DNA from: Candidatus Uhrbacteria bacterium RIFCSPLOWO2_01_FULL_47_17 | Lineage (GTDB): Bacteria; Patescibacteriota; Patescibacteriia; UBA9934; GWF2-40-263 | Direction: 5' to 3' | DNA: 64,000 nucleotides | NCBI GenBank assembly: GCA_001791305.1 | Contig: MGEI01000005.1 | Coordinates: forward strand, 146,698 to 210,697 | Position numbers and translations under genes: made by a program | The notes under the pieces: model-generated | Database searches by the model: none | Told to the model about the DNA's origin: nothing | What the model saw: only the letters and a program-made list of their open reading frames with translations | Shown: positions 1 through 64,000 of the stretch, one piece after another | How the letters are laid out: each line of letters starts with the position of its first letter | Numbering within the stretch: the stretch's first letter is position 1

Positions 1-253
1 ACAGGGCGTGTGCATTGTCGCAAACAAAGTGAAGGGAGTGCGCGCCGCGACCGGATTCAACGAAGAAGCCGCTCGTACAACACGCGCCGATGACAACTCG
101 AATGTCTTGTGCTTACCCGCTCGATTCATGGACGTGAAAGACGCCAAAAAAGTCGTCGACGCCTGGCTCGCCACCGACTTCTCCGGCGCGGAAAGACATG
201 TGCGACGTCTTGAAAAAGTGACACAGATTGAGAATGAGGAGTTTGGAATTTAA
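1..253 (+). CDS. rpiB: ribose-5-phosphate isomerase B (RpiB/LacAB family), C-terminal part; 5' end lies outside the window
   Basis: ORF 8..253 (CIVANKVKGVRAA...NSNVLCLPARF...) matches the RpiB C-terminal signature; frame stays open to the window edge. Confidence 0.75.
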   Translation, partial: QGVCIVANKVKGVRAATGFNEEAARTTRADDNSNVLCLPARFMDVKDAKKVVDAWLATDFSGAERHVRRLEKVTQIENEEFGI

Positions 254-294
254 TTAAAAAAACCACGGGTGTAAAGCCATGGTCAGATTTGAAT

Positions 295-744
295 TCAAGT
301 CTTATCGTCATCGTATACAACATGAGGAACGGATGCAGCCTCGATGGCCCACCCGTCGATCATTTTACGAAAGATTGCTTTTGCTTCATCGAGATCGTAA
401 ATCCAGGCGCCGGAAGAAGGAAGGGTCTCATCGCGCGGTTTGTTCTCACCGGGCATTTCATAAGCCCATCCGCCTTTATGCCGAAACAACGTCCCAAGAG
501 TTTTCCTGTTTTTCACGAGAGAAATCTCATCGTATTCTCCTACAGGCTTTGTCCAGCGCGCGCCCTTGGCGGGTAAATTCTTTTTCACTTTCACCACTCT
601 CTTGCGTGCTCTTTCAAGAGCTTCATCCTCTTTCACACGCATTTTCACAAACTTTTCGCGCAATGCATCGCGCATCTCTGGAGGAGCTTCTTGCAGTACC
701 GCAGCTTCGATTCGGTCATGATATACCCGTGTAGATCCGCCCAT
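295..744 (-). CDS. hypothetical protein (149 aa, K/E-rich)
   Basis: only protein-like frame among the overlapping ORFs (the plus-strand alternatives are R/S/H-rich junk); no recognisable motif. Confidence 0.4.
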   Translation of the reverse strand: MGGSTRVYHDRIEAAVLQEAPPEMRDALREKFVKMRVKEDEALERARKRVVKVKKNLPAKGARWTKPVGEYDEISLVKNRKTLGTLFRHKGGWAYEMPGENKPRDETLPSSGAWIYDLDEAKAIFRKMIDGWAIEAASVPHVVYDDDKT

Positions 745-814
745 TTTACTTTCCTACAACTCATCACACACTTGTAATGAGCAAAAAATCTATCATATTT
801 TCGTCCGCTTGTCA

Positions 815-1483
815 ATGATTTATCACCCCTCTGATTCTATGCCTCAAATCGTCCCCGCATTTCTCGTCGAATCTGAACAACAGTTCGAGAAACAATTACG
901 TGCCGTCGAACACGACTGCTCTTTGATTCAGATCGATATTCTGGACGGTACCCTCTTTCCACACACCTCTTGGTTTGATCCAATCGCAATCGGACAATTG
1001 AAAACATCTGTGGAGATTGAACTACACCTCATGGTCGAGAATCCCATTCCAATCATCGAGGCATTTCAAAAGCATGTTCCAACATTGAAACGCGCGATTG
1101 TAAGTGCAGAAATGCATCGTCCAATAGGCGCGGTAACTTCATACATAAAAGATATTCTGGGTCTCGAGGTAGGCGTCGCCATCAATCCGGAAACACCGAT
1201 AAAAGAGATTGAGGAAGTATTGCACACCATCGATCAACTCACCGTTATGGGCGTTCATCCGGGCTCGATGGGCCAACCCTTTGAAGGTGACGCAATTCTT
1301 GATAAAATAAAACTAACAAAGCATCATAGACCCGATTTGTGTATTGAAATCGACGGTGGTGTTACAGAGCAGCTCATTCCGAGCCTGTTACAGGCAGGGG
1401 TCGATCGGATCGTGAGTGGATCTGTTCTTTTTAAGAGTTCAAATCCAGCCGCAACATTAAAACAATTGAACCAACTCATCTAA
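815..1483 (+). CDS. rpe: ribulose-phosphate 3-epimerase
   Basis: motifs IDILDGTLFP, HLMVENP, VMGVHPGSMGQPF, IEIDGGV. The track ORF opens with TTG at 809; first ATG is 815, a second at 839 (MPQIVPAF) is also possible. Confidence 0.85.
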   Translation: MIYHPSDSMPQIVPAFLVESEQQFEKQLRAVEHDCSLIQIDILDGTLFPHTSWFDPIAIGQLKTSVEIELHLMVENPIPIIEAFQKHVPTLKRAIVSAEMHRPIGAVTSYIKDILGLEVGVAINPETPIKEIEEVLHTIDQLTVMGVHPGSMGQPFEGDAILDKIKLTKHHRPDLCIEIDGGVTEQLIPSLLQAGVDRIVSGSVLFKSSNPAATLKQLNQLI

Positions 1484-1489
1484 CGTACT

Positions 1490-2299
1490 ATGACGAAAGC
1501 GCTTTCTTTCACAAAATATCTGATCGGAATGTTCGGTATCGCCCTTACGTTTTTGATCGTAAACTCGGCACACGCCGCAACAACCATTTCCTTATCGGCC
1601 GTGCAATCAGGTGACCTTATTCGTGGCCAAGCATTTTCTGCGGTGTACTACTACGGACAAGACGGCTTGCGCTATGTCTTTCCAAACGACAAAATTTATT
1701 TCACATGGTACCAAAACTTCAACACAGTAAAATGGATGACGGACGACGACCTTGCAAAAATCCAAATCGGTGGAAACGTTACGTACAAACCTGGTGTGAA
1801 GATGATTAAAATCAACTCTGATCCTCGCGTATACGCTGTTTCAGAAAAAGGTACATTGCGTGAAATCGCCTCAGAAGAAATCGCAAAATCTCTCTACGGA
1901 AGTACATGGAACAAAAAAATCGATGATTTGCCAGATGGATTCTTCAGCAACTACCACTTCGGCGGACGCATTGAACTCGCAACACAATACTCCCCGATCG
2001 CAGAACAAAAGGTCGTTTCCATTAATGACGACAAACTGTTATTCCCTGCAACAATCGTTCGTATTTCAGACGCAGGTTTCTCAACTCCAACCATTCACGT
2101 TCTCTCGGGACGCGCCGTTCGTTTTATCAATGACGGACCATCGCTCCATTCCGCAACGGAATGGGATCGCATCTGGGGATCAGGCACCATGCAAGTTGGC
2201 GACACATACACCAGATACTTTGATGTGAAAGGAACATGGACCTACTACTCCATCTATGATGCAAAATCAAAAATGACCGGTGCAATTATTGTGGAGTAA
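1490..2299 (+). CDS. secreted protein, tandem paralog A (signal peptide; C-terminal cupredoxin-like beta-rich region lacking Cu ligands)
   Basis: N-terminal hydrophobic signal (LIGMFGIALTFLIVNSAHA); about 55% identical to the next gene (shared GDLIRG..FTAVYYYG.DG.RYVFPNDK.YFTWY.NF.TVKW, GGNVTYKPGVKMIKINSDPRVY). Confidence 0.6.
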   Translation: MTKALSFTKYLIGMFGIALTFLIVNSAHAATTISLSAVQSGDLIRGQAFSAVYYYGQDGLRYVFPNDKIYFTWYQNFNTVKWMTDDDLAKIQIGGNVTYKPGVKMIKINSDPRVYAVSEKGTLREIASEEIAKSLYGSTWNKKIDDLPDGFFSNYHFGGRIELATQYSPIAEQKVVSINDDKLLFPATIVRISDAGFSTPTIHVLSGRAVRFINDGPSLHSATEWDRIWGSGTMQVGDTYTRYFDVKGTWTYYSIYDAKSKMTGAIIVE

Positions 2300-2310
2300 A
2301 AAGACGCATG

Positions 2311-2363
2311 TTATACTAAACGCATTCTTAATTCGTACGGGAGGGTCGCGACCCTCCCCTACA
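2311..2363. repeat. conserved about 50-nt leader element ending in palindrome GGGAGGGTCGCGACCCTCCC + CTACA; same family as 6301-6355, 34378-34403, 47141-47164 and 48061-48084
   Basis: cattcttaattcgtacGGGAGGGTCGCGACCCTCCCctaca sits between the two paralogs; a near-identical arrangement (cattgattcgtattcgtaGGGGAGGCTCGCGAGCCTCCCCtaca) lies upstream of the PfkB gene at 6370. Confidence 0.6.
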
Positions 2364-2374
2364 TTTATTTCCCT

Positions 2375-3190
2375 ATGACTCAACGTCTTGTTTTGATTAC
2401 TGCGTCCATCATGCTCATGCTTTCTGCCGCGTTTGGAGCCATCATCATGGCACCACCTGCACAAGCCGCATCGTTCACCTCTCTTTCAAACTTGAAATCC
2501 GGAGATCTTATTCGCGGAGAAAGTTTTACCGCGGTGTACTACTATGGTGTTGATGGTTTCCGCTACGTCTTTCCAAACGACAAAGCCTACTTCACCTGGT
2601 ACTCAAATTTTGACACCGTCAAATGGGTCACAGATGCAGATCTGACAACCATTCAAATCGGAGGAAACGTCACATACAAACCAGGCGTGAAGATGATCAA
2701 AATCAATTCAGATCCACGTGTCTACGTCGTAGCAAAGAGCGGACTCATTCGCGCCATTTCCTCTGAAACGGTTGCGAAAGCTCTGTACGGAACAACATGG
2801 AACAAACAAATTGACGACGTTGCAGATGGATTCTTCTCCAACTACAAAATTGGTGGAACGATCGATGACGCCTCCATGTTCAGCCCAACCTCAGAAAAAG
2901 CAGAAGCGGTTGATATCAATTTTGACAAAGGTTTGAAGGCAGCTGTCGTTGTTTCCATCACAGATACTGGATATTCTCCCGCAACTTTGAGCGTAAAAGC
3001 AGGAACCGCGGTCAAATTCGTTAACAACGGAACAACCAAACACACAGCAAGCGATGACGCTGGCGACTGGGGAACAGGAACCTTGAATCCAGGAGAATCA
3101 TTCTCTAAGTATTTCAAGACAGCTGCATCCCTCAACTTCCATGACGTTTACGGTTCTGCAAAAGCAACTCTCACCGTTACCCTTAATTAA
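2375..3190 (+). CDS. secreted protein, tandem paralog B
   Basis: signal peptide ending AQA; paralog of 1490..2299. Confidence 0.6.
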   Translation: MTQRLVLITASIMLMLSAAFGAIIMAPPAQAASFTSLSNLKSGDLIRGESFTAVYYYGVDGFRYVFPNDKAYFTWYSNFDTVKWVTDADLTTIQIGGNVTYKPGVKMIKINSDPRVYVVAKSGLIRAISSETVAKALYGTTWNKQIDDVADGFFSNYKIGGTIDDASMFSPTSEKAEAVDINFDKGLKAAVVVSITDTGYSPATLSVKAGTAVKFVNNGTTKHTASDDAGDWGTGTLNPGESFSKYFKTAASLNFHDVYGSAKATLTVTLN

Positions 3191-3300
3191 AAGCATCAAA
3201 TTGAAAATCCCAAATTCCAAAATGGAAAATGGGATTTTTTGTTCTTATTTTTGGATTTTGGTACTTCTATTTTGGTGCTTTATGTTACAATATCTCCACT

Positions 3301-4200
3301 ATGTTGAAATTCTCTCTTGGTCCAAAAGTTCGCCAACCTCTTCATCTCCACGATAAAAAACTCAAGGCTCTTGAAAAAAAAGCGAGCGAGATTCGTGAGG
3401 ACTTGATTGAGATGCTTGTCGAAGCAAGATCTGGTCATTCTGCCGGCCCTCTTGGTATGGCGGATATTTTTACAACGCTCTATTTTCACGTCATGGTTCA
3501 CGACCCAAAACACCCAGACTGGAAAGATCGCGATCGCTTGGTTCTCTCAAACGGTCACATCACCCCAATCCGATACGTCACCATGGCGCACGCAGGATAT
3601 TTTCCAAAAAAACTGCTCATGACGCTCCGTAAAATGGGTTCCCCACTTCAAGGACATCCAGAATATGAATGGATGCCCGCGCTTGAGACCACATCCGGTC
3701 CACTCGGCTCTGGATCCTCTCAAGCCGCCGGTATGGCATATGCCGCCCTCATGGATAAATCTCCATGGCGTGTTTATTGTTGCATGTCTGACGGCGAACT
3801 CGAGGAAGGACAGTCTTGGGAAGCAATTCAGTTTGCCGGCGCAAACAAGCTGTACAATCTCACCATGATTATTGATCGCAACAACATTCAGATTGATGGA
3901 CCGACAGAGGAAATCATGCCGCTTGAACCGCTTGCCGCCAAGTTTGAAGCGTTCGGATTGAATGTGATTCGCTGTGCAGGAAATGACATTCGCGATTTTG
4001 TGACGGCCGTCGAGCGAGCACAAGGAGTGTCTGACAAATGTAGTGTGATTATTGCAGACACCATTCCAGGCTACGGAGTGGATTTTATGGAATACGATTT
4101 TCTTTGGCACGGAAAGCCACCAGCAAAAGGGAAAGAAGCAAAAGACGCGTTGAAGGATCTGCGAACGCTCTGGGGAAAAATTCAATCTGAGCACGAATAA
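3301..4200 (+). CDS. transketolase, N-terminal (TPP-binding) subunit of a split transketolase
   Basis: SGHSAGPLGMADIFTTLYF, GHITP, GPLGSGSSQAAGMA, CMSDGELEEGQSWEA. The track ORF starts upstream at 3229; ATG at 3301 (MLKFSLGP) gives the conventional N-terminus. Confidence 0.85.
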   Translation: MLKFSLGPKVRQPLHLHDKKLKALEKKASEIREDLIEMLVEARSGHSAGPLGMADIFTTLYFHVMVHDPKHPDWKDRDRLVLSNGHITPIRYVTMAHAGYFPKKLLMTLRKMGSPLQGHPEYEWMPALETTSGPLGSGSSQAAGMAYAALMDKSPWRVYCCMSDGELEEGQSWEAIQFAGANKLYNLTMIIDRNNIQIDGPTEEIMPLEPLAAKFEAFGLNVIRCAGNDIRDFVTAVERAQGVSDKCSVIIADTIPGYGVDFMEYDFLWHGKPPAKGKEAKDALKDLRTLWGKIQSEHE

Positions 4201-4201
4201 T

Positions 4202-5341
4202 ATGAGCACAAAGAAAATACAAAAAGGATTAAACCCCGCCATGTTTCTCGCTCGTAACCTGCTCGACACAAAATCCCTCAAGCAAATACCCACTCGAAAT
4301 GGTTATGGTGAAGGCGTGGTCGAGGCTGGTAAGCGCGACAAAAATGTCGTTGTCCTTTGTTGTGATTTAACCGAATCAACCAGATCCGAAGCGTTTAAAA
4401 AAGCGTTCCCAGATCGATTCGTGCAAATGGGCGTTGCGGAACAATCGCTTGCAAGTATCGGTGCCGGAATGGCGATGGCGGGAAAAGTTCCATTCATTTC
4501 GAGCTACGCAACGTTCTCGCCTGGCCGCAACTGGGAACAGATTCGCACAACGATTGCGCTTCAAAACTCAAACGTAAAGATCGCGGGCGCACACTCCGGC
4601 CTCTCGGTGGGCCCCGACGGCGCAACACACCAAATGCTCGAGGATATTATTATCACGCGTGCCATTCCAAACATGGTCGTTGAGGTACCCTGCGACATGA
4701 TCGAAACACGTAAGACAACAATCGCCGGAGCAAAAATGGTCGGGCCATTTTATTTCCGCTTCGCTCGCGCTGCATCACCCGTGTTTACAACCGAGAAAAC
4801 ACCATTCAAACTCGGGCGCGCGGAAGTCTACCGATTCGGAAATGATCTTACTCTCGTTGCCGCCGGCCCCCTCCTCTACGAAGCGCTCCTCGCGGCAGAT
4901 GCGCTTTCGAAGGAGCACGGAATCGAATGTCGTGTGATCAATTCGCACTCAATCAAGCCGTTCGACGAAAAAACGATCATTACTGCTGCAAAAGAAACAG
5001 GTGCGATCGTCACAATCGAAGAAGGACAAGTAAGCGGCGGTCTCGCGGGTGCTGTATGCGAAACACTCGCACTCACAACTCCCGTTCCGGTCGAACGTGT
5101 CGGGACGCAAAACCAGTTCGGCGAATCCGGTGAACCCGCACAAGTCCTTGAAGCCTTCGGTCTCACTGCGCCCTTCATCGCCCTTGCCGCCGTGCGCGTG
5201 CTTGATCGCAAACTCGGGCACCCCGTCACAAAAATCCCCGCACATATCCAAGGAGCCGAAGTGCGCCGCATGATGATGCGAAAAGAAATCTTCGAAGAAG
5301 CCCTTTCGAGAGCCCCAAAAAAATGGGGAGGAAACCATTGA
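4202..5341 (+). CDS. transketolase, C-terminal (pyrimidine-binding) subunit
   Basis: FVQMGVAEQSLASIGAGMAMAGKVPF, GPDGATHQMLEDI, C-terminal transketolase_C region; immediately follows the N-terminal subunit. Confidence 0.85.
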   Translation: MSTKKIQKGLNPAMFLARNLLDTKSLKQIPTRNGYGEGVVEAGKRDKNVVVLCCDLTESTRSEAFKKAFPDRFVQMGVAEQSLASIGAGMAMAGKVPFISSYATFSPGRNWEQIRTTIALQNSNVKIAGAHSGLSVGPDGATHQMLEDIIITRAIPNMVVEVPCDMIETRKTTIAGAKMVGPFYFRFARAASPVFTTEKTPFKLGRAEVYRFGNDLTLVAAGPLLYEALLAADALSKEHGIECRVINSHSIKPFDEKTIITAAKETGAIVTIEEGQVSGGLAGAVCETLALTTPVPVERVGTQNQFGESGEPAQVLEAFGLTAPFIALAAVRVLDRKLGHPVTKIPAHIQGAEVRRMMMRKEIFEEALSRAPKKWGGNH

Positions 5342-5405
5342 CGATTCAATGGTTTTTTGGTACCTTTTCGCCTTGCACTTCACCGCAAGCAAGGGGCATC
5401 CCCTC

Positions 5406-6284
5406 ATGAAAAACCTCCGAGATGTTCTTTTGATCACGATCGATAATGATGCCGAAGCGCGGCTCATCCTCATGATCGCCACAAAAGCAGGGATGCGCGT
5501 CTATCGCTCTGCACAGCGCCATGGCGCAACACTCGACGAAGAAACAGGAATAGTCGAATTCGCTCAAACAGTGGATCTTCCCTGCATTTGGACAATCGAA
5601 ATGCCGGGTGAGAAAACGGAAGCAATGTTGCGAAGCTCTGGCTTCGACCTCACGATCATCGACCACCACACCTATGGCGATCTCGACCGTGTCCATAACG
5701 CACAGGGCGCGCGCGTGCCGAGTTCACTCGAACAGTTCCTGCAGCATGCAAAAATCACCAAAACAGATCTCGCACGTCTCGGATTCGATCCCCTCCTTGT
5801 GTACGGAATCGGCATCATGGATGATCGCTATGTGGAGGGGTTGCGAAGGGCTGGATATGACAAGCCCATGATCGAAAGCGTCCTTTCCTACCGTGAAGAA
5901 CTCGAACGACAAATCGATCCGCACTATGCGGAACGGCTGAGTGCAGCAGAGCTTGCCTGGAAAAACAGGCAGATTCACAACGGCGTTATTGTCTACGCAA
6001 GTGACAATCAGCTTTCCATCTCACGCCTTGTCAGCACGATCGCCATTCAACACAACGTTGAATCGAAGCCATCGATCATTTTCTGTCGTGGTGGAAAACA
6101 ATTATTCGTCCTGAATATTTTGACCGCGCAAGTTGAGCGTCTGAATCGCGCCTTCCCCGGCCGTTACACCTGGACGTACGGCGGAGGTCACTGCTGGGGA
6201 CTCAATAATGAAAAAAGTCCAAAAAACCTCTGGGTTACGATCGACAGCAAAGACCTCGTAGACCTTCTCACCCAAGCTGAATAA
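5406..6284 (+). CDS. hypothetical protein embedded in the sugar-metabolism cluster
   Basis: long clean ORF; ATG 5406 (MKNLRDVLLITID) chosen over the track start 5349, which would overlap tkt; no motif recognised. Confidence 0.5.
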   Translation: MKNLRDVLLITIDNDAEARLILMIATKAGMRVYRSAQRHGATLDEETGIVEFAQTVDLPCIWTIEMPGEKTEAMLRSSGFDLTIIDHHTYGDLDRVHNAQGARVPSSLEQFLQHAKITKTDLARLGFDPLLVYGIGIMDDRYVEGLRRAGYDKPMIESVLSYREELERQIDPHYAERLSAAELAWKNRQIHNGVIVYASDNQLSISRLVSTIAIQHNVESKPSIIFCRGGKQLFVLNILTAQVERLNRAFPGRYTWTYGGGHCWGLNNEKSPKNLWVTIDSKDLVDLLTQAE

Positions 6285-6300
6285 GCTTGGTTTTTTTGTG

Positions 6301-6355
6301 TTATAATTTGCGCATTGATTCGTATTCGTAGGGGAGGCTCGCGAGCCTCCCCTAC
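6301..6355. repeat. conserved leader element with palindrome GTAGGGGAGGCTCGCGAGCCTCCCCTAC, preceded by tgttataat
   Basis: same architecture as 2311-2363; ends about 15 nt before the ATG at 6370. Confidence 0.6.
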
Positions 6356-6369
6356 AAAAAACATTTGAT

Positions 6370-7338
6370 ATGTTCGACATGATTACTATTGGTGACATCA
6401 AACTCGACACGTTTGTCGTCCTAGACGATGCGTCCGTCGACTGCCAACTCAAAATGCCGGAGTGCCAGCTGTGCTTGGAGTACGGCGCAAAAATTACGGT
6501 CGACATTTTGGATTCTCAAATCGCCGGCACCGCTCCAAACGTGGCAGTCGGACTTGCGCGCATGAAACTGAAAACCGCGGTCATGAGTAACATGGGAATT
6601 GACGGCACGCGCCATCTTGCGATGACAAAACTCGCCGAAGAGGGTGTGTCAACAAAGTTCATTCGTACCATCAAAGGCATCCCAAGTGCTTACTCGGTTA
6701 TTTTGATGTTCAAAGGTGATCGTACGGTTCTTGCGTCTCAAACCAAACGTACATACACATTTCCAAAACCGTTTCCAAAATCCAAATGGATTTTTGTGGG
6801 AGAAATGGGACACACGTATGAAAAAATGTTCCGCGAAATTGCAACGTTCATTAAACGCGATCACACCGAACTTGCATTCAATCCCGGAACCGTTCAAATT
6901 CAAGATCATAAAAAAGAACTATTTGATTTGATTCGCGTCACATCTATCTTGTTTGTGAATCTGGAAGAAGCCCAGGCGATTGCCGAAGAAAAAACAAACG
7001 AAATCCACCACCTCGCAACATCGCTCTGGAAACTCGGCGCCAAGCGCGTGGTGATTACGGACGGAAAAAACGGATCGTATGATTTCGATGGACAGACGTT
7101 ATTACACTGTCCGATCTTCCCGGGGAAGCTCGTCGGAACCATTGGCGCGGGTGATGCATTTGCAACCGGATATGTCGGCGCGATCATCAAGAAGACAAAA
7201 ACGAATCCCCTTGTGTGGGGAGCTGTAAACTCCACCTCTGTCGTAGGAAAAGTCGGTCCGCAAGCGGGATTATTGTCGGATGCAAAAATTGTCGCGCATT
7301 TGAAAACGCATAAATCGTTTGCACCAAAAAAAATATAA
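6370..7338 (+). CDS. PfkB-family carbohydrate/nucleoside kinase (ribokinase-like)
   Basis: N-terminal ITIGDIKLDTF, C-terminal GAGDAFATGYVGA (PfkB signature 2). Confidence 0.8.
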   Translation: MFDMITIGDIKLDTFVVLDDASVDCQLKMPECQLCLEYGAKITVDILDSQIAGTAPNVAVGLARMKLKTAVMSNMGIDGTRHLAMTKLAEEGVSTKFIRTIKGIPSAYSVILMFKGDRTVLASQTKRTYTFPKPFPKSKWIFVGEMGHTYEKMFREIATFIKRDHTELAFNPGTVQIQDHKKELFDLIRVTSILFVNLEEAQAIAEEKTNEIHHLATSLWKLGAKRVVITDGKNGSYDFDGQTLLHCPIFPGKLVGTIGAGDAFATGYVGAIIKKTKTNPLVWGAVNSTSVVGKVGPQAGLLSDAKIVAHLKTHKSFAPKKI

Positions 7339-7339
7339 T

Positions 7340-8263
7340 ATGATCGTCACTCTCTCCTCAATACTCCAAAAAGCTCGCCGCGGACATTATGCCGTGGGGG
7401 CGTTTAATGTGAACAATCTGGAAACGATTCAGGCAGTTATGGATGCGGCGGAAGCGGAACGATCACCGGTTATTTTGCAAACGTCCGAAGGCGCGATTGC
7501 GTATGCGGGGATGGAAGAGCTTGCGGCACTTGTGCATGTGGCGGCAAAAAAATCCAAACGTCCGGTGGTGTTTCATCTGGATCATGGAAAAAATTTTGAT
7601 TTGGTGATGGAAGCGATTGAAAGCGGATGGTACACGTCCGTGATGTTCGACGGGAGCGCACTTTCGTTTGAAGAAAATGTCGCGATGACAAAAAAGATTG
7701 TAGCGTGTGCGCACAAAAGAAAAATCTCGGTCGAAGCCGAGCTTGGGGCAATTGCAGGAATCGAAGATTTTGTGAGTGTCTCAGAAAAAAATGCACATCT
7801 CACCAACCCGGAGCAAGCTCGCACGTTTGTCGCGAAGACCAAATGCGATGCACTCGCGATTGCAATCGGCACACGTCACGGCGCGTTCAAATATGAACAT
7901 GAATCTCAGTTGGATTTTGGACGACTGAAAAAAATTTCCGAATCTGTTTCTGTTCCTCTCGTTCTGCATGGAGCTTCAGGCGTCCCATCACATATCAAAG
8001 CACTCTGTACAAAATACGGCTGTGAAATCGCCTCGGCAAAGGGCGTTTCTGACGCGCATGTAAAAAAAGCCGTTTCGCTCGGCATCTGCAAAGTAAACAT
8101 CGACACAGATTTGCGCATTGCGTTTGATGCGGGTATTCGAAAGTTCTTGCACGATAAACCAGAGGTCATTGATCCGCGAGAAATTCTCGGACCGGCAAAG
8201 GATTTGATCACAAAAGTGGTGAGGCAGAAAATGAAGATGCTAGGGAGTAGCGGAAAAGGCTAG
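7340..8263 (+). CDS. fba: class II fructose-bisphosphate aldolase
   Basis: GHYAVGAFNVNNLE, VILQTSEGA, FHLDHG, LVLHGASG. ATG at 7340 (MIVTLSS) preferred over the track start 7319, which overlaps the upstream gene. Confidence 0.85.
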   Translation: MIVTLSSILQKARRGHYAVGAFNVNNLETIQAVMDAAEAERSPVILQTSEGAIAYAGMEELAALVHVAAKKSKRPVVFHLDHGKNFDLVMEAIESGWYTSVMFDGSALSFEENVAMTKKIVACAHKRKISVEAELGAIAGIEDFVSVSEKNAHLTNPEQARTFVAKTKCDALAIAIGTRHGAFKYEHESQLDFGRLKKISESVSVPLVLHGASGVPSHIKALCTKYGCEIASAKGVSDAHVKKAVSLGICKVNIDTDLRIAFDAGIRKFLHDKPEVIDPREILGPAKDLITKVVRQKMKMLGSSGKG

Positions 8264-8265
8264 CG

Positions 8266-8396
8266 GGGTTGGCAAAGTTTGCAAGGTTGGCGAAAAAAAC
8301 TTTGGATTATCATCCGGAGTTTTTTGTTTCGTGATATAATTTCATCAATGAATTTTTTTCATGCAAACTTTGCCAACCTTGCAAACCTCGCCAACC
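8266..8396. promoter_or_regulatory. two inverted arrays of 9-bp repeats (GGTTGGCAA AGTTTGCAA GGTTGGCGA ... rc) flanking an extended -10 box (tgatataat, about 8330-8338) upstream of the second PfkB gene
   Basis: array 8266-8292 and inverted array 8362-8396; the same 9-mers recur at 26871-26960. Confidence 0.5.
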
Positions 8397-8402
8397 CAAA
8401 TT

Positions 8403-9335
8403 ATGTCCTACGATTTCCTCACCATCGGCGCGGCGACACGGGATATTTTTCTCGTGTCCGATGCGTTTCGTTCTGTTCCCAATAAAACATTCGAAGGTGG
8501 TCATGCAGAATGCGTTCCGCTCGGATCCAAAATCGAGATTCAAACCTTTGTTGCAACAACGGGTGGGGGTGCCACAAATGCCGCTGCAACATTTCGATCT
8601 CTTGGGTTTCGCACCGCGCTTATTTGTCGCATTGGCGATGACTCGATCGGCCGAGATGTCCTCGAAGATCTCAAGCGTTATCGCATCGAATCAAAATACA
8701 TAAACCGCATCAAAGGCGGACAAACCGCCTACTCAACACTCCTCACTATGCCGGAAGGCGAACGAACCGTGCTTGTGTATCGTGGTGTCTCGTCGAAGTT
8801 CACAGATGCGGATATTCACTGGAGTGCGATTCGAAAATCCAAGTGGGTGTATCTCACCTCACTTGGCGGGAACTTTGACCTCTCGAAAAAAATTGTTGCG
8901 TTTGCGCATAAGCATCACATAAAAATCGCTTGGAATCCCGGGGTTGGAGAATTAAAAAAAGGGGTGAAGGCATTTGCATCCCTCTTGCCGTTCGTTGATG
9001 TGTTTATTGTGAACAAAGAGGAAGAAGCGTATGTGAAAAATGTCAGGGCGAGGATCACGCTCGTTACTGATGGATCAAAAGGAACAAACATGTTCCTGGA
9101 AAAAAAACGCATCAAGATCGGCACATCCAGCTCAAAAGGCATCTCGAAGACGGGAGCGGGCGATGCGTTTGGATCCGGATTCGTGGCCGCGCTCATAAAG
9201 TTTAAAGATCCAATCATGGCGGCGCGTATAGGCACCATCAACGCAGAATCTGTGATTCAACATTTAGGAGCAAAAAAAGGCGTGTTGAATGCATGGCCAA
9301 TGGAAGCGAAACTCAAAAAGATAAAAGTCTCGTAA
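8403..9335 (+). CDS. PfkB-family carbohydrate kinase (second copy)
   Basis: DFLTIGAATRDIF, GAGDAFGSGFVAAL. ATG 8403 (MSYDFL) preferred; the track ORF from 8361 would translate the repeat array. Confidence 0.8.
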   Translation: MSYDFLTIGAATRDIFLVSDAFRSVPNKTFEGGHAECVPLGSKIEIQTFVATTGGGATNAAATFRSLGFRTALICRIGDDSIGRDVLEDLKRYRIESKYINRIKGGQTAYSTLLTMPEGERTVLVYRGVSSKFTDADIHWSAIRKSKWVYLTSLGGNFDLSKKIVAFAHKHHIKIAWNPGVGELKKGVKAFASLLPFVDVFIVNKEEEAYVKNVRARITLVTDGSKGTNMFLEKKRIKIGTSSSKGISKTGAGDAFGSGFVAALIKFKDPIMAARIGTINAESVIQHLGAKKGVLNAWPMEAKLKKIKVS

Positions 9336-9336
9336 T

Positions 9337-10326
9337 ATGCCGTACAAAATTTTCGTTACGCGATCGATTCCTGATGCTGGAATCAAACTTCTGCAGGCAA
9401 ACAAGAATGTTTCGCTTGATATTTACGAACGCGATCAACAGATTCCTCGAAAAGAACTGCTTAGACGCGTACGAGGAGCAGATATTATTTTGTCGATCTT
9501 AACAGAAAGAATGGACAAAGAAGTCATGGATGCAGCAGGACCACAGTTAAAGATGATCGCAAACTATGCGGTTGGGTTTGATAATGTTGATGTGAAAGAG
9601 GCGGCGAGGCGAAAAATCGTTGTGACAAATACTCCGCATGAGCGTGTGAATGAATCTGTTGCCGAACACACGGTCGCCCTTTTATTCGCCCTCGCGCATC
9701 GCATTGTCGAAACGGACGCGTTTACCCGTGCAGGAAAATATCATGCTTGGGGGCCAAAACTGTTGCTTGGTACAAGTCTTGTTGGCAAAACGATGGGAAT
9801 TGTTGGAACGGGTCGCATTGGATCATCCGTCGTCAAACGTCTTCACGATGGATTCGGTATGAAGATTCTTTATTCCGATTTGAATCGCAACAAAGATCTC
9901 GAAACAACAACCGGAGCAAAATATCGTACGCTCGAGAAACTTCTCGTAGAATCTGATTTTGTCTCTATTCACGTTCCCCTCCTAAAATCCACGCATCATT
10001 TGATGAGCGCGAAACAATTCAAACTCATGAAACCAACGGCGTTTCTCATCAACACCGCTCGCGGACCGATTGTGGATGAACACGCTCTTGTCGAGGCGCT
10101 ACGCAACAAAACAATCGCCGGCGCAGGATTAGATGTCTATGAAGGCGAGCCTTTGATTGCACTCAATCCTCGAGACATTAAAGAACTACGACAAATGAGA
10201 AACGTTGTTCTGACTCCCCACACAGCCTCTGCAACCATAGAAGCACGACAAGCCATGAGCGAAACCGCTGCAAAAAATATCCTCGCGTTCGTACGCGGAA
10301 AGGTTCCGCCAAACGCAGTGAAATAA
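9337..10326 (+). CDS. D-isomer-specific 2-hydroxyacid dehydrogenase (glycerate/phosphoglycerate dehydrogenase-like)
   Basis: Rossmann GIVGTGRIGSSV, catalytic-domain pattern, C-terminal LTPHTASAT. Confidence 0.8.
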   Translation: MPYKIFVTRSIPDAGIKLLQANKNVSLDIYERDQQIPRKELLRRVRGADIILSILTERMDKEVMDAAGPQLKMIANYAVGFDNVDVKEAARRKIVVTNTPHERVNESVAEHTVALLFALAHRIVETDAFTRAGKYHAWGPKLLLGTSLVGKTMGIVGTGRIGSSVVKRLHDGFGMKILYSDLNRNKDLETTTGAKYRTLEKLLVESDFVSIHVPLLKSTHHLMSAKQFKLMKPTAFLINTARGPIVDEHALVEALRNKTIAGAGLDVYEGEPLIALNPRDIKELRQMRNVVLTPHTASATIEARQAMSETAAKNILAFVRGKVPPNAVK

Positions 10327-10327
10327 T

Positions 10328-10465
10328 ATGGCACACGATCACAAACACGACCAGGATCATGAACACCATCACCATAACGATGACCACGCATTTGAACACC
10401 GCTTATCCTTCTGGGCGGGCGTAATTTTACTCGTCGTTCTGATCGCAATTCTGCTTGGATTATAA
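10328..10465 (+). CDS. small His-rich membrane peptide (about 45 aa: MAHDHKHDQDHEHHHHNDDHAFEH + one TM helix)
   Basis: ATG 2 nt after the upstream stop; strongly biased His/Asp composition followed by a hydrophobic helix; not in the ORF track (<60 aa). Confidence 0.35.
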   Translation: MAHDHKHDQDHEHHHHNDDHAFEHRLSFWAGVILLVVLIAILLGL

Positions 10466-10504
10466 AGAAACAAAAAAGATCATCGTGAAGATGATCTTTT
10501 TTGT

Positions 10505-10580
10505 TGGTGGACCAACAGGGACTCGAACCCTGGACCCTCTGCTTGCAAAGCAGATGCTCTACCAACTGAGCTATTGGCCC
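10505..10580 (-). tRNA. tRNA-Ala (anticodon TGC)
   Basis: rc reads GGGCCAATAGCTCAGTTGGTAGAGCATCTGCTTTGCAAGCAGAGGGTCCAGGGTTCGAGTCCCTGTTGGTCCACCA; G3:U70, anticodon loop TTTGCAA. Confidence 0.9.
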
Positions 10581-11197
10581 GAACGAGAGAAGAAGCTTGC
10601 ACCAAGATTATTCCGAGTGAGGCCGATAGCTTTGCGAAGCAAACGCTATTGACCCTCTCTTGAGGTGGCAAAAGTATAACATTTTGATTTTTTCTGTCAA
10701 TAACTCGCGAATCTTTTCCTTATTTCTAACCTTTTCTCTAAAAGTTATCCACAACTCCCTTTCAGACAAATCCACAACAAAAAGAGTGAGACCAGAGTGT
10801 GTGCAAGAAAAAATTCTTTTCGTTTCTCACTTTAATAATATTTTCTTGCATAAAGAATCACCGCATAAATATTGAGGGAAAATAATTTTTTGTTGAATAC
10901 AAAATAAAATAATGTTGTGAAGAAAAAAAGTTTACGTGTATATTCATCTCACAAAAAATATTTGTGTCTCAATATTTGTTACGAAAAAAAATATTTTTTC
11001 ATCACAAAATCTCTTGTCGATTTTTATAGACGTATTATAATTGTAAGTGATCGGAGGAGTATGCGCGCGTCATACGAAAACGATTTTCAGCGCACACTAA
11101 ATGTGCGATGCTCGATCGAGCATGTAATTTTTAACCGAACACCAAAGAGAATGTCTCTGTGCTCTGTTCACGCCTAAAGGAGGTGACCAATAATATT

Positions 11198-11296
11198 ATG
11201 GCAGCTAAAAAGAAAGCAGCGAAGAAAAAAGCAGCTCCAAAGAAGAAAGCAGCTAAGAAACCAGCAAAGCGCAAAGCAGCTAAGAAGCGTAAATAG
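11198..11296 (+). CDS. small highly basic Lys/Ala-repeat protein (32 aa, MAAKKKAAKKKAAPKKKAAKKPAKRKAAKKRK); histone-H1-tail / HU-like composition
   Basis: strong RBS aaaggagg 14 nt upstream, clean stop, followed by a terminator; below the ORF-track length cutoff. Confidence 0.55.
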   Translation: MAAKKKAAKKKAAPKKKAAKKPAKRKAAKKRK

Positions 11297-11302
11297 TCAG
11301 GA

Positions 11303-11340
11303 ATAAAAACTCTCTCGGACGCGCCGAGAGAGTTTTTATT
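11303..11340. terminator. bidirectional rho-independent terminator (aaaactctctcgg acgcg ccgagagagtttttatttt)
   Basis: perfect 13-bp stem flanked by A-run and T-run, between convergent genes. Confidence 0.6.
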
Positions 11341-12684
11341 TTAGATCAATTTTTCTTGATTGAGTTTCTTCGGACCAAATTCTCCGAAGAGAGTAATCCT
11401 TCCGTAGATGCCGTCGTAGCCTGGTTGTTTAAAGACCTCTCCGATTCGCATACGGCGAATGGCTTCGCCGAGTGTTGGTTCAGATGATATCGATATGATC
11501 GTTTTGATCGGTGTATCAAGGAGAAGGGTGAGTTCATCAATCTGATCTGTGAGTTTCGTGTACTCGAGCTGAATTTTCTTCGAGGTCGTTGACCTTACGC
11601 CATAGATCTCCGCGAGAATCTCCGCAAGTGGAATGATCGACTTAAACGGAATCTTTCGATCGACGACTGTCTCGAACTTCCGATCGGAAAGTTCCTCAAC
11701 ACGGTGATGAACACCGAGCGTTAACTTCTTTTTACACTTCGGACATCGCTCACCGAGTTTTATGGATTCCTCTGGCGAACAACAAAATAAATCCGCCGCA
11801 CATCCATCAAAGTGATACTTCCCTTCTTCGGGGTAAAACTCGATCGTATAGCGAAACACATTGCGATCTTGTTCCTTGAGTGCGCGCACGAAGTCGGAAT
11901 ACGTCGGTGGCGCGTCAAACTCAAACACATTTGCCTCGCGTGCAAGGTTCTTCGGCGAATGCGCATCCGAATTCGAGATGAAAACAACCTTATCGAGCTC
12001 GGAAAGTTGCCAGTTCATTTGTGGATCGGACGATAACCCAGTTTCGATCGCGTAAACATACTTCGACATGGATCCGAAGCACTCCTCGATCGAGTTAAAA
12101 CCGGATTTTGAACCGAAGATCGCATACCACGGCGTCCATGCGTGAGCGGGAATGATAATGATTCGGTCGTCGATCTCGCGAAGTAACTTGTAGAGTGCTT
12201 CCGAATCAATACCAAGAATTGGGCGACCATCGGATTTCAGATTAAATCCACGTTTGGTTAGTTCCTGATTTACTTTTTTACAAGTTTCAAGAGAAGGCGA
12301 CCAGACCAAGTTGTGAACACGACGGGTTTGTTCTCCTTTTTTATAGATCTGTGAAATCTCGGTGACGAACATGAATTCGGTGGGACGGCGGAGTGGTTGA
12401 GTGATGGAGTGGTTGAGTGATGGAAGAGAAGAGCTTTTATTTTTATTAACTGCTCTGCAAAGCAGCTTCCCGCCTGTCGAAGTCCGTAGTCGATAAATCC
12501 CCTCGCGCACTTCCTCGAGGTTCTCCTCCAGGTGCGCGAACCACTTCGGGTGTGTCCAATCCCCTGTTGCAACGATGTTGATTCCTTTTCGTTCACACCA
12601 TTCCGCAATCTTCGGTAATTCCAAATCCTTCGAGCAAGCTCGAGAGTATTTAGAGTGAACATGCCAGTCCGTGATGTAGCGCAT
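11341..12684 (-). CDS. PHP-domain protein with C-terminal Cys4 zinc-ribbon, endonuclease Q-like (TIGR00375-type)
   Basis: N-terminal WHVHSKYSRACS (PHP His motif), HSPKN, DGCAADLFCC...CPKCKKK zinc ribbon; carries a 2x16-nt tandem insertion (see repeat 12390-12421). Confidence 0.5.
   Translation of the reverse strand: MRYITDWHVHSKYSRACSKDLELPKIAEWCERKGINIVATGDWTHPKWFAHLEENLEEVREGIYRLRTSTGGKLLCRAVNKNKSSSLPSLNHSITQPLRRPTEFMFVTEISQIYKKGEQTRRVHNLVWSPSLETCKKVNQELTKRGFNLKSDGRPILGIDSEALYKLLREIDDRIIIIPAHAWTPWYAIFGSKSGFNSIEECFGSMSKYVYAIETGLSSDPQMNWQLSELDKVVFISNSDAHSPKNLAREANVFEFDAPPTYSDFVRALKEQDRNVFRYTIEFYPEEGKYHFDGCAADLFCCSPEESIKLGERCPKCKKKLTLGVHHRVEELSDRKFETVVDRKIPFKSIIPLAEILAEIYGVRSTTSKKIQLEYTKLTDQIDELTLLLDTPIKTIISISSEPTLGEAIRRMRIGEVFKQPGYDGIYGRITLFGEFGPKKLNQEKLI
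12390..12421. repeat. 2x tandem 16-nt unit GGAGTGGTTGAGTGAT inside the EndoQ-like CDS; related copy at 20680-20710 upstream of the 23S
   Basis: read directly; encodes SLNHSITQPL in the minus-strand frame. Confidence 0.5.
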
Positions 12685-12785
12685 AGGTAATTTTTGTAGT
12701 CCGAGGCTTTAGCCTTGGTTGCTTCGAGCAGAATAGCAAACGCAAATAAAAAACACCAGAATTTCTTCTGATGTGAGGTGTCTAC

Positions 12786-13121
12786 CTAACTTGGTGCGTC
12801 AAACACAGGCGGACTCTGTGCATGTTCGACCATGAACAAGAGAATCATGACGGCCGAACCGTTTGTGAGGACAAGTGGCAAGATCGAATCCGGAACAGAT
12901 TTGATGATGCCTGTGAGGCAATGATTCATGGTACGAAGCGCATCCTCTAGCGGATCAAGTGACTCGCCAGATTTGATGCGTCGCATCACTTCAAGACTCA
13001 TGTGCTGAACAATCGTCTGAATCGACGACTGCGCATTCGCACTCGCAAAAAAGTCCGTAAGGTCCGCAGCCGTCCTCAGCTCATGTTCAAACTGCGCAAT
13101 CAACCGCTTAATGTGTGACAT
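12786..13121 (-). CDS. hypothetical protein (111 aa)
   Basis: ORF only. Confidence 0.4.
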   Translation of the reverse strand: MSHIKRLIAQFEHELRTAADLTDFFASANAQSSIQTIVQHMSLEVMRRIKSGESLDPLEDALRTMNHCLTGIIKSVPDSILPLVLTNGSAVMILLFMVEHAQSPPVFDAPS

Positions 13122-13189
13122 TCTCCCCTCCGTGAATATCGCATCCGATCTTAAACCAAAAACCCCATTTGGTCAATGGGGTTTCATGG

Positions 13190-14989
13190 TTATTCAATCT
13201 CCTTTGTCTGTAACTCATACAATTCCGCATACAACCCCTTTCGACCTACCAGATCTTCATGCGTTCCCTCTTCTTCGACACGGCCTGACTTGAGAACGAC
13301 GATTCGATCTGCAACGCGCACACTCGAGAAACGATGCGAGATCACGATCACGGATTGCTCACGTGTTTTCTTAAAAAGTTCTTGAAAGAATTGATACTCA
13401 GATCGGGCGTCGAGTGCTGCGGTTGGTTCATCAAGAATCAAGAGCGACGCGTCTTTGATGAGCGAACGTGCAAGAGCTATTTTTTGCCACTCGCCACCGG
13501 AAAGTTCGGTTCCTCCCTCACCCGTTTCGTGTCCGAGCATGGTTTCATAGGTATTCGACAAACCAGTAATTTTTTGATGAATCCCGGAGCGTTCTGCCGC
13601 GAGCTGAATGGCGACGAGATCATCAATACGAGCAAGTTCACCGACTCCGATATTTTCTTTCACGGTAAGTGAGTACTGTTCAACATCCTGAAACGTTACC
13701 CCGATTTGTTTTCGTAGAGACTCGAGTGTATATGCACGATAATCTTTCCCATTCACAAGAACCGTTCCGCTTGTCGGTTCATATAATCGCATAAGAATTT
13801 TCACGAGCGTGGATTTTCCTGCACCATTCTCACCCACAATCGCCAGACGTTCACCTTTTTTAATAGAAAACGAAATATCCTTCAAAGCCGCAATGGTTGT
13901 TTCTGGATATGCGTAGGAAACATGATCCAATTCAAGTGATTCAATAGAAGAAAGCTGCTCTGCGTCCGGACGATCAACAATAATTGGTTGCAGTTTTTCG
14001 AGCGTTCGAAATGAATTCAAGTAGTTTGTGTGCTCGAATAATTGAGCGATTTGCCACGCCTGACTCACCATGAAACGTTCGAGGCCGACAAACGCACCAA
14101 TGTAAAGTGTGAATTGTCCAATCGAAATTTCTTGCAACACAACAGATTGCACAACGCTTACATAGACAAAAATATAAACGGAAAATGTACAAATATTCGC
14201 AACCAAACTTGCAAACAAACGTTTCTGTTCGATTTCTTTTTCTTTGCGAACAACTTCTGCATAGGATGCATGATAACGATCGGCAAAATACGTTCCAACG
14301 TGATGTATCATGAGTTCAACAAGTGTTTGTGTGCGCCGAAATAAGCTTTCAAGATACCAAACCTTTTTCATGATCCCCGCCTTACCCCAAGAAATATTCA
14401 TGCCAATATAAATCGCCCATACAGAAATAGCCACACTCGGAATAACAGCGATGACAAATAAAAGCGTGAACCATGGAGAGAACTTTGCCGCAAGAACAAT
14501 ATAGGAAATGGATGCCGCAATATTTCCAATCGACTGAAAAAGAATCCATGTCATCTGCTGAGGACGCCATCGCTGATCCTTTAAGTAGGTGAGGAGCGTG
14601 TGGACAGATGGCTTTTCAAGAGTTGGAAGATCAAGACTCACGGTCATTCGATGAATACGGTCTGTGACCGCAAGCATCAAATCCCCTTTCAATGCCTCTG
14701 TCATGGAATCACTCAAAAGAAACACCACGCGTTGTAGACCAAGCAAAACCAAAGACGCGATAATAAACCAAATAAGTTGCTGACTCCAAACACTGTTCGT
14801 CGAACCATGAACCAAAATATCAATAATACGTGCACCTAGGTACAACTCGGCCGGCGGAATAATTCCGATCAACAACTGAACAATCGTCAATTGAATGGTT
14901 TGTCGTGGTGCAATTTTAAAAACGAACGCGAGTTCACGAAAGAATGTTCTTATAAGCGTGCTTATAGGGATGCGTTCAATTTTTGACAT
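13190..14989 (-). CDS. ABC transporter, fused permease/ATP-binding exporter (MsbA/ABCB-like)
   Basis: six-TM N-terminal half; Walker A GENGAGKST, signature LSGGEWQKIALARSL, Walker B LILDEPTAALD. Confidence 0.85.
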   Translation of the reverse strand: MSKIERIPISTLIRTFFRELAFVFKIAPRQTIQLTIVQLLIGIIPPAELYLGARIIDILVHGSTNSVWSQQLIWFIIASLVLLGLQRVVFLLSDSMTEALKGDLMLAVTDRIHRMTVSLDLPTLEKPSVHTLLTYLKDQRWRPQQMTWILFQSIGNIAASISYIVLAAKFSPWFTLLFVIAVIPSVAISVWAIYIGMNISWGKAGIMKKVWYLESLFRRTQTLVELMIHHVGTYFADRYHASYAEVVRKEKEIEQKRLFASLVANICTFSVYIFVYVSVVQSVVLQEISIGQFTLYIGAFVGLERFMVSQAWQIAQLFEHTNYLNSFRTLEKLQPIIVDRPDAEQLSSIESLELDHVSYAYPETTIAALKDISFSIKKGERLAIVGENGAGKSTLVKILMRLYEPTSGTVLVNGKDYRAYTLESLRKQIGVTFQDVEQYSLTVKENIGVGELARIDDLVAIQLAAERSGIHQKITGLSNTYETMLGHETGEGGTELSGGEWQKIALARSLIKDASLLILDEPTAALDARSEYQFFQELFKKTREQSVIVISHRFSSVRVADRIVVLKSGRVEEEGTHEDLVGRKGLYAELYELQTKEIE

Positions 14990-15537
14990 AGGAAGAAAAT
15001 AATTGAATCCAAATCAATCGCATCATAATCTGTCGTATCCACAATATGCGTCCGCACATCAGCCAACAAGGGCTCGATGCGTTTTGAAAAATAGCGTTCG
15101 TCGAATTCACCCAAAACGGTCTCGATCGAATCACAATGTCCTGGGTGGCGCGTCGTGAGAGAGCGTTCGAGAAATCTCTTGCGCGCAACGTGTGGTTCCG
15201 CCGTCATCCAGATCTGAATAAGTTCGGCATTATGTCGTTCAGAAAATTCCTGCAGCCAAATCCGATCATCTGCCCAAATAAATGTTGCGTCGGCGATCAC
15301 GGATTCACCGCGTGCCAAATACATCTGAATCAATTGGCGAAATACTGGATGCGTCGCGGCGCCAATTTCTTTTGACCACGCGCGATCTTTATATCCACCA
15401 ACATCGAACAACGCTTCTTTAATTTCATCCAGGGCAATTCGAACAAACCCCGTTTTTTCCGCCACAAACTTCGACACGGTTGTTTTCCCCGTCGCAATCG
15501 AGCCGCCAACAATGATGAGTTTAGGATGCGAGTCCAT
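14962..15537 (-). CDS. P-loop NTPase / nucleoside(tide) kinase-like protein
   Basis: IIVGGSIATGKTTVS Walker A; ATG 15537 preferred over the Arg-rich upstream extension in the track. Confidence 0.55.
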   Translation of the reverse strand: MDSHPKLIIVGGSIATGKTTVSKFVAEKTGFVRIALDEIKEALFDVGGYKDRAWSKEIGAATHPVFRQLIQMYLARGESVIADATFIWADDRIWLQEFSERHNAELIQIWMTAEPHVARKRFLERSLTTRHPGHCDSIETVLGEFDERYFSKRIEPLLADVRTHIVDTTDYDAIDLDSIIFFLCQKLNASL

Positions 15538-16282
15538 AACATTTTCGTAAAATCTCTTCTGCAATCTCTTTTTCTTCCGGCGTATTAATCCCAATCGCCT
15601 CTTCCGGCGGAATCGATACGGTTGGAATATCGATTCCCTCCTCGAATGCCATCGCGACGAGATCGGTGAGATAATATTCACCCTGCGCATTCTCGTTTTT
15701 TAATTGGGCGAGACGATCCCAGAGCCAATCGGTTCGAAAACAGAAGAGAGCTGGATCGCGTTCGAGAATTTGTTTTTGTTCTTCGCTTGCATCCTTGAAT
15801 TGCTTATTGCCGATCACTCGACCGCTTTCATCACGCAGGATGCGTCCCCATTTCTCAAATGCTTTGTACCAGCCTTCGGTCGATGGCAACGTCGTAGTGG
15901 CCATCGTGACGTGTGCAGCGCGATCGCTGTGAGTTGATGCGAGACGATTCAGTGTTGACGCAGACAAAAACGGATGATCGCCGTAAAGGACGATGAGCGC
16001 ATCTGCATCTTCGACGAATTCCTGTGTGCATCGAACCGCGTGTCCGGTACCGAGCTGTTCTTCTTGAATGGCGTGCGAGCAAGTTCGACCAATCACTTCA
16101 CCGAGGCGTGGCGAATCTTTTCCAATCACAACAACCGGATTCCCCTCGAGACCCGATGCTTCTATAGACTCGAGCAAGTGCTGCAAAATAGGCTTCCCCG
16201 CAACCGGAGTCAGCGCCTTCGGAATATCCTGTTTCATGCGCGTACCTTTTCCGGCCGCGAGGATGACGATTCGGAATTTCAT
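15521..16282 (-). CDS. sugar-phosphate nucleotidyltransferase (GlmU N-terminal-domain-like)
   Basis: ILAAGKGTRMKQDIPKAL, EEQLGTGHAV, YGDHPFL. Confidence 0.7.
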   Translation of the reverse strand: MKFRIVILAAGKGTRMKQDIPKALTPVAGKPILQHLLESIEASGLEGNPVVVIGKDSPRLGEVIGRTCSHAIQEEQLGTGHAVRCTQEFVEDADALIVLYGDHPFLSASTLNRLASTHSDRAAHVTMATTTLPSTEGWYKAFEKWGRILRDESGRVIGNKQFKDASEEQKQILERDPALFCFRTDWLWDRLAQLKNENAQGEYYLTDLVAMAFEEGIDIPTVSIPPEEAIGINTPEEKEIAEEILRKCYGLAS

Positions 16283-16411
16283 ACTATTTCATCAAAACCC
16301 CAACAACAAAACCAAACAGGAACCCGATCGCGAGAAAGAAGATGATTCGGACGACTTTGCAGAGGTGACAGGGCTTTTTTTCTTCATTCATAGGACTCAA
16401 CAATAACAAAA

Positions 16412-16438
16412 AAATTCCCTTTCGGGAATCTTTTTCAG
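16412..16438 (-). terminator. terminator hairpin after the 5S rRNA (attccctttcgggaat flanked by T-runs on both strands)
   Basis: stem-loop plus T-run directly 3' of the 5S on the minus strand. Confidence 0.5.
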
Positions 16439-16450
16439 CAAATTTACATT

Positions 16451-16562
16451 GTCCTGGCGCCGACCTACTCTCGCCCAATCGGACTACCATCGGCCCTACG
16501 ACGCTTAACTTCTGTGTTCGGGATGGAAACAGGTGTGACCATCGTGGAAGAGGCACCAAGAC
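16451..16562 (-). rRNA. rrf: 5S rRNA
   Basis: rc aligns to E. coli 5S (CCGAACACAGAAGTTAAGCGTCGTAGGGCCGATGGTAGT...GAGAGTAGG); helix I pairing cttggtgcc/ggcgccagg. Confidence 0.85.
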
Positions 16563-16868
16563 AATGTAAACTTGCTGTTCTCACGAACAACAATTGAAGA
16601 TCAACAGAACTTATTCTAAACCTAATTTTTTCTGGTACGTGCGTACTCTGTGAACTCTCTTATGCAAGAGAGGTTGTAGAGCTCGACCTATTAGTACTGC
16701 TCGGCTGAACATCTTACGATGCTTACACCTACAGCCTATCAACCTGCTAGTCTCGCAGGGGTCTCAAATGAAGACTTATCTTTGGATCGGCTTCACGCTT
16801 AGATGCTTTCAGCGTTTATCCGAACCGAACGTAGCTACCCAGCGATGCCCTTGGCAGGACAACTGGTG

Positions 16869-16908
<40 letters not shown>

Positions 16909-16944
16909 TGGATTCCATCAATCTTCGACGCCCATGGTAGATAG

Positions 16945-16996
<52 letters not shown>

Positions 16997-17027
16997 TGGC
17001 GAACAGCCAAACCCTTGGGACCTTCTA

Positions 17028-17063
<36 letters not shown>

Positions 17064-17604
17064 GAACCACGCCGTCGCTGTGGACGCTTGGGCGTGACTA
17101 GCCTGTTATCCCCGGAGTAGCTTTTATCCGATGAGCTTCCGCCGTCCTATTTCGTACGGTCGGATCACTAACTTCTGCTTTCGCAACTGCGCGACTTGTA
17201 AGTCTTGCAGTAAAGCTGGCTTCTGCGTTTGCACGTCCAGCGCGATTTCCATCCGCGCCAAGCCAACCTTTGTAAACGCCTCCGTTACATTTTGGGAGGC
17301 ACCCGCCCCAGGTAAACTACCCACCAGATCCTGTCCCTCCCTCCGGTTTCACGGAAGGTGGTTAGACTTTACACAACGCAAGGGTGGTATCTCACTGGTG
17401 CCCGAAGGCTCCCACCTATTCTGAACATGCGGAACATAAAATCAAGACCAAGTTGTAGTAAAGCTTCACGGGGTCTTTTCGTCTTACCACGGGAAGTGAG
17501 CATCTTCACTCACATTGCAATTTCGCCGAGTACATTGTTGAGAGAGTCTCCAAGTCGTTATGCCATTCGTGCAGGACGGAACTTACCCGTCAAGGAATTT
17601 CGCT

Positions 17605-18330
17605 CTTTGTTGTTACGATCCATTGATCGACGTAGTCATTTCTGCCACGTTCTGCATGTCACCATGCAGGTCGGACTCTATCTTCTTCGAAGGTTTCGAA
17701 GTCTGGCGTATAGTCTCTGAGGATTCCAGAAATTTTGATGGAACTTTTCGATTCATCAATTGGATAATCTTTGCAATTTCTTTCTGACCTTGATGATTCT
17801 TGTGCGTTCCTTCCTTCATCATTTGAAGGAGCTGAGCAAAGAGTTCAAAATCATTTTTCTTTGAAGTTTGCAAAGAGTATTTTTGGAAGAACGGAATAAT
17901 CTTCTCTCGAAGATCTTCTTGCGATCTTACACAATACTTTAGCAATGGTTCTCTGTGATTATCATGACGAGTGTTCTGATAAATCTGACCGCATCCGAAA
18001 TACTCACGAATGAGTTCCAGACTTGATCGACTTTTCATACCTTGTGTCACAACAAACTCAGGAAACACCTGCCATCCAAGGCTTGTGGTTTTGTTTCGAA
18101 TCAAACTGACTGAGAAGCAACCCTCTCCGTCAACAAATCCGCAAATCCACCACGCCATTTCTAGTCTTTCCTGCTGATTGTCTCGTTTTTTTATCATACT
18201 ATGGTTATATTTTACCATAGAGTGAACGAGGTGTTCCAGCATATAGCCAAATTTTTCTTTATCTACGTCTGTGAGGCATCACAGTTCGATAATGAGAGGT
18301 CATTCACCTCACTAAGGCAGCTTTTATTTC
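17605..18330 (-). mobile_element. 23S rRNA intron (likely group I) in domain IV, inserted within the conserved CCUAAGGU^AGCGAAAUUCC sequence, carrying a LAGLIDADG homing-endonuclease ORF
   Basis: 23S similarity breaks after ...caaggaatttcgct (17604) and resumes at accttaggacgattatagtt (18331); about 726 nt in between. Confidence 0.7.
17613..18242 (-). CDS. LAGLIDADG homing endonuclease (intron-encoded)
   Basis: WICGFVDGEGCFSVS motif (LAGLIDADG variant), 209 aa, entirely inside the 23S intron. Confidence 0.75.
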   Translation of the reverse strand: MLEHLVHSMVKYNHSMIKKRDNQQERLEMAWWICGFVDGEGCFSVSLIRNKTTSLGWQVFPEFVVTQGMKSRSSLELIREYFGCGQIYQNTRHDNHREPLLKYCVRSQEDLREKIIPFFQKYSLQTSKKNDFELFAQLLQMMKEGTHKNHQGQKEIAKIIQLMNRKVPSKFLESSETIRQTSKPSKKIESDLHGDMQNVAEMTTSINGS

Positions 18331-19182
18331 ACCTTAGGACGATTATAGTTATCGCCGGCGTTCATCCGCGCTTCAGTCGAAAGCTTTGACCCCGAAGGAT
18401 CTAACCCCCTTCCTTAACGTTCGGACACTGGCCAGGCATCAGCCCCTATACTTCACTTTGCAGTTTTGCAGGGACCTGTGTTTTTGGTAAACAGTCGCTT
18501 GGAGTCTTTCGCTGCGGGTCGCCCCCTCACAGGGGCAACCAGGCCTTATCCCGAAGTTACGGCCGTTGTTTTGCCGAGTTCCTAAACAATGTTTCTCTCG
18601 TACGCCTTAGTGCATTACGCACCCACTCACCTGTGTCGGTTTACGGTACGGGTCTCTATCACATTAGCCTTAGCGGCTTTTCTTGGCTCCGTGTTCTTTC
18701 CCCTTGTTTCCTGTTGCCAGAAAACTTGCGATCATATTCGTGCTCTGGATTAAACCAAGCGTGGTGGATTTGCCTGCCACGCGCCTAAATACGCCCAACG
18801 TCATAGCCATAGGACGCGGGAAATTTCACGAAGCGTCCCCGCTTCAGTGTGATAAAAAGTGCAGGAATATTAACCTGCTATGCATCGACTACGCCTTTCA
18901 GCCTCGCCTTAGCACCCGACTAACCCTGGGACGATTTGCGTTGCCCAGGAACCCTTAAGTTTACGGCGGACGGGGTTCTCACCCGTCTTTTTGCTACTCA
19001 TGCCAACATTCTCCCTTCGCATCGCTCCACCATGGGTCACCCCTTTGGCTTCAGCGCAATACGAATGCTCTCCTACCGCTTAACATTTAAAAATGTTAAA
19101 CCCTCAGCTTCGGCACATCATTTAGCCCCGGTACATTTTCGGCGCAGAAAAACTTGACCAGTGAGCTATTACGCTATCTTTA

Positions 19183-19213
<31 letters not shown>

Positions 19214-19792
19214 TTGTTTAAGTCTTTCCACCACCTTTTACACTTAATGATGATTTTGGGGCCTTAGCTTGAGATCTGGGCTGTTTCCCTTTCGACGTAT
19301 GGAGCTTAGCCCCCATCGTCTGACTGCCGGGAACACATGTTGGTATTCGGAGTTTGATTAGAGTCGCTACCCGAAGGCGCAAACTCGATTCAGTGCTCTA
19401 CCCCCAACACATTATTTACCGACGCTAGCCCAAAAGCTATCTCGGAGAGAACCAGCTATTACCGAGTTCGATTGGAATTTCTCCGCTATCCACAACTCAT
19501 CCCCGTGTTTTGCACGGCACGTGGGTTCGGCCCTCCACGAACTGTTACATTCGCTTCAGCCTGGTCATGGATAGGTCACCCGGTTTCGGGTTATGTGCGC
19601 GCCACCAATATTTCGCGGATTAACGCTCGCTTTCACTATGGCTTCGTCCCGGAGGACTTAACCAAGCGACGCACAACACACTCGTTGGCTCATTCTTCAA
19701 TAGGAACGCCATGACCCACTCTCCGCCTTGCGGCTTCGAGGGGCGCTGACTCCTTGTAAGTATACGATTTCAGATACTATTTCATTCCCCTT

Positions 19793-19826
<34 letters not shown>

Positions 19827-21094
19827 GTACACTATCGATCAGAACATGTATTTAGCTTTGCCAGATAGTCCCGGCAGATTCCTACAGGATTTCACGAGTC
19901 CCGTAGTACTCAAGAACAGTAATCATAATGACGTAATATATTTCGCGTACAGGACTTTCACCTTCTATGGTGTGACGTTCCAGTCACTTCCCCTATATAT
20001 TACATGGATTTCATTATCCGTTTTTTGAAGAAAACGACACTACCGTCTTACAACACCTATCTCTCGCAACGACTTCAATCTTTCGCATCCATTCACACAC
20101 AGTCTTGCGACTCCATGCTTACAAACACTTCACGAGAGAGGTTTGAGCTGTTCCCTTTTCGCTCGCCACTACTAAGGGAATCTATTCGTTTCGCGTTTCC
20201 ATACGACGTGCTGTCGGGTAAACCCGACTGGCCGCATGAAAACGTTAAACGAAATTGTTTTTTCTTTTCCTCTGGCTACTGAGATGTTTCACTTCACCAG
20301 GTGCCCTCCTTGCAACTATGTATTGATTGCAAAGTAATGCGGTATGAACCGCATTGGGTTGCCCCATTCGGATATCTTCGGATCAAAGGTTGTTTGCCAC
20401 CTCCCCGAAGCTTTTCGCAGGCTACTACGTCCTTCGTCGGCATGTTCTGTCAAGCCATCCTTCGTATACTCTTATTAATATGCTCTACAACCACTCTTAT
20501 TTAAGAGTGGTTCACTTCTTTGTGGTTTCTCTAATTCTGTTGATCTTCAATTGTAATGTTCGTGCGACCCTTGAAGGGTTTACCGAAATCTGTTTGATTC
20601 AAGGATCTGTTCTGGCCTTGAGGCCAGAGCTGAGCTACGACGCGAGAGTCGGAACTCAGCTCTAGGCACAAGAGACAAAGTGATGGAGTGGTTGAGTGGT
20701 GGAGTGAAGGTACTTGGCTTTTTGTTGAGAAGACACTATAAAACCGCCTTGTGGGCGGTCTTCAAGCAACAAAATTGTTACGATGAAGATCGTCCCTTAT
20801 ATTTGGTTTGCGTTACATGTGAACATATCCCCTTGTTCTCCGTAAGCTCCTTCTCCTCTCCATCCCATCAGCGGACCCATCTTCATGTGGGTCGATCAGC
20901 CAGATTATTCTTGGGACAAAGAAGAAGAAACGTATTCGATTTAAGTGGTGGAAGTTTAACGGAAGCCGAAAAGACTGTCAAGGGAATTTGTCCCAATTGT
21001 TTCCACAGGCATGTTTAACGATTTTATCTTGACAAAACCCCCATTTTCCGCTATGATTGTCTGATCCAAACGTTGGATCAACCAAGGAGGAGAG

Positions 21095-22501
21095 ATGCGT
21101 TCTTTCATCATAATCGCGATCGTTTTCATGTCCGCCTGTGAAAACAAGGTCGAAGGCCCAAAAGGCGATCAAGGAATCCAAGGTGTCGCTGGAGAGAAGG
21201 GCGACAAGGGTGAGCCTGGAGAAAAAGGCGAGGAAGGATCGAAGGGCGATCAGGGTGCAACCGGTTTGCAAGGCGAAAAAGGTTTGCAAGGCATCGCCGG
21301 TGAAAAAGGCGAAACCGGTTCGATCGGTTTGGCCGGAGTTCAAGGCGCGAAGGGAGATCCAGGATCGATCGGTCTTCCAGGTTCAGACGGAACATCTTGC
21401 GTCGGTCAGTCTGTAACCGAGGGCGTGCTCGTCACATGTGGCAAGGAAACATTCCTCGTGAAGCACGGCGATGTTGGACCGGCGGGAGCGAAGGGTGACA
21501 AAGGTGATGCTGGTTCGCAAGGCTTGAAAGGCGACCAAGGATTGCAAGGGATCCAAGGTGTCGCTGGAAAAGATGGCGTGCCTGGTCTCGATGGATTGCC
21601 TGGAGCAAAGGGCGATGTTGGACCGGCGGGAGCGAAGGGTGACAAAGGTGATGCTGGTTCGCAAGGCTTGAAAGGCGACCAAGGATTGCAAGGGATTCAA
21701 GGTGTCACCGGAAAAAATGGCACACCCGGTCTTGATGGATTGCCTGGAGCAAAGGGCGATGTTGGTTCTCAAGGGCTACAAGGAATTCAGGGAGACAAAG
21801 GAGATGCAGGATCCAAAGGTTCACCCGGATGGGATGGGATACCAGGATTAAAAGGAGACAAAGGGAATCAGGGTGAACAGGGTTTACAAGGAATCCAAGG
21901 ACCACAAGGTGTTCAAGGAAAACCAGGAGAACTTGGAAAAAACCTTGTGGCACAGTGCCCTGAAGGATCTAAAGCAATGGTGTTTAAAGGACACCTTAAG
22001 TACTGTGCTCATAAGTTTGTCTTTGAAAAAGGACTGACTTGGGAACAATGTCTGAACACGTGTCTGACGAACGGCTTATTGATTCCCCCACTTCACGAAT
22101 TTGCAATTATTTGCCTTGGAGATCCGACATTCTTCGATCAGGAAAAAGTTAATGGATGCCCGGACTTCCCCAACTGCTCAACCATTACTGGATGCCCGTC
22201 AGACTACAGTTGCTCAGACAAGCTCTGGTTCCACGTTGCCGAAAATCAGGCTGGTGGAGATACGACTCTTCGTCCAACACTAGCCTTCGAGCCATACTCC
22301 CCAGAAATGGGTAAGTATTTTTGCGAGGCCGTTCTGGAACAGAGTAAGGGAGTTGTGTATGCACAACCTAAATCTGGTCAAAAACGCATCTTCCTTAATT
22401 GGTACAGCTACCTTCGAACAGTGACGGTGCAAGACGACTTTGTTCCCACCGTGGACGCAACATTGCTTCCACGCGGCTGTCTTTGTGGAAAACAAATATG
22501 A
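21095..22501 (+). CDS. collagen-like triple-helix-repeat lipoprotein with Cys-rich C-terminal domain
   Basis: lipoprotein-type signal (IIIAIVFMSAC); about 260 aa of uninterrupted G-X-Y; internal 144-bp (48-aa) direct repeat x2 (21470-21613 / 21614-21757); about 190-aa Cys-rich C-terminus. Confidence 0.75.
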   Translation: MRSFIIIAIVFMSACENKVEGPKGDQGIQGVAGEKGDKGEPGEKGEEGSKGDQGATGLQGEKGLQGIAGEKGETGSIGLAGVQGAKGDPGSIGLPGSDGTSCVGQSVTEGVLVTCGKETFLVKHGDVGPAGAKGDKGDAGSQGLKGDQGLQGIQGVAGKDGVPGLDGLPGAKGDVGPAGAKGDKGDAGSQGLKGDQGLQGIQGVTGKNGTPGLDGLPGAKGDVGSQGLQGIQGDKGDAGSKGSPGWDGIPGLKGDKGNQGEQGLQGIQGPQGVQGKPGELGKNLVAQCPEGSKAMVFKGHLKYCAHKFVFEKGLTWEQCLNTCLTNGLLIPPLHEFAIICLGDPTFFDQEKVNGCPDFPNCSTITGCPSDYSCSDKLWFHVAENQAGGDTTLRPTLAFEPYSPEMGKYFCEAVLEQSKGVVYAQPKSGQKRIFLNWYSYLRTVTVQDDFVPTVDATLLPRGCLCGKQI

Positions 22502-22533
22502 AATTCTCTAACGATCCTAATTTGGATCGTTTT

Positions 22534-23025
22534 TTATTTTGTAACATTGAAAAATTCAATGTCCTCTTCTGTTAACTCTTGGCACGTAAATCCACCACAC
22601 CACCAAGAAAATCCTTGTAAATCGTGTCGCATTGCAATTAACAATTCTCGCGCCGACTTGGCATTAAAATCTGGAGATTGAGCTGTGGTCAGGGAAACAA
22701 TAAGTTTTCTAAATTTTCTAACAACTTTTGGAGAGCTATAAAGCCATGACTCAGAATATTTTCTGATCACTTCTTTTGCTTTTGCCAACTTAAGATTTAA
22801 ATCAACATCAATACCAGAAAAAAAATATGAGAGATCTTCTCTTACAAAGTTAATATATGTTTTTTGAAGCCAGACTAACTGTTTTTCTTTCATGGAAGAT
22901 CTTATTTGTAACTTATGAGCTTGCCAGCCTACAACTAGCAAAAAGAAACCGCCAATTAATGCCACGACAATTCCATTTGAAGAAAAATTCAACATATTAT
23001 ATAAAACAACTTTTGTTAAAATCAC
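22534..23025 (-). CDS. hypothetical membrane protein (AT-rich, possibly accessory)
   Basis: ORF with one TM segment; low GC relative to its neighbours. Confidence 0.35.
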   Translation of the reverse strand: MILTKVVLYNMLNFSSNGIVVALIGGFFLLVVGWQAHKLQIRSSMKEKQLVWLQKTYINFVREDLSYFFSGIDVDLNLKLAKAKEVIRKYSESWLYSSPKVVRKFRKLIVSLTTAQSPDFNAKSARELLIAMRHDLQGFSWWCGGFTCQELTEEDIEFFNVTK

Positions 23026-23385
23026 AAAAAGCTATCAGCGCGCTGATAGCTTTTACTTTTATTCAACAGTATCTTCGAGATGATCCGTCGGATCAATCCC
23101 TGAAATCTTGATGCCTTTTCTAATTACTATTCCTGCATTCATCGTTACAGAGCCCAATTTAAAAGCTTGTACGACTTTATATTGTCCATTACCGATGTAT
23201 TCGAGACAATTTTTTAATTTCTGCATATTTTTATTATTTTATTGTTTGAACAAATATCCTGAAGTCGACCATGATGCAGAAAATGAGTTGCTAAGACTTA
23301 TTTCTATATCATCTTTCATGATTAGCACTCTGCATCATAGAGTGCTATCAACTGCGTGTCAAATAAAAAACGCTGGTTTTATTTA

Positions 23386-23482
23386 TTCAAATTCAATCTC
23401 ATCAATCGACCCAATCCGCGTCCACGCCACATGATCTCGCTCATGCATATAATCATGCTTCGCACCCGGGCGGACGATGATG
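23386..23482 (-). pseudogene. orphan duplicated fragment of the 3' end (last about 30 codons) of the HAD-hydrolase gene at 26191-26862
   Basis: about 85% nt identity to 26196-26290 in the same orientation; rc encodes ...RPGAKHDYMHERDHVAWTRIGSIDEIEFE vs the intact ...RPGAKHDYAHERDDVAWKRIGSIGEIEIE. Confidence 0.55.
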
Positions 23483-23489
23483 TATATTT

Positions 23490-23780
23490 TTACATCCTTT
23501 TAAATTTCGCTTGATTGATCTTTTCAAGCGTTGACAATGTCAAAATCACAGACGGATTCTGACTCACTTTCAAAAACAATCTGTCTCCAAACTTTTGTTG
23601 GAGGGGTGTTAAGAATTCATCGCCCCATGAGGGTGAGAAAACGCTCACACCTTCAAAATCAACAATAACTTCTTCATCAACCCCAACAGAATTCAGTGTC
23701 GGAAGAAACGCAGCGTATGATTCTTTGCCATTTTGACGCGAAGTGAAAACGGAACCGAATTTATTTAGATGTATAATCAT
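23490..23780 (-). CDS. STAS-like small protein (DUF4325-type; possible partner/antagonist of the adjacent GHKL ATPase)
   Basis: 96 aa; pattern EEVIVDFEGVSVFSPSWGDEFLTPL typical of DUF4325/STAS-like proteins; 10-nt gap to the upstream gene. Confidence 0.5.
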   Translation of the reverse strand: MIIHLNKFGSVFTSRQNGKESYAAFLPTLNSVGVDEEVIVDFEGVSVFSPSWGDEFLTPLQQKFGDRLFLKVSQNPSVILTLSTLEKINQAKFKRM

Positions 23781-23789
23781 ATATTTTGT

Positions 23790-24524
23790 TTAAAACTCGA
23801 TCACAGACAAACATCCGTGTATGGGATCGGGGGTTTTTTCTGTTTTAAATTTCAGAATGCCTTTTTGAATCCTGAGCGTGGCCGTGCCTGATTGAAAATT
23901 GAGCGTTGCATCGGCGAGGTTTAATGCGTCTTTTGTATATTTTAATCCGTTGCCGCGATGTTCATTTTCTCTGCTTGTGAGAATTTCCGTGAAAGCGACG
24001 TGCAACGCTTCTTGATCGGACACCAAATTCGGTCGAACGCGCTGAAGCGTTTTTAATACGCCTTGCCCTCGATCTGCGAGGATGATGATGCGTTTACCCA
24101 AATCATAAGCAAAAAATATTCCCGGAACATCCGGCCAGTTTCCGATGTTGTGATCATAGGAGTTGCTTCCGATTTCTCCTGCGGCCGAAGAAATAAGAGA
24201 CGCTGTTTTTATAAACAATGGATTTGCATCCATTTCATGAACCATACGTTCAAAACGCGTCTTAAAGACGTCGCTAGTTTGACAATAAAAATCAGATTCC
24301 GGAACAAACGGCGTTTCTGCATGAACCCATTCTTGAGCCAGTCGTAAAATTCCTTTTGTTTTTTTGTTGAGATCCGCCAATGAATAATAACGATGCCCTC
24401 CCGGCGTCACATAGGAAGCTGAAAATGTGCCATCATTATGCCAACGACGCAAAGTCATCTGTGAAACACCCAAATATCTGGCGGCTTCACTGATTGTGAG
24501 ATAGTTTTTTGAAAAGCTAATCAT
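23790..24524 (-). CDS. HTH (MerR/excisionase-type) DNA-binding domain fused to a GHKL/HATPase_c-like ATPase (anti-sigma-factor-kinase-like)
   Basis: N-terminus LTISEAARYLGVSQMTLRRWHNDG (HTH_17-like); C-terminal half with DRGQGV (G1-like) and HRGNGLKY (G2-like) boxes. Confidence 0.55.
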   Translation of the reverse strand: MISFSKNYLTISEAARYLGVSQMTLRRWHNDGTFSASYVTPGGHRYYSLADLNKKTKGILRLAQEWVHAETPFVPESDFYCQTSDVFKTRFERMVHEMDANPLFIKTASLISSAAGEIGSNSYDHNIGNWPDVPGIFFAYDLGKRIIILADRGQGVLKTLQRVRPNLVSDQEALHVAFTEILTSRENEHRGNGLKYTKDALNLADATLNFQSGTATLRIQKGILKFKTEKTPDPIHGCLSVIEF

Positions 24525-24647
24525 ATTGACATAAATTATACAAAACTATACAAATTTGTCAAATCTATACATTTCAAGTCATTACGCTATGCGCCTTATT
24601 TTTCCCATGCTAAGATTATTTTACGCTCCTTACAATTGAGGTGATTC

Positions 24648-25310
24648 ATGTCAAAACATTCAACCCTTCTCACACGTCGAGATGTTCTTCGAATCGTTCC
24701 ACTCGGAATCGCGGGAACTGTCATGTTGAGTCCAACACCTGCAGAAGCCCGTATTCTCGGAATCATCATCCGAATCGGAGCCTACGGAGTTGGATCAATC
24801 ATGGGTCCATTTCTCGCAGCAGGAATGCTTGCAGTTGGAGCTGTGGCAGCCGTAAATCACGGCCTGCACACAATGTTTCGTAGGGATTCTAGATCCTCAA
24901 ACAATGATAGTTACTCCTCGTATGCAACCTACTCACCAAGCGGATGGAAGGAATACGTGCCGCCCAAGCCAATCATCATCAGTGTCTCTTTCAATCCAAC
25001 TGAACGCATTGCAGGCGACGTCCTGCGCATACGTGCGATCGAACACGACATCCTCAAAAACGACGGTGTCGAGCTTCCTCGTGGCGGCAGACTGATCATC
25101 GAAGAGGATGGAACCTTGCGTTTCGCGGACACCAAGTTCCGCGGATATGCACACATCCAAAACAATGGCGATCTCTCTGTCTGGACGCCTGATCATCAAC
25201 ACGTTCTCACACGCACACCGCGCGAAAACAGGTTCCACAACATCCACCACAATTCGGACGATGGACGTTCGGCATTGGTGTCATTGCTTGGAGAGATTAA
25301 ACATGTGTAA
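24648..25310 (+). CDS. Tat-signal secreted protein, unknown function
   Basis: TRRDVLRIVPLGIAGTVMLSPTPAEA resembles a twin-arginine signal peptide. Confidence 0.5.
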   Translation: MSKHSTLLTRRDVLRIVPLGIAGTVMLSPTPAEARILGIIIRIGAYGVGSIMGPFLAAGMLAVGAVAAVNHGLHTMFRRDSRSSNNDSYSSYATYSPSGWKEYVPPKPIIISVSFNPTERIAGDVLRIRAIEHDILKNDGVELPRGGRLIIEEDGTLRFADTKFRGYAHIQNNGDLSVWTPDHQHVLTRTPRENRFHNIHHNSDDGRSALVSLLGEIKHV

Positions 25311-26109
25311 GAACATACGTTGGATATCTCTTGCGATTGTCGCATGCATCTTCGTTCCCAGCACACATATGGCAGAAGAACCGTCTCCGGTTGATAAACT
25401 TCAAGGTGAAACTCGAACGGAAACAGTTAGATCTATGAATGAATTCATGATCTCAATTTCTGACCTAGAACCACACGTACAGGCAAGACTCTTGAAAGCA
25501 CGGCTTATAAATACTAGAATGATTTTTAAAAATGATAGGCCATGGATTGGTCAGTCTGAAGAGTACTATAGAAAATGTCAATGTAGTGAAGAAACTGACT
25601 ATCCAAGACATCCTTACTATATTTCTTCCCTTGCTACAGGGAAAAATATTTGGTCACTATCATATGTCATATATTACGGGAGGAATTATGGTGATAGACT
25701 GTTTCGTCTTGAAACTGTCGTAAACATTGAACCGAATTCCTTAATGTTAGAATGGATGCGTGCTCGGGACGAATATGCAGAATACTCAAAAGAAAAAATT
25801 AGTGGCATAGACGCTACGGTTAACATCTCTGGAAAAATCGATTCGTTTACCTGGGAACAAAACACGGGAGGTAACTTCTTTGTAACATCTGTACTCAAAA
25901 AACAAAAAGTGTCATGGTACAAGCAAGACATGATCAGCTGTAAACTTACAATGACATTGAATCCATTCTCCCCGGATGCGATCGCCTCATGGAAACTTCT
26001 CTATTCGTTGCCAGAACACACAAACATTTTGAATGAAAAAATAGCCGAATGGGTAAAGTACTACATGGGAAAAGGTGAAAAACCTAAACCTATTCTCGAC
26101 AAAAATTAA
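25303..26109 (+). CDS. secreted hypothetical protein
   Basis: ATG overlaps the upstream stop (ATGTGTAA); signal peptide MCKNIRWISLAIVACIFVPSTHMA. Confidence 0.5.
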   Translation: MCKNIRWISLAIVACIFVPSTHMAEEPSPVDKLQGETRTETVRSMNEFMISISDLEPHVQARLLKARLINTRMIFKNDRPWIGQSEEYYRKCQCSEETDYPRHPYYISSLATGKNIWSLSYVIYYGRNYGDRLFRLETVVNIEPNSLMLEWMRARDEYAEYSKEKISGIDATVNISGKIDSFTWEQNTGGNFFVTSVLKKQKVSWYKQDMISCKLTMTLNPFSPDAIASWKLLYSLPEHTNILNEKIAEWVKYYMGKGEKPKPILDKN

Positions 26110-26190
26110 CAAACCAAACGCACGCATAGTCCCGGTCAAAAAAACCTTGAGCTCACGCTCGGTTGCCTTATTTGATCGGGCTTTTTTATT

Positions 26191-26862
26191 TCACTCAATT
26201 TCAATCTCCCCAATCGACCCAATCCGTTTCCACGCCACATCGTCTCTCTCATGCGCATAATCATGCTTCGCTCCTGGTCTTACGATGCGGTAGAGCTGGA
26301 TCGGTAATCCGGCGTCCACTATTGGGTTCAGTTCATTCGGGCTGTCGTCGACGAATGCGATCGGACAGACCTCCCCCTGCCCCATTACCTGACCACCCCC
26401 TAGCCCCCTCCTTATAAAGGAGGGGGTTTCCGAGAGCATTTCTCGCAACACCGTCACTTTCAAATTGTTCGGCCCCGCGATTCGGATCGTGTCGAAGTAA
26501 TCATTCAAACCTGTCGAGGCGATCTTTGATCGTTGATACTCCGCGTTTCCGTAGGTCAGAATCGAAAACGTATGCGGCGGTCTGTGTTTCTCAAAAAACG
26601 GCACGACGTCATCATAAACGAGACTCGAGCCGATACTTTGCGCGTGAACGAGAAAATTTTGGACAAGCGTATCAACTTCCGACTCGGAAATTCCACACAT
26701 GAGTGCGTGCGCGCGATGTGTCCAACCGATTGCGTTTAAAATTCCCATTTGCTTGATGGCGACTTCACGATCAACTCCAAGACCCACAAGAATTTCCAGC
26801 CATTCAGACCAAATTTTTTCTGTGTTGAAAAGCGTGGAGTCGAAGTCACAGACGAGGTGCAT
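26191..26862 (-). CDS. HAD-superfamily hydrolase (phosphatase)
   Basis: motif I LVCDFDSTLF starts at residue 3 when ATG 26862 is used (the track start at 26922 would translate the promoter repeat array); FVDDSPNEL motif III. Confidence 0.75.
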   Translation of the reverse strand: MHLVCDFDSTLFNTEKIWSEWLEILVGLGVDREVAIKQMGILNAIGWTHRAHALMCGISESEVDTLVQNFLVHAQSIGSSLVYDDVVPFFEKHRPPHTFSILTYGNAEYQRSKIASTGLNDYFDTIRIAGPNNLKVTVLREMLSETPSFIRRGLGGGQVMGQGEVCPIAFVDDSPNELNPIVDAGLPIQLYRIVRPGAKHDYAHERDDVAWKRIGSIGEIEIE

Positions 26863-26870
26863 AGGGAAAG

Positions 26871-26960
26871 GTTGGCAAGGTTTGCGGGGTTGGCGATGTT
26901 GGCAAAAATTATGAATCGGCACAATGCAAACCTTGCAAACTTTGCCAACCTTGCAAACCC
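26871..26960. promoter_or_regulatory. inverted arrays of 9-bp repeats (GGTTGGCAA GGTTTGCGG GGTTGGCGA TGTTGGCAA ... rc) flanking the -10 box (cataat, minus strand) of the HAD-hydrolase promoter
   Basis: same 9-mer family and same flank-the-minus-10 geometry as 8266-8396. Confidence 0.5.
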
Positions 26961-26963
26961 TGT

Positions 26964-27617
26964 TTATTTATAAACATCCTCCAGGCTCTGTCCCGGGGCG
27001 TAATCAAACGGGGTCTTTGCTATTTCCAAAATTGTTTCTTTGAGAACGGGATATTGTGCTCCCATATAGTGATCATCTGTCGCGGTCTCCATAAATCGGG
27101 CGCGCAATTGATCGGCTAATTTTCGTCCATGCTCGATCGGAACCAACTTATCGTCCGCTGAGTGAATCACAACAAACTCTCTGGCTTTCCACATAAGAAC
27201 GTCTGCGTCGAGGTCATCGACGAATAAGCGACGGAGTTCTGGGCGAGAAACTTTCCATGGTGCGGCGACAAGGATGACGGCGCGTGGAGTCTCGGTCATT
27301 TCAACTGCCTCAAGATACTGTAAAATAGCAAGGGCACCCAAAGAATGCCCAAGCAAAATATCCTCGTTCTTTAAATACCCAATTTCTTTTTTCATGACCT
27401 CCATGAGCTTTGGCATATCGATGCCTTCTCGAATTTCAGGATCGATTGGGACGCTTGGATCCAAAACAGGAGCCTTCAAAGGAAGTTCTGGGGCAATCAC
27501 CTCAAAGCCAGCTGCGTGAAGTTCATCACGAAGCCATGGGTGAAAGTTCATGGATGGACTTGCATTAAAGCCGTGAACAAGGATGATGCGCATACTTTTC
27601 GAGGTGGAGCATACCAA
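26964..27617 (-). CDS. alpha/beta hydrolase, RBBP9/YdeN-like serine hydrolase family
   Basis: MRIILVHGFNASP, nucleophile elbow LLGHSLGA, about 215 aa. Confidence 0.7.
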   Translation of the reverse strand: MVCSTSKSMRIILVHGFNASPSMNFHPWLRDELHAAGFEVIAPELPLKAPVLDPSVPIDPEIREGIDMPKLMEVMKKEIGYLKNEDILLGHSLGALAILQYLEAVEMTETPRAVILVAAPWKVSRPELRRLFVDDLDADVLMWKAREFVVIHSADDKLVPIEHGRKLADQLRARFMETATDDHYMGAQYPVLKETILEIAKTPFDYAPGQSLEDVYK

Positions 27618-27718
27618 TTAAGAGGGTCCATGTCGAGGCATTGACATTTTGCACTTTTTTCCGTACAGTCCTTGGTCTTTGTAATCAAACAAAGGCAAAC
27701 CACCGGCGTGAGGCAACC

Positions 27719-28585
27719 ATGGGCAAACGACGCTTAAATGGCGAACATATCCAGGTTAGGCTTCCGGAAACCCTGTTTTCTCTTCCGGAAGGCTATACAG
27801 ACAAGCTCAGAGCTGCATCCTACAAAGGAGGCGAACGCACTGCTTCCATCTTGGAAAAAAAGGAAGCAATTTCGGAAGGCGAATTTGCCTTAGAACAAGA
27901 AACATACCGACAGATAGCGGGAGAAAATTTGGCCTTTTTCCATTTGCTGATGAGTTGTTATCTCTCGCGAATGGTTTACGACTTTGAGAGGATTGCTTTC
28001 GATCATCGAGCGAGTCTACGCAATAAATACCTCATTGCGGCCATGTCGCAAAAGGAGCTCACGATCGCGTGTCTATACCTGAAGCCAAAGATCATCCCCC
28101 ACATCCCCTCTTGGGACAAACACATCCACATGGGCTACAACGGCTGGTGGGCATCACACTTTTATGGAGCGGTGACCGTGGCGCGTGTCGCCCGGCGACT
28201 TTTACAAGAAGGAGCTGAGGTTCGACTTCCAACCGCCGCAGAGGACATCGATGACAAAATCGATCTCATCGCCTCATTCAAAGGACGATCGGAAGGTCTG
28301 TGCATGCAGATCAAGTCAGATGACCAGGTCGAGTGGATTCAACACCGCGTGTGTTCCGGACTCAATCCGAATCGTGAACCGGAATCGTTGCGACGCTTCC
28401 TCTTGGGAACGCGAAAATTCCAAGATCAATACCGCGGCATTTGGATTCCGATTGAACTCACCCTTGGCTCAAAGCCGTTTCAAGACGGAACAACCGTTTG
28501 GCGGGGTCCAATCGTTGATATTTTCCACACGATCCTTACAAAGGCGCTCGAAGAACACGACCCATCGCTTCGTGCGGCCATGTAA
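27719..28585 (+). CDS. uncharacterised protein, tandem paralog 1 (RHH-like N-terminus KRRxxGxxIQVRLPE)
   Basis: ATG 27719; paralogous to 28730..29629 (shared AxENLAFFHLLMS / AEENVGLYHLLLS, ARVxxxxxxxGAE, KIDLIASF..GLCMQIKS / RIDLLVRF..GLCVQIKT, GIWIPIELTLG / GMWFPLEIMIG). Confidence 0.55.
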   Translation: MGKRRLNGEHIQVRLPETLFSLPEGYTDKLRAASYKGGERTASILEKKEAISEGEFALEQETYRQIAGENLAFFHLLMSCYLSRMVYDFERIAFDHRASLRNKYLIAAMSQKELTIACLYLKPKIIPHIPSWDKHIHMGYNGWWASHFYGAVTVARVARRLLQEGAEVRLPTAAEDIDDKIDLIASFKGRSEGLCMQIKSDDQVEWIQHRVCSGLNPNREPESLRRFLLGTRKFQDQYRGIWIPIELTLGSKPFQDGTTVWRGPIVDIFHTILTKALEEHDPSLRAAM

Positions 28586-28595
28586 CTCCTCCTTC

Positions 28596-28640
28596 GACCC
28601 GCTTTGGGTCGTTTTTATTACGTCGCTCGCGAGCGACGTA
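28596..28640. terminator. hairpin terminator (gacccgctttgggtc + T-run) followed by a 20-bp perfect palindrome acgtcgctcgcgagcgacgt between the two paralogs
   Basis: read directly. Confidence 0.5.
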
Positions 28641-28729
28641 ATTTATTTGGAACGGTTGACAAACTCGTCTTTTTCACGTTAAATAGCTGGTCACCCCTTT
28701 CCGGGTGTCACATCAGAAGGAGGTTCTCT

Positions 28730-29629
28730 GTGGCCAAGCGTCGTTGTAAAGGCGCGTACGTCCGAATCGAGCTTCCGGACAAACGCACGACTCTTCCTGA
28801 AAATACAGCCGATCTTCTGAAAGAAGCGGCGGACTTTGCCATCTTGCGTGCTCACTCCATTTGGAAAATGTCCGAGCAAAACAAGCGTGGATGGATCACT
28901 TACATACAAATTAGCGAAGAAACATTTCGCGAAGATCGCGAACGATTTCAGGAAATCGCGGAAGAAAACGTCGGGCTTTATCATCTGCTCTTGTCCGTCT
29001 TTTTCACGAAGATTCATCAAGAAATGGAACCAAGAGCCTCGGCGCATAAAATTCGTACACGAAACGCGTACCTTTCGGCCGGAATGGCGCAACGAGAAAT
29101 CTCAAGCGCCTGCCTCTGTCTCAGCGAGGAGAGTGCGAGAACGATTCCTCAAATGAAATCTGAAACATTTGGAATCGATCCTCATATTTGGCTTACAGGC
29201 TTTATTGGAGGAAGGTCGGTTGCACGTGTGATTGCTGCATTCATGAATCGTGGGGCAGAAATCTTTTTCCCGACAGCGTACATCGACATTCAAGGTCGCA
29301 TCGATCTGTTGGTGCGATTCCCTGTGAATAGTCTTGGGCTGTGCGTACAGATCAAAACATTTCAGAACCTGAACCACATTCGTTATCGTCTCATCCCGGA
29401 AGTGCCTTATCATCAAATCAAGGAGCTGTCTGAAGACGATCAATACTTTCTGAAAGGCGTAACGGAATTCCGCAGCGACAATATCGGCATGTGGTTCCCT
29501 CTTGAAATCATGATCGGAGACGCGTCCTACACACAACGATACATCGATCCACCGCGTAACATTACTTACGCGTTTGATCGAATGCTCATGGATCTCTTCG
29601 AACACGCAAAAGAATTCGCAACCCCTTAA
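28730..29629 (+). CDS. uncharacterised protein, tandem paralog 2
   Basis: GTG start 28730, 6 nt after RBS aaggagg, aligning VAKRRCKGAYVRIELPD with MGKRRLNGEHIQVRLPE of paralog 1; the track ORF starts further upstream at 28604. Confidence 0.55.
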   Translation: MAKRRCKGAYVRIELPDKRTTLPENTADLLKEAADFAILRAHSIWKMSEQNKRGWITYIQISEETFREDRERFQEIAEENVGLYHLLLSVFFTKIHQEMEPRASAHKIRTRNAYLSAGMAQREISSACLCLSEESARTIPQMKSETFGIDPHIWLTGFIGGRSVARVIAAFMNRGAEIFFPTAYIDIQGRIDLLVRFPVNSLGLCVQIKTFQNLNHIRYRLIPEVPYHQIKELSEDDQYFLKGVTEFRSDNIGMWFPLEIMIGDASYTQRYIDPPRNITYAFDRMLMDLFEHAKEFATP

Positions 29630-29710
29630 CGCTTCCGCTGGAAGCGTTTTTTCTTTCCCAATTGAAAAATCTGAGCGTGTCGCGTACACTCGAAGCACAA
29701 ACGAACGAAT

Positions 29711-29837
29711 GATGAAACTTCCAAAATTGGTGCCTCGCGCCGTGCTGGAGGCAAAAAGATCGTGAGAGGTATCCTAAAATACCTCGAACAATTTTTTGCC
29801 GAAGCGCAAGCGAGGCGCCGATTTTGGAAGTTTCATC
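29711..29837 (+). other. structured leader: 28-bp inverted repeat (gatgaaacttccaaaattggtgcctcgc ... gcgaggcgccgattttggaagtttcatc) enclosing a structured loop of about 70 nt, ending 1 nt before tRNA-Leu(TAG)
   Basis: arms are near-perfect reverse complements; the same core IR (AAACTTCCAAAATTGG/CCGATTTTGGAAGTTT) precedes tRNA-Leu(TAA) at 39697-39822. Confidence 0.45.
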
Positions 29838-29922
29838 GCGAGCGTGGCGGAATTGGTATACGCACTAGCCTTAGGAGCTAGCGGAGCAATCCATGAGAGT
29901 TCGAGTCTCTCCGCTCGCACCA
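29838..29922 (+). tRNA. tRNA-Leu (anticodon TAG)
   Basis: GCGAGCGTGGCGGAATTGGTATACGCACTAGCCTTAGGAGCTAGCGGAGCAATCCATGAGAGTTCGAGTCTCTCCGCTCGCACCA; long variable arm, 3-bp D stem. Confidence 0.9.
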
Positions 29923-30125
29923 AAAAATCAGAACTGAAAAAATTATCCACACACCCACCATTGACAACAACAAAATTTTTTGATGAAATGTTTATACAAG
30001 AAATAAGAACTCCTAGATTGATCATATTCATCTGGGAGTTCTTTTTTGTTTCCAAAAAATGGAAACACGATCTGATCCATCGTCTTCACGTGCGCCGCGT
30101 GTTCATTCATTTTCATTCTGACCCT

Positions 30126-32750
30126 ATGAAACAAAATCTGATTTTTCTGTTTGCCTTGTTTGCGATCTTGTTTGGATCTGTCCCAACGTTCGCAAACGCA
30201 TCCACACCACCAAGCATCGTGATTTCCGAAATCGCGTGGGCGGGATCTTCGCTCTCAACATCTGATGAGTGGATCGAGCTTGCAAACATCACGAACAATC
30301 CCGTCGACGTTTCCGGATGGAGCCTTGTGGGCGCCTCGAACACACCCATCATCTTCCCCGCCGGAAGCACTATCGACCCACATTCAACATTTCTCATCAC
30401 CAACTATGCACACACAAATACAAGCTCAACACTCAACACACAACCACAAATCATCACGACCCTGGTCTCGATCCCAAATGACAAACTCGCCCTCACGCTC
30501 ACGTCACAAATGGGAAGCGTGGTCGATTCCGCCAGCAACGGAGGAAATCCTCTCGCGGGAGCGTCTGGCGGAACTGGAAGCACGGCTGATGGACGATACA
30601 GATCCATGGAACGACTAAATTTTTCTCTCGAAGGCACAAGCAAAGAAGCGTGGTCAAACGCAGAGACCTCGAATGGATTCAAAAACGAGGTGCTCGATCA
30701 AGGCACGCCGGGAAGTCTCAATACTTCTCTACAAGTTGCGTTGATCGAAACACAATCTACAACGGTTGCAATGACAACGGACACAGTTGTGGAAGCGAAT
30801 ACCTCGTCACAACCTATTCCTGCAGAAACAACAGAACCAATAGAACCAGACCAAATTTGTGAAGATGTGGCGATTGATAATGTTCCAGTACCAGATGAAC
30901 CAAACATGACGAATGGAACAATCGAGGAAGTCGTGACAGTTGTTTCCGACCCTCCTCCGGCCTCTCAAGCCCCTCAAGCCTCTCCCACCTCTCCAGCCCT
31001 TCCCCCAACCCCTCCCCCACAAGGCACGCTGCGCATCAACGAAATCTATCCACGTCCGGGAACAGGCGAATCCGAATGGGTGGAACTTGAAAATAATTCA
31101 ATGTATCCAGTCGTCACAAACGGTTGGAGTATCCTCGATGCAAGCGGTGCTGCAACCGCGCTACCAGATGGCGTTGTTTCTCCGGGTTCCTATCTCGTGA
31201 TCGAAAATCCAAAAGGCAAATTGAATAATGACGGTGACTCCGTGATCCTGAAAGATGCGAGTGGATCGACTGTCGAATCAGTTCTTTATAACGCAGACCT
31301 CGGAAGTGTTCCGGATATGGGAGAGTCACTTGTTCGAGTCGATGCTTCAACGCTTACGATCTCGATCACACCAACAAAGAATAGTTCGAACACTCTCACG
31401 CCTCGACCACCAAAACCAACAACGACAATCGTAAGCAATACATCGAATGGAACCAACGCAACCAATGACGAACCTGTTGCGACGAATGTGGAAGTCGTTG
31501 CAACAACATCTGTCGTGCCCGAATCGAATGGATACCCACAAGAGGCACCCCTACAAACACAACAAGTTCCGATCATAAAAACAATTCGTCTGTCCGAATT
31601 TTATCCAAACACCGATGGACACGATGCGACCGATGAATTTATTGAACTTGAAAACACGGGTGATCAACCTGTTTCACTCGATGGCTGGGTCCTGAACGAC
31701 TTAGGAGGAACCAAATTCACTTTTACAAAAGATGCTTCGATTGCCGCGCACACATTCAAAGCATTCTTGCGTCCGGACACAAAAATCAGTCTTAATAATG
31801 ACGGCGATACCATCACGCTCACCGCGCCAGATGGCACGATCGTTGATACACAAACTTATGATCAAGCAAAAACCCTCCTCACGTACGCACGCACAAAAGA
31901 CGTTTGGAATTGGACACAAACAGGTACACCACATGAACCAAATACTCTTTCGGGAAACAGCGCTTCGGTTCAACCAACAACTCCAAACAATGCTTCAACC
32001 ACACAATCCAACGGGGCCAAGTCCACTGCCTTGTTAACGATCTCGGAAGTAAAACAACGCACAGACGGAACGCGTGTAAAAATCCAAGGTGTTGTGACTG
32101 CTCTTCCAAACACATTCAACTCACAGACGATGTACGTACAAGACAGCACGGGCGGCATTCAAATTTTCAAAAGTGATTGCCGATTTCCAACGCTTGTTGA
32201 AGGTCAGTCGATCACGGTGAGTGGAATTCTGTCGCACATAAACGGTGAGGCTCGTATTAAAGTGATGAACCAAACATCTCTTGCCGTCGGATCCCTCGTC
32301 GAAGCTATCACGCCATCTACCTTTACATCTGGCGATGATTCTTCTGTTGGCTCACTCATGACCATCGCAGGAATCATCACATCTAAATCCGGTACACGTC
32401 TTGCGCTCGATGTTGATGGCGAAATGTTCAATGTAGATCTTCCAAAAACAACAACAGCTGTGCATCGAACAGGAGAGCGTGTGCAAGTGAGTGGCATCTT
32501 AGCGAAAAATAAATCGGGCGATGTCTTAAAAGCGCGCTCCGAACAAGATGTCACATCACTTCCAAAAGAACTTGTTGAACAGCCAGCACCAGACATCACA
32601 GCTGTAGGAGCACAAGAACCAAAAGAAACTCTCGCGATTGTCTTAATCCTCCTCGCTTCGCTCGCCTTCCTTGGTCTCAAACTCCGCCCATATCTTTACA
32701 CACTCACCCAATCCTATGGACGAAAAACATCTCTCCGTCCTCGATCTTAA
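30126..32750 (+). CDS. large cell-surface protein with three lamin-tail (LTD) domains, Thr/Pro-rich linkers, a C-terminal OB-like domain and a C-terminal TM anchor
   Basis: ATG 30126 gives signal peptide MKQNLIFLFALFAILFGSVPTFANA; LTD signatures ISEIAWAGSS..DEWIELANIT..VSGWSL, INEIYPRPGTGESEWVELEN..NGWSI, LSEFYPNTDG..DEFIELENTG..LDGWVL; C-terminus LAIVLILLASLAFLGL. Confidence 0.75.
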   Translation: MKQNLIFLFALFAILFGSVPTFANASTPPSIVISEIAWAGSSLSTSDEWIELANITNNPVDVSGWSLVGASNTPIIFPAGSTIDPHSTFLITNYAHTNTSSTLNTQPQIITTLVSIPNDKLALTLTSQMGSVVDSASNGGNPLAGASGGTGSTADGRYRSMERLNFSLEGTSKEAWSNAETSNGFKNEVLDQGTPGSLNTSLQVALIETQSTTVAMTTDTVVEANTSSQPIPAETTEPIEPDQICEDVAIDNVPVPDEPNMTNGTIEEVVTVVSDPPPASQAPQASPTSPALPPTPPPQGTLRINEIYPRPGTGESEWVELENNSMYPVVTNGWSILDASGAATALPDGVVSPGSYLVIENPKGKLNNDGDSVILKDASGSTVESVLYNADLGSVPDMGESLVRVDASTLTISITPTKNSSNTLTPRPPKPTTTIVSNTSNGTNATNDEPVATNVEVVATTSVVPESNGYPQEAPLQTQQVPIIKTIRLSEFYPNTDGHDATDEFIELENTGDQPVSLDGWVLNDLGGTKFTFTKDASIAAHTFKAFLRPDTKISLNNDGDTITLTAPDGTIVDTQTYDQAKTLLTYARTKDVWNWTQTGTPHEPNTLSGNSASVQPTTPNNASTTQSNGAKSTALLTISEVKQRTDGTRVKIQGVVTALPNTFNSQTMYVQDSTGGIQIFKSDCRFPTLVEGQSITVSGILSHINGEARIKVMNQTSLAVGSLVEAITPSTFTSGDDSSVGSLMTIAGIITSKSGTRLALDVDGEMFNVDLPKTTTAVHRTGERVQVSGILAKNKSGDVLKARSEQDVTSLPKELVEQPAPDITAVGAQEPKETLAIVLILLASLAFLGLKLRPYLYTLTQSYGRKTSLRPRS

Positions 32751-32848
32751 AAAACACCTCGAGGCACGCGCGTACACCTACGGCGTCTCCGCAACCGTCT
32801 CAACCCTCCTCGGCGAATATTTATTAGAACTTTTAACCAAATCCTATT

Positions 32849-33070
32849 ATGTCCGAAACACAAACGCAACCATGGTTTAATCAATTACGCTCAAAACTCA
32901 CAGATCTCGCTGAACAATTTGATCTCGACCCAATCCAGGCAGAGCAATTCCGAGAAACCATGTTCGGCTTATGCAAACAGGAATACATGCTTGGAAATAA
33001 ATCCGGAATTGCGTGGGCATTCAAAAAAGCCGCGGAAAGACGTGGTGATTCACAAGCGGCGGCTGCGTGA
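32849..33070 (+). CDS. hypothetical small protein (73 aa)
   Basis: ORF only; overlaps a 54-aa ORF (32716-32880) in another frame, so a frameshifted single gene is possible. Confidence 0.3.
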   Translation: MSETQTQPWFNQLRSKLTDLAEQFDLDPIQAEQFRETMFGLCKQEYMLGNKSGIAWAFKKAAERRGDSQAAAA

Positions 33071-33086
33071 TATAATCCATAATACT

Positions 33087-33524
33087 ATGGATAAAACACT
33101 TACAACTGAACAACGCTTTGAACATGTCGATCACCAGTTTGGAGTCATCGACAAACGCTCGGAGCGCACAGAATTCCGAACGAACCAACGAATCAATCTT
33201 ATTGAAGATCGATTGGATCGGCATGATCTGAATTTTCTTGAACTGAAAAATTCCATAACAGATCTCGCGATTATGACCAAGAATCAGTTTGATCATGTTT
33301 ATGAACAATTCGACAAAGTCGATAACCGATTCAATCAAGTTGATAAACGATTCGACACCCTGGAATCGCTCATGAAAAAAGGCTTCGAACGAACAGATAA
33401 ACTCGAAGGACGATTTGACCGACTTGAAGGACGATTCGATAAACTAGAGGCGCTTGTAAAAAGGGGCTTTGAGCGAACCGATAGACTCGAAGCGCTCATG
33501 AAAAAAGGTTTTGGAATGGCCTAA
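33087..33524 (+). CDS. coiled-coil repeat protein (RFDxLE / KRGFERTDxLEA repeats)
   Basis: TATAAT at 33071-33076 just upstream; heptad-like repeats FDKVDNRFNQVDKRFDTLESLMKKGFERTDKLEGRFDRLEGRFDKLEALVKRGFERTDRLEALMKKGF. Confidence 0.5.
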   Translation: MDKTLTTEQRFEHVDHQFGVIDKRSERTEFRTNQRINLIEDRLDRHDLNFLELKNSITDLAIMTKNQFDHVYEQFDKVDNRFNQVDKRFDTLESLMKKGFERTDKLEGRFDRLEGRFDKLEALVKRGFERTDRLEALMKKGFGMA

Positions 33525-33557
33525 TCAAAAGACTCGCCGTGATGGCGAGTCTTTTTT

Positions 33558-34172
33558 CTATTCAAGGGGTGGAAAATCGAAATCTCTTTCGAGTTGGAGT
33601 CGTCTGGCGACAACAGACGGAGAACTTTTCTTTGCAAGAATACCTCGACACGCAAGCGCGGCTTGTCGCATTTCTTCGGAACGCAAAAACACTTCGTCAA
33701 TTTTACAACGCTTTACAAGCGTGACAGATCCGGAAGAATCTCCGCGCGTCATGGCGGAAAGCGCAACAGCTTTCATGAGACTTTGCATTTCTTCCGTCGC
33801 CAATTCAGCTTCTGAAATCTGAAAACGATCCATGATTCCAAGCGCAGACGAAAGTCGATTTGCTCTGATCTCTAACAATACCATCACAAGCGCAGCCGAT
33901 TGTGTTTCTGGATTTGCGTTAAACTCCGCAGAAGCGCTCGGTTCCCATCCCTCCATGACCAACTCAAAATCCTCTGGATCATGTGGAATTTCCCCCGTCA
34001 TCATTTTTCGAACAAACGCATCGGGTGTAAGGCCCATTTCCTGAGCCTTCGCAAGCAACACCTCTTTTCGTCGTTTTGCCTCTTGTTCCACTTCTTCCAT
34101 GGCTGACAACTCTTGTGCCTCAACCGCTTTTGGAGCCGCTTCGGGTCGAAACCCAGATTCAAGTGTGCTCAT
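33558..34172 (-). CDS. hypothetical acidic protein
   Basis: ORF; ATG 34172 (MSTLESG) preferred over the F/Y-rich upstream extension. Confidence 0.45.
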   Translation of the reverse strand: MSTLESGFRPEAAPKAVEAQELSAMEEVEQEAKRRKEVLLAKAQEMGLTPDAFVRKMMTGEIPHDPEDFELVMEGWEPSASAEFNANPETQSAALVMVLLEIRANRLSSALGIMDRFQISEAELATEEMQSLMKAVALSAMTRGDSSGSVTLVKRCKIDEVFLRSEEMRQAALACRGILAKKSSPSVVARRLQLERDFDFPPLE

Positions 34173-34259
34173 ATGTCGAAAGTATAGCAGAAAAAAATAG
34201 AAATACTCCACCGTTGACGTTCTCCTCTGTTTTTACTAGAATAACCTCACCTCAAAGCT

Positions 34260-34334
34260 GCAGGAATAGCTCAGGGGTAGAGCTTCTCCTTGCCAAGGAG
34301 AAGGCCGCGGGTTCGAATCCCGTTTCCTGCTCCA
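34260..34334 (+). tRNA. tRNA-Gly (anticodon GCC)
   Basis: GCAGGAATAGCTCAGGGGTAGAGCTTCTCCTTGCCAAGGAGAAGGCCGCGGGTTCGAATCCCGTTTCCTGCTCCA. Confidence 0.9.
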
Positions 34335-34335
34335 A

Positions 34336-34366
34336 CAAAAAATCCGGACGTACGTCCGGATTTTTT
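34336..34366 (+). terminator. rho-independent terminator (aaaaaatccggacgtacgtccggatttttt)
   Basis: perfect hairpin + T-run directly after the tRNA. Confidence 0.65.
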
Positions 34367-34377
34367 GTTGGATTAGA

Positions 34378-34403
34378 GGGGAGGGTCGCGACCCTCCCCT
34401 ACA
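34378..34403. repeat. palindromic element GGGGAGGGTCGCGACCCTCCCCTACA (identical core to 2339-2363)
   Basis: read directly. Confidence 0.6.
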
Positions 34404-34408
34404 AATAT

Positions 34409-35083
34409 TTATCGATATCTCACGTGGAGCGCAATCGCGGTCGCCGTCGCCACATTCAAGCTCTCGAGCTTAGCTTCGTGATCGATCACAACAGAAGTTC
34501 CGTCACGTGTAATCGAGATCCCTGAACCTTCATTGCCGATGATGAGCACGATTGATTGATCGGTTGCGAGAACGGATTCTGATTTCGCTCCCGGGCGTTT
34601 CTCGAGTCGATAAATTGGTCGATCGAGTTCCTTGAGCGTATCACGCGCACGCGATGGATCGAGGTCGATCCATGGGACGAGGAATAAGCCGCCGGCCGAG
34701 GCACGAATGACTTTTGTGGAACTCGGATCCGCAGACTCAACGAGAATCATGGATGCATCAAAACCGAGACACAGACGCATGATTGCTCCAACGTTTCCTG
34801 GATCTTGTACGCGATCGAGAAACACAACTGTTTTCGAGCGCTTCACGTCCTCAAGCGTCCACTCCGGAATCTTTGCAATCCCAATCACCTCTTGCGGCGT
34901 ATCCGTCGTCGCGATCTTCGAGAACGACCGCGCGCCCATGTCATTAATATGCAAAACTTCTTGCACCGCTTTCCCCGCGGTCTCAATCATCTTCGGCCCC
35001 TCAACCAAACACAAGCCGGTTTTTTCACGGCCTTTTTTGGTCTCCAGTTGCGCAAGCAGTTTGCGTTGGTTGTTTGTGAGCAT
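34409..35083 (-). CDS. SpoU/TrmH-family RNA 2'-O-methyltransferase (RlmB-like)
   Basis: N-terminal substrate-binding domain + SPOUT core with VLIIGNEGSGIS. Confidence 0.8.
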   Translation of the reverse strand: MLTNNQRKLLAQLETKKGREKTGLCLVEGPKMIETAGKAVQEVLHINDMGARSFSKIATTDTPQEVIGIAKIPEWTLEDVKRSKTVVFLDRVQDPGNVGAIMRLCLGFDASMILVESADPSSTKVIRASAGGLFLVPWIDLDPSRARDTLKELDRPIYRLEKRPGAKSESVLATDQSIVLIIGNEGSGISITRDGTSVVIDHEAKLESLNVATATAIALHVRYR

Positions 35084-35086
35084 AGG

Positions 35087-36736
35087 TTATGCAAGTGCTT
35101 GTAACATTCTTTCTTTGGCTTCGTCAATCGTTACGGAACCTTTTATGAGTTCCACCACATCTTCATGCGTCATGTTTTTCTCATCACGCAACCGTTCGGA
35201 CAAATTAATCGGCTCCCAAAATTCACGTCCGGCTTTGAATCCGAGTTTAATTAAATCACGACCAAGCAAAATAGGTTTAGGCATTTCTTTTTCAACCCCG
35301 AGTTTGCGCGCTTCTTCACGAACCCATTTCCCTGCCTTGTAAGGCTCGGGCAATTTAAACTGATCTTTATTCGGCGCGATCGTAAACGGTCCACGCCCTT
35401 GATTATCGGATTCCGCAACATACGTCAGTTCCGCAATCGTTGCGGGCCAAATGCGTTTTGCGAGTCTTCGAAAAGCCCCGCCGGAAACCTCTTCACCTTT
35501 CAAGAATTGGCGATACATCGTGCCTGGCCACAAATGCTCTTTCACGAGCGCAACCACTTTTTGTTCCAACTCTTTTGGCGCGCCAAGTTTCTTCAAAAAC
35601 ACTTTCGTTGGTCCCTCGCCCGCTGGCTCATGTCCATGCGCACGCGTACGACCTTCTTTGAATTCTGTTGTCTCTGGTTTTCCAAGATCATGACAAAGCG
35701 CTGCCATCATCACGACTTGTGCATCTTCTTTTCCGAGTTTCTCATGCTTGCAAACTTCTTTTGCCGCATCCACAACCATCAGTGTGTGAACCCAAACATC
35801 TCCTTCCGGATGCCACTCAAATTCTTGCGGCGTTCCACTCATCGCATTCAGTTCTGGATACAATGCTTCGATCACACCCATATCCATAAGCGATTGCAGA
35901 CCAAGTGATGGACGTTCGGATTTCAAAAGCAACTTGTTCCACTCCTCTCCCATACGTTCTTTGGGAAGTTCACGGAGCGACGGAACCATCTCGCGAAATA
36001 ACTGCATCGAAGCATCATCCGGCTTCATCCCAAATCGTCCAATGAATTGTGCACCTCGCATAACACGAAGTGGATCGTCTTTGAATAACTCAGGATCGGT
36101 CACACGCAACGTACGCGTACGCAAATCCTCCACTCCATTAAACGGATCGAAGATCTCACCTGTTAGCGGATCCTTCGAAAGCGCATTAAACGTGAAATCT
36201 CTGCGTTGCCCCGCTTCTTTAATCGACATTTTTGGATCTGTGTCGACCTGAAAACCTTTGTGGCCCTCGTGCACCTTTGAGTCTCGACGTGGAATCGACA
36301 CATCAATATCCATGTCACCATCGGTGATTTTCAAAATGCCAAACGCCTTTCCAACCGAATCCACTTTCCCAAATTTGTGAACGAGTTTTTCCAAATCATC
36401 GGGCTTCACGCCATACACTTCCAAATCAAAATCCTTGCTCGGAAGTCCGAGCACCTCGTCGCGAACCGAACCGCCGACAAGCAACGCGCGACCTCCAGCC
36501 GCTTTCACTGCTTCCGCAATCTTGCACACCCGCTCAAACATTTCCTTCGCCTCATTTCCTTCCCGATCTTCTGTGCGCTTCCCATAAGCTTCTCGAGAGA
36601 GCCCGCGAAAAATCTGCAAATCTTCAAAACTTGTTTCGAGTTCGGGCAATATTTTTAAATCCAAATTTGGTTTTGGACGACGATGTCGTTCTTCGTGACC
36701 AGATTGGAATGGTGAGCGTTCAGACATAATGCACAC
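35087..36736 (-). CDS. cca: CCA-adding enzyme / tRNA nucleotidyltransferase (Pol-beta head + HD domain)
   Basis: LVGGSVRDEVLGLPSKDFDLEV; HD domain ALCHDLGKP. Confidence 0.8.
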   Translation of the reverse strand: MCIMSERSPFQSGHEERHRRPKPNLDLKILPELETSFEDLQIFRGLSREAYGKRTEDREGNEAKEMFERVCKIAEAVKAAGGRALLVGGSVRDEVLGLPSKDFDLEVYGVKPDDLEKLVHKFGKVDSVGKAFGILKITDGDMDIDVSIPRRDSKVHEGHKGFQVDTDPKMSIKEAGQRRDFTFNALSKDPLTGEIFDPFNGVEDLRTRTLRVTDPELFKDDPLRVMRGAQFIGRFGMKPDDASMQLFREMVPSLRELPKERMGEEWNKLLLKSERPSLGLQSLMDMGVIEALYPELNAMSGTPQEFEWHPEGDVWVHTLMVVDAAKEVCKHEKLGKEDAQVVMMAALCHDLGKPETTEFKEGRTRAHGHEPAGEGPTKVFLKKLGAPKELEQKVVALVKEHLWPGTMYRQFLKGEEVSGGAFRRLAKRIWPATIAELTYVAESDNQGRGPFTIAPNKDQFKLPEPYKAGKWVREEARKLGVEKEMPKPILLGRDLIKLGFKAGREFWEPINLSERLRDEKNMTHEDVVELIKGSVTIDEAKERMLQALA

Positions 36737-36758
36737 ATAGTAACAAAAATGACTGTTG

Positions 36759-37661
36759 TTAAACAGTCATGCTTGCTTGCGTAATCCTATCCGTCACTCT
36801 CGTTAGATTCTCGAAACCGGGAAGTTGCGCGACCCGGTCGTTCACGAATTTTTTCATGGTGTCGACACCACCCTCGCCCGCAAATAAGGTTCGAATGACC
36901 AAATTCGAGTCGGCCTCCGTTTTAATCCCCTGCCCAACCGGCGTCCAAAAACGATCGATAATGTTTCGAGAAAGCACTTGCGAGAACCTCGACTCGGCGA
37001 GATGAATTCTCGCCACACTCCAATAGAACAACGAGTGTCTGGCCTCTTCACGCGCAATCGCTTTCAATAAATACGTAAGCACGGGATGATCTGCAAGCTC
37101 CCAGAGTCGTCGATACCCCGTGAGCGTCGAATACTCATTGATCGCACCCCACGTCATGTGTACAGCCGCAAATCGTTTTCCAAATGGCATGGCAATCAAC
37201 TGATTCAACTTGCTGCGTTTCGTATATGAAACAGGAATCAACGCGAATCCTTTTGCTTTCCAATCTGCGTCCGGATTAAATCCCGCTTCTTCCATAAATC
37301 GATTCAAAAGCTCGCCATGAACGGGTTCCTCGGTCACCCATCGTTCCATGAATTCTCGAATCACCGGATCTTTTCCCGTTGGACTTTTCATGAGCTCTTC
37401 GAAATACACCTCGGTCATGGTTTCAATATCTCGCATGTACAATAAAACCGGCAAGAATTTCTTGTCGATCTCGTGTAACGTCACATCTTTCCACGGAACA
37501 GAATCAAGAAACGATTTGTTGATGACGCGGTCTTCACTCTGGTACCAGTTGAGCGCGTCTTTTGCGGTAGCAAATAACATAGTGGAAATAGTGTAACCGA
37601 TCCATAAAGAAAAACAACCGTTTTGAGGCGGTTGTGAGAGGTTAGTCGTCCATGAATTCAA
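36759..37661 (-). CDS. ferritin-like di-iron carboxylate protein (acyl-ACP-desaturase-like family)
   Basis: two ExxH motifs (VTEEPVHGE, AREEARHS) spaced as in di-iron desaturases/oxidases. Confidence 0.5.
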   Translation of the reverse strand: MNSWTTNLSQPPQNGCFSLWIGYTISTMLFATAKDALNWYQSEDRVINKSFLDSVPWKDVTLHEIDKKFLPVLLYMRDIETMTEVYFEELMKSPTGKDPVIREFMERWVTEEPVHGELLNRFMEEAGFNPDADWKAKGFALIPVSYTKRSKLNQLIAMPFGKRFAAVHMTWGAINEYSTLTGYRRLWELADHPVLTYLLKAIAREEARHSLFYWSVARIHLAESRFSQVLSRNIIDRFWTPVGQGIKTEADSNLVIRTLFAGEGGVDTMKKFVNDRVAQLPGFENLTRVTDRITQASMTV

Positions 37662-38721
37662 GAAAGATCTGTGGAATTGTGATGAGAACGCAGATCATTA
37701 TGTAGCAAAATGCGAGTTTGAATCCGAGTGCCTGGTAAATACAGAAACTTACAAAGCAGCTTGGGATTCCGACCCAGAATGTTCGTTGCGCTGCAGAGAG
37801 CGAGGCGTTCTTTGTGAGCATGCTCATGAACACCGCGGCGGTCAAAATGCAAAGCACAAAATCTGAGATGAAGCGGTGCAAGAGCCAGTACAAACCGTAC
37901 TGAAGCCCAAGCATGAGACAAACGAGAATAGAAATAACGATCATGAATGCAGGAATCGAAGGAGTCTTCTCGAACTGCTTTGGCAGATTCTTGTCGTACA
38001 AGAGAACATCGGCAAGGAGCGAAAGTGTTGATCCGAAAAAGATTCCGAATGCGACATAGTCACCCAATAACCAGCCAGGAAGTGCGAACGTCGGCTCTGC
38101 CGAAAACCACACAAGCGTGTCAGAAATCGGTTTGTCCATCACGTGTAGCGCAGCGAATGCGTATACGAAGTGGACGACGATACGAACAAAGTCGATGACG
38201 CTCGTGTTTTGAATCTTGTGCAGGCTGAACAGAACGGAATTCATCGCAAAGTGTGCGAACACAGAAGCAACGAGTCCATATCGGACAAACACGAACGAGA
38301 GCAACAGGCCGCTCATGAATTGCGGGAGCACACGAGCCCATTGGCGTTCAGCGAGATCTTTATAATTTGCGAGGTGAACGTAGGCAAAAAAGAGGTTCGA
38401 CGCAATCAACAACACATAAAATGCATTGCCAGAAAACAACGACAGCTTTGACCCTTGTCCAAGCAGGAACCATCGAAAAAACAGTTCCTCAACAAAGACC
38501 ACCCCAAACAGCAAGCGAAAGTGGTGTCCGTCCGAAGTGCTCTCAAAAAAGCTCCGCAGCGAATGTGATTGTGTTTTTCCCAAAATCGCGCGTGTGCCAC
38601 AGTGGCATGCAAGCACCAAGGGGAAATCAATCGCAACAATCAGGAATACAAACGGAATGATTCCAAGAAGTGTGGTCGCTCTGCCGGTTGGTGCGATCCA
38701 GACGCGGTCAGAAACGCCCAC
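37642..38721 (-). CDS. polytopic membrane protein with C-terminal CPBP (CAAX-protease-like) intramembrane metalloprotease domain
   Basis: VEELFFRWFL (EExxxR), FFAYVHL (FxxxH), FAHFAMNS (HxxxN). Confidence 0.6.
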   Translation of the reverse strand: MGVSDRVWIAPTGRATTLLGIIPFVFLIVAIDFPLVLACHCGTRAILGKTQSHSLRSFFESTSDGHHFRLLFGVVFVEELFFRWFLLGQGSKLSLFSGNAFYVLLIASNLFFAYVHLANYKDLAERQWARVLPQFMSGLLLSFVFVRYGLVASVFAHFAMNSVLFSLHKIQNTSVIDFVRIVVHFVYAFAALHVMDKPISDTLVWFSAEPTFALPGWLLGDYVAFGIFFGSTLSLLADVLLYDKNLPKQFEKTPSIPAFMIVISILVCLMLGLQYGLYWLLHRFISDFVLCILTAAVFMSMLTKNASLSAAQRTFWVGIPSCFVSFCIYQALGFKLAFCYIMICVLITIPQIFLEFMDD

Positions 38722-38938
38722 AGCTCATTCAAGATCCCTTGCGGGTTCTCAGTAAAGTTCCAGCCGATACAGAGCATGAGCAGCCAACTCATCGCTGCCG
38801 TAAACAATCCGGTCTGTTTCGTTTGCACGCTTTCTTCCTCCTCTCTCTTATGAAACGAACATTCAGCTCCATTGCTGAACGAACAAATCTAGCAAAAAAT
38901 CTTGGTTTTGTCAATCGATCGGGATATAATTCACCTAT

Positions 38939-39676
38939 ATGCCCTCTCCTCTTCAAAAAATTGAATTGGCCTTGTGTGGACTTGCGATTGACGATCCAAA
39001 GTACAAAGCCTTTCGTCAGAAAACCACCAAACTGCGCGTGCTTGGCATTCGCGTGCCAGTACTTCAGAAATTAGTCTGCGACGGATTTCAGTTTTACAAC
39101 AAAACCGAAAAAGATATTTTGCATGTATGGAATGGCGTGTGGAACACAAGTCGCATGCACGAAGCGATGTATCTGCCATTGTTTTATTATCGCAACCACA
39201 AACACGTACTCGGCACATACGAATGGCACGTCATAAAAAAGTGGATTGACCGCGTGGAAAACTGGGAGCATGCGGATGCGCTTGCATACCTCTATTCCAT
39301 TTTGCTTGAACGCTATCCAAAACTCATTTTGCCGACACTCAAAAAATGGAATCGTTCGAACAATCCGTGGAAACAACGCATCTCGATTGTGTCTCTCATT
39401 TATTACGCCTCCAAAAACCGCAAAGCCCCGCCGGTTGGCCTTGTACTCAAAATGGTCGAACCCCTGATTCCGTCGAAAGACCCCTATGTGCGCAAGGCAG
39501 TCGGATGGACGCTGCGTGAAAGTTACAAGCTGTATCCAAAAGAAACGTTTGCGTTTCTAAAAAAGCACATCCAAGAATTAGCGGCCGTGAGTTTTTCGTA
39601 TGCGACAGAGCGAGTGACAAAGGAGCAGAAGACGGAGTTGAAACGAATGCGATCTCGACAAAAATCCAAATTCTGA
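38939..39676 (+). CDS. DNA alkylation repair protein (AlkC/AlkD-like HEAT-repeat glycosylase family)
   Basis: length and repeat pattern (WxxxRxxxL, VRKAVGWTLRE) typical of the DNA_alkylation family. Confidence 0.55.
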   Translation: MPSPLQKIELALCGLAIDDPKYKAFRQKTTKLRVLGIRVPVLQKLVCDGFQFYNKTEKDILHVWNGVWNTSRMHEAMYLPLFYYRNHKHVLGTYEWHVIKKWIDRVENWEHADALAYLYSILLERYPKLILPTLKKWNRSNNPWKQRISIVSLIYYASKNRKAPPVGLVLKMVEPLIPSKDPYVRKAVGWTLRESYKLYPKETFAFLKKHIQELAAVSFSYATERVTKEQKTELKRMRSRQKSKF

Positions 39677-39696
39677 TAATCTACAGCCCGTGCGTG

Positions 39697-39823
39697 CTAA
39701 AACTTTCCAAATTGGATGCAAAATTGTTGTGTTGCGAGCACCGCAAGTGAGCTGTACACGGAAGTACAGCGAACGCGGAGCACAGCGACACAACAATTTG
39801 GCGCCGATTTGGGAAGTTTTAGC
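39697..39823 (+). other. structured leader: inverted repeat ctaaaactttccaaattgg ... ccgatttgggaagttttag enclosing a nested-hairpin loop of about 90 nt, ending at the 5' end of tRNA-Leu(TAA)
   Basis: same IR core and same placement as 29711-29837. Confidence 0.45.
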
Positions 39824-39909
39824 GGGACAGTGGCGGAATGGTATACGCTCGACACTTAAAATGTCGTCTGGGAAACCGGGTGCGGGTTCGAGTCCCGCCT
39901 GTCCCACCA
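39824..39909 (+). tRNA. tRNA-Leu (anticodon TAA)
   Basis: GGGACAGTGGCGGAATGGTATACGCTCGACACTTAAAATGTCGTCTGGGAAACCGGGTGCGGGTTCGAGTCCCGCCTGTCCCACCA. Confidence 0.9.
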
Positions 39910-39910
39910 T

Positions 39911-39950
39911 CCTACGCTCTGGCTGTTTTCTATATCCAGAGCGTAGGATG
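39911..39950 (+). terminator. hairpin cctacgctctgg...ccagagcgtagg after the tRNA
   Basis: 12-bp perfect stem. Confidence 0.5.
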
Positions 39951-40116
39951 CCCTTCGAAGCTTTAGCGAAGAACGGGCGCATTGTGTCGCCAGAGCTTCG
40001 GATGGCAAGTCAAAAAAGAATCACGATGTGATTCTTTTTTGTTTGACCATCAACCATTGACAATCTTTCGCAGAAACTTTAAGGTCTCGATAGGCAAGAA
40101 ACAAAAGGAGTCTTTC

Positions 40117-40374
40117 ATGACCATCGCTGTTGAAGCCACTCGTCCGTTTCATGAATCGATCATCGACGTCCTCCCAATTGCAAACGGCTCCCAACTCACC
40201 ATCTTGGCCGATCTCATCAAGCGAACAGCCATTCCCAAAAACCACGACGCGATCATTGCGGCGTGGACACGTCGCACGCTCGACATGCACAGCCCGGACT
40301 ATGGCGTTTCCGAATACCTTCAGCGCCAAAAAGAACAGGCTGCGTTTACCGCACGGATCACGACCGGATGCTAA
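40117..40374 (+). CDS. small protein (85 aa), tandem paralog 1 of an unknown family (conserved NHDAI(I/L)AAW..RT)
   Basis: RBS aaaaggag; paralogous to 40384..40641. Confidence 0.5.
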   Translation: MTIAVEATRPFHESIIDVLPIANGSQLTILADLIKRTAIPKNHDAIIAAWTRRTLDMHSPDYGVSEYLQRQKEQAAFTARITTGC

Positions 40375-40383
40375 GGAGGCATC

Positions 40384-40641
40384 ATGAGTGGATTTCTCTT
40401 TTCGCAACCGTTTGAAGATTCGATCGTTGAATCAATAAGCACCGCAGATCGCGCAGAACTCGAATGTCTTGCACGACTCATCACACGCACGCGCATCACG
40501 CGCAACCACGACGCAATCTTGGCTGCATGGATCACCCGAACACGTTTTTTCTCTGTTTCCGACTTGGGTGTCACGGATCACATCGTTCGACAACGTTCCT
40601 ACACAGAACAATCTTCTTTGACCCGTCAACCTGAACGCTGA
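40384..40641 (+). CDS. small protein (85 aa), tandem paralog 2
   Basis: RBS aaggagg; [27 protein letters not shown] vs LADLIKRTAIPKNHDAIIAAWTRRTLD; terminator hairpin follows at about 40630-40660. Confidence 0.5.
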
Positions 40642-40711
40642 ATTTTCAGCGTTTTTTCTTTTCCCCAACACGCTTGCGCTTCGACCCAGAGTCGAACATA
40701 ATACAAACAAT

Positions 40712-41779
40712 ATGATCGAACGCGAGGAATTCGAAGCACAATCTGATCTCTCGACAAGCTCAAGAAATAGTGAGGCAACCGTCACCCCAAGCGCTTCTCC
40801 CGAAGAGCGGGATTTTGAATTTTCGCTTCGTCCAAAAACGCTTGCCGAATTTGTCGGGCAAGAGGGATTAAAAGAGAACTTGACCGTATTCATGCAAGCG
40901 GCAAAAAAGCGTGAGGAACCGATCGAACATGTGCTTCTCTACGGAAACCCGGGGCTTGGAAAAACCACCCTTGCGCACATCATTGCAACAGAAATGGGTT
41001 CACAGATTCGTGTGACGTCGGGCCCCGCCCTCGAGAAAGTTGGCGACCTTGCCGCGATCCTCTCAAACCTCCAGAAAGGCGATATTCTTTTTATCGACGA
41101 AATCCACCGCATCAATAAAACGATCGAGGAAGTTTTGTATCCTGCGATGGAAGACTATGCGCTCGACATTATTGTCGGCAAAGGCCCGACCGCTCGTACA
41201 CTTCGCATCAACCTTGAACACTTTACGATCATTGGAGCGACAACACGCCTCTCGCTTTTATCCGCACCACTTCGAGATCGTTTCGGCATGGTGCACCACT
41301 TGGATTTTTACACGCGCGATGATCTTGCAATCATCTTACGTCGCAATGCGAATCTGCTTCGATCCCCCATTCACGAAGACGCGGTCGAACTCCTCGCGAT
41401 GCGCTCGCGTCTGACTCCACGTATTGCAAACCGCATGCTCCGCCGTGCACGCGATTTTGCGCAAGTGAAAGGTGACGGTTCGATTACACCCGATCTCTGT
41501 CGCGATGCGCTTGCCATGATGCGCGTGGATGAAGAAGGCTTGGACGCCGTTGATCGCCACATTCTCACAACCATCATGGAAAAATTCCAAGGCGGACCCG
41601 TTGGACTCTCCACCATTGCCGCCGCGACGCAAGAAGAAATGGAAACGATTGAGGATGTCCACGAGCCTTACTTACTCCAACTCGGCTTCCTCGCACGAAC
41701 CCCGCGCGGACGCGTCGCCACAGATCGCGCCTACAAACACCTCGGCCGCGATATCCCAGAACAAAGTCGTCTGATATAA
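40712..41779 (+). CDS. ruvB: Holliday junction branch-migration ATPase RuvB
   Basis: [24 protein letters not shown], sensor/arginine motifs. Confidence 0.9.
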
Positions 41780-41789
41780 TAAGCGCACT

Positions 41790-42071
41790 ATGTCTTTCTC
41801 TTTTCCAGAAATTTCCATTCCTGTTTTCTCCTTTCTTGGAATTTTTGGTTTGTACATGGCTTGCTACGTTCTCTACAGTCTTTTTAACATCTTTCACCTT
41901 GTGAAATACGGAATTGCCGGAAACGGACTTTTTTTGATTGTCTTTACTTTTTTGGGAGGAACCATTCTCCTTGTCGCCGCTTCCATTTTTTTGTTGCTCC
42001 CCTATGATTGGACGTACGCGATCCCGTTGAATCAGATAACGGATGTGTTTAACGAAAACGTCGCTTTATGA
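41790..42071 (+). CDS. small membrane protein (2-3 TM)
   Basis: hydrophobic ORF immediately upstream of, and overlapping, the bPH-domain gene. Confidence 0.4.
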   Translation: MSFSFPEISIPVFSFLGIFGLYMACYVLYSLFNIFHLVKYGIAGNGLFLIVFTFLGGTILLVAASIFLLLPYDWTYAIPLNQITDVFNENVAL

Positions 42072-42622
42072 TGAATCTCCATCATCTTCCAAATCAACGC
42101 CCGAACGAACATGTCGTCTTATTTTTGCGACGACATTGGTTTTCTCTTTTACGCATTGGTTGCGCGTTTGCTCTCCTTACAATTCTTCCCCTTTCCCTTC
42201 TTTGGTATTTTTGGAATTCTGTTTCTGTTTGGATCCAAGAACCGTTTTTGGGTCCCCTGCTCACCATGGTTGGATGCATGTATTTTTTGTCCATCTGGTT
42301 ATTTGTTTTTTTGGAATTCACGGATTATTACCTCGACACGTGGATCATCACCAATGAGCGCGTGCTGAACATCGAACAAGAAGGATTATTTAAACGCACC
42401 TCATCCGAACTCGATCTCGCCTCCGTTCAAGACGCGACGGCTGAGACACGCGGATTTTTTGAAACAATGTTCTCGTATGGAAACTTATTTGTACAAACCG
42501 CCGGTGAAAAAGTACGGTTTCATTTCAAATCGATTGGTCACCCTGAATACGTAAAAGAACTGCTCATGAGGCATGTACAGGAAGATAAGCAGCGGGTGGT
42601 GCACACGAAGGAAACGAAGTGA
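42068..42622 (+). CDS. membrane protein with bacterial PH domain (YdbS/DUF304-like)
   Basis: two N-terminal TM helices then ITNERVLNIEQEGLFKRTSSELDL...GNLFVQTAGEKVRFHF. Confidence 0.5.
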   Translation: MMNLHHLPNQRPNEHVVLFLRRHWFSLLRIGCAFALLTILPLSLLWYFWNSVSVWIQEPFLGPLLTMVGCMYFLSIWLFVFLEFTDYYLDTWIITNERVLNIEQEGLFKRTSSELDLASVQDATAETRGFFETMFSYGNLFVQTAGEKVRFHFKSIGHPEYVKELLMRHVQEDKQRVVHTKETK

Positions 42623-42671
42623 TGAGAAAATCGTGCAGAAATAAAATACTCTGTGGTCACCACAGAGTATT

Positions 42672-43541
42672 TTATTTCCACTCATACACATTCCACGCCC
42701 AGTCGGAAAGTTCTTTTGCCACTTCAAATGAATGTGCGCGCGAGTCGGCTCCGAAGAGAACGATGAGGAGTTCTTTTTTTGTTTCGCGGGCGGATGGCCG
42801 AAGGGTTACAGCGAGATTCCATCCGGATTCTTCGAGATACCCAGTTTTTCCACCTGTTACCCACACGTCATCATACGCCGGTTTAAAAAGCATCCAGTTT
42901 GTGGAGGTGATTTTTTTCATCGCCCCCGTATTTGCAACACGAATGTTTCTGTTTGGTGTTGTTGTGTAGCGCTGAATTTGTGGATGAATAAAAATGATAT
43001 TCGCGAGTTTTGCAACGTCCATGACGGTGGATGTATTTGCAAGTTCCATTCCGCTTGGATCCGCATAGGTGGTGTGATTGAGCCCAAGGATCTTTGCGCG
43101 TGCATTCATTTGTTTTACAAAATCCTCGCGCGTGGGCGTACAGGTGCGGGCGAGGGCGTTTGCAGCGTTGTTCGCGGAACCGGAAAGCATGGCGTAAAAC
43201 AAATCATCTACCGAAAATTTGTCTCCATGTTTTATATACAGCTTCGCACCTCCAACATCATCTTCTTTTAAAATGGGCTGTAACTTTTTAGGGGAAACTT
43301 GATTTTGCAAAACCAAATCCGCGGTCATGAGTTTTGTGAGCGACGCGATCGGCCAAACAAGATTCTCTTGTTTCAACGTAAGCACTGTTCCGGTTGTGCG
43401 ATCAATAACCACATACGCCCGCGCGGAGACACTTGATTCAATTTCGGTAGGATCAACTCGCACGGGTGCCGCAAAAATGGCTGTGGGGAAAATCCCAGCA
43501 AAAAATACCAATGCGATCGTGAAGAATGTTTTTTGAAACAT
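42672..43541 (-). CDS. dacA: D-alanyl-D-alanine carboxypeptidase (S11, PBP5/6-like)
   Basis: SxxK IASLTK, SxN SGSANN, KTG GGKTGY; signal peptide from ATG 43541. Confidence 0.8.
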   Translation of the reverse strand: MFQKTFFTIALVFFAGIFPTAIFAAPVRVDPTEIESSVSARAYVVIDRTTGTVLTLKQENLVWPIASLTKLMTADLVLQNQVSPKKLQPILKEDDVGGAKLYIKHGDKFSVDDLFYAMLSGSANNAANALARTCTPTREDFVKQMNARAKILGLNHTTYADPSGMELANTSTVMDVAKLANIIFIHPQIQRYTTTPNRNIRVANTGAMKKITSTNWMLFKPAYDDVWVTGGKTGYLEESGWNLAVTLRPSARETKKELLIVLFGADSRAHSFEVAKELSDWAWNVYEWK

Positions 43542-43546
43542 GTGCG

Positions 43547-45451
43547 TCACATCCAGCGTTTTGTTAAATCGATGCCCTGATAAAAATACTTCAAAATGTC
43601 GTCCCACTTTCTTCCGCTCTTTGCCATACAAAGTGCTTCGCTTGCGGAGAGTCCAACACCGTGACCCCAAAGTTTACGTCCATTTGCCGCGTCACACGGA
43701 GTTGGAACGGATTTTATCCAAGCAACCGTTCCGTGCCACACCTCTCCCCAATCGCGCGTGCGTCCGTCTGAACGCGAGAAGTAGGGTGTGATAGCTGTTC
43801 TGCCCTCATATGTCACGGTCACACCACGCGTTTCTTGCGCAGAAAGTCGGATGGATGGATTGTTCACCTCATATTCATATCCTCGATATACCTGATCATC
43901 TGCAGAAGAATTCATATGAAAAAATTCGTTTGCGTGTTTGGTGGCGCGCTCAAAGTGATAAAGGGCGTATGTTCGTGCGATGGTGATCAGCGTTTTTTTG
44001 AATTCATGATCTGAGAGTTCTGATGTTTCTCCAAGACCGGCGAGATACTCTTCCATCTTCACTTCATTGATGACCCACGTGCGATCTTTTTTACTGTTGT
44101 AACGAAGTTCAAGAATATTTCGGAACGTATTTTCCGCATAGCCCGCACGGCGCGTCACGCGCTTGTCAAAATTTTCAATCTTACACACAGCCCCTTCTGT
44201 GTTTGGAACGAATCGTAAGAAAAACGATGACTGCTCGAGCCCTTGTCCACGATTAAAATAATAACGACTGTTTTTGTAAAATGCGTTTATGGATTGATTC
44301 GCTGCCTGCTCGGCAAGAAGCGCACCATTGCCATCAACCAACTTCCAATCGGTGTTGCAACTGATCTTCACTTCGTTATTTGTTTCTTCATCCACAATCA
44401 AAACGCCGATGCGCAGCATGGGTTCTGGAATCATGTTTTGTAATATGGTCGCGTCGAGAACTGGACTGTTCAACACATCTTCCGCATCCGACGTAACCTC
44501 AACCGGAATCAAAATTTCCGCGTCAGACAACACAACATCATTTGCCGCAAACTGATATTTTATGGTGTACATTCCTTTTGTAGGCGGAGCTTTAAAAACA
44601 AATGACAGAAAATCGAGTGCGCCCGGCTCTACAACTCCCGATGTATTGAGGGCGATCTGTGTTGTTGGCAACGCTCCAACACTTGCGATCGCGAGTGCAT
44701 CAGAAGAACGCACTTCTCGTTTCATCCATGGGGTCGTCCCGGTGTTTTTCATTCCTACCTTATACACAATTTGTTCATTTCCTTCTGCCGTGACAAGTTT
44801 TGTGGAGCGCAGCAAAAGAAAGGCGGATAATGTGGGCGCGCTTGTATCAGAAACCAATTTTACACTTGGAGCGGATGCGGGTTTTGCTTTTGCAACGGTT
44901 CCTGGTTTTTGCACCTCAATGACCAATTTCAATTCCCCTCCCGGAATCCAGGTTATGTCTTCCGCCACCATCCCAAACGCTTCTTTATACGTTCCAACTT
45001 TTTCCGGCGCTTTCAAAACCAATTTAAAATTGCCACTTGCACCCGGTTTTACCGTTGTCTCTTTTAAAAGCGCTGCATGCGTGGCATCAAACCAGTTTTT
45101 TGCTTCAAAAACACTTTTGCGATAATTCTTATCCGCCGTATAAAACGAAACATACCCCGCACCTTTGCGCTTCCACGCAGTCTTCCCACTATTTTTATAC
45201 GTAAGCGAAATCGTTTTTGTTTCTCCCGGCGCCATTATGATGGTCTCGATAGGTGCGGTCACGACTTTTGCCTCATACCCTTTGCGAGGGGCGGCGTTTG
45301 CAAAAGGGATTGATGTCACCGCAAAGAAAAAAACAAGACCGAATAATGCGATCTTCTTCCCCACTTGCCTGCCGAGAGGCAAGGCGGCGTTTTGGTGTAA
45401 AAAACGCTTCATAGTAAGAACTATTTTATCGAAAAAAGTCACGATGGTCAA
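43547..45451 (-). CDS. SpoIID/LytB-domain protein with N-terminal Ig-like/CARDB-like repeats
   Basis: C-terminal ...LWGHGVGLSASEALCMAKSG...ILKYFYQG; signal peptide. Confidence 0.7.
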   Translation of the reverse strand: MTIVTFFDKIVLTMKRFLHQNAALPLGRQVGKKIALFGLVFFFAVTSIPFANAAPRKGYEAKVVTAPIETIIMAPGETKTISLTYKNSGKTAWKRKGAGYVSFYTADKNYRKSVFEAKNWFDATHAALLKETTVKPGASGNFKLVLKAPEKVGTYKEAFGMVAEDITWIPGGELKLVIEVQKPGTVAKAKPASAPSVKLVSDTSAPTLSAFLLLRSTKLVTAEGNEQIVYKVGMKNTGTTPWMKREVRSSDALAIASVGALPTTQIALNTSGVVEPGALDFLSFVFKAPPTKGMYTIKYQFAANDVVLSDAEILIPVEVTSDAEDVLNSPVLDATILQNMIPEPMLRIGVLIVDEETNNEVKISCNTDWKLVDGNGALLAEQAANQSINAFYKNSRYYFNRGQGLEQSSFFLRFVPNTEGAVCKIENFDKRVTRRAGYAENTFRNILELRYNSKKDRTWVINEVKMEEYLAGLGETSELSDHEFKKTLITIARTYALYHFERATKHANEFFHMNSSADDQVYRGYEYEVNNPSIRLSAQETRGVTVTYEGRTAITPYFSRSDGRTRDWGEVWHGTVAWIKSVPTPCDAANGRKLWGHGVGLSASEALCMAKSGRKWDDILKYFYQGIDLTKRWM

Positions 45452-45503
45452 AAGACCGTTGCAGCTTTTCCCTCTACTCTCACCCTGCTACAATGACTGC
45501 ATT

Positions 45504-46937
45504 ATGATCTCTGCACATTCTTTAGCCAAAAATTTCACGATCCAGACGGTCGGTAAAGTGTTTTCGATCCTCATTGGACTTGCAACGGTCGCCATTCTGA
45601 CGCGCGCGCTTGGGACGGAACAATTCGGAGAATACACGACCGTCGCTACGTTTCTTCAATTCTTTGGCATCCTCGTCGACTTTGGCCTGACCCTCACGTT
45701 GCTCGTCATGATTTCGGAAAAAGGGGCGAACGAGGAACAAGTCGCGGGAAATTTTCTTGGACTGCGTCTTGTCTCTGGTTTTCTTCTCTTTGCACTTGCC
45801 CCAATCATCGTTCTTGCGTTCCCGTATTCGTCGACCATCAAACAGGCCGTCCTCTTTGGTGCATTCGCCTACTTCCTCATGGGCGGAGCGTCCCTTCTCG
45901 TCGGTGTGTTCCAAAAACATGAGGCGATTTGGCGCGCGGCGCTTGCGGAACTCATCAATCGATTTGTCTTGCTCGTAACAATCGCGATTCTTGCATGGCT
46001 CAACTTCGGCGTGGTTGCGTTTACCGCTGCGGCGATCCTCGCAAACGCCATTTGGTTTTTGGTGATGATCCGCTTCGCACGTCCATTCGTGCATATTCGA
46101 CCACGGTTCGAGATCGAAACATGGAAAAAAATCTTTCTACACAGCTGGCCGATTGCGGTCTCAATCATTTTCAACCTCATGTATCTCAAGGGCGATATTC
46201 TGTTACTCTCCTTATTTCGATCGCAAACCGAAGTTGGATTATACGGCGTCGCTTATCGTGTAATCGATATCCTCACTGTCATTCCAACCATGTTTATGGG
46301 ATTATTACTCCCGTCCCTCACACTTGCCTGGACAAACGGTGATCACGAACAATTTCGCTCGCGACTCTCACGAACATTCGATCTGTTTATGGTCTTTGTG
46401 ATTCCGGTTATCGCCGGCGCGCAAATTCTTGGCGTGCAACTTATTGAACTCATTGCTGGGCAAGGATACGAACAAGGTGGTGCAGTATTAAAAGTACTCA
46501 TTCTCGCCTTATTCGGCGTATTTGTTGGAACACTCTTCGGCCACCTCGTTGTTGCACTCAATAAACAACGCGCCATGATTCTTGGTTATGCCGCAACCGC
46601 TGCTGTAACTCTTGCGGGATACCTCTACGTCATCCCGCGCTTCGGCATGTATGGCGCGGCCTGGATGACGGTGTTTTCCGAAGCATTGATCGCAATCATC
46701 ACATTCATCGTCGTGTTTCGAACATCAGGTGCTCTGCCGCATCTTCGTGTTTTTCTCAAAGCGCTCTTCGCCGCACTTATCATGTCTAGCTTCCTTCTCT
46801 TGCGCCCATCTGTACACGTCGCGCTCGATATTTTATTTGGCGCACTCGTTTATTTTGCGGTGATGGTTCTTATTCGAGGAATTAGGATCGAAGACGTAAA
46901 ACTCATGTTACCTGGGCGTTTCAAAAAATCCGTATGA
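45504..46937 (+). CDS. polysaccharide/oligosaccharide flippase (Wzx/MOP family)
   Basis: 12-14 TM, N-terminal KNFTIQTVGKVFSILIGLATVAILTRALG. Confidence 0.7.
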   Translation: MISAHSLAKNFTIQTVGKVFSILIGLATVAILTRALGTEQFGEYTTVATFLQFFGILVDFGLTLTLLVMISEKGANEEQVAGNFLGLRLVSGFLLFALAPIIVLAFPYSSTIKQAVLFGAFAYFLMGGASLLVGVFQKHEAIWRAALAELINRFVLLVTIAILAWLNFGVVAFTAAAILANAIWFLVMIRFARPFVHIRPRFEIETWKKIFLHSWPIAVSIIFNLMYLKGDILLLSLFRSQTEVGLYGVAYRVIDILTVIPTMFMGLLLPSLTLAWTNGDHEQFRSRLSRTFDLFMVFVIPVIAGAQILGVQLIELIAGQGYEQGGAVLKVLILALFGVFVGTLFGHLVVALNKQRAMILGYAATAAVTLAGYLYVIPRFGMYGAAWMTVFSEALIAIITFIVVFRTSGALPHLRVFLKALFAALIMSSFLLLRPSVHVALDILFGALVYFAVMVLIRGIRIEDVKLMLPGRFKKSV

Positions 46938-48256
46938 TGCTTCTCGTTATCGCTTTGCTCACCATCTTTACATTTCTTACCTGGCGAAATCTCGAAACAG
47001 GTATTCTTTTGTTGTGTGCGTTGCTGCCGAGCTACTTGATTCGATTTTCGATCATGGGTGTGCCGACAACGTTTCTTGAAATAATGGCATTGATTGTGAT
47101 TGGGGTGTGGGGGGTGCGTCGATGCATTACGTTGCGCACGGGCGGGTCACGACCCGCCCCTACACAAAATGATCGTATATTGAACATGGCGATCATTTTG
47201 TTGGTTATTGCCGCCACCATCGGCATTTTCATCTCACCCGATAAACTCGCGGCCGTTGGCGTTTGGAAAGCGTTTTATTTGGAACCGGTATTAATGTTTT
47301 TTGTGATTCGGGACGTCATGGGTACCCACAAAGGGCACCCCTACGAATACGCTTCGAAAATTTTTCGTGCCCTCGGCGTCAATGCTCTCCTTGTTTCGCT
47401 CTTCGGCCTCGTTCAATATTTCTTTTCGATCGGAATCCCCACCCCATGGGATCTTGAACGCCGCATCACGAGCATCTTCGACTATCCAAACGCCCTCGTG
47501 CTCTTCCTCGAACCAATCATTGTCATTTCTTGGTTTGAAATAAAAAAAGTCATCCCTGTTATGGGTGGGGTCCCCAGACCCCGCCTCACCACACTCCTGT
47601 TTTGGATTACAGTTTCAATTCTTGCAACCATCAACGTCTTCCTCGCACAGTCTGAAGCCGGAATTGCGGCACTCATCGTCACAGCTCTTTGTATCCTGGT
47701 TGCCTCGAAACGCACGCGAAAATATGCTCTCGCTTCAATCGTCATTATCAGTGCACTCGTCTTCGCGATCCCAACCTCTCGCACATATCTTGTTGAGAAA
47801 CTCACCTTCCAAGATTCATCCGAACAAGTTCGACTCTCACAATGGAAAGAAACAATCGAGCTTCTCAAGGATCACTCAATCATGGGCGTCGGTCTCTCGG
47901 GCTATCCGATCGCGCTCAAGCCGTATCACCACGATTTACAATACGAAATTTTCCAGTACCCGCATAACATCGTGTTGAACATTTGGGTTGAATTGGGACT
48001 ACTTGGACTCGTCGCGGTTGGATTGCTTGCGTTTCGATTGGGTTATATTGCGTATATGTGGGCGGGTCATGACCCGCCCCTACAGATACGGATGCAACAC
48101 ATAATGTTCTGTGCGATTTTTTTTGAAATAATTTTGCATGGCCTCGTTGATGTTCCCTATTTCAAAAACGACCTTGCGATGATGGTGTGGGTATTGATTG
48201 CGTGCATGATGGTGATGAATCGCGGATCGATATATGAACAAAAAAACCAAGGCTGA
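46934..48256 (+). CDS. O-antigen ligase / Wzy_C-family membrane protein carrying three in-frame palindromic-element insertions
   Basis: polytopic; Wzy_C-like region around 47760-47960; palindromes at 47141-47164, 47567-47582 and 48061-48084 translate as short hydrophilic inserts. Confidence 0.65.
   Translation: MMLLVIALLTIFTFLTWRNLETGILLLCALLPSYLIRFSIMGVPTTFLEIMALIVIGVWGVRRCITLRTGGSRPAPTQNDRILNMAIILLVIAATIGIFISPDKLAAVGVWKAFYLEPVLMFFVIRDVMGTHKGHPYEYASKIFRALGVNALLVSLFGLVQYFFSIGIPTPWDLERRITSIFDYPNALVLFLEPIIVISWFEIKKVIPVMGGVPRPRLTTLLFWITVSILATINVFLAQSEAGIAALIVTALCILVASKRTRKYALASIVIISALVFAIPTSRTYLVEKLTFQDSSEQVRLSQWKETIELLKDHSIMGVGLSGYPIALKPYHHDLQYEIFQYPHNIVLNIWVELGLLGLVAVGLLAFRLGYIAYMWAGHDPPLQIRMQHIMFCAIFFEIILHGLVDVPYFKNDLAMMVWVLIACMMVMNRGSIYEQKNQG
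47141..47164. repeat. palindromic element GGCGGGTCACGACCCGCCCCTACA inside the CDS
   Basis: read directly; near-identical second copy at 48061-48084 (GGCGGGTCATGACCCGCCCCTACA). Confidence 0.6.
48061..48084. repeat. palindromic element GGCGGGTCATGACCCGCCCCTACA inside the CDS
   Basis: read directly. Confidence 0.6.
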
Positions 48257-48902
48257 AGCCTCGGGCTACAAAAAATATATGTCCGTATTCAATCGATCTA
48301 TCAAAACCAATCCAACTGGCAAACCCTCTCTGGGATATTTCCCTTTGCTTCTTGGGCTTATTGTTATTGGAACCATTGGCCTCCAAATTTATAATCGCGT
48401 TCCAACTGCGCCGAGCACACCGATTTTGCTCAAAACCTCGGACATGATTCAGCTTACGCGTTTCGAAGAGATTGCGAATCGTACACAAACCCCCGTCACA
48501 CTTCCTGAAAAACTCTTTGGGAGTTCGCTGTATCTTATTGGCATTTACCCGAGCGCCGTAAAAGACTGGCCTGCAAACTCGGTGTCCTTAGTCTTTGTCA
48601 AAGACAACGCCCGCTTTGTGGAAATGGACGTCCTTCCAAACGTCTCTCTCGAAAAAGTCACACCGCAATACACAGCTTATCCACAAGAAACCATCGCAAT
48701 TGGGGATAACCAAAAAGGACTCCTTATTCATGTGCGAAGCGGCTTTGATTGCACCTCGCCGAAGCCGAACACGGTTCCGGCTATGTGTCTGATTACAAAT
48801 ATGTTGTTATTCGAAAAGAACGGAACCCTCATACAACTCTCCTCAGACGGCAATCACATCACACAAGGTGAGTTGATTGAAATGGCACGATCGATTAAAT
48901 AA
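48234..48902 (+). CDS. hypothetical membrane-anchored protein
   Basis: N-terminal TM (YFPLLLGLIVIGTIGLQIY) then a soluble domain. Confidence 0.45.
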   Translation: MNKKTKAEASGYKKYMSVFNRSIKTNPTGKPSLGYFPLLLGLIVIGTIGLQIYNRVPTAPSTPILLKTSDMIQLTRFEEIANRTQTPVTLPEKLFGSSLYLIGIYPSAVKDWPANSVSLVFVKDNARFVEMDVLPNVSLEKVTPQYTAYPQETIAIGDNQKGLLIHVRSGFDCTSPKPNTVPAMCLITNMLLFEKNGTLIQLSSDGNHITQGELIEMARSIK

Positions 48903-48940
48903 ACAAAAACACCGAAGTGTTCGGTGCAAGCAAAGAAAGG

Positions 48941-49162
48941 CTAGCCTTCGTCTTCGTCGTCGTTTGGAAAATCTTCCGAAAAAGAAAGTTCGCGTTCGGA
49001 CGGATCGTCCTCGTCCTCTTCTTCGTCTTCGTCGCCATCCGCATCTTTTTCAAGATCTTCCGGCTCATCAAACTCAGAATCAGGCTTTATGTCTCCCCCA
49101 TCTTCAAATTCGTTTTCTACCACCTCATCGTCATCTTCAAATTTGTCGCGGGTTTTCACCAT
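48941..49162 (-). CDS. small extremely acidic protein (D/E about 45%)
   Basis: ORF composition. Confidence 0.35.
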   Translation of the reverse strand: MVKTRDKFEDDDEVVENEFEDGGDIKPDSEFDEPEDLEKDADGDEDEEEDEDDPSERELSFSEDFPNDDEDEG

Positions 49163-49260
49163 GTTTTACCTCCTCATGGACGAGATACATTTAGCACAAG
49201 GAACGAAAAAGGTCAACGGGTCTAAACCAAAAACCACCGATAAAATGGTGGTTTTGTAGG

Positions 49261-49863
49261 TTAAATTTTTGACTCTTTTGAGCTTGCCAAACGCCTTGCG
49301 CGCTCTTTTGCCTCTTGAATCATGCGCGTTGCTTCCGCCGAAACGCCATTCTGCGCTTCGATTTTTTCTACACGCTCTGAAACAGCTCTGCGAATGACAT
49401 TTGGCTGACGACGAAGTTCTGTTCTGTGTGTCTCGTTGGCTCGCTTCCCTACATAACTCAGCTCACCAACTCTTGCTCTTAATCCCTCATCTCCTCGCGT
49501 GGCTTGCAGTCGAGCACGCTTCAAAAGGGCATGTTCAACATCACCAGGGATTCCTTTTGCTTTTAAATCTGCTTCCATGATTCGAGTTTTTTCTTGACCT
49601 TCATTTTTACTTTTCTTCAGATCGGCTTGTGCTTGTTCAAAAGCAGGAACGCGAACTTCTCTTTCTTGTCGACGCGCATGAGCAGATTCCTGCACAATCC
49701 TCTTTACTTCTTCACGACGTACTTGATCCGTTATTTTTGCTTTTGCCTGTTTTTCCACCTTCGCTCGATTCAAACCTCCTGGATATTCTGTGTATTCCTT
49801 CTTTGGTTGATCTTTTCCATTATCAACTTGTGGAGGGATATACTCTCGAAGTTCGCGCAACAT
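49261..49863 (-). CDS. hypothetical highly charged (K/R/E) protein
   Basis: ORF only. Confidence 0.45.
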   Translation of the reverse strand: MLRELREYIPPQVDNGKDQPKKEYTEYPGGLNRAKVEKQAKAKITDQVRREEVKRIVQESAHARRQEREVRVPAFEQAQADLKKSKNEGQEKTRIMEADLKAKGIPGDVEHALLKRARLQATRGDEGLRARVGELSYVGKRANETHRTELRRQPNVIRRAVSERVEKIEAQNGVSAEATRMIQEAKERARRLASSKESKI

Positions 49864-49875
49864 ATGATGAAATCA

Positions 49876-50082
49876 TTACTTTTTCTTCCATTCTATCTTA
49901 GAGAAGACAAATATGTACAGAATCTCGAGGATCCCAACGGTATTAATGACAAGCAACGCCACAAACCAGTACACATCTTTCTTTTGCGCGGCCTTCCAAA
50001 GGGCGACGCCTTTCCACGGAAGCGACCAGAGGGTGAGGGCGGCAATGGCCCAGACAGGCATGCCGTTCAAGAGTTGATTCAT
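49876..50082 (-). CDS. small two-TM membrane protein
   Basis: hydrophobic 68-aa ORF. Confidence 0.4.
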   Translation of the reverse strand: MNQLLNGMPVWAIAALTLWSLPWKGVALWKAAQKKDVYWFVALLVINTVGILEILYIFVFSKIEWKKK

Positions 50083-50097
50083 AAAAAATTCTACCCA

Positions 50098-51354
50098 CTA
50101 AAAAACAAACAACGCGATCCCTGCTGCAGCCATCACGACCGTGATAAAAATTCCGAGGATGTTTGAGAGTGGCTTGTTTGTATGCGCTCCCATAATCTTT
50201 TTGTTGTTCGAGATACACAAAATAAATACGAGAAGGAGTGGTGCGGCGAGTCCGTTCAAGACGGCGGTGTAATAGAGCATTTGAAATGGTGGAATACCGA
50301 TGAAGCTTACAATGAGTCCAATCAACATGGCAACAATCATGACGCCGTAAAAGCCGCGTGCATCGCGAAATTTTTTCTCAAGTCCTCCGCTCCAACCAAA
50401 TGCTTCGGACACGGCGAAGGATGCGGATCCTGCAAGAATTGGGACAGCGAGCATACCGGTTCCGACAATGCCGAGGGCAAAAAGAAGATAGGCAAAATCT
50501 CCGACAAGTGGACGCAAGGCTTGTGCTGCCTCGGTTGCGGTTTCGATCGTCACAGGACCATTCGCTCCAATAGTGGAGGCAACGGTCACCATAATGAAAA
50601 ACATGATGAGGTTTGAAAACAGCATGCCGATGCCTGTGTCGATCCACAAATCTTTAAAATCCTGCTTGCTGAGTTTTGGTTTTCCGATCCCAAATCCTAA
50701 AATCTTATTGTGTGTGATTTCCTCTTCCACTTCTTCATCTGCCTGCCAAAAAAATAAGTAAGGAGAAATAGTCGTTCCCAAAATCGCGACAAGGTTCATG
50801 ATAGAAACCTTATCGAACACCAACGAGGGGGTGAACGTCGCATGAGCAATCACGCTCCAGTCTTGTTTCACTGCAAACGCCGCAAGGACGTAGGCAAACA
50901 AAGAAAGCGTGAGGTATTTTAAAAACTTTGCGTATGCTGGATATGGAACCAACACCTGAAGCGTGAGCGAGATAACAGTCACAAGAATGAGCCAAAATAC
51001 GAACGGGAGGCCAAAAACCAGATTCATCGCCGATGCCATCGCACCAAGGTCTGCGCCAATGTTCACAATGTTTGCGCCGAGCAATAAAACGAGCGCAATC
51101 GCTAACATTTTTTTCGAATAAAATTTTCGCATCACGCCGGAGAGTCCATTTCCTGTGACGGTTCCAATACGTCCACACATTTCTTGCACAACAAGCATGA
51201 GCGGAAACGTAAAAAACGCAACCCATAAGTGGGAATATCCGAACATCGCTCCTGTTTGTGAATACGTTGCAATCCCAGATGGGTCATCATCCGCAGCACC
51301 AGTAATAAATCCCGGACCAAGACGCTGCCAAATCGATTTCTTTTTTTCTTTCAT
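50098..51354 (-). CDS. mntH: NRAMP-family divalent metal (Mn2+/Fe2+) transporter
   Basis: GPGFITGAADDDPSGIATYSQ hallmark; 11 TM. Confidence 0.85.
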   Translation of the reverse strand: MKEKKKSIWQRLGPGFITGAADDDPSGIATYSQTGAMFGYSHLWVAFFTFPLMLVVQEMCGRIGTVTGNGLSGVMRKFYSKKMLAIALVLLLGANIVNIGADLGAMASAMNLVFGLPFVFWLILVTVISLTLQVLVPYPAYAKFLKYLTLSLFAYVLAAFAVKQDWSVIAHATFTPSLVFDKVSIMNLVAILGTTISPYLFFWQADEEVEEEITHNKILGFGIGKPKLSKQDFKDLWIDTGIGMLFSNLIMFFIMVTVASTIGANGPVTIETATEAAQALRPLVGDFAYLLFALGIVGTGMLAVPILAGSASFAVSEAFGWSGGLEKKFRDARGFYGVMIVAMLIGLIVSFIGIPPFQMLYYTAVLNGLAAPLLLVFILCISNNKKIMGAHTNKPLSNILGIFITVVMAAAGIALFVF

Positions 51355-51404
51355 AACCCACACAGTATAACAAAAAATCCTCACCTATGTGAGGATCTCT
51401 TTTT

Positions 51405-52904
51405 CTAAAATCCCGGAAAGTAATCCGTCTTGATCTGTTTCTTTGGAACACCCATGGACTTTACGAGCTTCACGTAGTTCTCCACCATCATGGGAGGCCC
51501 TGAAAAATAGAATAGGCGTGTGAGATAATCTGGCGCTTCTTTCTCTATAACCTCTCGTGTGAGATACCCGCTCATGCCCGTCCATGTTGGCGACGGTTTT
51601 CCCACAACATAACTCGTGCACACGCCAATTTTGCTACACCATTCGGTAAACTCGTTTTTGTAAGCGAAGTCTGATTCTGTGTTTGCGCAATAAAACAGAT
51701 GGACATCGCGCGTTCCGCCTGTTTTCGCAAGCTCACGGATCATGCTGCGAAATGGCGTCACACCAATGCCTCCCGCGATCCAAACCATTTTTTGTGATGG
51801 ATCTTTTGGCGTGGTGAATTCGCCCGCAAGATGAGAAGCTACAAGATCATCGCCTTGTTTCAGTTCGAGCAACTGTTTTTTAAATGCGCTTGCATGCGCG
51901 CGATCGAGTCGTACACCAAGATGGACTTCCTCATCGGATGGCGCGGACGCAATCGTAAAGTAACGACGATTTCCGCGGCTGTCTGGCGTTTTAAGCGGAA
52001 GTGTCCACTCAAGGTATTGTCCGGGTTGAAAATGTAATTTTTTGTCGGGAGTAAACGCAAAGTCACACACCTGTTCTGTTTCGCACGTCATGGATTTGAA
52101 TTTCAGACGCACAACTTCACGCGGACTTGTACAAAACGCAAAGATATTTCCAAGAACAAGGGCGAGTTCAGGCGTCATGGTGATAAATCCGAAGTCGAGA
52201 AGCGATGTAAACAAGGCTCCCACAATGACGCCGAACATGATCTGCTCACGCTTTAAGGCCGGAGCGGTGCGTGGCTCTGTGAGCATGAGCATGCCAAAAA
52301 ACACGAGTGGCCAGGAAAGAAAGAGGGATAAAACAGGAATTCCCTTAAGCATTCCAACGGCGATTGCGGCAAGGGCGAACGCCCCGACTTCTTCAAATCT
52401 GCGAATTTTGCGCACGACCATGAGTCCGAGGACAAGAACAAATGGAAGAAGGGTTGGAGTCGCAATCCACCAGAGGACGCTCGTCACACCGAGAAGACCG
52501 AGGATCACAGCACTGATCGCAACCGGGTTAAACATGTGTCGACGTCCAATCGCAAACACATATTTGGATGCTTGTGCAATGATCGCCGCAAGCGCGAGCA
52601 TGCTTATGTGATACAGACTCGAAACGTTTGGATCTAAAACAAAAAACAAGAGCAAGGCGGTGATGTATACGGATTCGAAGTTCACGGCCGCACGCGTGAG
52701 CTTGCCAAACAACATGTTTGAAAAATGAGACGCGACCGTCAAAATCAAAAACGACGCGATCATGTGAACAGGCGAATACGAGATCCATCCAAGAGCCGCA
52801 AAAAGAATCGCAATACCCGCAAGCGCAAAAAGGCCATTCAACATGAGCCGGTACATGGTGATGTTGTTGAGAAAGGCGTCGAGGTGTTTGAGGAGAAAGG
52901 TCAT
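51405..52904 (-). CDS. membrane-bound oxidoreductase: polytopic N-terminal domain (possible ferric-reductase-like haem site, H..13..H) fused to an FNR-like FAD/NAD(P)-binding domain
   Basis: RRYFTIAS (RxYS FAD motif), GGIGVTPFRSM (NAD motif); ATG 52904 leaves a 30-nt gap to apbE. Confidence 0.65.
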   Translation of the reverse strand: MTFLLKHLDAFLNNITMYRLMLNGLFALAGIAILFAALGWISYSPVHMIASFLILTVASHFSNMLFGKLTRAAVNFESVYITALLLFFVLDPNVSSLYHISMLALAAIIAQASKYVFAIGRRHMFNPVAISAVILGLLGVTSVLWWIATPTLLPFVLVLGLMVVRKIRRFEEVGAFALAAIAVGMLKGIPVLSLFLSWPLVFFGMLMLTEPRTAPALKREQIMFGVIVGALFTSLLDFGFITMTPELALVLGNIFAFCTSPREVVRLKFKSMTCETEQVCDFAFTPDKKLHFQPGQYLEWTLPLKTPDSRGNRRYFTIASAPSDEEVHLGVRLDRAHASAFKKQLLELKQGDDLVASHLAGEFTTPKDPSQKMVWIAGGIGVTPFRSMIRELAKTGGTRDVHLFYCANTESDFAYKNEFTEWCSKIGVCTSYVVGKPSPTWTGMSGYLTREVIEKEAPDYLTRLFYFSGPPMMVENYVKLVKSMGVPKKQIKTDYFPGF

Positions 52905-52936
52905 AAAAGTTTGAAATGTCGGAAAGGTCTGAAATG

Positions 52937-53812
52937 TTAGGAGAAAATTTCCGCGTTGAATTTGCTCGATGCTCGCATAGTTAAATCCGCATACACAATC
53001 AAGTACTCGAATGCGAATTCTTTTTCGAGAATCTCGGGCTCGACGAAGAAAAGACATGTTGTGAGTGCGTCTGCGAGAAGCCCAGTCTTTGCAATCACCC
53101 ACACCGCCGCAATGTGACGTGGAGACTCGAGAGAATGCGGATCAAGAATATGGTGGAACTGATTCCACGCGCGGCGATTCCCCGCCGAACCGCAAATGCT
53201 CTCATTTCCAATATTCGCAACACCGATGGCCAATGTTGAGTCACACGGATGTTCAAGCCCAACGCGAATCATCGATCCGCTCGCATCTTTCTGTAGAATA
53301 TCACCGCCCGCGTTGATCGTAAACGATGTGATCCCTTGATTCTCGAGGAGCCCACCCACAATATCAACGAGGTACCCTTTCCCCGCGGCACCAACGTCGA
53401 TCAGAACGGGTTGTTTAATGGCGAGTCGAGGAAATGCGTACTCAAGCGCGTCTTCCCACTTCGGGGGCGTGCGTAATTGTTTCGTCTCGAGAGAATATGT
53501 TGCATCGTAACCTGCGTCCGATAAAAGATTTCCAATGAGTGGTGTCACAGATCCATTCGTGAGGCGATACAGTTTTTCATAAAGATCAAACAAGGGCTTT
53601 GCATCATCGGGCAATGCATATTCGCCCGTGCGCCTCGACATCTCCGCCACGAGCGAGTCATCTCGAAATCGCGAATAGTGTTTATCGTAAACCGAAATGC
53701 GATCCATCACCAATTTAAAAATATCCGATGTTTGTTCATCGGATATTTTATCGTGTATGTGAATGTTCCAGTGTGTGCCGATGGCATCGAATTCCATATG
53801 GGGAAGCACCAA
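52937..53812 (-). CDS. apbE: FAD:protein FMN transferase (ApbE family); no signal peptide evident
   Basis: GAAGKGYLVD, INAGGD, HHILDP motifs. Confidence 0.8.
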   Translation of the reverse strand: MVLPHMEFDAIGTHWNIHIHDKISDEQTSDIFKLVMDRISVYDKHYSRFRDDSLVAEMSRRTGEYALPDDAKPLFDLYEKLYRLTNGSVTPLIGNLLSDAGYDATYSLETKQLRTPPKWEDALEYAFPRLAIKQPVLIDVGAAGKGYLVDIVGGLLENQGITSFTINAGGDILQKDASGSMIRVGLEHPCDSTLAIGVANIGNESICGSAGNRRAWNQFHHILDPHSLESPRHIAAVWVIAKTGLLADALTTCLFFVEPEILEKEFAFEYLIVYADLTMRASSKFNAEIFS

Positions 53813-53945
53813 GCAACAAATTCCAAATCACAAATAAATCTCAATAACCAAAATTTCAAATTCTAAACGTTCCCGTTTGCCATTTTGAATTTAGAATTTA
53901 GTATTTGTTTGTAATTTGTTGCTTGTGATTTGGTGCTTTTTATGA

Positions 53946-54476
53946 TTATGCCTTCGCTTGTACCTTAATTTTTGCGAGTGCGTCCATAAATCCGACGGGT
54001 GTGAGGGAAGATCCAGAAACAACATCTAATTGAATATCATCCAACTTTTTTCCAACAACTTCCGCTTTTATATTTGAAATAAATCGCGCTTGCCAGTTCT
54101 TTGACGTTGGATTATTTGCATTTCCAGAAACCATGACATCGGTAACGACGTCATCTTTGAGCACAACGGTCACGAGTACAGACTCACTTCCACCAGGGGA
54201 AACGTAATTTCCCGTTGCGCTATATGTTCCGTCCTTATACGAACTTTTTTGTGTTGTGGGTGTAGCTGCAGGTGTATTTGGAGTTGGTGTAGGTTGTTCA
54301 GGGACGGGTGCTGGTTGTGTGTTTTCCGATGGGGTTGTTTGTTCTGTAACGGCGACAAGTTCTTCCTGCACCGCCTCTTCACGACGAGACATCATGAACG
54401 CGATGAGTCCACCAAGCAAGACAATGACGATGATAAGTGCGATCCATTTTTGTGTTGGATTTTTTGAATGTTCCAT
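53946..54476 (-). CDS. membrane-anchored FMN-binding-domain protein (NqrC/RnfG/PplA-like flavinylation target)
   Basis: N-terminal TM, Pro/Thr-rich linker, FMN_bind-like C-terminal domain with DVVSGSSLT (SGxS/T flavinylation-type motif). Confidence 0.6.
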   Translation of the reverse strand: MEHSKNPTQKWIALIIVIVLLGGLIAFMMSRREEAVQEELVAVTEQTTPSENTQPAPVPEQPTPTPNTPAATPTTQKSSYKDGTYSATGNYVSPGGSESVLVTVVLKDDVVTDVMVSGNANNPTSKNWQARFISNIKAEVVGKKLDDIQLDVVSGSSLTPVGFMDALAKIKVQAKA

Positions 54477-54543
54477 AGGAAAATTAAAATAAACAGTGAA
54501 CTCAGTATAACGAGCATTAGCGGCTCTCGCAAGAGATTTAAAA

Positions 54544-57060
54544 TCAAAACCCAAACTTTCGATAAAACACTCGCTTGCCGATCTCGACCATGATCAGATA
54601 AACCAGAATGATTCCCATGAGAGAAAATAGGATTGGGAGCGGAAGTGGAGAGAAGTGAAGGAATGATCCGATGGGTGTATAGGGAATGGTCCACCCAACC
54701 GCCACACACGCAAACGTACTTATGAGTAACCACTTGCTTGGTCGGCTCTGCAGAAATGGAATCTTACGTGTGCGAATGACGTGGACGACAAGAGCTTGGG
54801 TTGCAAGAGATTCGAGAAACCAACCGGTTTGAAACATGGATTGGTTGAGATGAAAAACAGAGAACAGGAGAAAAAACGTGACGAAATCAAACACGGAACT
54901 TATGAGACCAAACGTAAACATATAGTGCTTCAGCCGTTTCATGTCCCATTTCCGAGGCGTTTTGACCCAATCTGCATCCACGTTATCGGATGAAATCGTC
55001 AATTGGGAAACGTCATAAACGAAGTTGTTGAACAGAATCTGAATGGGGAGCATGGGGAGAAACGGAAGATAAAATACGGCCCCAAGAACGGAAAACATGT
55101 TCCCAAAGTTGGAAGAGAGTCCCATCATGATGTATTTCATGGTGTTACCGAAAGATCTTCGACCCTCCACAACTCCTCGCACAATAGACTCGAGACCTTT
55201 TTGGGTGAGAATGATATCCGCGGATTCTTTTGCCACATCCACCGCGGTATTGACCGAGATACCGACGTCCGCGGTTCGAAGGGAGGGCGCATCATTGATT
55301 CCATCTCCCATGTAGCCGACGACGTGCCCGCCGGATCGGAGAGCCATGATCACACGATTTTTCTCATCCGGCGTGAAACGCGCAAAGATGGTTGTCTCTT
55401 CTGCACGTGCTCGTAGCGCATCATCCGTCATGGTTGAAATGTCTTTGCCAAGCAAAATACCTTTAATCGGAAGTCCGATGTCTGTGCAAATCTTTTTTGT
55501 GACGAGTTCGTTATCGCCTGTAATGATTTTAATTTCAATGCCGTACTGCTCGAGTTCAATCAAAACGTTTTTGACGTCTTTCTTTGCCGGATCAAGAAAC
55601 GAAACAAACCCAAGAAATGTGAGATCGGATTCGTCTTCTTTTGTGTATTGTTGTTTCTTGGGAATATCCAAGCGGATTGCGACCGCAAGGACGCGATACC
55701 CATCGCCGCTCTGCGACTCGTAATACGCAAGGGCTTTCGCGGCCGCCTCGCGTGTGAGTGGGGTCGAGGTATTTCCTTGTTGGTACGACGAGCATTTTGC
55801 GATCACTTCTTCCGGCGCGCCTTTTGTGATCAAGGTTAAACCTTGTGGCCCCAAAACGGCCACACTCATAAGCTTGCGCACAAAATCAAATGGAATCTCT
55901 TCCACTTTCTCATACGCATCAATCTCTTGTTGATCAAAATCAAGAACAGCTTTGTCGAGCGGATTTTTGACGCCCGTTTGGTGGAAACTGTTGAGATGTG
56001 TGTAAAGAAGTACGCGATCATCCTTCACACCAAACGCATCCGTAAAATTCACGAGGTGAATTTTATCTTCTGTGAGCGTTCCGGTTTTGTCGGTGCACAG
56101 AACATCCATGCTTCCAAAATTCGGCATGGCGGATAATCGCTTCACAATCACACCATCTTTCGCCATGCGCTCGCTCCCGCGCGCCATGGTGACAGACAAA
56201 ATAACAGGGAGAAGCTCTGGGGTGACACCAACCGCAATCGCAACCGCAAACATGAAGGACTCGAGGATATCGCCGTGCATCAATGCCTGAACGAAAAAAA
56301 TAACCATGACAAGAAACAAGATGATTTTCGAAATAAAAAATCCAAAATGATCGATCCCGATCTCGAAGTCACTCTTTTGGTGCTTTTTTAAAAGCGTCTC
56401 GGCGATTTTTCCAAACTCCGTCTGCTTTCCCGTTGCAAACACAACCGCGCGCGCTGTCCCGCTCACGACAGACGAGCCGAGAAACAAGACGTGACTCGAG
56501 TTGTCGGTCCCAACTCCGCATGGATATTTTTCTTTTGGAAACGATTCTCCGGTGAGCGCAGATTGATTCACGAAAAAATCGTTTGCCTCAAACGCCATCG
56601 CGTCCGCAGGAATCAAATCGCCGGAACTCAAAAACAACACATCGCCAACACACAGTTCAGCGGTCTTTACTTCTTTTTTTTCTCCGGATCGAATAACGGT
56701 TGCGGTCGACGTCACTTTCTCTTTTAATTTCTTTGCGGCGTTTCCCGCACTATGTTCCTCAAAAAAGTCGAGGCATACGCTTGCAAGAATCATGATGATC
56801 ACGATAATCGAATTTGTGACTTGGCCGAAATAAAGCGAGATGACCGTTGCAGCAGACAAAATCAAAATGAGCGGGCTTTTAAAATGCGAGAGAAATTCTA
56901 AAACAATCCCAAGTTCTTTTTTGTCTGAAATCGTGTTTAATCCGTTTTTAAACAAACGACGACGAGCCTCTTCGTCTGATAGTCCATCGATTGACGATTG
57001 CAAATCCGAAAACACCTGTTCCGCAGAACATGCTGAATATGTTTCAAAAAGCTGAGACAT
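54544..57060 (-). CDS. cation-transporting P-type ATPase (P2/P3, Ca2+/Mg2+-type)
   Basis: CTDKTGTLTEDK phosphorylation motif, TGES-like, GDGINDAPSL, 10 TM. Confidence 0.85.
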   Translation of the reverse strand: MSQLFETYSACSAEQVFSDLQSSIDGLSDEEARRRLFKNGLNTISDKKELGIVLEFLSHFKSPLILILSAATVISLYFGQVTNSIIVIIMILASVCLDFFEEHSAGNAAKKLKEKVTSTATVIRSGEKKEVKTAELCVGDVLFLSSGDLIPADAMAFEANDFFVNQSALTGESFPKEKYPCGVGTDNSSHVLFLGSSVVSGTARAVVFATGKQTEFGKIAETLLKKHQKSDFEIGIDHFGFFISKIILFLVMVIFFVQALMHGDILESFMFAVAIAVGVTPELLPVILSVTMARGSERMAKDGVIVKRLSAMPNFGSMDVLCTDKTGTLTEDKIHLVNFTDAFGVKDDRVLLYTHLNSFHQTGVKNPLDKAVLDFDQQEIDAYEKVEEIPFDFVRKLMSVAVLGPQGLTLITKGAPEEVIAKCSSYQQGNTSTPLTREAAAKALAYYESQSGDGYRVLAVAIRLDIPKKQQYTKEDESDLTFLGFVSFLDPAKKDVKNVLIELEQYGIEIKIITGDNELVTKKICTDIGLPIKGILLGKDISTMTDDALRARAEETTIFARFTPDEKNRVIMALRSGGHVVGYMGDGINDAPSLRTADVGISVNTAVDVAKESADIILTQKGLESIVRGVVEGRRSFGNTMKYIMMGLSSNFGNMFSVLGAVFYLPFLPMLPIQILFNNFVYDVSQLTISSDNVDADWVKTPRKWDMKRLKHYMFTFGLISSVFDFVTFFLLFSVFHLNQSMFQTGWFLESLATQALVVHVIRTRKIPFLQSRPSKWLLISTFACVAVGWTIPYTPIGSFLHFSPLPLPILFSLMGIILVYLIMVEIGKRVFYRKFGF

Positions 57061-57063
57061 AGA

Positions 57064-58308
57064 TTAACAATTCTCTCCGGCCGAAAATCCCGTTGTCCAA
57101 CAAAGTTGAAGGGAGAATCCTCCGGATGGACGGCGAATATGTAAAAGATCGCCTGTCACATACAGGTTATCATATTTCTTTGTTCGCATGGTCTTCGCGT
57201 CTACCTCTGTCACAGGAAGTCCGCCGTCCGATACGATCGCCATGTCGTTTCCCATCAGTCCCTCGACCGTAATCGAGAGCGACTTCATGGTTTGCACAAG
57301 CATCTTGCGATCTTCTTTTTTCAAACTGTGCACTTTCACCATCGGATCGATCGATTTCACTTGCGACAAAATCGCGTCGGACATGCCATCTGGAGCAAAT
57401 GCCTTAAACACATTTTTGAGCGATTTATTTTTGTTCGCATCGAAGAATTCGACAAGCTTCGTGTCGAGCGCGCCGTGATCTGTGTCTGGAAACGCGTCGA
57501 CGAGCGCGGTCACTTCCCCTTCGTGAAGTGCATCCGCAATTTTCGAAGCGGCGTTGAGGATCGTAGGTCCAGACAAACCAAAGTGTGTGAAGAGAATTCG
57601 TCCCTTGAGAACAAACGAGCGCATACCGTCGACAAAGAAGGTGACGCGCGCGGGATCAAGCGAAATTCCCGACAATTTTTTCACCCATTTCTCGCTCACC
57701 GCAATCGGCACAAGAGTGGGAGTTGGATTTTGCACCTCGAAGCCGAGATCTTTCAGCCATTTAAATCCATCGCCCGTTGATCCGGTTTCTGGATGTGAGA
57801 CTCCGCCGGTTGCGAGAATAAACGAATCGGCGACATACTCCGTTTTTCCGACGAACACTTTTTCGATATGGCCGTCTTTACCGACGATCTTCGTGACAGC
57901 TGAACTCGTTTGCACCACAACATGACCGTCCGCGAGATATTTTTCGAGAACCAAAAAGACATCAAACGCTTTTTGTGTTTTTGGAAACGCACGCTTGTGT
58001 GCCTCGACGACGAGCGGCAATCCACGAGACGGAAAAAACTCGAAGGTTTGTTTCACACCAAAAATCGAGAACGGCGAGTAGAGAAATTTCTCCGCCGCGC
58101 CGTAATGCGGAAGGAGAACGTGCGGATCTTCCTCGGCATTGGTGATGTTGCAACGCCCGCCACCCGAGATTTTTAACTTCTCGCCAAGCGCTTTGTTTTT
58201 TTCCAACAACAAAACCTTTTTTCCCCGAGAAGCCGCGCGACCGGCAGCCATCATGCCAGACGCTCCGCCGCCGATGACGATCACGTCGTATGTTTGTTTT
58301 GTTGACAT
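57064..58308 (-). CDS. HI0933/BaiN/YhiN-family FAD-dependent oxidoreductase
   Basis: YDVIVIGGGASGMMAAGRAA, ISGGGRCNITN. Confidence 0.8.
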   Translation of the reverse strand: MSTKQTYDVIVIGGGASGMMAAGRAASRGKKVLLLEKNKALGEKLKISGGGRCNITNAEEDPHVLLPHYGAAEKFLYSPFSIFGVKQTFEFFPSRGLPLVVEAHKRAFPKTQKAFDVFLVLEKYLADGHVVVQTSSAVTKIVGKDGHIEKVFVGKTEYVADSFILATGGVSHPETGSTGDGFKWLKDLGFEVQNPTPTLVPIAVSEKWVKKLSGISLDPARVTFFVDGMRSFVLKGRILFTHFGLSGPTILNAASKIADALHEGEVTALVDAFPDTDHGALDTKLVEFFDANKNKSLKNVFKAFAPDGMSDAILSQVKSIDPMVKVHSLKKEDRKMLVQTMKSLSITVEGLMGNDMAIVSDGGLPVTEVDAKTMRTKKYDNLYVTGDLLHIRRPSGGFSLQLCWTTGFSAGENC

Positions 58309-58373
58309 AATCGAATACTCCTGCTATCATTAAATTATCACCAATGGAAAGTAAGCCCTCTAAGGTTCCGTCC

Positions 58374-58880
58374 TTATGGGGCTCTTTCTTTTTTATAGGC
58401 CAATCGATGCTCAAGTCCATTCATATATCGTAAGAATGGACGAAACAATTTCCATTTCAAAAGCGCAGAAAACTTCTGTTGATTTGGAATCAATATAGAT
58501 TTTAGCTTATCTTTCTCAATCAAATATTTTGCCAAGCAGTAAAAATCACCGTCCCCTGTAACAAGCACGGCTTTCTCATAGTTCTCATATTGGATCATTG
58601 TCTCTAAAACCAATTCAGCATCACAGTTTCCTTTCGTGGTTCCATCTTTGTAAGTGAGTGTTGGTTTAAAAACACAGATAAACCCAGCGTCCTGTAGAGA
58701 CGTATAAAGATCTCTGTTGCTCCCCATGTATCCGATGAATAAAAAGGCTTTTGTCACTCCATATTTTTCTTTCAGATAAACTCGAAATCTTTTGAAATCT
58801 AAAATCCATCCAAGATGGCGAATGCTCAAGTTTACATTCTGACTATCAACAAACGCATAATTATTTTGCTGTTCTTTCAT
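58374..58880 (-). CDS. NYN-domain (LabA-like) protein
   Basis: AFVDSQN ... AVLVTGDGDF. Confidence 0.6.
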   Translation of the reverse strand: MKEQQNNYAFVDSQNVNLSIRHLGWILDFKRFRVYLKEKYGVTKAFLFIGYMGSNRDLYTSLQDAGFICVFKPTLTYKDGTTKGNCDAELVLETMIQYENYEKAVLVTGDGDFYCLAKYLIEKDKLKSILIPNQQKFSALLKWKLFRPFLRYMNGLEHRLAYKKERAP

Positions 58881-58898
58881 ACAACAGTATTCTCAATC

Positions 58899-58934
58899 AA
58901 AAACCTCGAGCGCGCAAGCTCGAGGTTTTTTTAC
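58899..58934. terminator. bidirectional terminator aaaaacctcgagcgcgcaagctcgaggtttttttac; copy 1 of an exact duplicate
   Basis: identical about 36-nt sequence at 60007-60042. Confidence 0.65.
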
Positions 58935-59995
58935 TATTGAGATAAAGGCTCAGGCTCAAGTTCCAATTCTCGAACATCAACCTTATGCGCGTTCCCATCA
59001 TGTGTTTGTACGTCCACCAGCCATGCAGAGGACGCCTCTTTCAACTGAGTTGGAAAATGCCAAAATGCGGCGCCGTATTTTTCTTCTCCTTCTTGTAAAG
59101 AAGTTTTAACAATTTTGATCGGTGTTTTTGTTGGTTCAGCTACACGAAAAGGATCTTTTGTGATGACAACAACCTCATTACCGGGCCGAATGCGTGCATA
59201 TTTTTGTTTTTGCTGAACTAGCTTAAATCGAGCATTTTCACCGCTGGAGAACACAGCAAGACCATTTGCGAAATCTCCATTTAGTCTGTTCAATTCAACG
59301 ATTTCATCTCCCATCACAACAAGCCCATCTTTCGTTCCTAATTCCACGTGATCGATAACACGTTCGGAAACTGTTTGCGTATTCCAATCATACAACCAAA
59401 ATTTCATCCCTGATTTTATCGCGTATGGATTCAACAGGGCCTCGCGTTCAATTTCACGACCTTCTTTAGACAAATCTTCAAGCTTGCGTTCCAAAATCGT
59501 TGGCCACGTCGTGTTCGCCCTACCAGATCCATTTGAATCCATTTCTTGTGCAACCGACATCGCAAATAATTCCACAAGCTTTTTTGCTGCCTCTTGTGCA
59601 TGTTCTGAAAGATGTTTTTCGTCCACACGAAGTTCGAACACCATTTCGCGCATTTGCTTGACCGAAAACTGCCATTTTAAATGTTGCGCTGCGGCAAAAA
59701 ATTTCCCAAGCATTGAAAAATATATCTTTCGTTCTTCGCCTGACCACATCTCAACATCAGGAGTAAATCCGTTTTCCTCAACAAATCTTTGTACCGCATC
59801 GACGGCCCAATACTCCGAACGAATCAGTGTTTTTGCTCGTTCATTTACAACAGGAACTAACGCTTCCGTTTCAGCTACAAGCTTCTGATCTTGTTCTTTT
59901 GAAGTGTCGATTGTTTTTATTTCTCTTGATTGTGCACCACGAACGTCGGCACCTAAAAATTCAGACATAAATATTAAAAAGATGTTTATTGCCAC
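58934..59995 (-). CDS. hypothetical protein (353 aa), flanked by identical terminators
   Basis: ORF only. Confidence 0.45.
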   Translation of the reverse strand: MAINIFLIFMSEFLGADVRGAQSREIKTIDTSKEQDQKLVAETEALVPVVNERAKTLIRSEYWAVDAVQRFVEENGFTPDVEMWSGEERKIYFSMLGKFFAAAQHLKWQFSVKQMREMVFELRVDEKHLSEHAQEAAKKLVELFAMSVAQEMDSNGSGRANTTWPTILERKLEDLSKEGREIEREALLNPYAIKSGMKFWLYDWNTQTVSERVIDHVELGTKDGLVVMGDEIVELNRLNGDFANGLAVFSSGENARFKLVQQKQKYARIRPGNEVVVITKDPFRVAEPTKTPIKIVKTSLQEGEEKYGAAFWHFPTQLKEASSAWLVDVQTHDGNAHKVDVRELELEPEPLSQ

Positions 59996-60006
59996 TATTC
60001 TCTACG

Positions 60007-60042
60007 AAAAACCTCGAGCGCGCAAGCTCGAGGTTTTTTTAC
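60007..60042. terminator. bidirectional terminator, copy 2 (identical to 58899-58934)
   Basis: read directly. Confidence 0.65.
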
Positions 60043-61052
60043 ACATGAAACTCGCCATCTCGATAGACCACTTCGTCATCAATCTGAATCTTTTCAATAT
60101 CCACGAACACATCCACATGATATCGGCCTTTCTTTCGATGAAGTCCCGGCTTTGCGTAAATTGCATGCTTCGCGCCGAGCGATAAGTGCATGCCGTGTTG
60201 TCGTTCGAAGGCAGTAATATCGTAAACGATTTTGTCTTTGCCCATCGCGCGATTGAGTCCAAGTCCAAACTCGCGCACAATCACTTCTTCGTCCTCGCGA
60301 ATGCGATCGAGAATATCTTTAAAATCTTGTGGTGCGTCCGGCGCGGTCAGAATTCCATCTTTCACGATCACCTTAAACGGCTCGACGATTTGGATGTAGT
60401 GATCCTGGTTTGCATAACCGAAAATCATCGCCTCGCCGTTCACCTTCGTTAAATCTTTTGCTTCGGTAAACACTTCCCCGATCGGAAATGTTCCGCCGAC
60501 GTTTTTCATTTCCGTGTAATCACCGATATTTAACTTCGTTGGTTCCATTCCCGTATCGTATGTAAGTGTTGTCCCTGGACAATTCACGACAATCTTCGAG
60601 CATGTGTCGAGTCGCTTTTTCAAACCGTGTCCCTTCTCGTGATAAAACGCTTTTTCATACGCGAGCGCTTCGATGTAAACCGGAAACTGTGGCTCTTGGA
60701 TGCGGGCGAGGTGAACATGTTCGACCGTTTTCAATCCGCGCGCAAAAAGTTCAATGCGAATACGAAATTCGTTGAGACGAAAATTCATCGACTGCACGAG
60801 CACGACAAGATCCCCTTCATTAAGCGAACGCATTTTTTGAATCACCTCTTCTGGCGTCACAGAATCGAAATCCAGAAACTCCCCATTCGGAAGCGCACCG
60901 CGATATCCGTCTGTAATGATGCGCGTAAGCGGCGCAACGGTATCAAAAATCACAAGCGCATGTTCGCTCGGCTGCAGCCGAATCGCGTCGTTCACGATGT
61001 CGGTGAGATGTTTGGTGGCGAGGGTGGTGAGCGAGTTCATAAACAAAAACAT
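60039..61052 (-). CDS. M29-family (AmpS/PepS-like) aminopeptidase
   Basis: VREFGLGLN, HGMHLSLG patterns; start uncertain (ATG at 61040, 61052 or 61073). Confidence 0.55.
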   Translation of the reverse strand: MFLFMNSLTTLATKHLTDIVNDAIRLQPSEHALVIFDTVAPLTRIITDGYRGALPNGEFLDFDSVTPEEVIQKMRSLNEGDLVVLVQSMNFRLNEFRIRIELFARGLKTVEHVHLARIQEPQFPVYIEALAYEKAFYHEKGHGLKKRLDTCSKIVVNCPGTTLTYDTGMEPTKLNIGDYTEMKNVGGTFPIGEVFTEAKDLTKVNGEAMIFGYANQDHYIQIVEPFKVIVKDGILTAPDAPQDFKDILDRIREDEEVIVREFGLGLNRAMGKDKIVYDITAFERQHGMHLSLGAKHAIYAKPGLHRKKGRYHVDVFVDIEKIQIDDEVVYRDGEFHV

Positions 61053-61107
61053 TTGCTCGCAAGAGCATGCCATATTCTTACGTTTTGAGCAATTCATCCT
61101 CCAAGAT

Positions 61108-62637
61108 CTAAAACGATTCCCTCTTATAATAATCCACCGGCGCAAAATTATCCGTCAAAATGGGAAGGTCGTTTTTTACTTCGCTCATCCATCTATGCGC
61201 GAGGTATCCGTTCAGCTCTGTGTTTGTACTCGTAAACTTCGGGGCTGTTTGTGATTTGAGAGCGACGAGCAAGACATTTTGAACTTGCGTGCCTTCAGCG
61301 CGATCCGTGATGGGAAATAAATAAACCTGTGGAAAGATGGATTTATACGTTGCATATTGTGCGCGCAAAAATTTTCCGCGCTTTCCATCAATGGCCGAGA
61401 TGATGTTTGCAAGCACAACCCCATCCGCATTCAACGCATTAAATTGGTGCTGCACTGCCTCTTTTGTGGTGAGCTGAAACGGAATAGAGGAAGCGGCGTT
61501 GAATGCGTCTCCATAAATCACGTCGTACTGTTTTGTGTTGCGATTCAAAAACATGCGTCCATCCTCATGATACGTTGTGAGCCGAGGGTTATCGGTCAAA
61601 CGAAAATATTTCTTTGCAAGTTCTGTCATGAGCGGATCGATTTCAACGACATCCATGGTTGCACTCGGATAATTTCGTAAAAAATCTTTTGGATAAGAAT
61701 ACGCGCATCCTCCAAGCATAAGCGCTGATTGGATGTTGGGTTTAAAGTGCGCATCCAGATGATAGAATTTTGTGTAATCAAAAACCAACTCGTCGTCCGT
61801 AAGATACATGGCGCTCTCTGTCGCAAACGGATCGGTTGTGAGATTCAATTGCTCTTTTCCGTTCTTCGGATTTTTACTCTGAGAAACACGTATGCGACTG
61901 TATTCGGAATCCACATCTATAAAGTGGAATTTTTGAAAAAGGACCGCACGAAAATAGGTGTGAGTGGTGTACGACGAGGCAATCAAACCAATCACGACGG
62001 CGGTAACGATCACACTTTTTTTGGATCGTAGAAAGAGCAAAGGTACGAGAGCGAGCACGCCGGAAAGCAGTAATAAATTTTCCGCAGTTCCTAGACGCGG
62101 AATTAAAAAGAATCCTCCAAAGAACGTGCCGAAAATGCTTCCCGCCGTAGAAATCGCGTAAAGCGTTCCGATCGTAGAGGCTGAATTTTCAAGATGTTCG
62201 AGTTTTAATCGAACCGCATACGGTGAAACGATTCCGAGGAGAAAACTCGCGGGTGCAAACAAAACGATCGCAGACAAAACCGCACTGAGTTCAATCTGTT
62301 GAATGTATGTTTTAAAGAAAAACAACACACCACTCTGAATAAAAAAAACGACGAGAATGCTGGCGGCAGCACAAAAAATAATCTTTGCGTACGTGGCGAA
62401 ACTCGTTTTTTTGTCTGCGAGTTTTCCTCCATACCAATAGCCCAAGCTCAAAAAACCTAAAATCACGCCAATCAAACTCGTCCACACATATGTAGACGTT
62501 CCAAGAAACGGCGCAAACATGCGCGAGCCAACGAGTTCAAAAATCATGAGGACAGCCCCGCACACGAATACACTCACGTTGAGCGCTGAATATTGATACG
62601 ATCCAAATCTTTTTTTCATTATGAGAGGAATATCCAT
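61108..62637 (-). CDS. spermidine-synthase-like aminopropyltransferase fused to an N-terminal polytopic membrane domain
   Basis: 7-8 TM then LMLGGCAYSYPKDF...MDVVEIDP...DVIYGDAF. Confidence 0.7.
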   Translation of the reverse strand: MDIPLIMKKRFGSYQYSALNVSVFVCGAVLMIFELVGSRMFAPFLGTSTYVWTSLIGVILGFLSLGYWYGGKLADKKTSFATYAKIIFCAAASILVVFFIQSGVLFFFKTYIQQIELSAVLSAIVLFAPASFLLGIVSPYAVRLKLEHLENSASTIGTLYAISTAGSIFGTFFGGFFLIPRLGTAENLLLLSGVLALVPLLFLRSKKSVIVTAVVIGLIASSYTTHTYFRAVLFQKFHFIDVDSEYSRIRVSQSKNPKNGKEQLNLTTDPFATESAMYLTDDELVFDYTKFYHLDAHFKPNIQSALMLGGCAYSYPKDFLRNYPSATMDVVEIDPLMTELAKKYFRLTDNPRLTTYHEDGRMFLNRNTKQYDVIYGDAFNAASSIPFQLTTKEAVQHQFNALNADGVVLANIISAIDGKRGKFLRAQYATYKSIFPQVYLFPITDRAEGTQVQNVLLVALKSQTAPKFTSTNTELNGYLAHRWMSEVKNDLPILTDNFAPVDYYKRESF

Positions 62638-62704
62638 ACGCGCTTCATCGTAGCACCTAAATTCTTTTTAAAAAAATACCCTCGAACATTCGAGGGTATT
62701 TTCA

Positions 62705-63148
62705 TTAGGAACCTGCAATTTCACTTCCCATAAATGATCCGTCAGATCTGTTTGTTTTATCGTTGCATTCCTTTATATCAGCCTTAAATGTTTTCCATGC
62801 GTCTCCTTTTGCTTTTTTCCATTCTTTGGCCGTGTTCTTTGTGGATGTACGAAATGCATTCCAGATTTTTTTCACCTCTTTTTGCAAGTTTTTTGCAGAC
62901 ATGTCCGTGTCATCATACAAATCAACCAAGGCTGTTTGTCGTTTTCCATAGGCATCAAGAATCGATTGTGTTTGCGTGTTGATAGCCTCGCCAAGAACTG
63001 CCTCGCGCGCTCTGACAGCGTTCTCCACACAAAGCGCAACATCCGTTTGGTCTTGGTCGGTTTCGGAAGGAGAAACAGCCGCAAAAGCAGGAACGGCAAC
63101 AATGGATATCATGAATACACCAAGAAAAAAAGATGTGATTTTGAACAT
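62705..63148 (-). CDS. secreted hypothetical protein
   Basis: signal peptide MFKITSFFLGVFMISIVAVPAFAA from ATG 63148. Confidence 0.45.
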   Translation of the reverse strand: MFKITSFFLGVFMISIVAVPAFAAVSPSETDQDQTDVALCVENAVRAREAVLGEAINTQTQSILDAYGKRQTALVDLYDDTDMSAKNLQKEVKKIWNAFRTSTKNTAKEWKKAKGDAWKTFKADIKECNDKTNRSDGSFMGSEIAGS

Positions 63149-63164
63149 AAACGCGTTTAAAAAA

Positions 63165-63461
63165 TTATTTCTGAACCTTGTTCCAAATGGTCGCAAATGC
63201 GTAGCCCACAACATATCCAACGAGCGTTGTGAGTACAATGAGGGTAATCGCGGAAGGAAGAGCGAACGGTAAGACGGTGTGTGTCGCTTCGACCATGTGA
63301 ATTTTCATGATCCAATCAACAAGCGATTGGCCAAGTCCAAGCGCGACGACGACGGACCAAACAAGATGAATAAGGCCCAAAAGACCACCGAGCGCGAGCC
63401 CGGTTTTTTGCGTATTGAGTGCGGACATAAATAATGTGAGGTACCTTGTTGAGATACCCAT
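63165..63461 (-). CDS. small three-TM membrane protein
   Basis: hydrophobic 98-aa ORF. Confidence 0.4.
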   Translation of the reverse strand: MGISTRYLTLFMSALNTQKTGLALGGLLGLIHLVWSVVVALGLGQSLVDWIMKIHMVEATHTVLPFALPSAITLIVLTTLVGYVVGYAFATIWNKVQK

Positions 63462-63537
63462 AAGAATTAATTGTTTTTAGTTTAGCACGAGTTGCAAGGC
63501 AAGAAAACAAAAACATTCCATTTGATTGGAATGTTTT

Positions 63538-63627
63538 TGGCGGAGAGGGAGGGATTTGAACCCTCGATACCCTTACAGGTATACATGATTTCGAGTCATG
63601 CGCATTCGACCACTCTGCCACCTCTCC
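63538..63627 (-). tRNA. tRNA-Ser (anticodon CGA)
   Basis: rc GGAGAGGTGGCAGAGTGGTCGAATGCGCATGACTCGAAATCATGTATACCTGTAAGGGTATCGAGGGTTCAAATCCCTCCCTCTCCGCCA; long variable arm; terminator hairpin at 63509-63536. Confidence 0.85.
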
Positions 63628-63720
63628 ATGCGAGGGGGAGATTAACAAAAACAACCGAACGTGTCGAGATCTCTTCTCTCCTTCTTTCCTTCCCTCCTTC
63701 TTGTTATAATGCTTGCACCT

Positions 63721-64000
63721 ATGAAAATCCGAAAAGCGATTATTCCGGTTGCCGGAATGGGGACTCGTTTCCTCCCCGCTGCAAAGGCGCAGCCAAAAGA
63801 AATGCTTGCGGTGGTTGATAAGCCAGTCATTCAATATATTGTGGAAGAAGCGGTTGCAAGTGGAATTGAGGAGATCATCTTTGTCACCGCGATCGGTAAG
63901 CGCGCGATCGAGGATCACTTTGACCGCAACTTTGAACTTGAATATCGGTTGGAACAGAAAAAGAAAATGGAGGCTCTGAAAGAAATTCAAAAAATTGGGA
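63721..64000 (+). CDS. galU: UTP--glucose-1-phosphate uridylyltransferase, N-terminal part (continues beyond the window)
   Basis: [23 protein letters not shown]; TATAAT at 63705-63710. Confidence 0.85.

Follow-up and report, generated by a model that had tools for sequence, protein, structure and literature searches.

The gene pair and its intergenic region

The window analysed here, a 64 kb stretch of Candidatus Uhrbacteria DNA (candidate phyla radiation, CPR), carries two adjacent genes, A and B; both, and the sequence features of the pair given in this section, lie on its plus strand. Gene A (27719..28585, stop codon included) starts with ATG and encodes an A-type family member of 288 aa, identical to P0001, an entry named "hypothetical protein, Candidatus Uhrbacteria". 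Gene B (28730..29629) starts with GTG and encodes a B-type family member of 299 aa. An earlier note on this DNA had described the two as paralogs of roughly 30% identity, and this is borne out by BLASTP, which aligns them at 33% identity over 275 residues (E=6e-44). Judged from this alignment the paralogy is far beyond chance, and A and B are old duplicates within one unannotated protein family. Both proteins begin with the basic segment already recognised in the note, x-K-R-R...(I/V)-x-(V/I)-x-L-P-(E/D), and both contain the block D..(K/R)IDL(I/L)..F....GLC(M/V)QIK.

Each gene has its own candidate transcription signals. A consensus scan places a promoter-like site of gene A at 27641..27669 (TTGACA, 17 nt, TACAGT), and L003 and L017, the two other loci that carry A plus B, conserve its TTGACA, its spacing and the 5'UTR. 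Gene A is followed by an intrinsic-terminator-like hairpin (28595-28611) with a T-tract (28595..28616 in all), and a hairpin and T-run occupy the equivalent position in L003 and L017. The promoter-like site of gene B, read from the sequence at 28656..28684 (TTGACA at 28656-28661, 17 nt, TTAAAT at 28679-28684), is conserved in L003 and L017, with TTAACT as the -10 in L015. A small hairpin in the gene B 5'UTR (28690..28709, GTCACCC / GGGTGTC) recurs at the same position with another sequence in L003 (GGCACCC/GGGTGCC) and L015 (GGGCACCC/GGGTGCC), and less clearly in L017. The proposed GTG start with its ribosome-binding site also holds: AAGGAGG (28717..28723) precedes the GTG by six nt, and L003 and L017 keep both its GGAGG and the GTG unchanged; L015 has ATG where the GTG aligns. 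A scan finds a further intrinsic-terminator-like hairpin with a T-tract after gene B, at 29628..29658.

The terminator hairpin and the 20-bp palindrome that the earlier note had placed between the genes are both present, with the perfect palindrome (acgtcgctcgcgagcgacgt) at 28620-28639, one base off the coordinates first given. It extends to a 26-nt perfect palindrome with a T-rich tail (ATTACGTCGCTCGCGAGCGACGTAAT, 28617..28642), occurs once in the window, and is a 22-nt insertion: of the three genomes with A plus B that were compared (window, L003, L017), the window alone has it, and it is absent from 18 of the 18 loci searched. Because a T-rich tail follows it, we take the palindrome to be terminator-like: it is probably a second terminator hairpin and not a conserved operator. 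The suggestion that it serves as an operator is not supported: the intergenic regions of L003 and L017 lack the insertion.

An unannotated protein family

An exhaustive profile search returned 278 cluster representatives (clusters at 50% identity) at E<=1e-3 and 135 at E<=1e-10. Family length is uniform, all members being about 250-320 aa, and the few that are named by source are all Uhrbacteria or Patescibacteria, i.e. CPR. The family is, as the note had it, uncharacterised: single-sequence searches of Pfam, NCBIfam, PHROGs and PADLOC with A and B gave nothing or noise (no match at E<=10 in the case of Pfam), NCBIfam and PADLOC scans with each of 139 family members (the set used for all member-wise library scans and conservation counts) gave noise only, and profile searches of PDB sequences gave chance-level matches only. 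Against Pfam at E<=0.1, the 139 members produced 24 weak member-hits to 23 families, and six of these 24 were to nuclease families (DUF4365 twice, RE_BanI, PDDEXK_5, PDDEXK_9 and Mrr_cat).

Two predicted domains

AlphaFold models full-length A confidently, with a pLDDT of 89 and a pTM of 0.88. DSSP on this model gives, for residues 1-137 (27719..28129), a short strand (residues 11-13) and a family-specific domain of five helices (26-45, 53-67, 71-90, 97-120 and 126-136), in which Q111 is conserved in 112 of the 139 members. The earlier note had likened this N-terminus to ribbon-helix-helix (RHH) proteins. Two results speak against the N-termini being RHH modules: no RHH family is among the Pfam matches of A and B (E<=10) or of the 139 members (E<=0.1), and the modelled topology, a 3-residue strand, a 12-residue linker and a 20-residue helix within a five-helix domain, is not the 45-aa beta-alpha-alpha unit. 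Comparison by hhalign with Arc, CopG and two local RHH proteins stayed at noise level, in a test of low power (CopG against Arc itself gives P=0.005). No recognisable DNA-binding domain was found.

The C-terminal half of A (residues 138-288, 28130..28582) is, by model, Foldseek and hhalign, a predicted PD-(D/E)xK (restriction-endonuclease-like) domain. Its core elements (helix 143-163, strands 166-170, 183-187 and 192-200, helix 222-237, strand 241-249; DSSP on the model) follow the order alpha-beta-beta-beta-alpha-beta, which fits in both the full-length model and a model of the isolated domain (pLDDT 85.7). A coherent structural answer came from the isolated C-terminal domain only; the full-length model had no significant match in the PDB or in BFVD. 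In a Foldseek search of the PDB, the archaeal Holliday junction resolvases Hjc/Hje rank first (1gef, E=4.4e-3, prob 1.00; further 1ob9, 1ob8, 4tkd, 2wiw and 2eo0), followed by the R2 endonuclease (R2 RLE), AF1548 (1y88), I-Ssp6803I, EcoRV and HincII. The top matches are almost all PD-(D/E)xK nucleases; taken absolutely, the match in structure is marginal, the best E being 4.4e-3 and TM 0.39-0.49. Profile-profile alignment of the family C-domain with Hjc by hhalign gave P=2.2e-4 with 4 sequences and, with a deeper profile, a probability of 88.4% (P=2.8e-6) and in-register motifs, while the reversed and 30 column-shuffled control profiles gave none better than P=0.019. The element order, the Foldseek matches and the hhalign result with its clean controls together place the domain in the core fold of the PD-(D/E)xK superfamily. 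The nuclease-like reading is supported, from model and profile, at the level of the fold.

A candidate non-canonical active site

Family-wide conservation and the alignment to Hjc point to a proposed active-site block of A at 28244..28315, comprising D176 (28244-28246), D182 (28262-28264), Q197 (28307-28309) and K199 (28313-28315); the corresponding motif of gene B is D186 (29285-29287), D192 (29303-29305), Q207 (29348-29350) and K209 (29354-29356). D176 is conserved in 130, D182 in 134 and K199 in 120 of the 139 members, and at the position of Q197 109 members have Gln and 14 have Ser. In the model, D182 stands directly before the second core strand, where PD-(D/E)xK enzymes carry a conserved Asp, and Q197 and K199 lie within the third; hhalign aligns D182, Q197 and K199 with the catalytic D33, E46 and K48 of P. 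furiosus Hjc. The nuclease-like motif picked out in the earlier note therefore sits at the catalytic motif position of the fold and is conserved across the family.

The site departs from the canonical one. Hjc E9 aligns with V154 and E46 with Q197, leaving two of the three Hjc catalytic carboxylates without an acidic counterpart, and of the third-strand (D/E)-x-K the Lys is kept while the acidic position is mostly Gln. Mrr and TnsA likewise have Gln in the place of the ExK Glu, and some active members of the superfamily are known to carry this variant. As read from the alignments, the active site is non-canonical in three respects: no helix-1 Glu, Gln for Glu, and an extra, near-invariant upstream Asp, D176. 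In EcoO109I (motif EPD-XXK), an acidic residue has migrated to a position shortly before the PD Asp (PMC3424549), a likeness to the family in residue placement only, as no match to EcoO109I in sequence or structure was obtained; by this analogy, the D176-like Asp could replace the missing third-strand carboxylate.

The motif sites of genes A and B are both intact. Elsewhere, the single-copy gene of L012 has S/N/M/N at the four motif positions and in the L007 pair Val replaces the catalytic Lys of the second gene, so that catalysis is not universally required in the family.

Loci and duplication history

The locus comparison covers roughly ten lineages, and a search for further loci with the A-type alignment yielded one genome locus, already among those compared, and one metagenome locus. 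All syntenic loci examined contain a family member. In close relatives the same chromosomal slot holds A alone, B alone or both: A plus B in the window, L003 and L017, A-type only in L001, L002 and L010, and B only in L015/L016, where the Ser_hydrolase is 91% identical to that of the window. As to whether homologs are paired elsewhere, three lineages have tandem pairs (the window together with L003 and L017; L007/L008; L018), those of L007 and L018 perhaps being of independent origin. On the choice between one ancient and several independent duplications, an NJ tree and A-vs-B HMM scores give a lean, not a decision: first-position genes incline to A-type, and second-position genes are neutral or slightly B-type.

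B-type orthologs share 56-68% identity. Family identity is 25-40% where that of the neighbouring Ser_hydrolase is 59-76%, a much faster divergence; the rate is similar to that of the neighbouring HAD hydrolase, which does not clearly mark the family as exceptionally diversified. Near A and B there are no methyltransferase, mobile-element or defence genes that would indicate a pathway. A RuvB gene lies in the window at 40712-41779, and none of the window ORFs scanned (64 kb of genome) matched RuvA or RuvC.

Discussion

On balance, we propose that A and B are diverged copies of one family, each self-sufficient and each built of an N-terminal helical domain and a C-terminal PD-(D/E)xK nuclease domain, a reading we favour somewhat over its negation. 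From model and sequence, each is most likely a metal-dependent endonuclease. The architecture would consist of a family-specific N-terminal part of about 135 aa (a short strand and five helices) and a minimal C-terminal PD-(D/E)xK domain of the Hjc/Mrr type, of about 150 aa. In the proposed mechanism, D176-x5-D182 ... Q197-x-K199 (A numbering) would bind a divalent metal, and the same cluster would hydrolyse a phosphodiester bond, with DNA as the most likely substrate. Residues D182 and K199 would have their canonical roles, the usual Glu position would be occupied by Gln (Ser in some members), and D176 would supply the second carboxylate where the helix-1 Glu is missing. Substrate selection would fall to the N-terminal domain. 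The two genes form separate transcription units, as both have a TTGACA promoter and a terminator of their own, and each protein would presumably form a homo-oligomer. That relatives keep A only, B only or both suggests that each protein is probably self-sufficient, and the pair is probably a duplication with divergence in specificity, not an obligate two-subunit enzyme. The earlier view that no function can be assigned is thus too pessimistic for fold and chemistry and holds for the substrate.

In light of the family being nuclease-like, what might its members cut? One option is that they are a structure-selective endonuclease particular to the lineage and directed at Holliday junctions or other branched DNA, acting as an Hjc-like dimer and possibly replacing RuvC or RecU in reduced genomes. 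Hjc/Hje (PF01870; 1gef, 1hh1, 1ob8, 2wcw) are the best structural and profile matches, share the same minimal core in the same element order, and resemble the family in local sequence (h-D-L-h-A ... L-C-h-(E/Q)-h-K); the stable slot and vertical inheritance across Uhrbacteria, with Ser_hydrolase identities of 59 to 91%, and the presence of RuvB with no RuvA or RuvC match among the scanned ORFs, are consistent with such a role. However, any small member of the superfamily will match Hjc best by default, since Hjc is the minimal PD-(D/E)xK fold. Moreover, of the Hjc tetrad E-D-E-K (E9, D33, E46, K48, P. furiosus) the family keeps only D and K and, unlike Hjc, has an extra conserved Asp six residues before the core Asp; the proteins run to about 290 aa, compared with about 120-140 aa for Hjc, and carry an additional helical domain of 135 aa at the N-terminus; the named members are bacterial (CPR) whereas Hjc is archaeal; and neither A and B (E<=10) nor the 139 members (E<=0.1) match PF01870. 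The fast divergence also argues against this option, as do free duplication and loss and the dead-site single copies, which would be unusual for an essential resolvase. A literature search on CPR Holliday-junction resolvases returned nothing relevant. We regard a resolvase role as unlikely.

Another option is that A and B are solitary Type IV or Mrr-like restriction nucleases against foreign or modified DNA, differing from each other in specificity. Mrr is a protein of about 300 aa with a recognition domain first and a D...QxK nuclease last, and the family resembles it in size and domain order. Mrr_cat (PF04471; AF1548 / 1y88) and DUF4365 likewise have the D...QxK motif and a C-terminal nuclease in about 300 aa overall, 1y88 is among the Foldseek matches, and three members have weak Mrr_cat or DUF4365 matches. 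Fast divergence, the lack of a partner methyltransferase nearby, a slot with A only, B only or A plus B, and the pairs of L007 and L018 would also suit a restriction nuclease. Yet no match comes near Pfam thresholds (Mrr_cat in 1 of 139 members, E=0.07), and the N-terminal domain, all-helical, unmatched and different from the Mrr N-terminal DNA-binding domain, is no recognisable winged helix or SRA-like reader; the combination of a PF04471 match and an N-terminal modification reader that marks Mrr_cat / Type IV restriction enzymes is lacking. In addition, PADLOC models gave only noise with the 139 members, the flanking genes are of housekeeping type with no defence island, and the gene is in every syntenic locus examined and is not patchy. 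A defence role of this kind is doubtful.

A broader reading makes the family a CPR-specific nuclease system in one fixed slot, with diverged "alleles" (A-type, B-type and others) duplicated, swapped and lost, serving either as a vertically inherited, diversifying, methyltransferase-less restriction-type defence or as the missing Holliday-junction resolvase of RuvB+ RuvC- genomes, and forming active/inactive heterodimers in some lineages; this we hold to be quite unlikely. More improbable still is an obligate heterodimer of A and B. Heterodimeric PD-(D/E)xK-type nucleases are known (for example XPF-ERCC1 and two-subunit tRNA-splicing endonucleases), the tandem arrangement is seen in three lineages, and the L007 pair, with a first copy that keeps the Lys and a second that has lost it, has the pattern of an active/inactive heterodimer. 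Against this, A and B are separated by a terminator, have separate promoters and both retain intact sites, and close relatives have just one of the two genes. Finally, the regulatory view of the earlier note, with RHH N-termini and the 20-bp palindrome as operator, draws on the superficial likeness of (I/V)x(V/I)xLP(E/D) to an RHH strand and helix cap and on a palindrome about 15 nt upstream of the gene B -35 hexamer, and is hardly credible given the N-terminal results above (no RHH match in any member, an unlike topology, noise in the weak hhalign test against Arc and CopG) and a unique, terminator-like palindrome with no counterpart in orthologous loci where RHH proteins would have a cognate palindromic operator near the promoter.

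The reading of A and B as self-sufficient nucleases of one family involves no new kind of system, and nothing points to an unusual mechanism. It does assign a fold and a probable chemistry to a family that is unannotated in all four libraries searched, in a radiation in which a large fraction of the genes still lack a known function. Should its members be active nucleases, the PD-(D/E)xK superfamily would gain one more active-site variant, D-x5-D...QxK lacking the helix-1 Glu, as well as a new partner domain at the N-terminus. Nearly identical genomic backgrounds that hold A alone, B alone or both amount, in turn, to a natural experiment on redundancy versus specialisation.

Results

Genes A (27719-28585, ATG start, 288 aa) and B (28730-29629, GTG start, 299 aa) lie next to each other on the same strand of a Candidatus Uhrbacteria genome, from the candidate phyla radiation (CPR), and a protein named as such is identical to the gene A product. 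The two products share 33% identity over 275 residues (BLASTP, E=6e-44), so the paralogy reported in the earlier note is real. Common to both are an N-terminal K-R-R ... h-x-h-x-L-P-(E/D) segment and a block reading D-x4-ID-L ... GLC-x-Q-x-K. Near the start of gene A, within its 5' end, an inverted repeat at 27757-27795 (TAGGCTTCCGGAA / TTCCGGAAGGCTA, 13-nt arms that are 92% complementary and 13 nt apart) codes for two LPE motifs.

Between the genes are a terminator-like hairpin with a T-tract (28595-28611), a perfect 26-nt palindrome (28617-28642), a promoter-like TTGACA-17-TTAAAT site (28656-28684), and a small hairpin in the gene B 5'UTR (28690-28709, between the -10 hexamer and the RBS), with AAGGAGG preceding the GTG of B. 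When the window is aligned with two related loci, L003 and L017 (A identity 76% and 79%, respectively), the terminator, promoter, RBS, and GTG are all conserved. At two orthologous loci B also starts with GTG, and a third locus has ATG in this position. L003 and L015 both keep the 5'UTR hairpin, though with its sequence changed, and L017 shows it less clearly; it could be a stabilising or regulatory stem.

Searches of A and B against Pfam, NCBIfam, PHROGs, and PADLOC matched no model beyond noise. A word-indexed search of 5.8 billion proteins recovered just seven relatives of A and nine of B. More members of the family (the proteins related to A and B) came from searching exhaustively with HMMER and a profile of 16 sequences: 278 representatives pass E<=1e-3, of which 135 also pass E<=1e-10 and 28 pass E<=1e-30. 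With few exceptions these are 250-320 aa long and are matched over most of their length. A source name is lacking for most members, and all four organism names encountered are either Uhrbacteria or 'Patescibacteria group'. Counts of conserved residues across 139 members (A numbering) are D182 (134), G150 (133), D176 (130), W144 (129), K199 (120), Q111 (112), Q197 (109, with Ser in 14), and R156 (107).

The AlphaFold2 model of A, based on the 16-sequence alignment, is confident (pLDDT 89, pTM 0.88). Its N-terminal half has a short strand (11-13) and then five helices within 26-136, followed by helix 143-163, strand 166-170, a short helix, strands 183-187, 192-200, and 207-211, helix 222-237, strand 241-249, and helix 264-278. 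As modelled, the second half of A is the alpha-beta-beta-beta-alpha-beta core of PD-(D/E)xK nucleases, with D182 at the start of the second strand and Q197-x-K199 within the third. The full-length model gave nothing significant in the PDB or among viral models. Modelled separately, residues 138-288 (pLDDT 85.7) had as their top structural matches the archaeal Holliday-junction resolvases Hjc/Hje, led by 1gef (E=4.4e-3, probability 1.00) and continuing with 1ob9, 1ob8, 4tkd, 2wiw, and 2eo0; below these came the R2 retrotransposon restriction-like endonuclease, AF1548, I-Ssp6803I, EcoRV, and HincII, with matches that are modest in absolute score (TM 0.39-0.49).

At the level of sequence, an independent test with hhalign agrees with the structural matches. 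Using Hjc sequences verified against the PDB and enlarged by homolog search, the family C-domain profile aligned with a 4-sequence Hjc alignment at P=2.2e-4 (no control, reversed or among 30 column-shuffled, was better than P=0.019) and with a deeper Hjc alignment at 88.4% probability (P=2.8e-6), and every version placed D182/Q197/K199 against the catalytic D33/E46/K48 of P. furiosus Hjc. Weak Pfam matches of individual members also point in this direction, with 6 of 24 member-hits (23 families) falling in nuclease families (DUF4365 twice, RE_BanI, PDDEXK_5, PDDEXK_9, and Mrr_cat). The nuclease-like character suggested earlier from the D and QxK motif is supported at the fold level by the model, its structural matches, and the hhalign comparison, and we consider the PD-(D/E)xK assignment well supported and very probably correct.

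The active site of the family departs from the canonical one. In the hhalign alignment, V154 of the family takes the place of the Hjc helix-1 Glu (E9), and a Gln that of the strand-3 Glu; Gln also occurs at this position in Mrr-type enzymes and TnsA. In EcoO109I, with the motif EPD-XXK, the acidic residue is relocated to just before the core Asp (PMC3424549), and by analogy D176, which is nearly invariant and precedes D182 by six residues, is the obvious candidate for a relocated acidic residue. The site is lost in a few members: the single-copy gene in L012 (3343-4197) has S/N/M/N at the D176/D182/Q197/K199 positions, and the second gene of the L007 pair (5001-5867) has Val for Lys, its upstream partner being intact.

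The chromosomal slot of A and B is stable, running from a HAD hydrolase and a Ser_hydrolase (PF06821) on the opposite strand, through the family gene(s), to a tRNA-Leu or DUF1653 and then a large LTD-domain protein. It can be traced in related genomes that have a Ser_hydrolase with 59-91% identity to that of the window. The family has diverged much faster than the Ser_hydrolase, at about the pace of the adjoining HAD hydrolase. The slot holds A plus B in the window, L003-L006, and L017, only an A-type gene in L001, L002, and L010, only a B-type gene in L015 and L016, one distant single copy in L012, and other tandem pairs of more distant members in L007/L008 and L018; the members in L009 and L011 lie in unrelated contexts. 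In L015, where the Ser_hydrolase is 91% identical and gene A is absent altogether, comparison of 3870-4030 with window 27590-28760 shows that the missing cassette spans exactly from the TTGACA -35 hexamer of A to that of B, as would result from deletion of the A cassette or from its insertion between the two promoters.

The tRNA-Leu(tag) of the window (29838-29922, in the region 29662-29922) is directly preceded by a near-perfect hairpin of about 127 nt, with arms at 29711-29738 and 29810-29837 plus inner stems (MFE of 29700-29925, -112 kcal/mol, z=-10.5). Its inverted repeat is about 95% conserved in L003 (89% for the region overall), where the outer stem carries two double compensatory changes, and a conserved promoter-like TTGAAA-17-TACACT site lies upstream. 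The hairpin matched no Rfam family; it might serve as a structured leader for the tRNA or represent an unknown small RNA.

Elsewhere in the window, the 23S rRNA gene (16670-20485, -) exceeds the Rfam model by about 890 nt and contains a LAGLIDADG endonuclease ORF (17613-18242, -), an intron-type insertion of a kind common in CPR rRNA genes; a 5S rRNA follows at 16452-16560. A Zeta_toxin/AAA_33 kinase-like ORF (14962-15690, -) adjoins an ABC ATPase. The gene at 21095-22501 (+) encodes a protein of 468 aa that contains collagen triple-helix repeats.

Discussion

Here, we lean, with restrained confidence, towards A and B being independent metal-dependent endonucleases of diverged specificity. Each would pair an Hjc/Mrr-like PD-(D/E)xK catalytic domain with a family-specific N-terminal domain that recognises the substrate, and the two would have diverged in specificity after duplication. 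A rough NJ tree separates A and B deeply.

What might such a nuclease act on? One option, which we think unlikely but not negligible, is branched DNA of the Holliday-junction type, in recombination or repair. A solitary RuvB (40712-41779, +), with neither RuvA nor RuvC matched by the ORFs scanned, bears on this resolvase option at the scale of the 64-kb window rather than the whole genome. A solitary Mrr-like restriction-type nuclease has a similarly low likelihood. The window ORFs scanned include no methyltransferase, transposase, phage, or defence gene in the vicinity of A and B.

In our view each protein probably works on its own: the genes have separate promoters with a terminator between them, and relatives that keep just one of the two genes survive. 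An obligate two-subunit A-B heterodimer, for which the tandem arrangement might be taken, is disfavoured on both counts and quite improbable.

A ribbon-helix-helix (RHH) regulator acting on the palindrome, as the N-terminal segment and intergenic repeat had suggested in the earlier note, is very improbable: RHH models are absent from the Pfam matches of A and B (E<=10) and of 139 members (E<=0.1), the modelled topology differs (a 3-residue strand, a 12-residue linker, and a 20-residue helix belonging to the five-helix domain), and hhalign comparison with Arc, CopG, and two RHH proteins from related loci, a weak test, stayed at noise level. The palindrome itself is present and perfect, its 20-nt core lying at 28620-28639, one base away from where it had been placed. 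It is not a conserved operator: in the A-B intergenic alignment it is a 22-nt insertion found only in the window and not in L003 or L017, it folds into another strong hairpin with a T-rich tail after it, and neither the rest of the window nor the 18 loci searched contain a further copy.

Returning to A and B as independent endonucleases, their family is a previously unannotated one inside the very well known PD-(D/E)xK superfamily, set apart by a variant active site, an unmatched N-terminal domain, and named members that all come from a CPR lineage.

Follow-up and report, generated by a model that had tools for sequence, protein, structure and literature searches.

A hairpin in front of two tRNA-Leu genes of an Uhrbacteria genome is one copy of a dispersed, apparently undescribed palindromic repeat of Parcubacteria

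Why does a long hairpin stand directly in front of a tRNA-Leu gene in Candidatus Uhrbacteria bacterium RIFCSPLOWO2_01_FULL_47_17, and what kind of element is it? We analyzed a stretch of 64,000 nt from this genome (contig MGEI01000005.1), which we will call the window. Candidatus Uhrbacteria is a member of the Parcubacteria group, within the Patescibacteria/CPR. A preliminary description of the window had offered three candidates for the hairpin: a Leu-responsive leader, a processing (RNase P/RNase III) determinant, or a small mobile hairpin. The third comes close, and a role tied to leucine does not hold up. The hairpin before tRNA-Leu is one copy of a dispersed palindromic repeat of Parcubacteria, about 120-130 nt long. 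This Parcubacteria-wide repeat is apparently undescribed so far.

The window contains two copies of the element, each in front of a tRNA-Leu gene:

29711..29837, + strand: hairpin element copy 1, a 127-nt rod whose better-folding strand (the "A strand") is the + strand
29711-29738 paired with 29810-29837, + strand: basal helix of copy 1
29764-29765 with 29786-29787, + strand: GA/GA loop of copy 1
29766-29785, + strand: apical stem-loop of copy 1
29838..29922, + strand: tRNA-Leu(TAG), with CCA encoded (ARAGORN; Rfam RF00005, 59.1 bits)
39696..39823, + strand: hairpin element copy 2, a 128-nt rod whose A strand is the + strand
39824..39909, + strand: tRNA-Leu(TAA) (ARAGORN; Rfam, 60.5 bits)

The inverted repeat reported before tRNA-Leu(TAG) is confirmed. 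Its arms are 28 nt each and 93% complementary, with 71 nt between them, and both arm mismatches are G-U pairs on the + strand. The 3' arm terminates at position −1 of tRNA-Leu(TAG), with no unpaired base ahead of G1. The inverted-repeat core also precedes the second tRNA-Leu, as had been noted, and copy 2 adjoins tRNA-Leu(TAA) just as copy 1 does tRNA-Leu(TAG), with its last base at −1. There are four occurrences of the core in the window, and these are the four arms (0.2 expected by chance; four occurrences were reached in 0 of 100 shuffles). With a covariance model (described below), copy 1 scored 106 bits (E = 4e-21) and copy 2 scored 93.9 bits. The same model, run with filters off, found no third copy in the 64 kb and, in agreement with the preliminary description, no element at the tRNA-Ala, tRNA-Gly, or tRNA-Ser of the window. 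A copy identical to copy 2 is carried by a metagenome contig (L033). As a separate observation on the RNA genes of the window, its rRNA genes are a 23S-5S pair without a 16S gene, and the 23S gene is ~890 nt overlong.

What had been taken for a loop of about 70 nt is almost wholly paired, and each element is a rod. Copy 1 has a minimum free energy of −79.4 kcal/mol (z = −14.1) and copy 2 one of −76.7 kcal/mol (z = −13.4); none of 200 shuffles folded as stably. The basal helix of copy 1 measures 28 bp and that of copy 2 measures 20 bp. Common to both copies are about 20 bp of the base and the shape of the apex (GUGAG, a 7-bp stem, a 6-nt loop, and CGAAC), while the sequences of their interiors are unrelated. 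The earlier view that this is a selected structure rather than chance stands.

To find other members of the family, we used a two-arm DNA pattern, ACTTNCNAAAYTGG N{75,100} CCRRTTTNGNAAG. It matched 22 loci in species-representative genomes and 15 in metagenomes, with 0 matches in viral contigs. Most of the matches (32/37) fold as rods. The others are L009, L011, L027, and L041, which are chance matches, and L037, which probably is as well. The rod-folding loci are 115-130 nt long and all are from Parcubacteria: they come from Uhrbacteria, Kaiserbacteria, Zambryskibacteria, Paceibacterota, Minisyncoccia, and two "Gammaproteobacteria" metagenome-assembled genomes (MAGs) that are probably mis-binned. 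Besides the window, the element is thus known from about 30 other Parcubacteria loci.

We aligned 25 copies in a single orientation (alignment A1) and built a covariance model, R1, from the alignment. R1 recovers all of the copies and adds diverged ones (L008, L017, L018, L019, L021, L034, L047, L051, and L052/L053). The copy at L051 (74 bits) has a different and fully co-varied basal helix, TAAAACTGACAGAATCAG pairing with CTGATTCTGTCAGTTTTA, so the "invariant" basal columns of A1 are partly an artefact of the search pattern. What is really conserved across the family is the structure and the apical module.

The related genomes were sampled as pieces of 8-20 kb, and several copies per genome were seen. 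Three contigs of one Kaiserbacteria MAG have copies (3 pattern matches), and there are clustered copies at L008, L017, L018, L019, and L034. Copies are either solitary or about 0.5-1.7 kb apart. Members of one subfamily can occupy non-orthologous sites: L006 is at a tRNA-His versus tRNA-Leu for copy 1 of the window, and the copies of another subfamily at L005, L030, and L008 each lie behind a different gene. Rfam 15 scans at the gathering threshold, of the whole window and of 16 related loci, gave no family for the element, and permissive E-value scans of two copies gave noise only. There was also no match to the element in collections of viruses, phages, and plasmids, and we found no published description of it in the literature.

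Several lines of evidence bear on whether the structure is maintained. In A1, 93.1% of cells are in standard pairs, versus 76.8% in shuffles, and 22 of the 35 pairs show two-sided changes. The covariation score is 0.474, versus 0.175 for shuffles (0/500 reach the observed score) and at most 0.098 if the partners are slid by 1-3 columns. Even the outermost 3-6 bp are variable and co-varying (A1 columns 5-8 with 132-135), and conservation begins 3-6 bp inward of the element's ends. In general layout, the basal helix and the apical GA/GA-CGUAC module are conserved, while the interior varies but is always paired. The apical module, GA-G(N)CGUAY...RUACG(G/U)U-GA, is kept even in diverged members. 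Orthologues of copy 1 at tRNA-Leu(TAG) have 2 (L007) and 6 (L014) compensatory pair changes. For L014, which is 80% identical to copy 1, there are also 3 one-sided changes that preserve pairing; the adjacent tRNAs are identical at 84 of 85 positions. To judge from these comparisons, the structure of the element is under selection and is not due to chance.

The two strands of the element are not equivalent. In all 30 copies compared, the A strand is the better-folding one, with a mean gain over its complement of about 12 kcal/mol, and there are 109 G-U pairs on the A strand versus 41 on the other strand. The A strand is marked by a bulged A behind UUGG, a conserved U-G pair, the larger number of G-U pairs, and tandem GA/GA internal loops. 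In the window, the A strand is on the same strand (+) as the tRNA-Leu genes.

Do relatives have the hairpin at the same sites? We obtained contigs of relatives via homologues of RuvB, which in the window has its nearest matches among Candidatus Uhrbacteria proteins:

40712-41779: RuvB, the query for fetching contigs of relatives

In L002 (Uhrbacteria GCA_016219925; RuvB 73% identical), the gene order of the window is kept, and both tRNA-Leu(TAG) and tRNA-Leu(TAA) are found at syntenic sites without the hairpin. Instead, promoter-like sequence lies immediately 5' of both genes. In L001, the tRNA-Leu(TAA) site has no hairpin. The closest relative by RuvB, L003 (91% identity), has a tRNA-Leu(TAA) that is nearly identical to the window's, also without the hairpin; there, an HNH endonuclease gene ends 2 nt upstream. 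Thus the comparison with relatives' tRNA-Leu sites, which the preliminary description had suggested as a check, went against a role tied to tRNA-Leu.

One of these empty sites can be compared directly with its filled counterpart. The site in L002 reads "...tgcgt|gggcgag" and the site in the window reads "...tgcgt|[128 nt]|gggacag", and in both the spacer ending in "...tgcgt" follows the DNA-alkylation gene. Copy 2 is a precise insertion at the −1/+1 position of the tRNA without target duplication (at this single comparable site).

The position of the element relative to genes follows a rule. We mapped its neighbors with ARAGORN, ORFs, and Pfam, and about 25 copies have the 3' end of the A strand at −1 to +7 nt from a gene boundary. 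In 8 cases this is the 5' end of a tRNA on the same strand (Leu-TAG and Met in three genomes each, and Leu-TAA and Lys). In 2 cases (His and Arg) it is the CCA end of a convergent tRNA. The commonest setting, with about 15 cases, is a convergent ORF, whose stop codon the element adjoins. According to the preliminary description, a core scattered over non-tRNA sites would make it a generic repeat, and these copies directly behind the stop codons of protein-coding genes, away from any tRNA, are such sites. The ORFs that are flush with the element are real genes, as judged by Pfam: NusG (twice), L11 (twice), EF-G, RpoD, NDK, DEAD-box helicase (twice), PilB, PilC, SIMPL, an MFS transporter, and a GH130 enzyme. 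Another is pilin-like, with a precomputed N_methyl match. The housekeeping genes with the element behind their stop codon are therefore nusG, rplK, fusA, rpoD, and ndk. The other (free) end was never flush to a verified gene in these copies; the nearest was 12 nt off. The exceptions to the placement rule are L016, where the element lies antisense within a 16S-tRNA-Ile spacer; L051, where it lies 75 nt behind nusG; and L022, L024, and the L028/L035/L039 subfamily. We found no conserved target sequence and no duplication at the flush end.

For copies behind ORFs (the ORF class), the order along the mRNA strand is the stop codon, the element in its weaker orientation, 10-25 nt, and then a canonical and often bidirectional terminator. 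As the element sits between the stop codon and the terminator, it is part of the 3' UTR. Placement downstream of nusG recurs: the element follows this gene in 4 of the 6 genomes sampled, with L019 as a putative fifth case. In an unbiased sample of four genomes that were reached via L11 homologues, 2 have the element downstream of nusG with the same polarity and 2 do not.

Orientation could be set by the gene or by replication. In 21 of 26 loci, the A strand has a negative GC skew. However, the gene-linked polarity explains more of the cases, because the two copies in L008 are oppositely oriented, each convergent with its own gene, and because L038 is at odds with an orientation that is set by replication. 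The two rules are confounded.

At the tRNA-Leu genes of the window, the hairpin is probably transcribed. A consensus scan gave one promoter-like site upstream of each copy:

29662..29690, + strand: promoter-like site (TTGAAA, 17 nt, TACACT), 19 nt 5' of copy 1, from a consensus scan
39638..39665, + strand: promoter-like site (TTGAAA, 16 nt, AAAAAT), weak, from the consensus scan only

The weak site falls within the 3'-terminal part of the DNA-alkylation-repair-like ORF that precedes copy 2. At copy 1, both hexamers and the 17-nt spacing are kept in the orthologues L007 and L014, while the sequence of the spacer differs. Because this conserved promoter-like site is upstream, we infer that copy 1 is within the primary transcript of tRNA-Leu(TAG), and it should begin about 10 nt into that transcript. 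In our proposal, each window copy would be transcribed as a 5' leader hairpin of the tRNA, between the promoter and the tRNA. A 229-nt precursor (window 29697-29925) is predicted to fold as a rod joined directly to a cloverleaf, without an unpaired base at the join. RNase P has to cut at the junction of leader and tRNA, and a leader that is paired fully up to −1 is an unusual substrate for it. RNase P would remove the hairpin leader at its base, and RNase III may open the 20-28-bp basal helix ahead of RNase P. About 20 bp of near-perfect RNA duplex suffices for a substrate of RNase III, and the predicted basal helices are of this length (about 20 bp or more). That RNase P takes the leader off, alone or together with RNase III, is our inference.

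What, then, is the element? We give a probability of roughly 55% to its being a REPIN-like mobile or persistent palindromic element, and it has nothing specifically leucine-related. Under this proposal, two copies would have inserted exactly at the −1/+1 junctions of two tRNA-Leu genes. The element would move through a single-stranded intermediate, and a Y1/HUH transposase is a candidate mobiliser only.

REPINs have conserved inverted ends, a spacer constrained in length and in its ability to fold into a hairpin, and compensatory changes (PMC3116915). Similarly, our element has two conserved inverted blocks, a variable spacer that pairs, and compensatory changes (25 copies in A1; PMC3116915). 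Like REPINs, it is extragenic, has multiple copies and subfamilies, and persists for a long time in lineages (PMC3116915, PMC5581495). Also, its host group is rich in RAYT-like Y1/HUH (PF01797) genes, which are highly conserved in Parcubacteria. On the other hand, REPINs almost always flank their single-copy RAYT (PMC5581495), while none of the Y1 transposase genes that we examined is flanked by the element. The Parcubacteria element is also longer, with the entire rod paired, and its basal sequence is common to several candidate phyla of the Parcubacteria group. It seems to be sparse (2 copies in 64 kb); REPINs number tens to hundreds per genome. Finally, its polarity is strict, with one end flush to tRNA ends or stop codons. 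We know of no flush-end placement rule for REPINs, REP, or MITE elements.

To look for a partner gene, we compared the related loci by tblastn to two IS200/RAYT-type queries. There was one real match, a RAYT-like Y1 transposase in L005 (Pfam Y1_Tnp PF01797, 67 bits), and this gene is 7 kb from a copy of the element. Homologues of this transposase (220-227 aa) are abundant across Parcubacteria and are 63-79% identical. Such conservation is the behavior of a domesticated gene. With the covariance model, we found no element adjacent to the Y1_Tnp genes (L042/L043, L044-L046, and L047-L049). At two of these three loci, the flanking intergenic gaps are only 53-91 nt, which is too short for a copy. 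Because the Y1 genes are unflanked by the element in three independent loci, membership in the REPIN/RAYT system is not established.

Three further observations count against the REPIN-like reading. First, it leaves the flush, one-ended placement unexplained. Second, the mRNA of the ORF class bears the less stable strand, so a simple RNA-level reason for the asymmetry does not fit some of the copies. Third, the recurrence behind nusG could mean a conserved host function instead of mobility.

Other kinds of mobile elements resemble our element in part. IS608 transposes by a single-stranded mechanism (PMC3116915). The element shares with the IS200/IS605 family the absence of strict terminal inverted repeats and of target duplication, as well as a strand-specific hairpin with one end abutting the target and a possible bias in orientation relative to replication (the GC skew in 21 of 26 loci). 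But there is no conserved 4-5-nt target beside its flush end, the whole element is one hairpin instead of two subterminal ones, and there is no linked tnpA or tnpB. Furthermore, its better-folding strand is on the C-rich strand, which is contrary to the prediction of the IS608 model. Among MITE-like elements, ERIC (about 127 bp), Correia, and RUP are about 100-150 bp, form hairpins, are intergenic, and are co-transcribed with their neighbors; hairpin transcripts of Correia in Neisseria are substrates of RNase III. Our element is similar to ERIC, the Neisseria Correia elements, and the pneumococcal RUP in size, in its hairpin, and in its intergenic location. It is nevertheless not a MITE: its extreme ends are not conserved (co-variation reaches into the outermost 3-6 bp), so that it has no conserved terminal inverted repeats, no bases of the target are duplicated at the one comparable site, and the interiors are entirely different between copies and yet paired.

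The first alternative to a REPIN-like element is a cis-acting structural module of the host, which would be kept by selection rather than by selfish spread. Its role might be to direct processing by RNase III or exonucleases, to insulate highly expressed units, or to couple the termination of translation to the fate of the mRNA. We consider this explanation rather unlikely, although much of the placement data agrees with it. The neighbors are highly expressed (tRNAs, the rRNA spacer, nusG, rplK, fusA, rpoD, and ndk), the element is sited flush at stop codons and tRNA ends, and it recurs downstream of nusG in several genomes. Its structure is preserved in place at the orthologous Leu(TAG) locus, and the basal helix (18-28 bp) is enough for RNase III. 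Also, work by Liang, Rudd and Deutscher in 2015 reportedly found that in E. coli, REPs situated no more than about 15 nt from a stop codon lower expression, via ribosome stalling. However, close relatives do without the element at the same tRNA-Leu sites. A shared function in RNA is also hard to reconcile with the placement: it is the same DNA end that adjoins the gene and not the same RNA end, and because the strands are complementary, the sequence of the gene-adjacent RNA differs between a leader and a trailer. In the ORF class, the better-folding strand is antisense to the mRNA, and in the cases that we checked, there is a separate terminator behind the element.

A second possibility is that the element is a gene for a small structured RNA, with the A strand as its product. 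It would form a dicistron with the tRNA that is cut by RNase P, and elsewhere it would be arranged tail-to-tail with a convergent gene. The preference for the A strand in 30 of 30 copies is consistent with this, and G-U pairs and tandem GA loops are typical of RNA. Conservation of the apical module even in diverged members fits as well, and a need for a promoter at the 5' end would account for the free 5' end and the flush 3' end. But in the ORF class, the 5' end of the A strand is only 10-25 nt from a bidirectional intrinsic terminator, and we found no promoter motif shared upstream of all copies, so independent transcription of the A strand is unlikely there. The many diverged copies per genome and the lack of an Rfam match also argue against it. 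Overall, we view a small RNA gene as decidedly improbable.

Third, the element could be an attC-like site, or another recombination site of folded single-stranded DNA, that is used by some recombinase. Chromosomal attC sites have a size range that includes 120-130 nt. In the center of an attC, the structure rather than the sequence is conserved; the base is AAC...GTT; folding is strand-specific; and the site lies behind the stop codon of an ORF. Several features of our element are reminiscent of this. It is most conserved at the base of the hairpin, the core starts with AAC and ends with GTT, there is a bulged base near the base of the stem, and insertion leaves the target unduplicated. In the ORF class, the element starts at the stop codon and its better-folding strand is opposite to the ORF, like the bottom strands of attC. 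However, the R-box consensus (RYYYAAC/GTTRRRY) does not match the ends of the element (RRAAC...GTTYY), the element lacks an unpaired central spacer (it has 18-28 bp of continuous basal helix), and the neighbors are core housekeeping genes and tRNAs and not cassettes. We did not see an integrase or a cassette array in any of the loci. This makes a recombination site of this type a very long shot.

Two other identities were rejected. The element is not an intrinsic terminator, which would be a short GC-rich hairpin with a U tract immediately behind it: there is no consistent T run behind either strand, L010 and L017 each have a canonical terminator of their own downstream of the element, and in the window it stands between a promoter and a tRNA. 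TIGR-Tas arrays, which are built on kink-turns, are common in CPR. The element is not such an array either, as TIGR arrays have tandem units with box C/D motifs and two unpaired spacers and lie next to a Tas gene (PMC12045711), whereas the element is not tandem, its interior is paired, and it has no RUGAUGA/CUGA boxes.

Finally, it is barely credible that the element serves as a leader or processing determinant that responds to, or is specific for, Leu: both window copies do precede tRNA-Leu and the other three tRNAs lack one, but the specificity for Leu isoacceptors that had been claimed is contradicted by the copies at tRNA-Met, Lys, His, and Arg and behind many protein-coding genes, and the reading fails because relatives' tRNA-Leu sites are empty and the core is a generic repeat.

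If the element is REPIN-like, as we favor, it is a test case for the persistence of such replicators. It is also a natural substrate for studying how RNase P handles a leader that is paired through −1. For those who annotate genomes, it is a marker, and it explains spurious ORF calls and contig breaks near rplK and tRNAs. A word of caution is that inverted repeats adjacent to tRNAs in CPR windows are members of this family and not gene-specific regulators.

CPR bacteria represent a large share of bacterial diversity and have genomes of about 1 Mb, and to our knowledge their non-coding elements are almost unexplored. A structured repeat with fixed-end placement that is common to several candidate phyla is unexpected in such compact genomes. 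More tentatively, and with odds that we would put well short of even, the placement of this undescribed strand-asymmetric hairpin may be polarity-aware and directed exactly at the mature boundaries of highly expressed genes, namely the −1/+1 position of tRNAs, their CCA end, and stop codons. If so, it would point either to a new mechanism of single-strand integration (of DNA or RNA) that senses such boundaries, or to a new cis-acting module that defines RNA ends in bacteria with reduced genomes.

Besides the two copies of the hairpin element, the palindromic rod family found in Parcubacteria, the window contains these features (strand given where recorded):

8269-8394, minus strand: an inverted repeat of ~125 nt, distinct from the hairpin element, in which repeated GGTTGGCAAAGTTTGCAA-like units flank an AT-rich centre
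16670-20485, minus strand: 23S rRNA gene (Rfam model)
17613-18242, minus strand: a 209-aa ORF in the extra part of the 23S rRNA gene, with the LAGLIDADG-type motif GFVDGEGCF
27641-28585 and 28604-29629: a pair of paralogous ORFs in tandem, with the common motif ...RIDL..F......LC.QIK...
39908-39950: a perfect 15-bp hairpin, CATCCTACGCTCTGG paired with CCAGAGCGTAGGATG

The inverted repeat at 8269-8394 does not belong to the hairpin family; it matched the covariance model of the element only weakly (24 bits, E ~0.002-0.009). The 15-bp hairpin begins within the CCA end of tRNA-Leu(TAA), and no T run follows it. The tandem ORF pair immediately precedes hairpin copy 1. The 23S rRNA gene exceeds the Rfam model by ~890 nt, and the motif in the ORF within this extra part suggests that the gene is interrupted by a homing-endonuclease intron. 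No 16S gene adjoins the 23S-5S pair.

Outside the window, two further groups of loci stood out (strands not given):

L028 1019-1156, L035 1676-1813 and L039 1506-1643: a hairpin subfamily with an extended stem, all from one metagenome
L042 10001-10663, L044 10001-10666 and L047 10001-10675: a Y1/HUH (PF01797) RAYT-like gene, protein of 220-227 aa

In the subfamily, the stem is prolonged outward to ~158 nt (AGCATCGTGTCATTAATAACTTTCC...), and none of the copies is flush with a gene. The RAYT-like protein is 63-79% identical among Kaiser-, Lloyd- and Nomurabacteria and other Parcubacteria. It has 3590 matches at E <= 1e-10, many of them on contigs of ~1 kb. (At L044, inverted repeats other than the hairpin element, GCGGAGCAC..., adjoin the gene.) Many of the rplK-bearing contigs in public assemblies are just 0.5-1.1 kb long (homologue table), which would fit assembly breaks at repeats that flank rplK on both sides in many Parcubacteria.

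The better-folding strand of the element was the strand with negative GC skew at 21 of 26 element loci, including all eight with the element at the 5' end of a tRNA. This hints either that these tRNAs lie on the lagging strand or that the orientation of the element is tied to replication.

Finally, we compared the tRNA-Leu(TAA) site with that of the closest relative, L003 (RuvB 91% identical), where another kind of sequence occupies the position of the window hairpin:

L003 2592-3065 (strand not given): an HNH endonuclease ORF, ending 2 nt ahead of tRNA-Leu(TAA)

The 5' flank of tRNA-Leu(TAA) appears to be an insertion hotspot.

Follow-up and report, generated by a model that had tools for sequence, protein, structure and literature searches.

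A family of covarying hairpin repeats and its copy next to tRNA-Leu(TAA) in a Candidatus Uhrbacteria genome

The hairpins and their tRNA transcription units

The stretch of Candidatus Uhrbacteria DNA analysed here (64 kb, referred to as the window) carries a tRNA-Leu(TAA) gene between alkD and ruvB, and a long inverted repeat, copy 2, lies directly upstream of this tRNA. A related repeat, copy 1, precedes tRNA-Leu(TAG) about 10 kb away. One protein encoded in the flank is 100% identical to a protein of Candidatus Uhrbacteria bacterium RIFCSPHIGHO2_02_FULL_47_44 from the Rifle aquifer, a member of the candidate phyla radiation. The relevant features are as follows.

29662–29690, + strand: promoter of copy 1, TTGAAA-17-TACACT, conserved in the orthologous loci L191, L222 and L225
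29711–29837, + strand: copy 1 of the hairpin repeat, 127 nt, of another subfamily than copy 2 (covariance model, 95 bits)
39655–39682, + strand: probable promoter of the hairpin-tRNA transcript, TCGACA (39655–39660), 16-nt spacer, TAATCT (39677–39682)
39696–39823, + strand: copy 2 of the hairpin repeat, 128 nt (fold; covariance model, 88.3 bits, E = 1e-18)
39698–39716 and 39804–39822, + strand: outer arms of copy 2, ctaaaactttccaaattgg / ccgatttgggaagttttag
39698–39716, + strand: family-conserved 5' arm, AAACTTyCAAAATTGG followed by the bulged A of GAUG (alignments)
39720–39737 and 39787–39802, + strand: inner stem of copy 2, caaaattgttgtgttgcg / cgacacaacaatttgg
39750–39777, + strand: apical module, with GUGA, a 7-bp stem (39754–39760/39767–39773), the loop ACGGAA and GAAC
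39755–39760 and 39767–39772, + strand: apical ctgtac/gtacag hairpin of copy 2
39801–39822, + strand: family-conserved 3' arm, CGCCrATTTTGGAAG plus a variable outer stem (arm search, alignments)
39824–39909, + strand: tRNA-Leu(TAA), CCA encoded (ARAGORN, Rfam), identical in the relative L218
39909–40041, + strand: structured 3' trailer of tRNA-Leu(TAA), with hairpins at 39909–39950 and 39951–40012
40013–40041, + strand: intrinsic terminator closing the tRNA-Leu(TAA) unit

A sequence-only reading of the region 39697–39909 had described three nested inverted repeats, and all three were found where it had placed them, with arms that pair in the predicted fold. RNAfold gives copy 2 as one hairpin from G39696 to C39823 with a free energy of −76.7 kcal/mol, compared with −79 kcal/mol for copy 1. 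Dinucleotide shuffles of copy 2 averaged −31.8 ± 3.3 kcal/mol (z = −13.4), and none of 200 was as stable. The hairpin consists of a 20-bp basal stem, the bulged A39716, a U39717·G39803 wobble, a long middle stem and the apical hairpin, where two GA dinucleotides can, by their sequence, form tandem G·A pairs beneath a covarying stem. When copy 2 was folded jointly with the tRNA, the hairpin and the cloverleaf each formed, side by side. Because of G·U pairs, the + strand folds better than the − strand in both copies, by 14 kcal/mol in copy 2 and by 9 kcal/mol in copy 1. The identical copy 2 sequence is found in at least five independent assemblies, which argues against an assembly artefact. Misassembly can create palindromes, and nothing beyond that speaks for an artefact or a chance inverted repeat; against the z-score of the fold, the agreement of independent assemblies and the covarying homologs across many genomes, such an origin is negligible.

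With tRNA-Leu(TAA) placed at 39824–39909, the last paired base of the hairpin, C39823, is position −1, in agreement with the earlier claim that the element ends at the tRNA 5' end. The putative promoter TCGACA-16-TAATCT overlaps the alkD stop codon (39674–39676) and ends 13 nt upstream of copy 2. In L218, the promoter TGGACA-16-TATTCT lies 9 nt before the identical tRNA-Leu(TAA), and approximately 19 of 28 positions are equal between the two. Copy 2 therefore lies between this putative promoter and the tRNA, and we infer that hairpin and tRNA are co-transcribed, as the assignment of copy 2 to the leader had implied. A consensus promoter scan additionally gave TTGAAA-16-AAAAAT at 39638–39665. 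On the 3' side, the trailer is kept in L218 (3454–3612) with five compensatory pairs; its hairpins had no Rfam match. Two adjacent 85-aa ORFs without Pfam matches lie further downstream, between tRNA-Leu(TAA) and ruvB (40130–40641), and the relatives have small ORFs of similar size at this place.

Transcription from TCGACA-16-TAATCT would yield one precursor made of a short 5' tail, the 128-nt hairpin, tRNA-Leu(TAA), the structured trailer and the terminator. RNase P would then have to cut between C39823 and G39824, at the foot of a continuous helix. Since the perfect 20-bp basal duplex of copy 2 is the type of substrate recognized by RNase III, this enzyme probably cuts there first, and the leader would be removed in two steps by RNase III and RNase P, by analogy with rRNA-operon stems and Correia/ERIC repeats.

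Copy 1 abuts tRNA-Leu(TAG) (29838–29922) just as copy 2 abuts its tRNA. The two copies have in common the arms, the apical GUGA-stem-GAAC module with its tandem-GA motif and the flush tRNA placement, which supports the view that copy 2 is a second instance of the element at 29711–29837, and they differ in between, with 36% identity in the central region. The arm GCGCCGATTTkGGAAGTTT occurs only at these two copies within the window, with 0.03 occurrences expected. A check for compensatory change, which the sequence-only reading had proposed, showed that 10 of 40 consensus pairs are changed on both sides between the copies and stay paired. Copy 1 and its promoter were found before tRNA-Leu(TAG) in all four species located via the flanking protein (58–62% identity), with 5–6 compensatory changes per distant pair; between copy 1 and one ortholog, 7 of 51 pairs are compensatory, 3 one-sided and 3 broken. 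Retention of copy 1 across four species, with only about 60% identity in the flanking protein, points to a host function at tRNA-Leu(TAG), and, judged by these orthologous loci, only the tRNA-Leu(TAG) copy of the two behaves as a conserved leader. The ortholog in L225 (2964–3165) has a 70-nt insertion in its 3' half, which adds two small branches and leaves the remaining hairpin intact. On the 3' side of tRNA-Leu(TAG), the segment 29923–30050 contains a strong terminator hairpin (about 30013–30048) as well as a box similar to TTGACA, which suggests either a structured trailer or a short transcript of its own.

Presence and absence of copy 2 in relatives

Through alkD homologs, the orthologous alkD-tRNA-Leu(TAA)-ruvB locus was located in three relatives (L218, L220 and L221). 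The tRNA is present in all three, and the covariance model found no element at this locus in any of them. In L218, alkD is 82% identical, tRNA-Leu(TAA) and the start of its trailer are 100% identical, and the leader has a length of 9 nt. A plain leader without the element also precedes tRNA-Leu(TAA) in a Kaiserbacteria genome (L185) that carries other copies. In L220 (2891–3364) and L221 (2559–3032), an HNH_3 endonuclease gene stops 2–3 nt before tRNA-Leu(TAA). As this gene sits exactly where the hairpin does, the site has the look of a hotspot for insertions. The upstream spacer also differs between the window and L218, which blurs the left boundary of copy 2. The comparison of these loci is best explained by a lineage-specific acquisition of copy 2 in the source Candidatus Uhrbacteria, and the simplest view of copy 2 is that of a passenger which the tRNA-Leu(TAA) precursor has gained recently. 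The description of the element as a tRNA-Leu leader structure thus holds as far as a stable hairpin in the leader is concerned. The implied specificity for tRNA-Leu does not hold, since the element also accompanies tRNA-Ala, tRNA-Lys and the 3' ends of genes, and copy 2 is missing in three relatives, one of which has a 100% identical tRNA.

Covariation, placement and polarity of the repeat family

To delineate the family, species-representative genomes were scanned with a two-arm pattern in degenerate codes, a loose search that gave at least 118 matches, of which about 10 were real, and that missed some genomes. True hairpins were found in Uhrbacteria, in two Kaiserbacteria genomes (on three contigs of one) and in three MAGs labelled Gammaproteobacteria (two) and Saccharibacteria (one). 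A stricter pattern gave 14 metagenome loci and no viral locus, and one-arm and two-arm patterns on viral contigs gave chance matches or none. A covariance model built from 20 copies found further copies, independently of the pattern, in the flanks of six loci. In the window, the model recovered the two known copies and a weak third match at 8268–8393 (20.8 bits), which is an unrelated 26-bp inverted repeat and not a family member. That repeat (8268–8397, GGTTGGCGAGGTTTGCAAGGTTGGC... / ...GCCAACCTTGCAAACTTTGCCAACC) is perfect, lies between two + strand ORFs and encloses about 75 nt with a terminator-like hairpin (−62 kcal/mol, z = −9).

In total, the family comprises about 26 copies at 17 non-redundant loci from Uhrbacteria, Kaiserbacteria and related metagenome contigs, with an element length of about 125–130 nt and a density of roughly one copy per 20–30 kb of examined sequence. 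One Kaiserbacteria genome has at least four copies in the fetched parts, and second copies lie within 1–4 kb at six loci. Rfam at gathering thresholds assigned no family to the hairpin, and at E ≤ 10 it returned only generic miRNA-hairpin noise (30.5 bits versus a 140-bit cut-off). A blastn search (word size 11) against 5,426 E. coli genomes and BLAST searches against phage and plasmid collections gave no match to the element. TIGR arrays were ruled out as its identity, as they are tandem arrays. A literature search combining CPR, Patescibacteria or Parcubacteria with palindromic repeats, MITEs, hairpins, or inverted repeats and tRNA returned nothing relevant. On these comparisons, the hairpin family is a previously undescribed, well supported family of structured repeats of candidate-phyla-radiation (CPR) bacteria.

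When 24 distinct copies were aligned to the model, standard pairs made up 92.9% of the cells, and both partners had changed in 29 of 40 pairs (195 cells). Not one of 500 shuffles attained any of these measures, and sliding the partners lowered pairing to 36–48%. The terminal inverted repeats CTTyCAAAATTGG / CCrATTTTGGAAG are present in nearly all copies, which is partly imposed by the search pattern; the arms covary as well (UUGG/CCAA, UGAG/CUCA, UGGG/CCCA), and the copies found by the covariance model also covary in the terminal repeats. Invariant or nearly so are an AAAU/AUUU core, the bulged A with the U·G wobble (GAUG/CGC) and a purine-rich 3 × 3 loop, usually capable of tandem G·A pairing, beneath a covarying GUAC-type stem; one subfamily has a UGGA/GAA loop. 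Orthologous copies are 93% identical behind ndk and 98% identical behind rpsG, compared with 83–87% and 91%, respectively, for the adjacent coding DNA, and the differences between orthologous copies are mostly compensatory. These alignments demonstrate that strong constraint acts on pairing within one particular strand as the family evolves.

At least four old subfamilies can be distinguished, which coexist in one genome and are common to several genomes; subfamilies 1 and 3 occur mainly next to tRNAs, and two others mainly next to ORFs. Elements with 99% identity precede two different tRNA-Lys isoacceptors (CTT and TTT), and elements with 82% identity have unrelated flanks. At the first of the tRNA-Lys loci (L210, 99–366) a tandem element pair precedes tRNA-Lys(CTT), at the second (L213, 1145–1274) the 99%-identical element and a truncated 3' arm precede tRNA-Lys(TTT), and a 7-nt GACCTGC spacer lies before the tRNA in both. 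The near-identical copies, the tandem pair and the unrelated flanks can be read as signs of recent copying. No direct repeat of 2–8 nt at any boundary offset occurs in more than 5 of 21 copies; an IS630-type TA duplication was rejected, as it is found in only 5 of 21 copies and TA is palindromic. No transposase or integrase gene was seen in the 64-kb window or in the pieces of about 8 kb from the other genomes. Because neither a target duplication, nor a GTAG foot, nor a transposase or integrase was seen, the argument for mobility comes only from presence/absence and near-identical copies.

The neighbours of 26 copies were tabulated, and three copies fall outside the placement rule that emerged. 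In sense orientation, the element lies directly 5' of a tRNA at five independent loci (Leu-TAG, Leu-TAA, Ala-CGC, Lys-CTT and Lys-TTT), ending 0–7 nt before +1 in all five. In antisense orientation, its 3' end meets the CCA end of tRNA-His and of tRNA-Arg (two loci) and touches or overlaps the stop codon at twelve protein-gene loci, the genes for EF-G, L6, S2, S7, sigma-70, NDK, both ribonucleotide reductase subunits, DEAD-box helicases (three) and a protein of unknown function. Every tRNA-leader locus (5 of 5) thus has the element in sense, and every gene-3'-end locus (14 of 14) has it in antisense. On the 5' side of the element the next feature is 12–800 nt away, and at the antisense loci this side usually meets a terminator of the A-tract/hairpin/T-tract type within 0–35 nt, so that the reverse complement of the element lies between the stop codon of the neighbour gene and its terminator. 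The copies would thereby take up the little neutral sequence that gene boundaries offer, either after a promoter and before tRNA +1 or after a stop codon (or CCA end) and before a terminator. At one locus (L112) the element lies between rplF and the start of rplR/L18 (rplR read by eye), apparently inside a ribosomal-protein operon. The element is found in opposite orientations within 1 kb on one contig, indicating that its orientation does not follow replication. At three loci (L204, 3719–3854; L205, 4253–4385; L212, 8576–8706), the end of a DEAD-box helicase gene, a different one each time, falls within the outer stem of an element, and each of these elements is from another subfamily.

The more stable fold is on the same strand in all copies, by a margin of 9–34 kcal/mol. 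For the 14 copies behind protein genes, the folding strand has 80 G·U pairs and no A·C 1 × 1 mismatch, whereas the mRNA strand has 11 G·U pairs and 24 A·C mismatches (consensus counts, 66 versus 6). The strand under selection at gene 3' ends is therefore not the one that is evidently transcribed. Several explanations were considered and rejected. An internal promoter, or an own promoter for the antisense copies, has no consistent −35/−10 boxes, and terminators abut the 5' side. No intrinsic terminator or attenuator was called at either copy in the window, and a U tract after the stem is not conserved, the post-stem sequence being not U-rich in many copies (e.g., GCCCGACC, GGGUCUA). Replication-strand bias conflicts with the opposite orientations within 1 kb, and transcription-associated deamination would give the opposite wobble bias. 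As for a small peptide, the AUG in GGAUG opens unconserved ORFs of 5–15 codons, and the covariation is RNA-like. Judged in this way, neither an own promoter nor a terminator, a mutation bias or attC/REPIN-like substrates can explain the sense copies in tRNA leaders together with the antisense copies at 3' ends. A very stable hairpin may be harmful at a stop codon or CCA end, where only the weaker orientation would survive; this is a partial explanation, which is incomplete because it leaves the perfect pairing of the opposite strand unexplained.

Comparison with known elements and interpretation

REPINs are doublets of REP sequences that are mobilised by RAYT transposases (PMC3116915, PMC3337134, PMC3479197). 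The element resembles REP/BIME and REPIN sequences in being a dispersed, multi-copy extragenic imperfect palindrome of about 100 nt that forms long hairpins (PMC3116915, PMC3337134, PMC3479197). It also shares with them a location mainly just after genes, a long vertical persistence and strand-specific features thought to be read on single strands. In contrast to REP and REPIN sequences, the conserved GTAG foot occurs in only 1 of 21 non-redundant copies, and the arms are not short palindromes, with −7.5 to −16.5 kcal/mol for an arm alone and −61 to −74 kcal/mol for the whole. Unlike REPINs, the copies are far more divergent within a genome and belong to a CPR taxon. No RAYT gene was seen in the 64-kb window or in the pieces of about 8 kb from the other genomes.

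ERIC (IRU) sequences are imperfect palindromes of about 127 bp in enterobacteria, which lie in transcribed intergenic regions in either orientation and form RNA hairpins that affect transcript fate. The element is likewise an imperfect palindrome in transcribed intergenic regions, in either orientation and folding as RNA, but it has no similarity to any E. coli genome tested, and ERIC copies are much more uniform. We know of no report of ERIC sequences that directly abut tRNA +1. In Neisseria, Correia/NEMIS elements, like other MITEs, have terminal inverted repeats, are co-transcribed with their neighbours, form hairpins processed by RNase III and show presence/absence polymorphism. As in Correia/IS630-type MITEs, the terminal inverted repeats of the element are conserved, and L218, L220 and L221 have empty sites for copy 2; unlike them, the element has neither TA nor any other target-site duplication and is paired over its whole length, with pairing kept by compensatory change. 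Integron attC sites are hairpins of 57–141 nt with variable sequence, conserved structure and extrahelical bases, located at or after the stop codon. The element shares the extrahelical bases, the overlap with the stop codon and a folding strand complementary to the mRNA. Its outer stems, however, are yTRRRAC...GTYYYAr and not the RYYYAAC...GTTRRRY boxes, its neighbours are core genes (EF-G, ribosomal proteins, tRNAs) rather than cassettes, its copies are single or double and not in arrays, no intI was seen in the sequence at hand, and sense copies lie in tRNA leaders. The RNase III processing stems of rRNA and tRNA operons are long duplexes by a stable RNA in the precursor, which are removed in maturation; in contrast, the element is self-contained on the 5' side of the tRNA, does not enclose the mature RNA and belongs to a repeat family at unrelated genes. 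By this comparison, the element resembles REP, ERIC, Correia and REPIN sequences in kind, but departs from each in its defining features.

We therefore favour, with a probability of roughly 0.55, the reading that copy 2 is a REP/ERIC/REPIN-like structured repeat that is co-transcribed as the pre-tRNA leader and removed in maturation, rather than a regulator with specificity for leucine or tRNA-Leu. Like REP, ERIC, Correia and REPIN sequences, the element would be a self-folding passenger in the transcripts of highly expressed genes, and selection would keep its structure together with the non-Watson-Crick features (the bulged A with the U·G wobble, the UGGA/GAA loop and the tandem G·A pairs), probably for recognition by a protein. 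A passive passenger does not explain the orientation rule, which holds at 5 of 5 tRNA leaders and 14 of 14 gene 3' ends, and the perfect pairing of the non-mRNA strand at gene 3' ends also speaks against it. In a second reading, the hairpin would be a dedicated cis-acting tRNA leader, selected for its control of tRNA maturation or abundance; it might give RNase III an obligatory point of entry, protect the precursor as a 5' cap, or act as an attenuator through a protein bound to the conserved loops. The sense placement 0–7 nt before +1 at all five tRNA-leader loci, the tRNA linkage of most copies in subfamilies 1 and 3, and the tRNA-Leu(TAG) copy, kept with its promoter and 5–6 compensatory changes per pair in four species, agree with such a role. 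Yet copy 2 is absent in three relatives whose tRNA is the same or nearly so, where a plain leader of 2–9 nt or an upstream HNH gene takes its place, and at least 12 protein genes and two tRNAs have members of the same family in antisense at their 3' ends; we consider a dedicated leader unlikely, and a classical attenuator is excluded by the absence of a uridine tract after the stem.

The element could instead serve as a single-stranded DNA substrate of a structure-specific recombinase or transposase, as REPIN/RAYT, IS200/IS605 ends and attC do, and its presence in the pre-tRNA would be incidental. This would account for the finding that one and the same strand has the better fold in all copies, irrespective of the local direction of transcription, that an invariant bulged base and a wobble pair mark this strand, and that at gene 3' ends it resembles attC in being the complement of the mRNA and in overlapping the stop codon; the presence/absence polymorphism and the 99%-identical copies at two loci fit as well. 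Such a substrate is nevertheless improbable given that the element has neither GTAG nor RYYYAAC/GTTRRRY boxes, target duplications or arrays, that no recombinase gene was seen, that the flips of orientation within 1 kb leave it untied to replication direction, and that resident copies are conserved with compensatory changes, which selection for mobility alone would not lead one to expect. Least plausible among these functional roles, and very unlikely in our judgement, are trans-acting small structured RNAs, which RNase P would release from the precursor and which would go on to bind a protein or to base-pair, through their conserved arms, with complementary copies in 3' UTRs of translation-related mRNAs. 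The conserved arms (13–16 nt) are complementary to the copies in the mRNAs for EF-G, S2, S7, L6, sigma-70, RNR and DEAD-box helicases, and the non-Watson-Crick motifs are conserved, but the arms are already paired with each other in a highly stable stem, the copies not linked to tRNAs have no evident promoter and often a terminator at their 5' side, and the copies are highly divergent within one genome.

The preferred reading of a structured, co-transcribed repeat leaves room for a bolder proposal, which we put forward tentatively and regard as doubtful, namely that the family is a new class of strand-specific structured element marking the boundaries of highly expressed genes in CPR bacteria. 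Purifying selection on one strand extends to copies in which this strand runs antisense to the neighbouring mRNA and apparently lacks a promoter. If so, a pervasive set of hairpin RNAs, antisense or derived from tRNA leaders, would link tRNA transcription to the mRNAs of the translation apparatus; alternatively, the family would embody a domesticated function of single-stranded DNA with no described counterpart. Even as a selfish repeat only, it would be the first REP/ERIC-like family described for the CPR. Given that CPR genomes are about 1 Mb in size and tightly packed, a non-coding family of about 130 nt at dozens of gene boundaries is unexpected. With 29 covarying pairs, it adds a well-supported structured motif to a lineage that has almost no known non-coding RNAs, and such repeats can mislead the annotation of tRNA leaders in CPR genomes. 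The strict polarity, with the same end towards the gene and the folding strand antisense at 3' ends, poses a puzzle about the handling of tRNA and translation-gene transcripts.

Elsewhere in the window, which contains no 16S rRNA gene, a 5S rRNA gene follows a 23S rRNA match on the − strand (16670–20485). This match spans 3816 nt, compared with 2925 positions in the model, which implies approximately 0.9 kb of insertions.

What the first reader, a model, noticed from the sequence alone, without database searches (positions are those of the whole stretch)
46934..48256. Palindromic-element family inserted in-frame three times in the O-antigen-ligase-like gene (RPE-like behaviour)
Two near-identical elements GGCGGGTCA(C/T)GACCCGCCCCTACA (47141-47164, 48061-48084) and a related GGGGTCCCCAGACCCC hairpin (47567-47582) sit inside one membrane-protein CDS. 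They keep the reading frame and add short hydrophilic peptides (GGSRPAPTQ, AGHDPPLQI, GGVPRPRL). Members of the same hairpin + CCCTACA family occur intergenically at 2339-2363, 6328-6355 and 34378-34403. Intragenic, frame-preserving palindromic insertions are known from Rickettsia palindromic elements. They are notable in a streamlined genome.
Basis: partly seen in the sequence, partly recalled or inferred. Interest (0 to 1): 0.6.

Follow-up and report, generated by a model that had tools for sequence, protein, structure and literature searches.

The report
REP hairpin repeats inside a gene
A membrane-protein gene of a tiny-genome groundwater bacterium (Candidatus Uhrbacteria) carries five copies of 23-26-base hairpin repeats of the known "GTAG-tagged REP" kind, four of them read in frame as extra loop residues; this is a real but already described type of event, seen here in a new lineage.

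Summary
The Wzy_C/O-antigen-ligase-like CDS (46934-48256) holds five GC-rich hairpin elements, not three. Four are in frame and one spans the stop codon. Five more copies lie elsewhere in the window: four intergenic and one in a linker of another protein.

On the opposite strand each element reads GTAG, then a 8-9-bp stem starting GGG, then a 2-5-nt loop. That is the published definition of GTAG-tagged REPs.

The same 24-mer and 25-mer occur in at least 118 genome loci and at least 119 metagenome contigs from many phyla. They sit in frame inside RAYT (Y1 transposase, subclass 2.4) genes just after the HUH motif, a published feature of that subclass. One Patescibacteria RAYT carries a 24-mer identical to the window copy at 47140.

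Orthologue DNA shows the four in-frame copies are lineage-specific and patchy. An AlphaFold model puts each encoded peptide exactly in an inter-helix loop.

No RAYT gene was found in about 81 kb of this genome, so current mobility is inferred, not shown.

In-frame REPs were already catalogued (Di Nocera 2013; Rickettsia RPEs). This is a new member of a known kind, possibly first noted in CPR bacteria. Interest is modest.

The parts
46934..48256 (+). Host CDS, 440 aa, Wzy_C / O-antigen-ligase-like polytopic membrane protein. Its start overlaps the stop of an upstream Polysacc_synt (flippase-like) gene.
   Evidence: Pfam PF04932, E = 3.7e-23. 100% identical to a Candidatus Uhrbacteria RIFCSPHIGHO2_02_FULL_47_44 protein. 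AF2 model has mean pLDDT 86.5.
47140..47163 (+). REP copy, subfamily 1: GGGCGGGTCACGACCCGCCCCTAC (9-bp stem, 2-nt loop, CTAC tag). It encodes T69-T77 (TGGSRPAPT).
   Evidence: -10.1 kcal/mol, z = -4.3. Absent from orthologues P0002, P0003, P0004 and P0006. Coincides with predicted loop 69-77. Identical 24/24 to the REP inside a Patescibacteria RAYT gene, L133:10261-10284.
47320..47344 (+). REP copy, subfamily 2: GGGTACCCACAAAGGGCACCCCTAC. The 8-bp stem has an A.C mismatch, which is a G.T wobble on the GTAG strand. It encodes G130-Y137 (GTHKGHPY).
   Evidence: Shared with orthologue P0002 only. Predicted turn at 132-135. The same 25-mer family is in at least 119 metagenome contigs and inside RAYT genes.
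47564..47589 (+). Degenerate REP: GGTGGGGTC CCCA GACCCCGCC followed by TCAC instead of CTAC. It encodes G211-L218 (GGVPRPRL).
   Evidence: -9.4 kcal/mol, z = -2.5. Shared with orthologue P0003 only. Lowest-confidence loop of the model, 212-217. Tagged relatives GTAGGGCGGGGTCATGACCCCGCCCTAC occur in Faecousia loci.
48060..48083 (+). REP copy, subfamily 1: GGGCGGGTCATGACCCGCCCCTAC. It encodes A377-L383 (AGHDPPL), preceded by W376.
   Evidence: Present at the same site in P0002 and P0003 as GGGAGGGTCG(C/A)GACCCTCCCCTAC, i.e. one stem pair changed C-G to A-T on both sides. Absent from P0004 and P0006. Predicted loop 376-382.
48247..48269 (+). REP copy, subfamily 3: CCAAGGCT GA AGCCTCGG G CTAC. The Wzy TGA stop codon (48254-48256) spans the end of the left stem arm and the 2-nt loop. 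The element also supplies the last residues (NQG) of the Wzy protein.
   Evidence: Sister copy at 12696-12718. Orthologues P0002 and P0004 have a different hairpin (GCGGGGTC-N4-GACCCCGC) across their stop codons.
2339..2362 (+). Intergenic REP, subfamily 1, A-T variant: GGGAGGGTCGCGACCCTCCCCTAC. It lies between two co-directional genes.
6328..6355 (.). Intergenic 'double-foot' REP: GTAGGGGAGGCTCGCGAGCCTCCCCTAC. It is fully palindromic, with a tag at both ends.
   Evidence: -14 kcal/mol, z = -6.3. The double-foot form is described for RAYT subclass 2.4.
34378..34402 (+). Intergenic REP, subfamily 1, A-T variant. It lies between a tRNA gene (34260-34331, +) and the stop of a convergent SpoU methylase gene.
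31530..31554 (+). Decayed REP, subfamily 2: GGATACCCACAAGAGGCACCCCTAC (22/25 identical to the 47320 copy). It is in frame (NGYPQEAPLQ) in a low-complexity linker of a Lamin-tail-domain protein.
   Evidence: It no longer folds well (-2 kcal/mol).
12696..12718 (-). Intergenic REP, subfamily 3: CCAAGGCTAAAGCCTCGGACTAC on the minus strand.

Best explanation
The elements are GTAG-tagged REPs (repetitive 'extragenic' palindromes). Each is a 23-26-nt unit made of a GC-rich hairpin plus a GTAG guide tetranucleotide, which reads CTAC on the strand shown.

They belong to REP families that accompany, and sit inside, RAYT / TnpA-REP genes of subclass 2.4.

Inferred mechanism:
- A RAYT (HUH-Y1 single-strand DNA endonuclease) binds the folded hairpin on single-stranded DNA, cuts next to GTAG, and lets copies be placed at new sites.
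- About 89% of this window is genic, so many insertions hit genes.
- The copies that survive keep the frame, carry no stop, and land in tolerant positions. The main unit is 24 nt, i.e. 8 codons. The CTAC-sense orientation is open in 2-3 of 3 frames.
- Here the tolerant positions are four short inter-helix loops of a Wzy-like membrane protein and its 3' end.
- The encoded Gly/Pro/Arg/Ser-rich peptides simply lengthen those loops.

Shown: element anatomy, family membership by structure, cross-phylum occurrence, residence inside RAYT genes elsewhere, lineage-specific presence, and loop location.

Inferred: RAYT-mediated spread in this lineage, and neutrality of the peptides.
For: 1. Anatomy fits the published REP rule: GTAG 0-2 nt from a fully paired 7-20-bp GC-footed stem with a 2-5-nt loop (rule quoted; family description).

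2. There are ten copies in 64 kb against 0.7 expected by chance.

3. GGGNGGGTCNNGACCCNCCCCTAC occurs in at least 118 genome loci across many phyla. In 160 of 162 copies the two free stem positions are Watson-Crick complementary (A-T or C-G, once G-C). The elements are often head-to-head dimers or double-foot forms.

4. RAYT genes with the subclass 2.4 signature (NH[VIF]H, WQ, YIxNNP) carry these REPs in frame just after the HUH motif. This holds for L021, L071, L087, L131, L132 and L133 (GTAG REPs; the subfamily-1 24-mer in L021, L071, L087 and L133). It also holds for L244, L203, L150, L162, L165, L160 and L235 (subfamily 2). Quentin et al. 2018 report exactly this for subclass 2.4.

5. Presence and absence at the four sites is patchy among orthologues of about 70% identity. 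The peptides are absent from the other 115+ homologues.

6. The four peptides match AF2 loops 69-77, 132-135, 212-217 and 376-382.

7. Reading-frame logic: the copy read in the frame where a CATG loop would give TGA has a CACG loop instead.

8. In-frame single REPs encoding 7-8 residues are already catalogued in other bacteria.
Against: - No Y1_Tnp/RAYT gene was found in the 64-kb window or in about 17 kb of flanks. No Uhrbacteria-labelled RAYT was among the 120 best family hits.
- Three of the four in-frame copies are shared with species about 30% diverged in protein sequence, so most insertions are old and the family may no longer move.
- No empty or filled site pair is clean enough to define the inserted unit, target site or duplication.
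- The 47564 hairpin lacks the tag, and the 31530 copy no longer folds.
- Four of five in-frame copies sit in one 1.3-kb gene, which random insertion plus filtering does not fully explain.
Confidence: 0.8

Rival explanations
1. The copies did not arrive by transposition. They came by short-patch recombination or gene conversion from other REP copies (or from a RAYT gene's internal REP), or by hairpin-templated repair, with no active RAYT in this lineage.
For: - The 47140 and 48060 copies, 920 bp apart in one gene, differ only in one loop base.
- At site 4 the element differs between species by a paired C-G to A-T switch plus both loop bases, as if one family variant replaced another.
- P0004 keeps a sequence resembling only the left arm at site 2.
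- No RAYT was found in 81 kb.
Against: - Conversion needs a pre-existing homologous tract at the target, and new sites such as 47140 have none in orthologues.
- The same REPs are physically tied to RAYT genes in many genomes.
Confidence: 0.1
2. The hairpins are functional structures selected in place, for example mRNA stabilisers, attenuators, translational pause sites or protein-binding sites, rather than selfish repeats.
For: - The stem is kept perfect at site 4 in three species through a two-sided change.
- Intergenic copies sit just downstream of genes, as reported for REPs thought to act as RNA elements.
- G.T wobbles are confined to the GTAG strand in subfamilies 2 and 3.
Against: - The elements are absent from most orthologues, so they are not needed for the gene.
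- Identical 24-25-mers occur in genomes of 23-72% GC and inside transposase genes.
- None of the three subfamily-1 intergenic copies (2339, 6328, 34378) is followed by a T-run terminator.
- No Rfam family matches.
Confidence: 0.06
3. The elements are DNA uptake signal sequences or another species-specific word kept at high frequency by biased uptake.
For: Uptake sequences also occur inside genes and as inverted pairs.
Against: - The same sequences occur across many phyla.
- Density here is only about 1 per 6 kb.
- The elements are structured hairpins with covarying stems.
Confidence: 0.02
4. The elements are an assembly or chimera artefact.
For: None.
Against: The gene sequence is identical in 8 contigs from independent ENA, JGI and NCBI assemblies. 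Orthologues in other species share some of the elements.
Confidence: 0.01

Closest known systems
GTAG-tagged REPs (Di Nocera, De Gregorio & Rocco 2013, PMC3733652; REP rule in Quentin et al. 2018, PMC6006769)
   Same: - Unpaired GTAG tag at one end, 6-13-bp GC-rich stem, and 2-4-nt loop.
- Sub-families that differ by complementary stem residues.
- Singletons, head-to-head dimers and clusters.
- Intergenic copies lie just downstream of ORFs.
- Some copies lie in frame inside ORFs and encode 7-8 residues.
   Different: - The host is a CPR/Patescibacteria genome, which is not in those surveys.
- Half of the copies seen are intragenic, and five sit in one gene.
- The copy number seen is low: 10 in 64 kb.
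- No RAYT has yet been found in this genome.
[quoted passage not shown] 2018)
   Same: - The stem foot is three G-C pairs, and a double-foot GTAG...CTAC form exists (6328-6355).
- The very same 24-mer and 25-mer are found in frame after the HUH motif of subclass-2.4-type RAYT genes, including Saccharibacteria and Patescibacteria ones.
   Different: Here the host gene is an unrelated membrane protein, and the cognate RAYT of this genome is unknown.
Rickettsia palindromic elements (RPE; Ogata et al. 2000, 2002; Claverie & Ogata 2003, as cited in PMC3733652)
   Same: Palindromic repeats are inserted in frame in genes of a reduced genome, adding surface or loop peptides without destroying the protein. 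The GTAG-REP survey equates RPE-4 and RPE-6 with intragenic GTAG-family repeats.
   Different: The classic RPE-1 is a longer palindromic insertion (per; about 100-150 bp from my own knowledge, not checked here) and is Rickettsia-specific. These elements are 23-26 nt and belong to families shared across phyla. No sequence comparison with RPEs was done.
REPINs (inverted REP doublets proposed as the replicating unit; Bertels & Rainey 2011, from my own knowledge)
   Same: In other genomes the same REP occurs as inverted pairs about 85-125 nt apart.
   Different: All copies in this window are singletons or a collapsed double-foot form.

Membership tests
GTAG-tagged REP | GTAG (or GTGG) tetranucleotide 0-2 nt from the foot of the hairpin | tested here: met
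   Nine of 10 copies have it, including the decayed 31530 copy that no longer folds. The 47564 hairpin has GTGA instead, i.e. a degenerate tag.
GTAG-tagged REP | Fully paired basal stem of at least 7 bp with a G/C-rich foot and a loop of 2-5 nt | tested here: met
   Subfamily 1 has a 9-bp stem and 2-nt loop. Subfamilies 2 and 3 have 8-bp stems with one wobble or mismatch.
GTAG-tagged REP | Dispersed repetition within the genome (typically tens to hundreds of copies) | tested here: inconclusive
   Ten copies in 64 kb against 0.7 expected. None were found in a further 17 kb. The rest of the roughly 0.57-Mb genome could not be read.
GTAG-tagged REP | Sub-families differing by complementary changes in the stem | tested here: met
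   C-G versus A-T at stem position 4, within the window, between orthologues, and in 160 of 162 copies across phyla.
GTAG-tagged REP | Cognate RAYT (Y1_Tnp) gene in the same genome | tested here: inconclusive
   None was found in the window or flanks by motif search, tblastn or a family HMM. The literature notes REP-bearing genomes without RAYT.
REPs of RAYT subclass 2.4 | The same REP is found flanking or inside a subclass 2.4 tnpA-REP gene (signature NH[IFV]H, WQ, YIxNNP) | tested here: met
   This was met in other genomes only: L071, L087 and L133 (subfamily 1; L133 is 24/24 identical to the 47140 copy), and L244, L203, L150, L162, L165, L160 and L235 (subfamily 2). Pfam Y1_Tnp was confirmed for L021 and for many homologues.
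REPs of RAYT subclass 2.4 | Stem foot of three consecutive G-C pairs, with double-foot variants | tested here: met
   GGG...CCC foot in subfamilies 1 and 2. Double foot at 6328-6355.
Rickettsia palindromic elements (RPE) | In-frame insertion of a palindromic repeat in otherwise conserved ORFs | tested here: met
   This is a match of behaviour only.
Rickettsia palindromic elements (RPE) | Sequence membership in an RPE family | not tested
   No RPE consensus was available in the tools. At 23-26 nt these elements are much shorter than RPE-1, which describes only as a longer palindromic insertion.
MITE | 70-300-bp element with terminal inverted repeats and a target-site duplication | tested here: not met
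   The units are 23-28 nt, with nothing between the arms but a 2-5-nt loop. No duplication is visible at the junctions.

The most novel reading that the evidence does not exclude
In gene-dense CPR genomes, the REPs that live inside the RAYT reading frame may have become frame-neutral, stop-free 8-codon cassettes. These would colonise protein loops instead of intergenic DNA. Their hairpins would be kept by selection even inside coding sequence, as hinted by the two-sided stem change at site 4 across three species. That would imply a RAYT-REP function at the DNA or RNA level in genomes that have almost no spacer DNA. A corollary is that near-identical REP 24-25-mers are shared across phyla because the gene that moves them carries its own recognition site in its coding sequence.
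Probability: 0.15. Interest if true: 0.55.

Novelty: new member of a known kind. Interest (0 to 1): 0.35.

Why it matters
- It extends GTAG-REP / RAYT biology to the Candidate Phyla Radiation.
- It gives a clean, structure-backed example of how short selfish hairpins lengthen loops of an essential-type membrane protein without breaking it.
- It is a practical warning for annotation and for alignments of CPR proteins. Short Gly/Pro/Arg-rich indels such as GGSRPAPT, AGHDPPL and GTHKGHPY are repeat-derived, not lineage-specific functional motifs.
- The same 24-25-mers appear in genomes of 23-72% GC and inside RAYT genes. This is relevant to how REPs and their transposases travel together.

Tried and rejected
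- **RAYT in this genome:** I looked with an HUH...Y motif regex, with tblastn using three RAYT queries, and with an HMM built from 30 CPR-type RAYTs. The targets were the window and two 10-kb flank loci. Nothing was found. Two encoding-contig look-ups were wasted on wrong ORF boundaries.
- **RAYT in the lineage:** a profile search of the protein database listed Roizmanbacteria, Collierbacteria and 'Patescibacteria group' RAYTs. None labelled Uhrbacteria was in the best 120.
- **Recent mobility:** the 90%-identity cluster has only 439-441-aa full-length members (plus one 124-aa fragment), and 8 contigs are identical.
- **Insertion unit and target site:** orthologue DNA in the loops is too diverged to define them.
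- **RAYT between inverted REP pairs:** I tested ORFs between wide inverted pairs in L089, L117 and L118 as possible RAYTs. They are not; L118 is an array of assorted palindromes.
- **Rfam:** no family covers the elements.
- **Literature:** a text search for the literal 13-mers and for CPR palindromic elements found nothing relevant.
- **Rejected readings:** terminators (no T-run after the hairpins at 2339, 6328 or 34378), uptake sequences and MITEs. See rivals and membership tests.
Full report
**What is there**

The window comes from a Candidatus Uhrbacteria (CPR/Patescibacteria) population from the Rifle aquifer and similar sites. The 440-aa product of 46934-48256 is 100% identical to a protein of Uhrbacteria RIFCSPHIGHO2_02_FULL_47_44. 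It is encoded on at least 23 contigs from NCBI, JGI and ENA assemblies. The gene sequence is identical in the eight contigs I compared.

The protein is a Wzy_C / O-antigen-ligase-family membrane protein (PF04932, E = 3.7e-23). Its start overlaps the stop of a Polysacc_synt flippase-like gene.

**Checking the observation**

- The 24-mer with up to three mismatches hits four sites where shuffles give none.
- CCCCTAC occurs 8 times against 1.23 expected.
- A finder for 'GC-rich hairpin followed within 2 nt by CTAC' returns 11 hits against 0.7 in shuffles. Two hits look like chance: one lies inside a tRNA gene and one is a weak hairpin at 26290. Two hits are the two strands of the one palindromic element at 6328-6355, so the finder accounts for 8 of the elements.
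- The canonical copies fold as single-stranded DNA well below shuffled controls, z = -3.6 to -6.3.

The gene holds more elements than reported.
- A second subfamily, GGGTACCCACAAAGGGCACCCCTAC, is at 47320-47344 (peptide GTHKGHPY).
- A third, CCAAGGCTGAAGCCTCGGGCTAC, is at 48247-48269. The TGA stop of the gene spans the end of its left arm and its loop.
- Each has a sister copy elsewhere. One is at 31530-31554, in frame in a linker of a Lamin-tail-domain protein. The other is at 12696-12718, intergenic.

In total I count ten elements in 64 kb. Five are in frame, one spans a stop codon, and four are intergenic. About 89% of the window is genic.

**Are they insertions?**

In an alignment of 32 orthologues, and then of 119, the four peptides fall in four length-variable segments.
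- The window's segments are 4-6 residues longer than the family median.
- GGSRPAP occurs only in this species.
- [AE]G[HR]DPPL occurs in three, GTHKGHPY in two, and GVPRPR at that site in two.

Orthologue DNA from four related species (about 64-72% protein identity) shows a patchwork.
- Site 1 is filled only in the window.
- Site 2 is filled in the window and P0002.
- Site 3 is filled in the window and P0003.
- Site 4 is filled in the window, P0002 and P0003.
- P0004 and P0006 lack all four.

At site 4 the stem stays perfect in all three species. One pair is C-G in the window and A-T in the other two, and the loop also differs. The A-T form is the variant found at the window's own intergenic copies 2339 and 34378.

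Other orthologues carry unrelated palindrome-like insertions at the same loops (P0003 site 1, P0005/6, P0008, P0010, P0023). These positions therefore tolerate insertions, or attract them.

**Where in the protein**

An AlphaFold2 model built on the 32-sequence alignment has mean pLDDT 86.5 and pTM 0.89. It has non-helical segments at 69-77, 132-135, 212-217 and 376-382. These are exactly TGGSRPAPT, the middle of GTHKGHPY, GVPRPR and WAGHDPP. Residues 212-216 form the only stretch below pLDDT 50.

I counted helices from the conserved loops (165-184 and 291-345). In this family the latter is taken to face outward; that point is established knowledge of WaaL/Wzy proteins and was not tested here. 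On that count all four sites fall on the opposite, cytoplasmic side. This is an inference.

**What the elements are**

Read on the other strand, each element is GTAG, then a stem that starts GGG, then a short loop.
- This is the defining anatomy of GTAG-tagged REPs. The definition is an unpaired GTAG tag, 6-13-bp stems, 2-4-nt loops, and sub-families with complementary stem changes.
- It also meets the operational rule used by Quentin et al. That rule is GTAG or GTGG 0-2 nt from a fully paired 7-20-bp stem with a G/C-rich foot and a loop of 2-5 nt.

These came from Oscillospiraceae, Rhodothermales, Planctomycetes, Anaerolineae, Gemmatimonadales, Saprospiraceae, Gammaproteobacteria, Saccharibacteria and 'Patescibacteria group' genomes. 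In 160 of 162 copies the two free stem positions are Watson-Crick complementary: 100 are A-T, 59 are C-G and one is G-C. Many copies are inverted pairs about 85-125 nt apart or fully palindromic GTAG...CTAC forms.

In subfamilies 2 and 3 the single imperfect stem position is a G.T wobble on the GTAG strand and an A.C mismatch on the other. This marks the GTAG strand as the one that folds.

**Link to RAYT transposases**

Several fetched loci contain Y1_Tnp genes with the motifs NH[VIF]H, WQ and YIxNNP.

In every one I could read at the DNA level, a GTAG REP lies in frame just after the HUH motif.
- L021, L071 (Saccharibacteria), L087 and L133 carry the subfamily-1 24-mer.
- L131 and L132 carry double-foot GTAG REPs with other stems.
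- L244, L203, L150, L162, L165, L160 and L235 carry subfamily 2, read as VGVPLVGT.

The REP inside the Patescibacteria RAYT of L133, a 33%-GC contig, is identical in all 24 bases to the window copy at 47140. It is read in the same frame, as GGSRPAPT.

An alignment of 30 family members shows that the post-HUH linker is always built of such peptides. The family has at least 8000 members, many from CPR bacteria, and several are labelled 'REP element-mobilizing transposase RayT'.

This is not new. Quentin et al. 2018 describe subclass 2.4 (= RAYT group 4) as having long and 'double foot' REPs with three G-C pairs at the stem foot. [quoted passage not shown]

In-frame REPs in unrelated genes are not new either. 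Di Nocera et al. 2013 list them in several species, including single REPs encoding 7-8 residues such as FAGRPAPT and GTASPCPY. They equate the intragenic GTAG-family repeats of Rickettsia conorii with RPE-4 and RPE-6.

**How it most likely works**

*Shown:*
- anatomy and family membership by structure;
- physical association of the same sequences with RAYT genes elsewhere;
- lineage-specific presence;
- location in loops.

*Inferred:*
- A RAYT binds the hairpin on single-stranded DNA, cuts beside GTAG, and copies are placed at new sites.
- In a genome with so little spacer, many copies land in genes and are filtered.

The filter is visible in the sequence.
- The main unit is 24 nt, i.e. 8 codons.
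- In CTAC-sense orientation it is open in all three frames with a CACG or CGCG loop, and in two of three with a CATG loop.
- In GTAG-sense orientation it always has a TAG in one frame.
- All five in-frame copies are CTAC-sense.
- The one copy read in the frame where CATG would give TGA has CACG.

The encoded peptides are rich in Gly, Pro, Arg and Ser, which suits turns.

**Weak points**

- No RAYT was found in the window or in 8.5 kb beyond each end. None labelled Uhrbacteria was in the best 120 family hits.
- Most of the in-frame copies are old, because they are shared with diverged species.
- No clean empty site defines the inserted unit.
- The concentration of four in-frame copies in one 1.3-kb gene needs either unusual tolerance of that protein or local copying. 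Copies 47140 and 48060 differ by one loop base.
- The paired stem change at site 4 could reflect selection on the hairpin or replacement by another family variant.

**Verdict**

The elements are GTAG-tagged REPs of the RAYT subclass 2.4 type. They are inserted in frame four times, plus once across the stop codon, in loop positions of a Wzy-like gene of a CPR bacterium.

The phenomenon is already described in other bacteria. I found no paper reporting it for Patescibacteria in the library searched. It is therefore a new member of a known kind, of modest interest.

Noticed in passing
window 16670-20485 (-), ORF 17613-18242 (-): The 23S rRNA gene is about 890 nt longer than the Rfam model. It contains a LAGLIDADG_1 homing-endonuclease ORF (E = 2.8e-24), so it has an intron-type insertion of the kind often seen in CPR rRNA genes. 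No Rfam intron family reached threshold.
   Followed up: partly
window 26404-26426, inside ORF 26191-26922 (-): A different palindrome without a GTAG tag, CCCCCTCCTTATAAAGGAGGGGG, lies in frame (ETPSFIRRGLG) in a HAD-like hydrolase ORF. It may be another intragenic palindrome family.
   Followed up: no
Orthologues P0003 (L010:~4160-4260), P0005/P0006 (L130), P0008, P0010, P0023: The same four loops of the Wzy protein carry unrelated insertions in other Uhrbacteria, some palindromic at the DNA level (for example the TTCGAC..GTCGAA arms in P0006; P0008, P0010 and P0023 were seen only as protein). Examples are an AT-rich ~100-nt insert at site 1 of P0003 and ARSFDSASSNSAPLKMT at site 2 of P0005/6.
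   Followed up: partly
L009:8762-8777 and L129:2701-2716: Orthologues P0002 and P0004 end their Wzy genes with a GCGGGGTC-N4-GACCCCGC hairpin that runs into the stop codon. The window has a different REP (subfamily 3) at that place. The gene's 3' end is therefore a further insertion hot spot.
   Followed up: partly
L133:10121-10284, L071:460-640, L087:6767-6790, L244, L203, L150 and others: Every RAYT (subclass 2.4 type) gene read at the DNA level has one or more GTAG REPs in frame just after the HUH motif. Some have a second one after the conserved CLFG motif (VGATRGSP). In L131, L132 and L133 this is the only REP within 12-20 kb. Published for subclass 2.4 in PMC6006769, but here seen in CPR genomes and with 24-25-mers shared across phyla.
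   Followed up: yes
L085:7341-7847 (Saccharibacteria): An intergenic, BIME-like cluster of seven different 23-26-nt GTAG REPs sits within 500 bp downstream of a membrane-protein gene.
   Followed up: partly
window, whole length: Nine of the ten REP copies have CTAC on the + strand. The exception is the minus-strand copy at 12696-12718. The palindromic double-foot copy at 6328-6355 carries CTAC on both strands and is counted among the nine.

The + strand is C-rich along the whole window, and the 23S rRNA gene is on the - strand. The folding GTAG strand would therefore lie on the presumed lagging-strand template, as expected for HUH-Y1 enzymes.

This signal is confounded by gene orientation and by the stop-codon filter.
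   Followed up: no
L118:5100-5850 (Oscillospiraceae): A roughly 700-bp array of assorted GC-rich palindromes translates to recurring peptides such as DCHVAALLAMT, GRGLAPA and REGHDPPLQ. It is flanked by two copies of the subfamily-1 REP.
   Followed up: no
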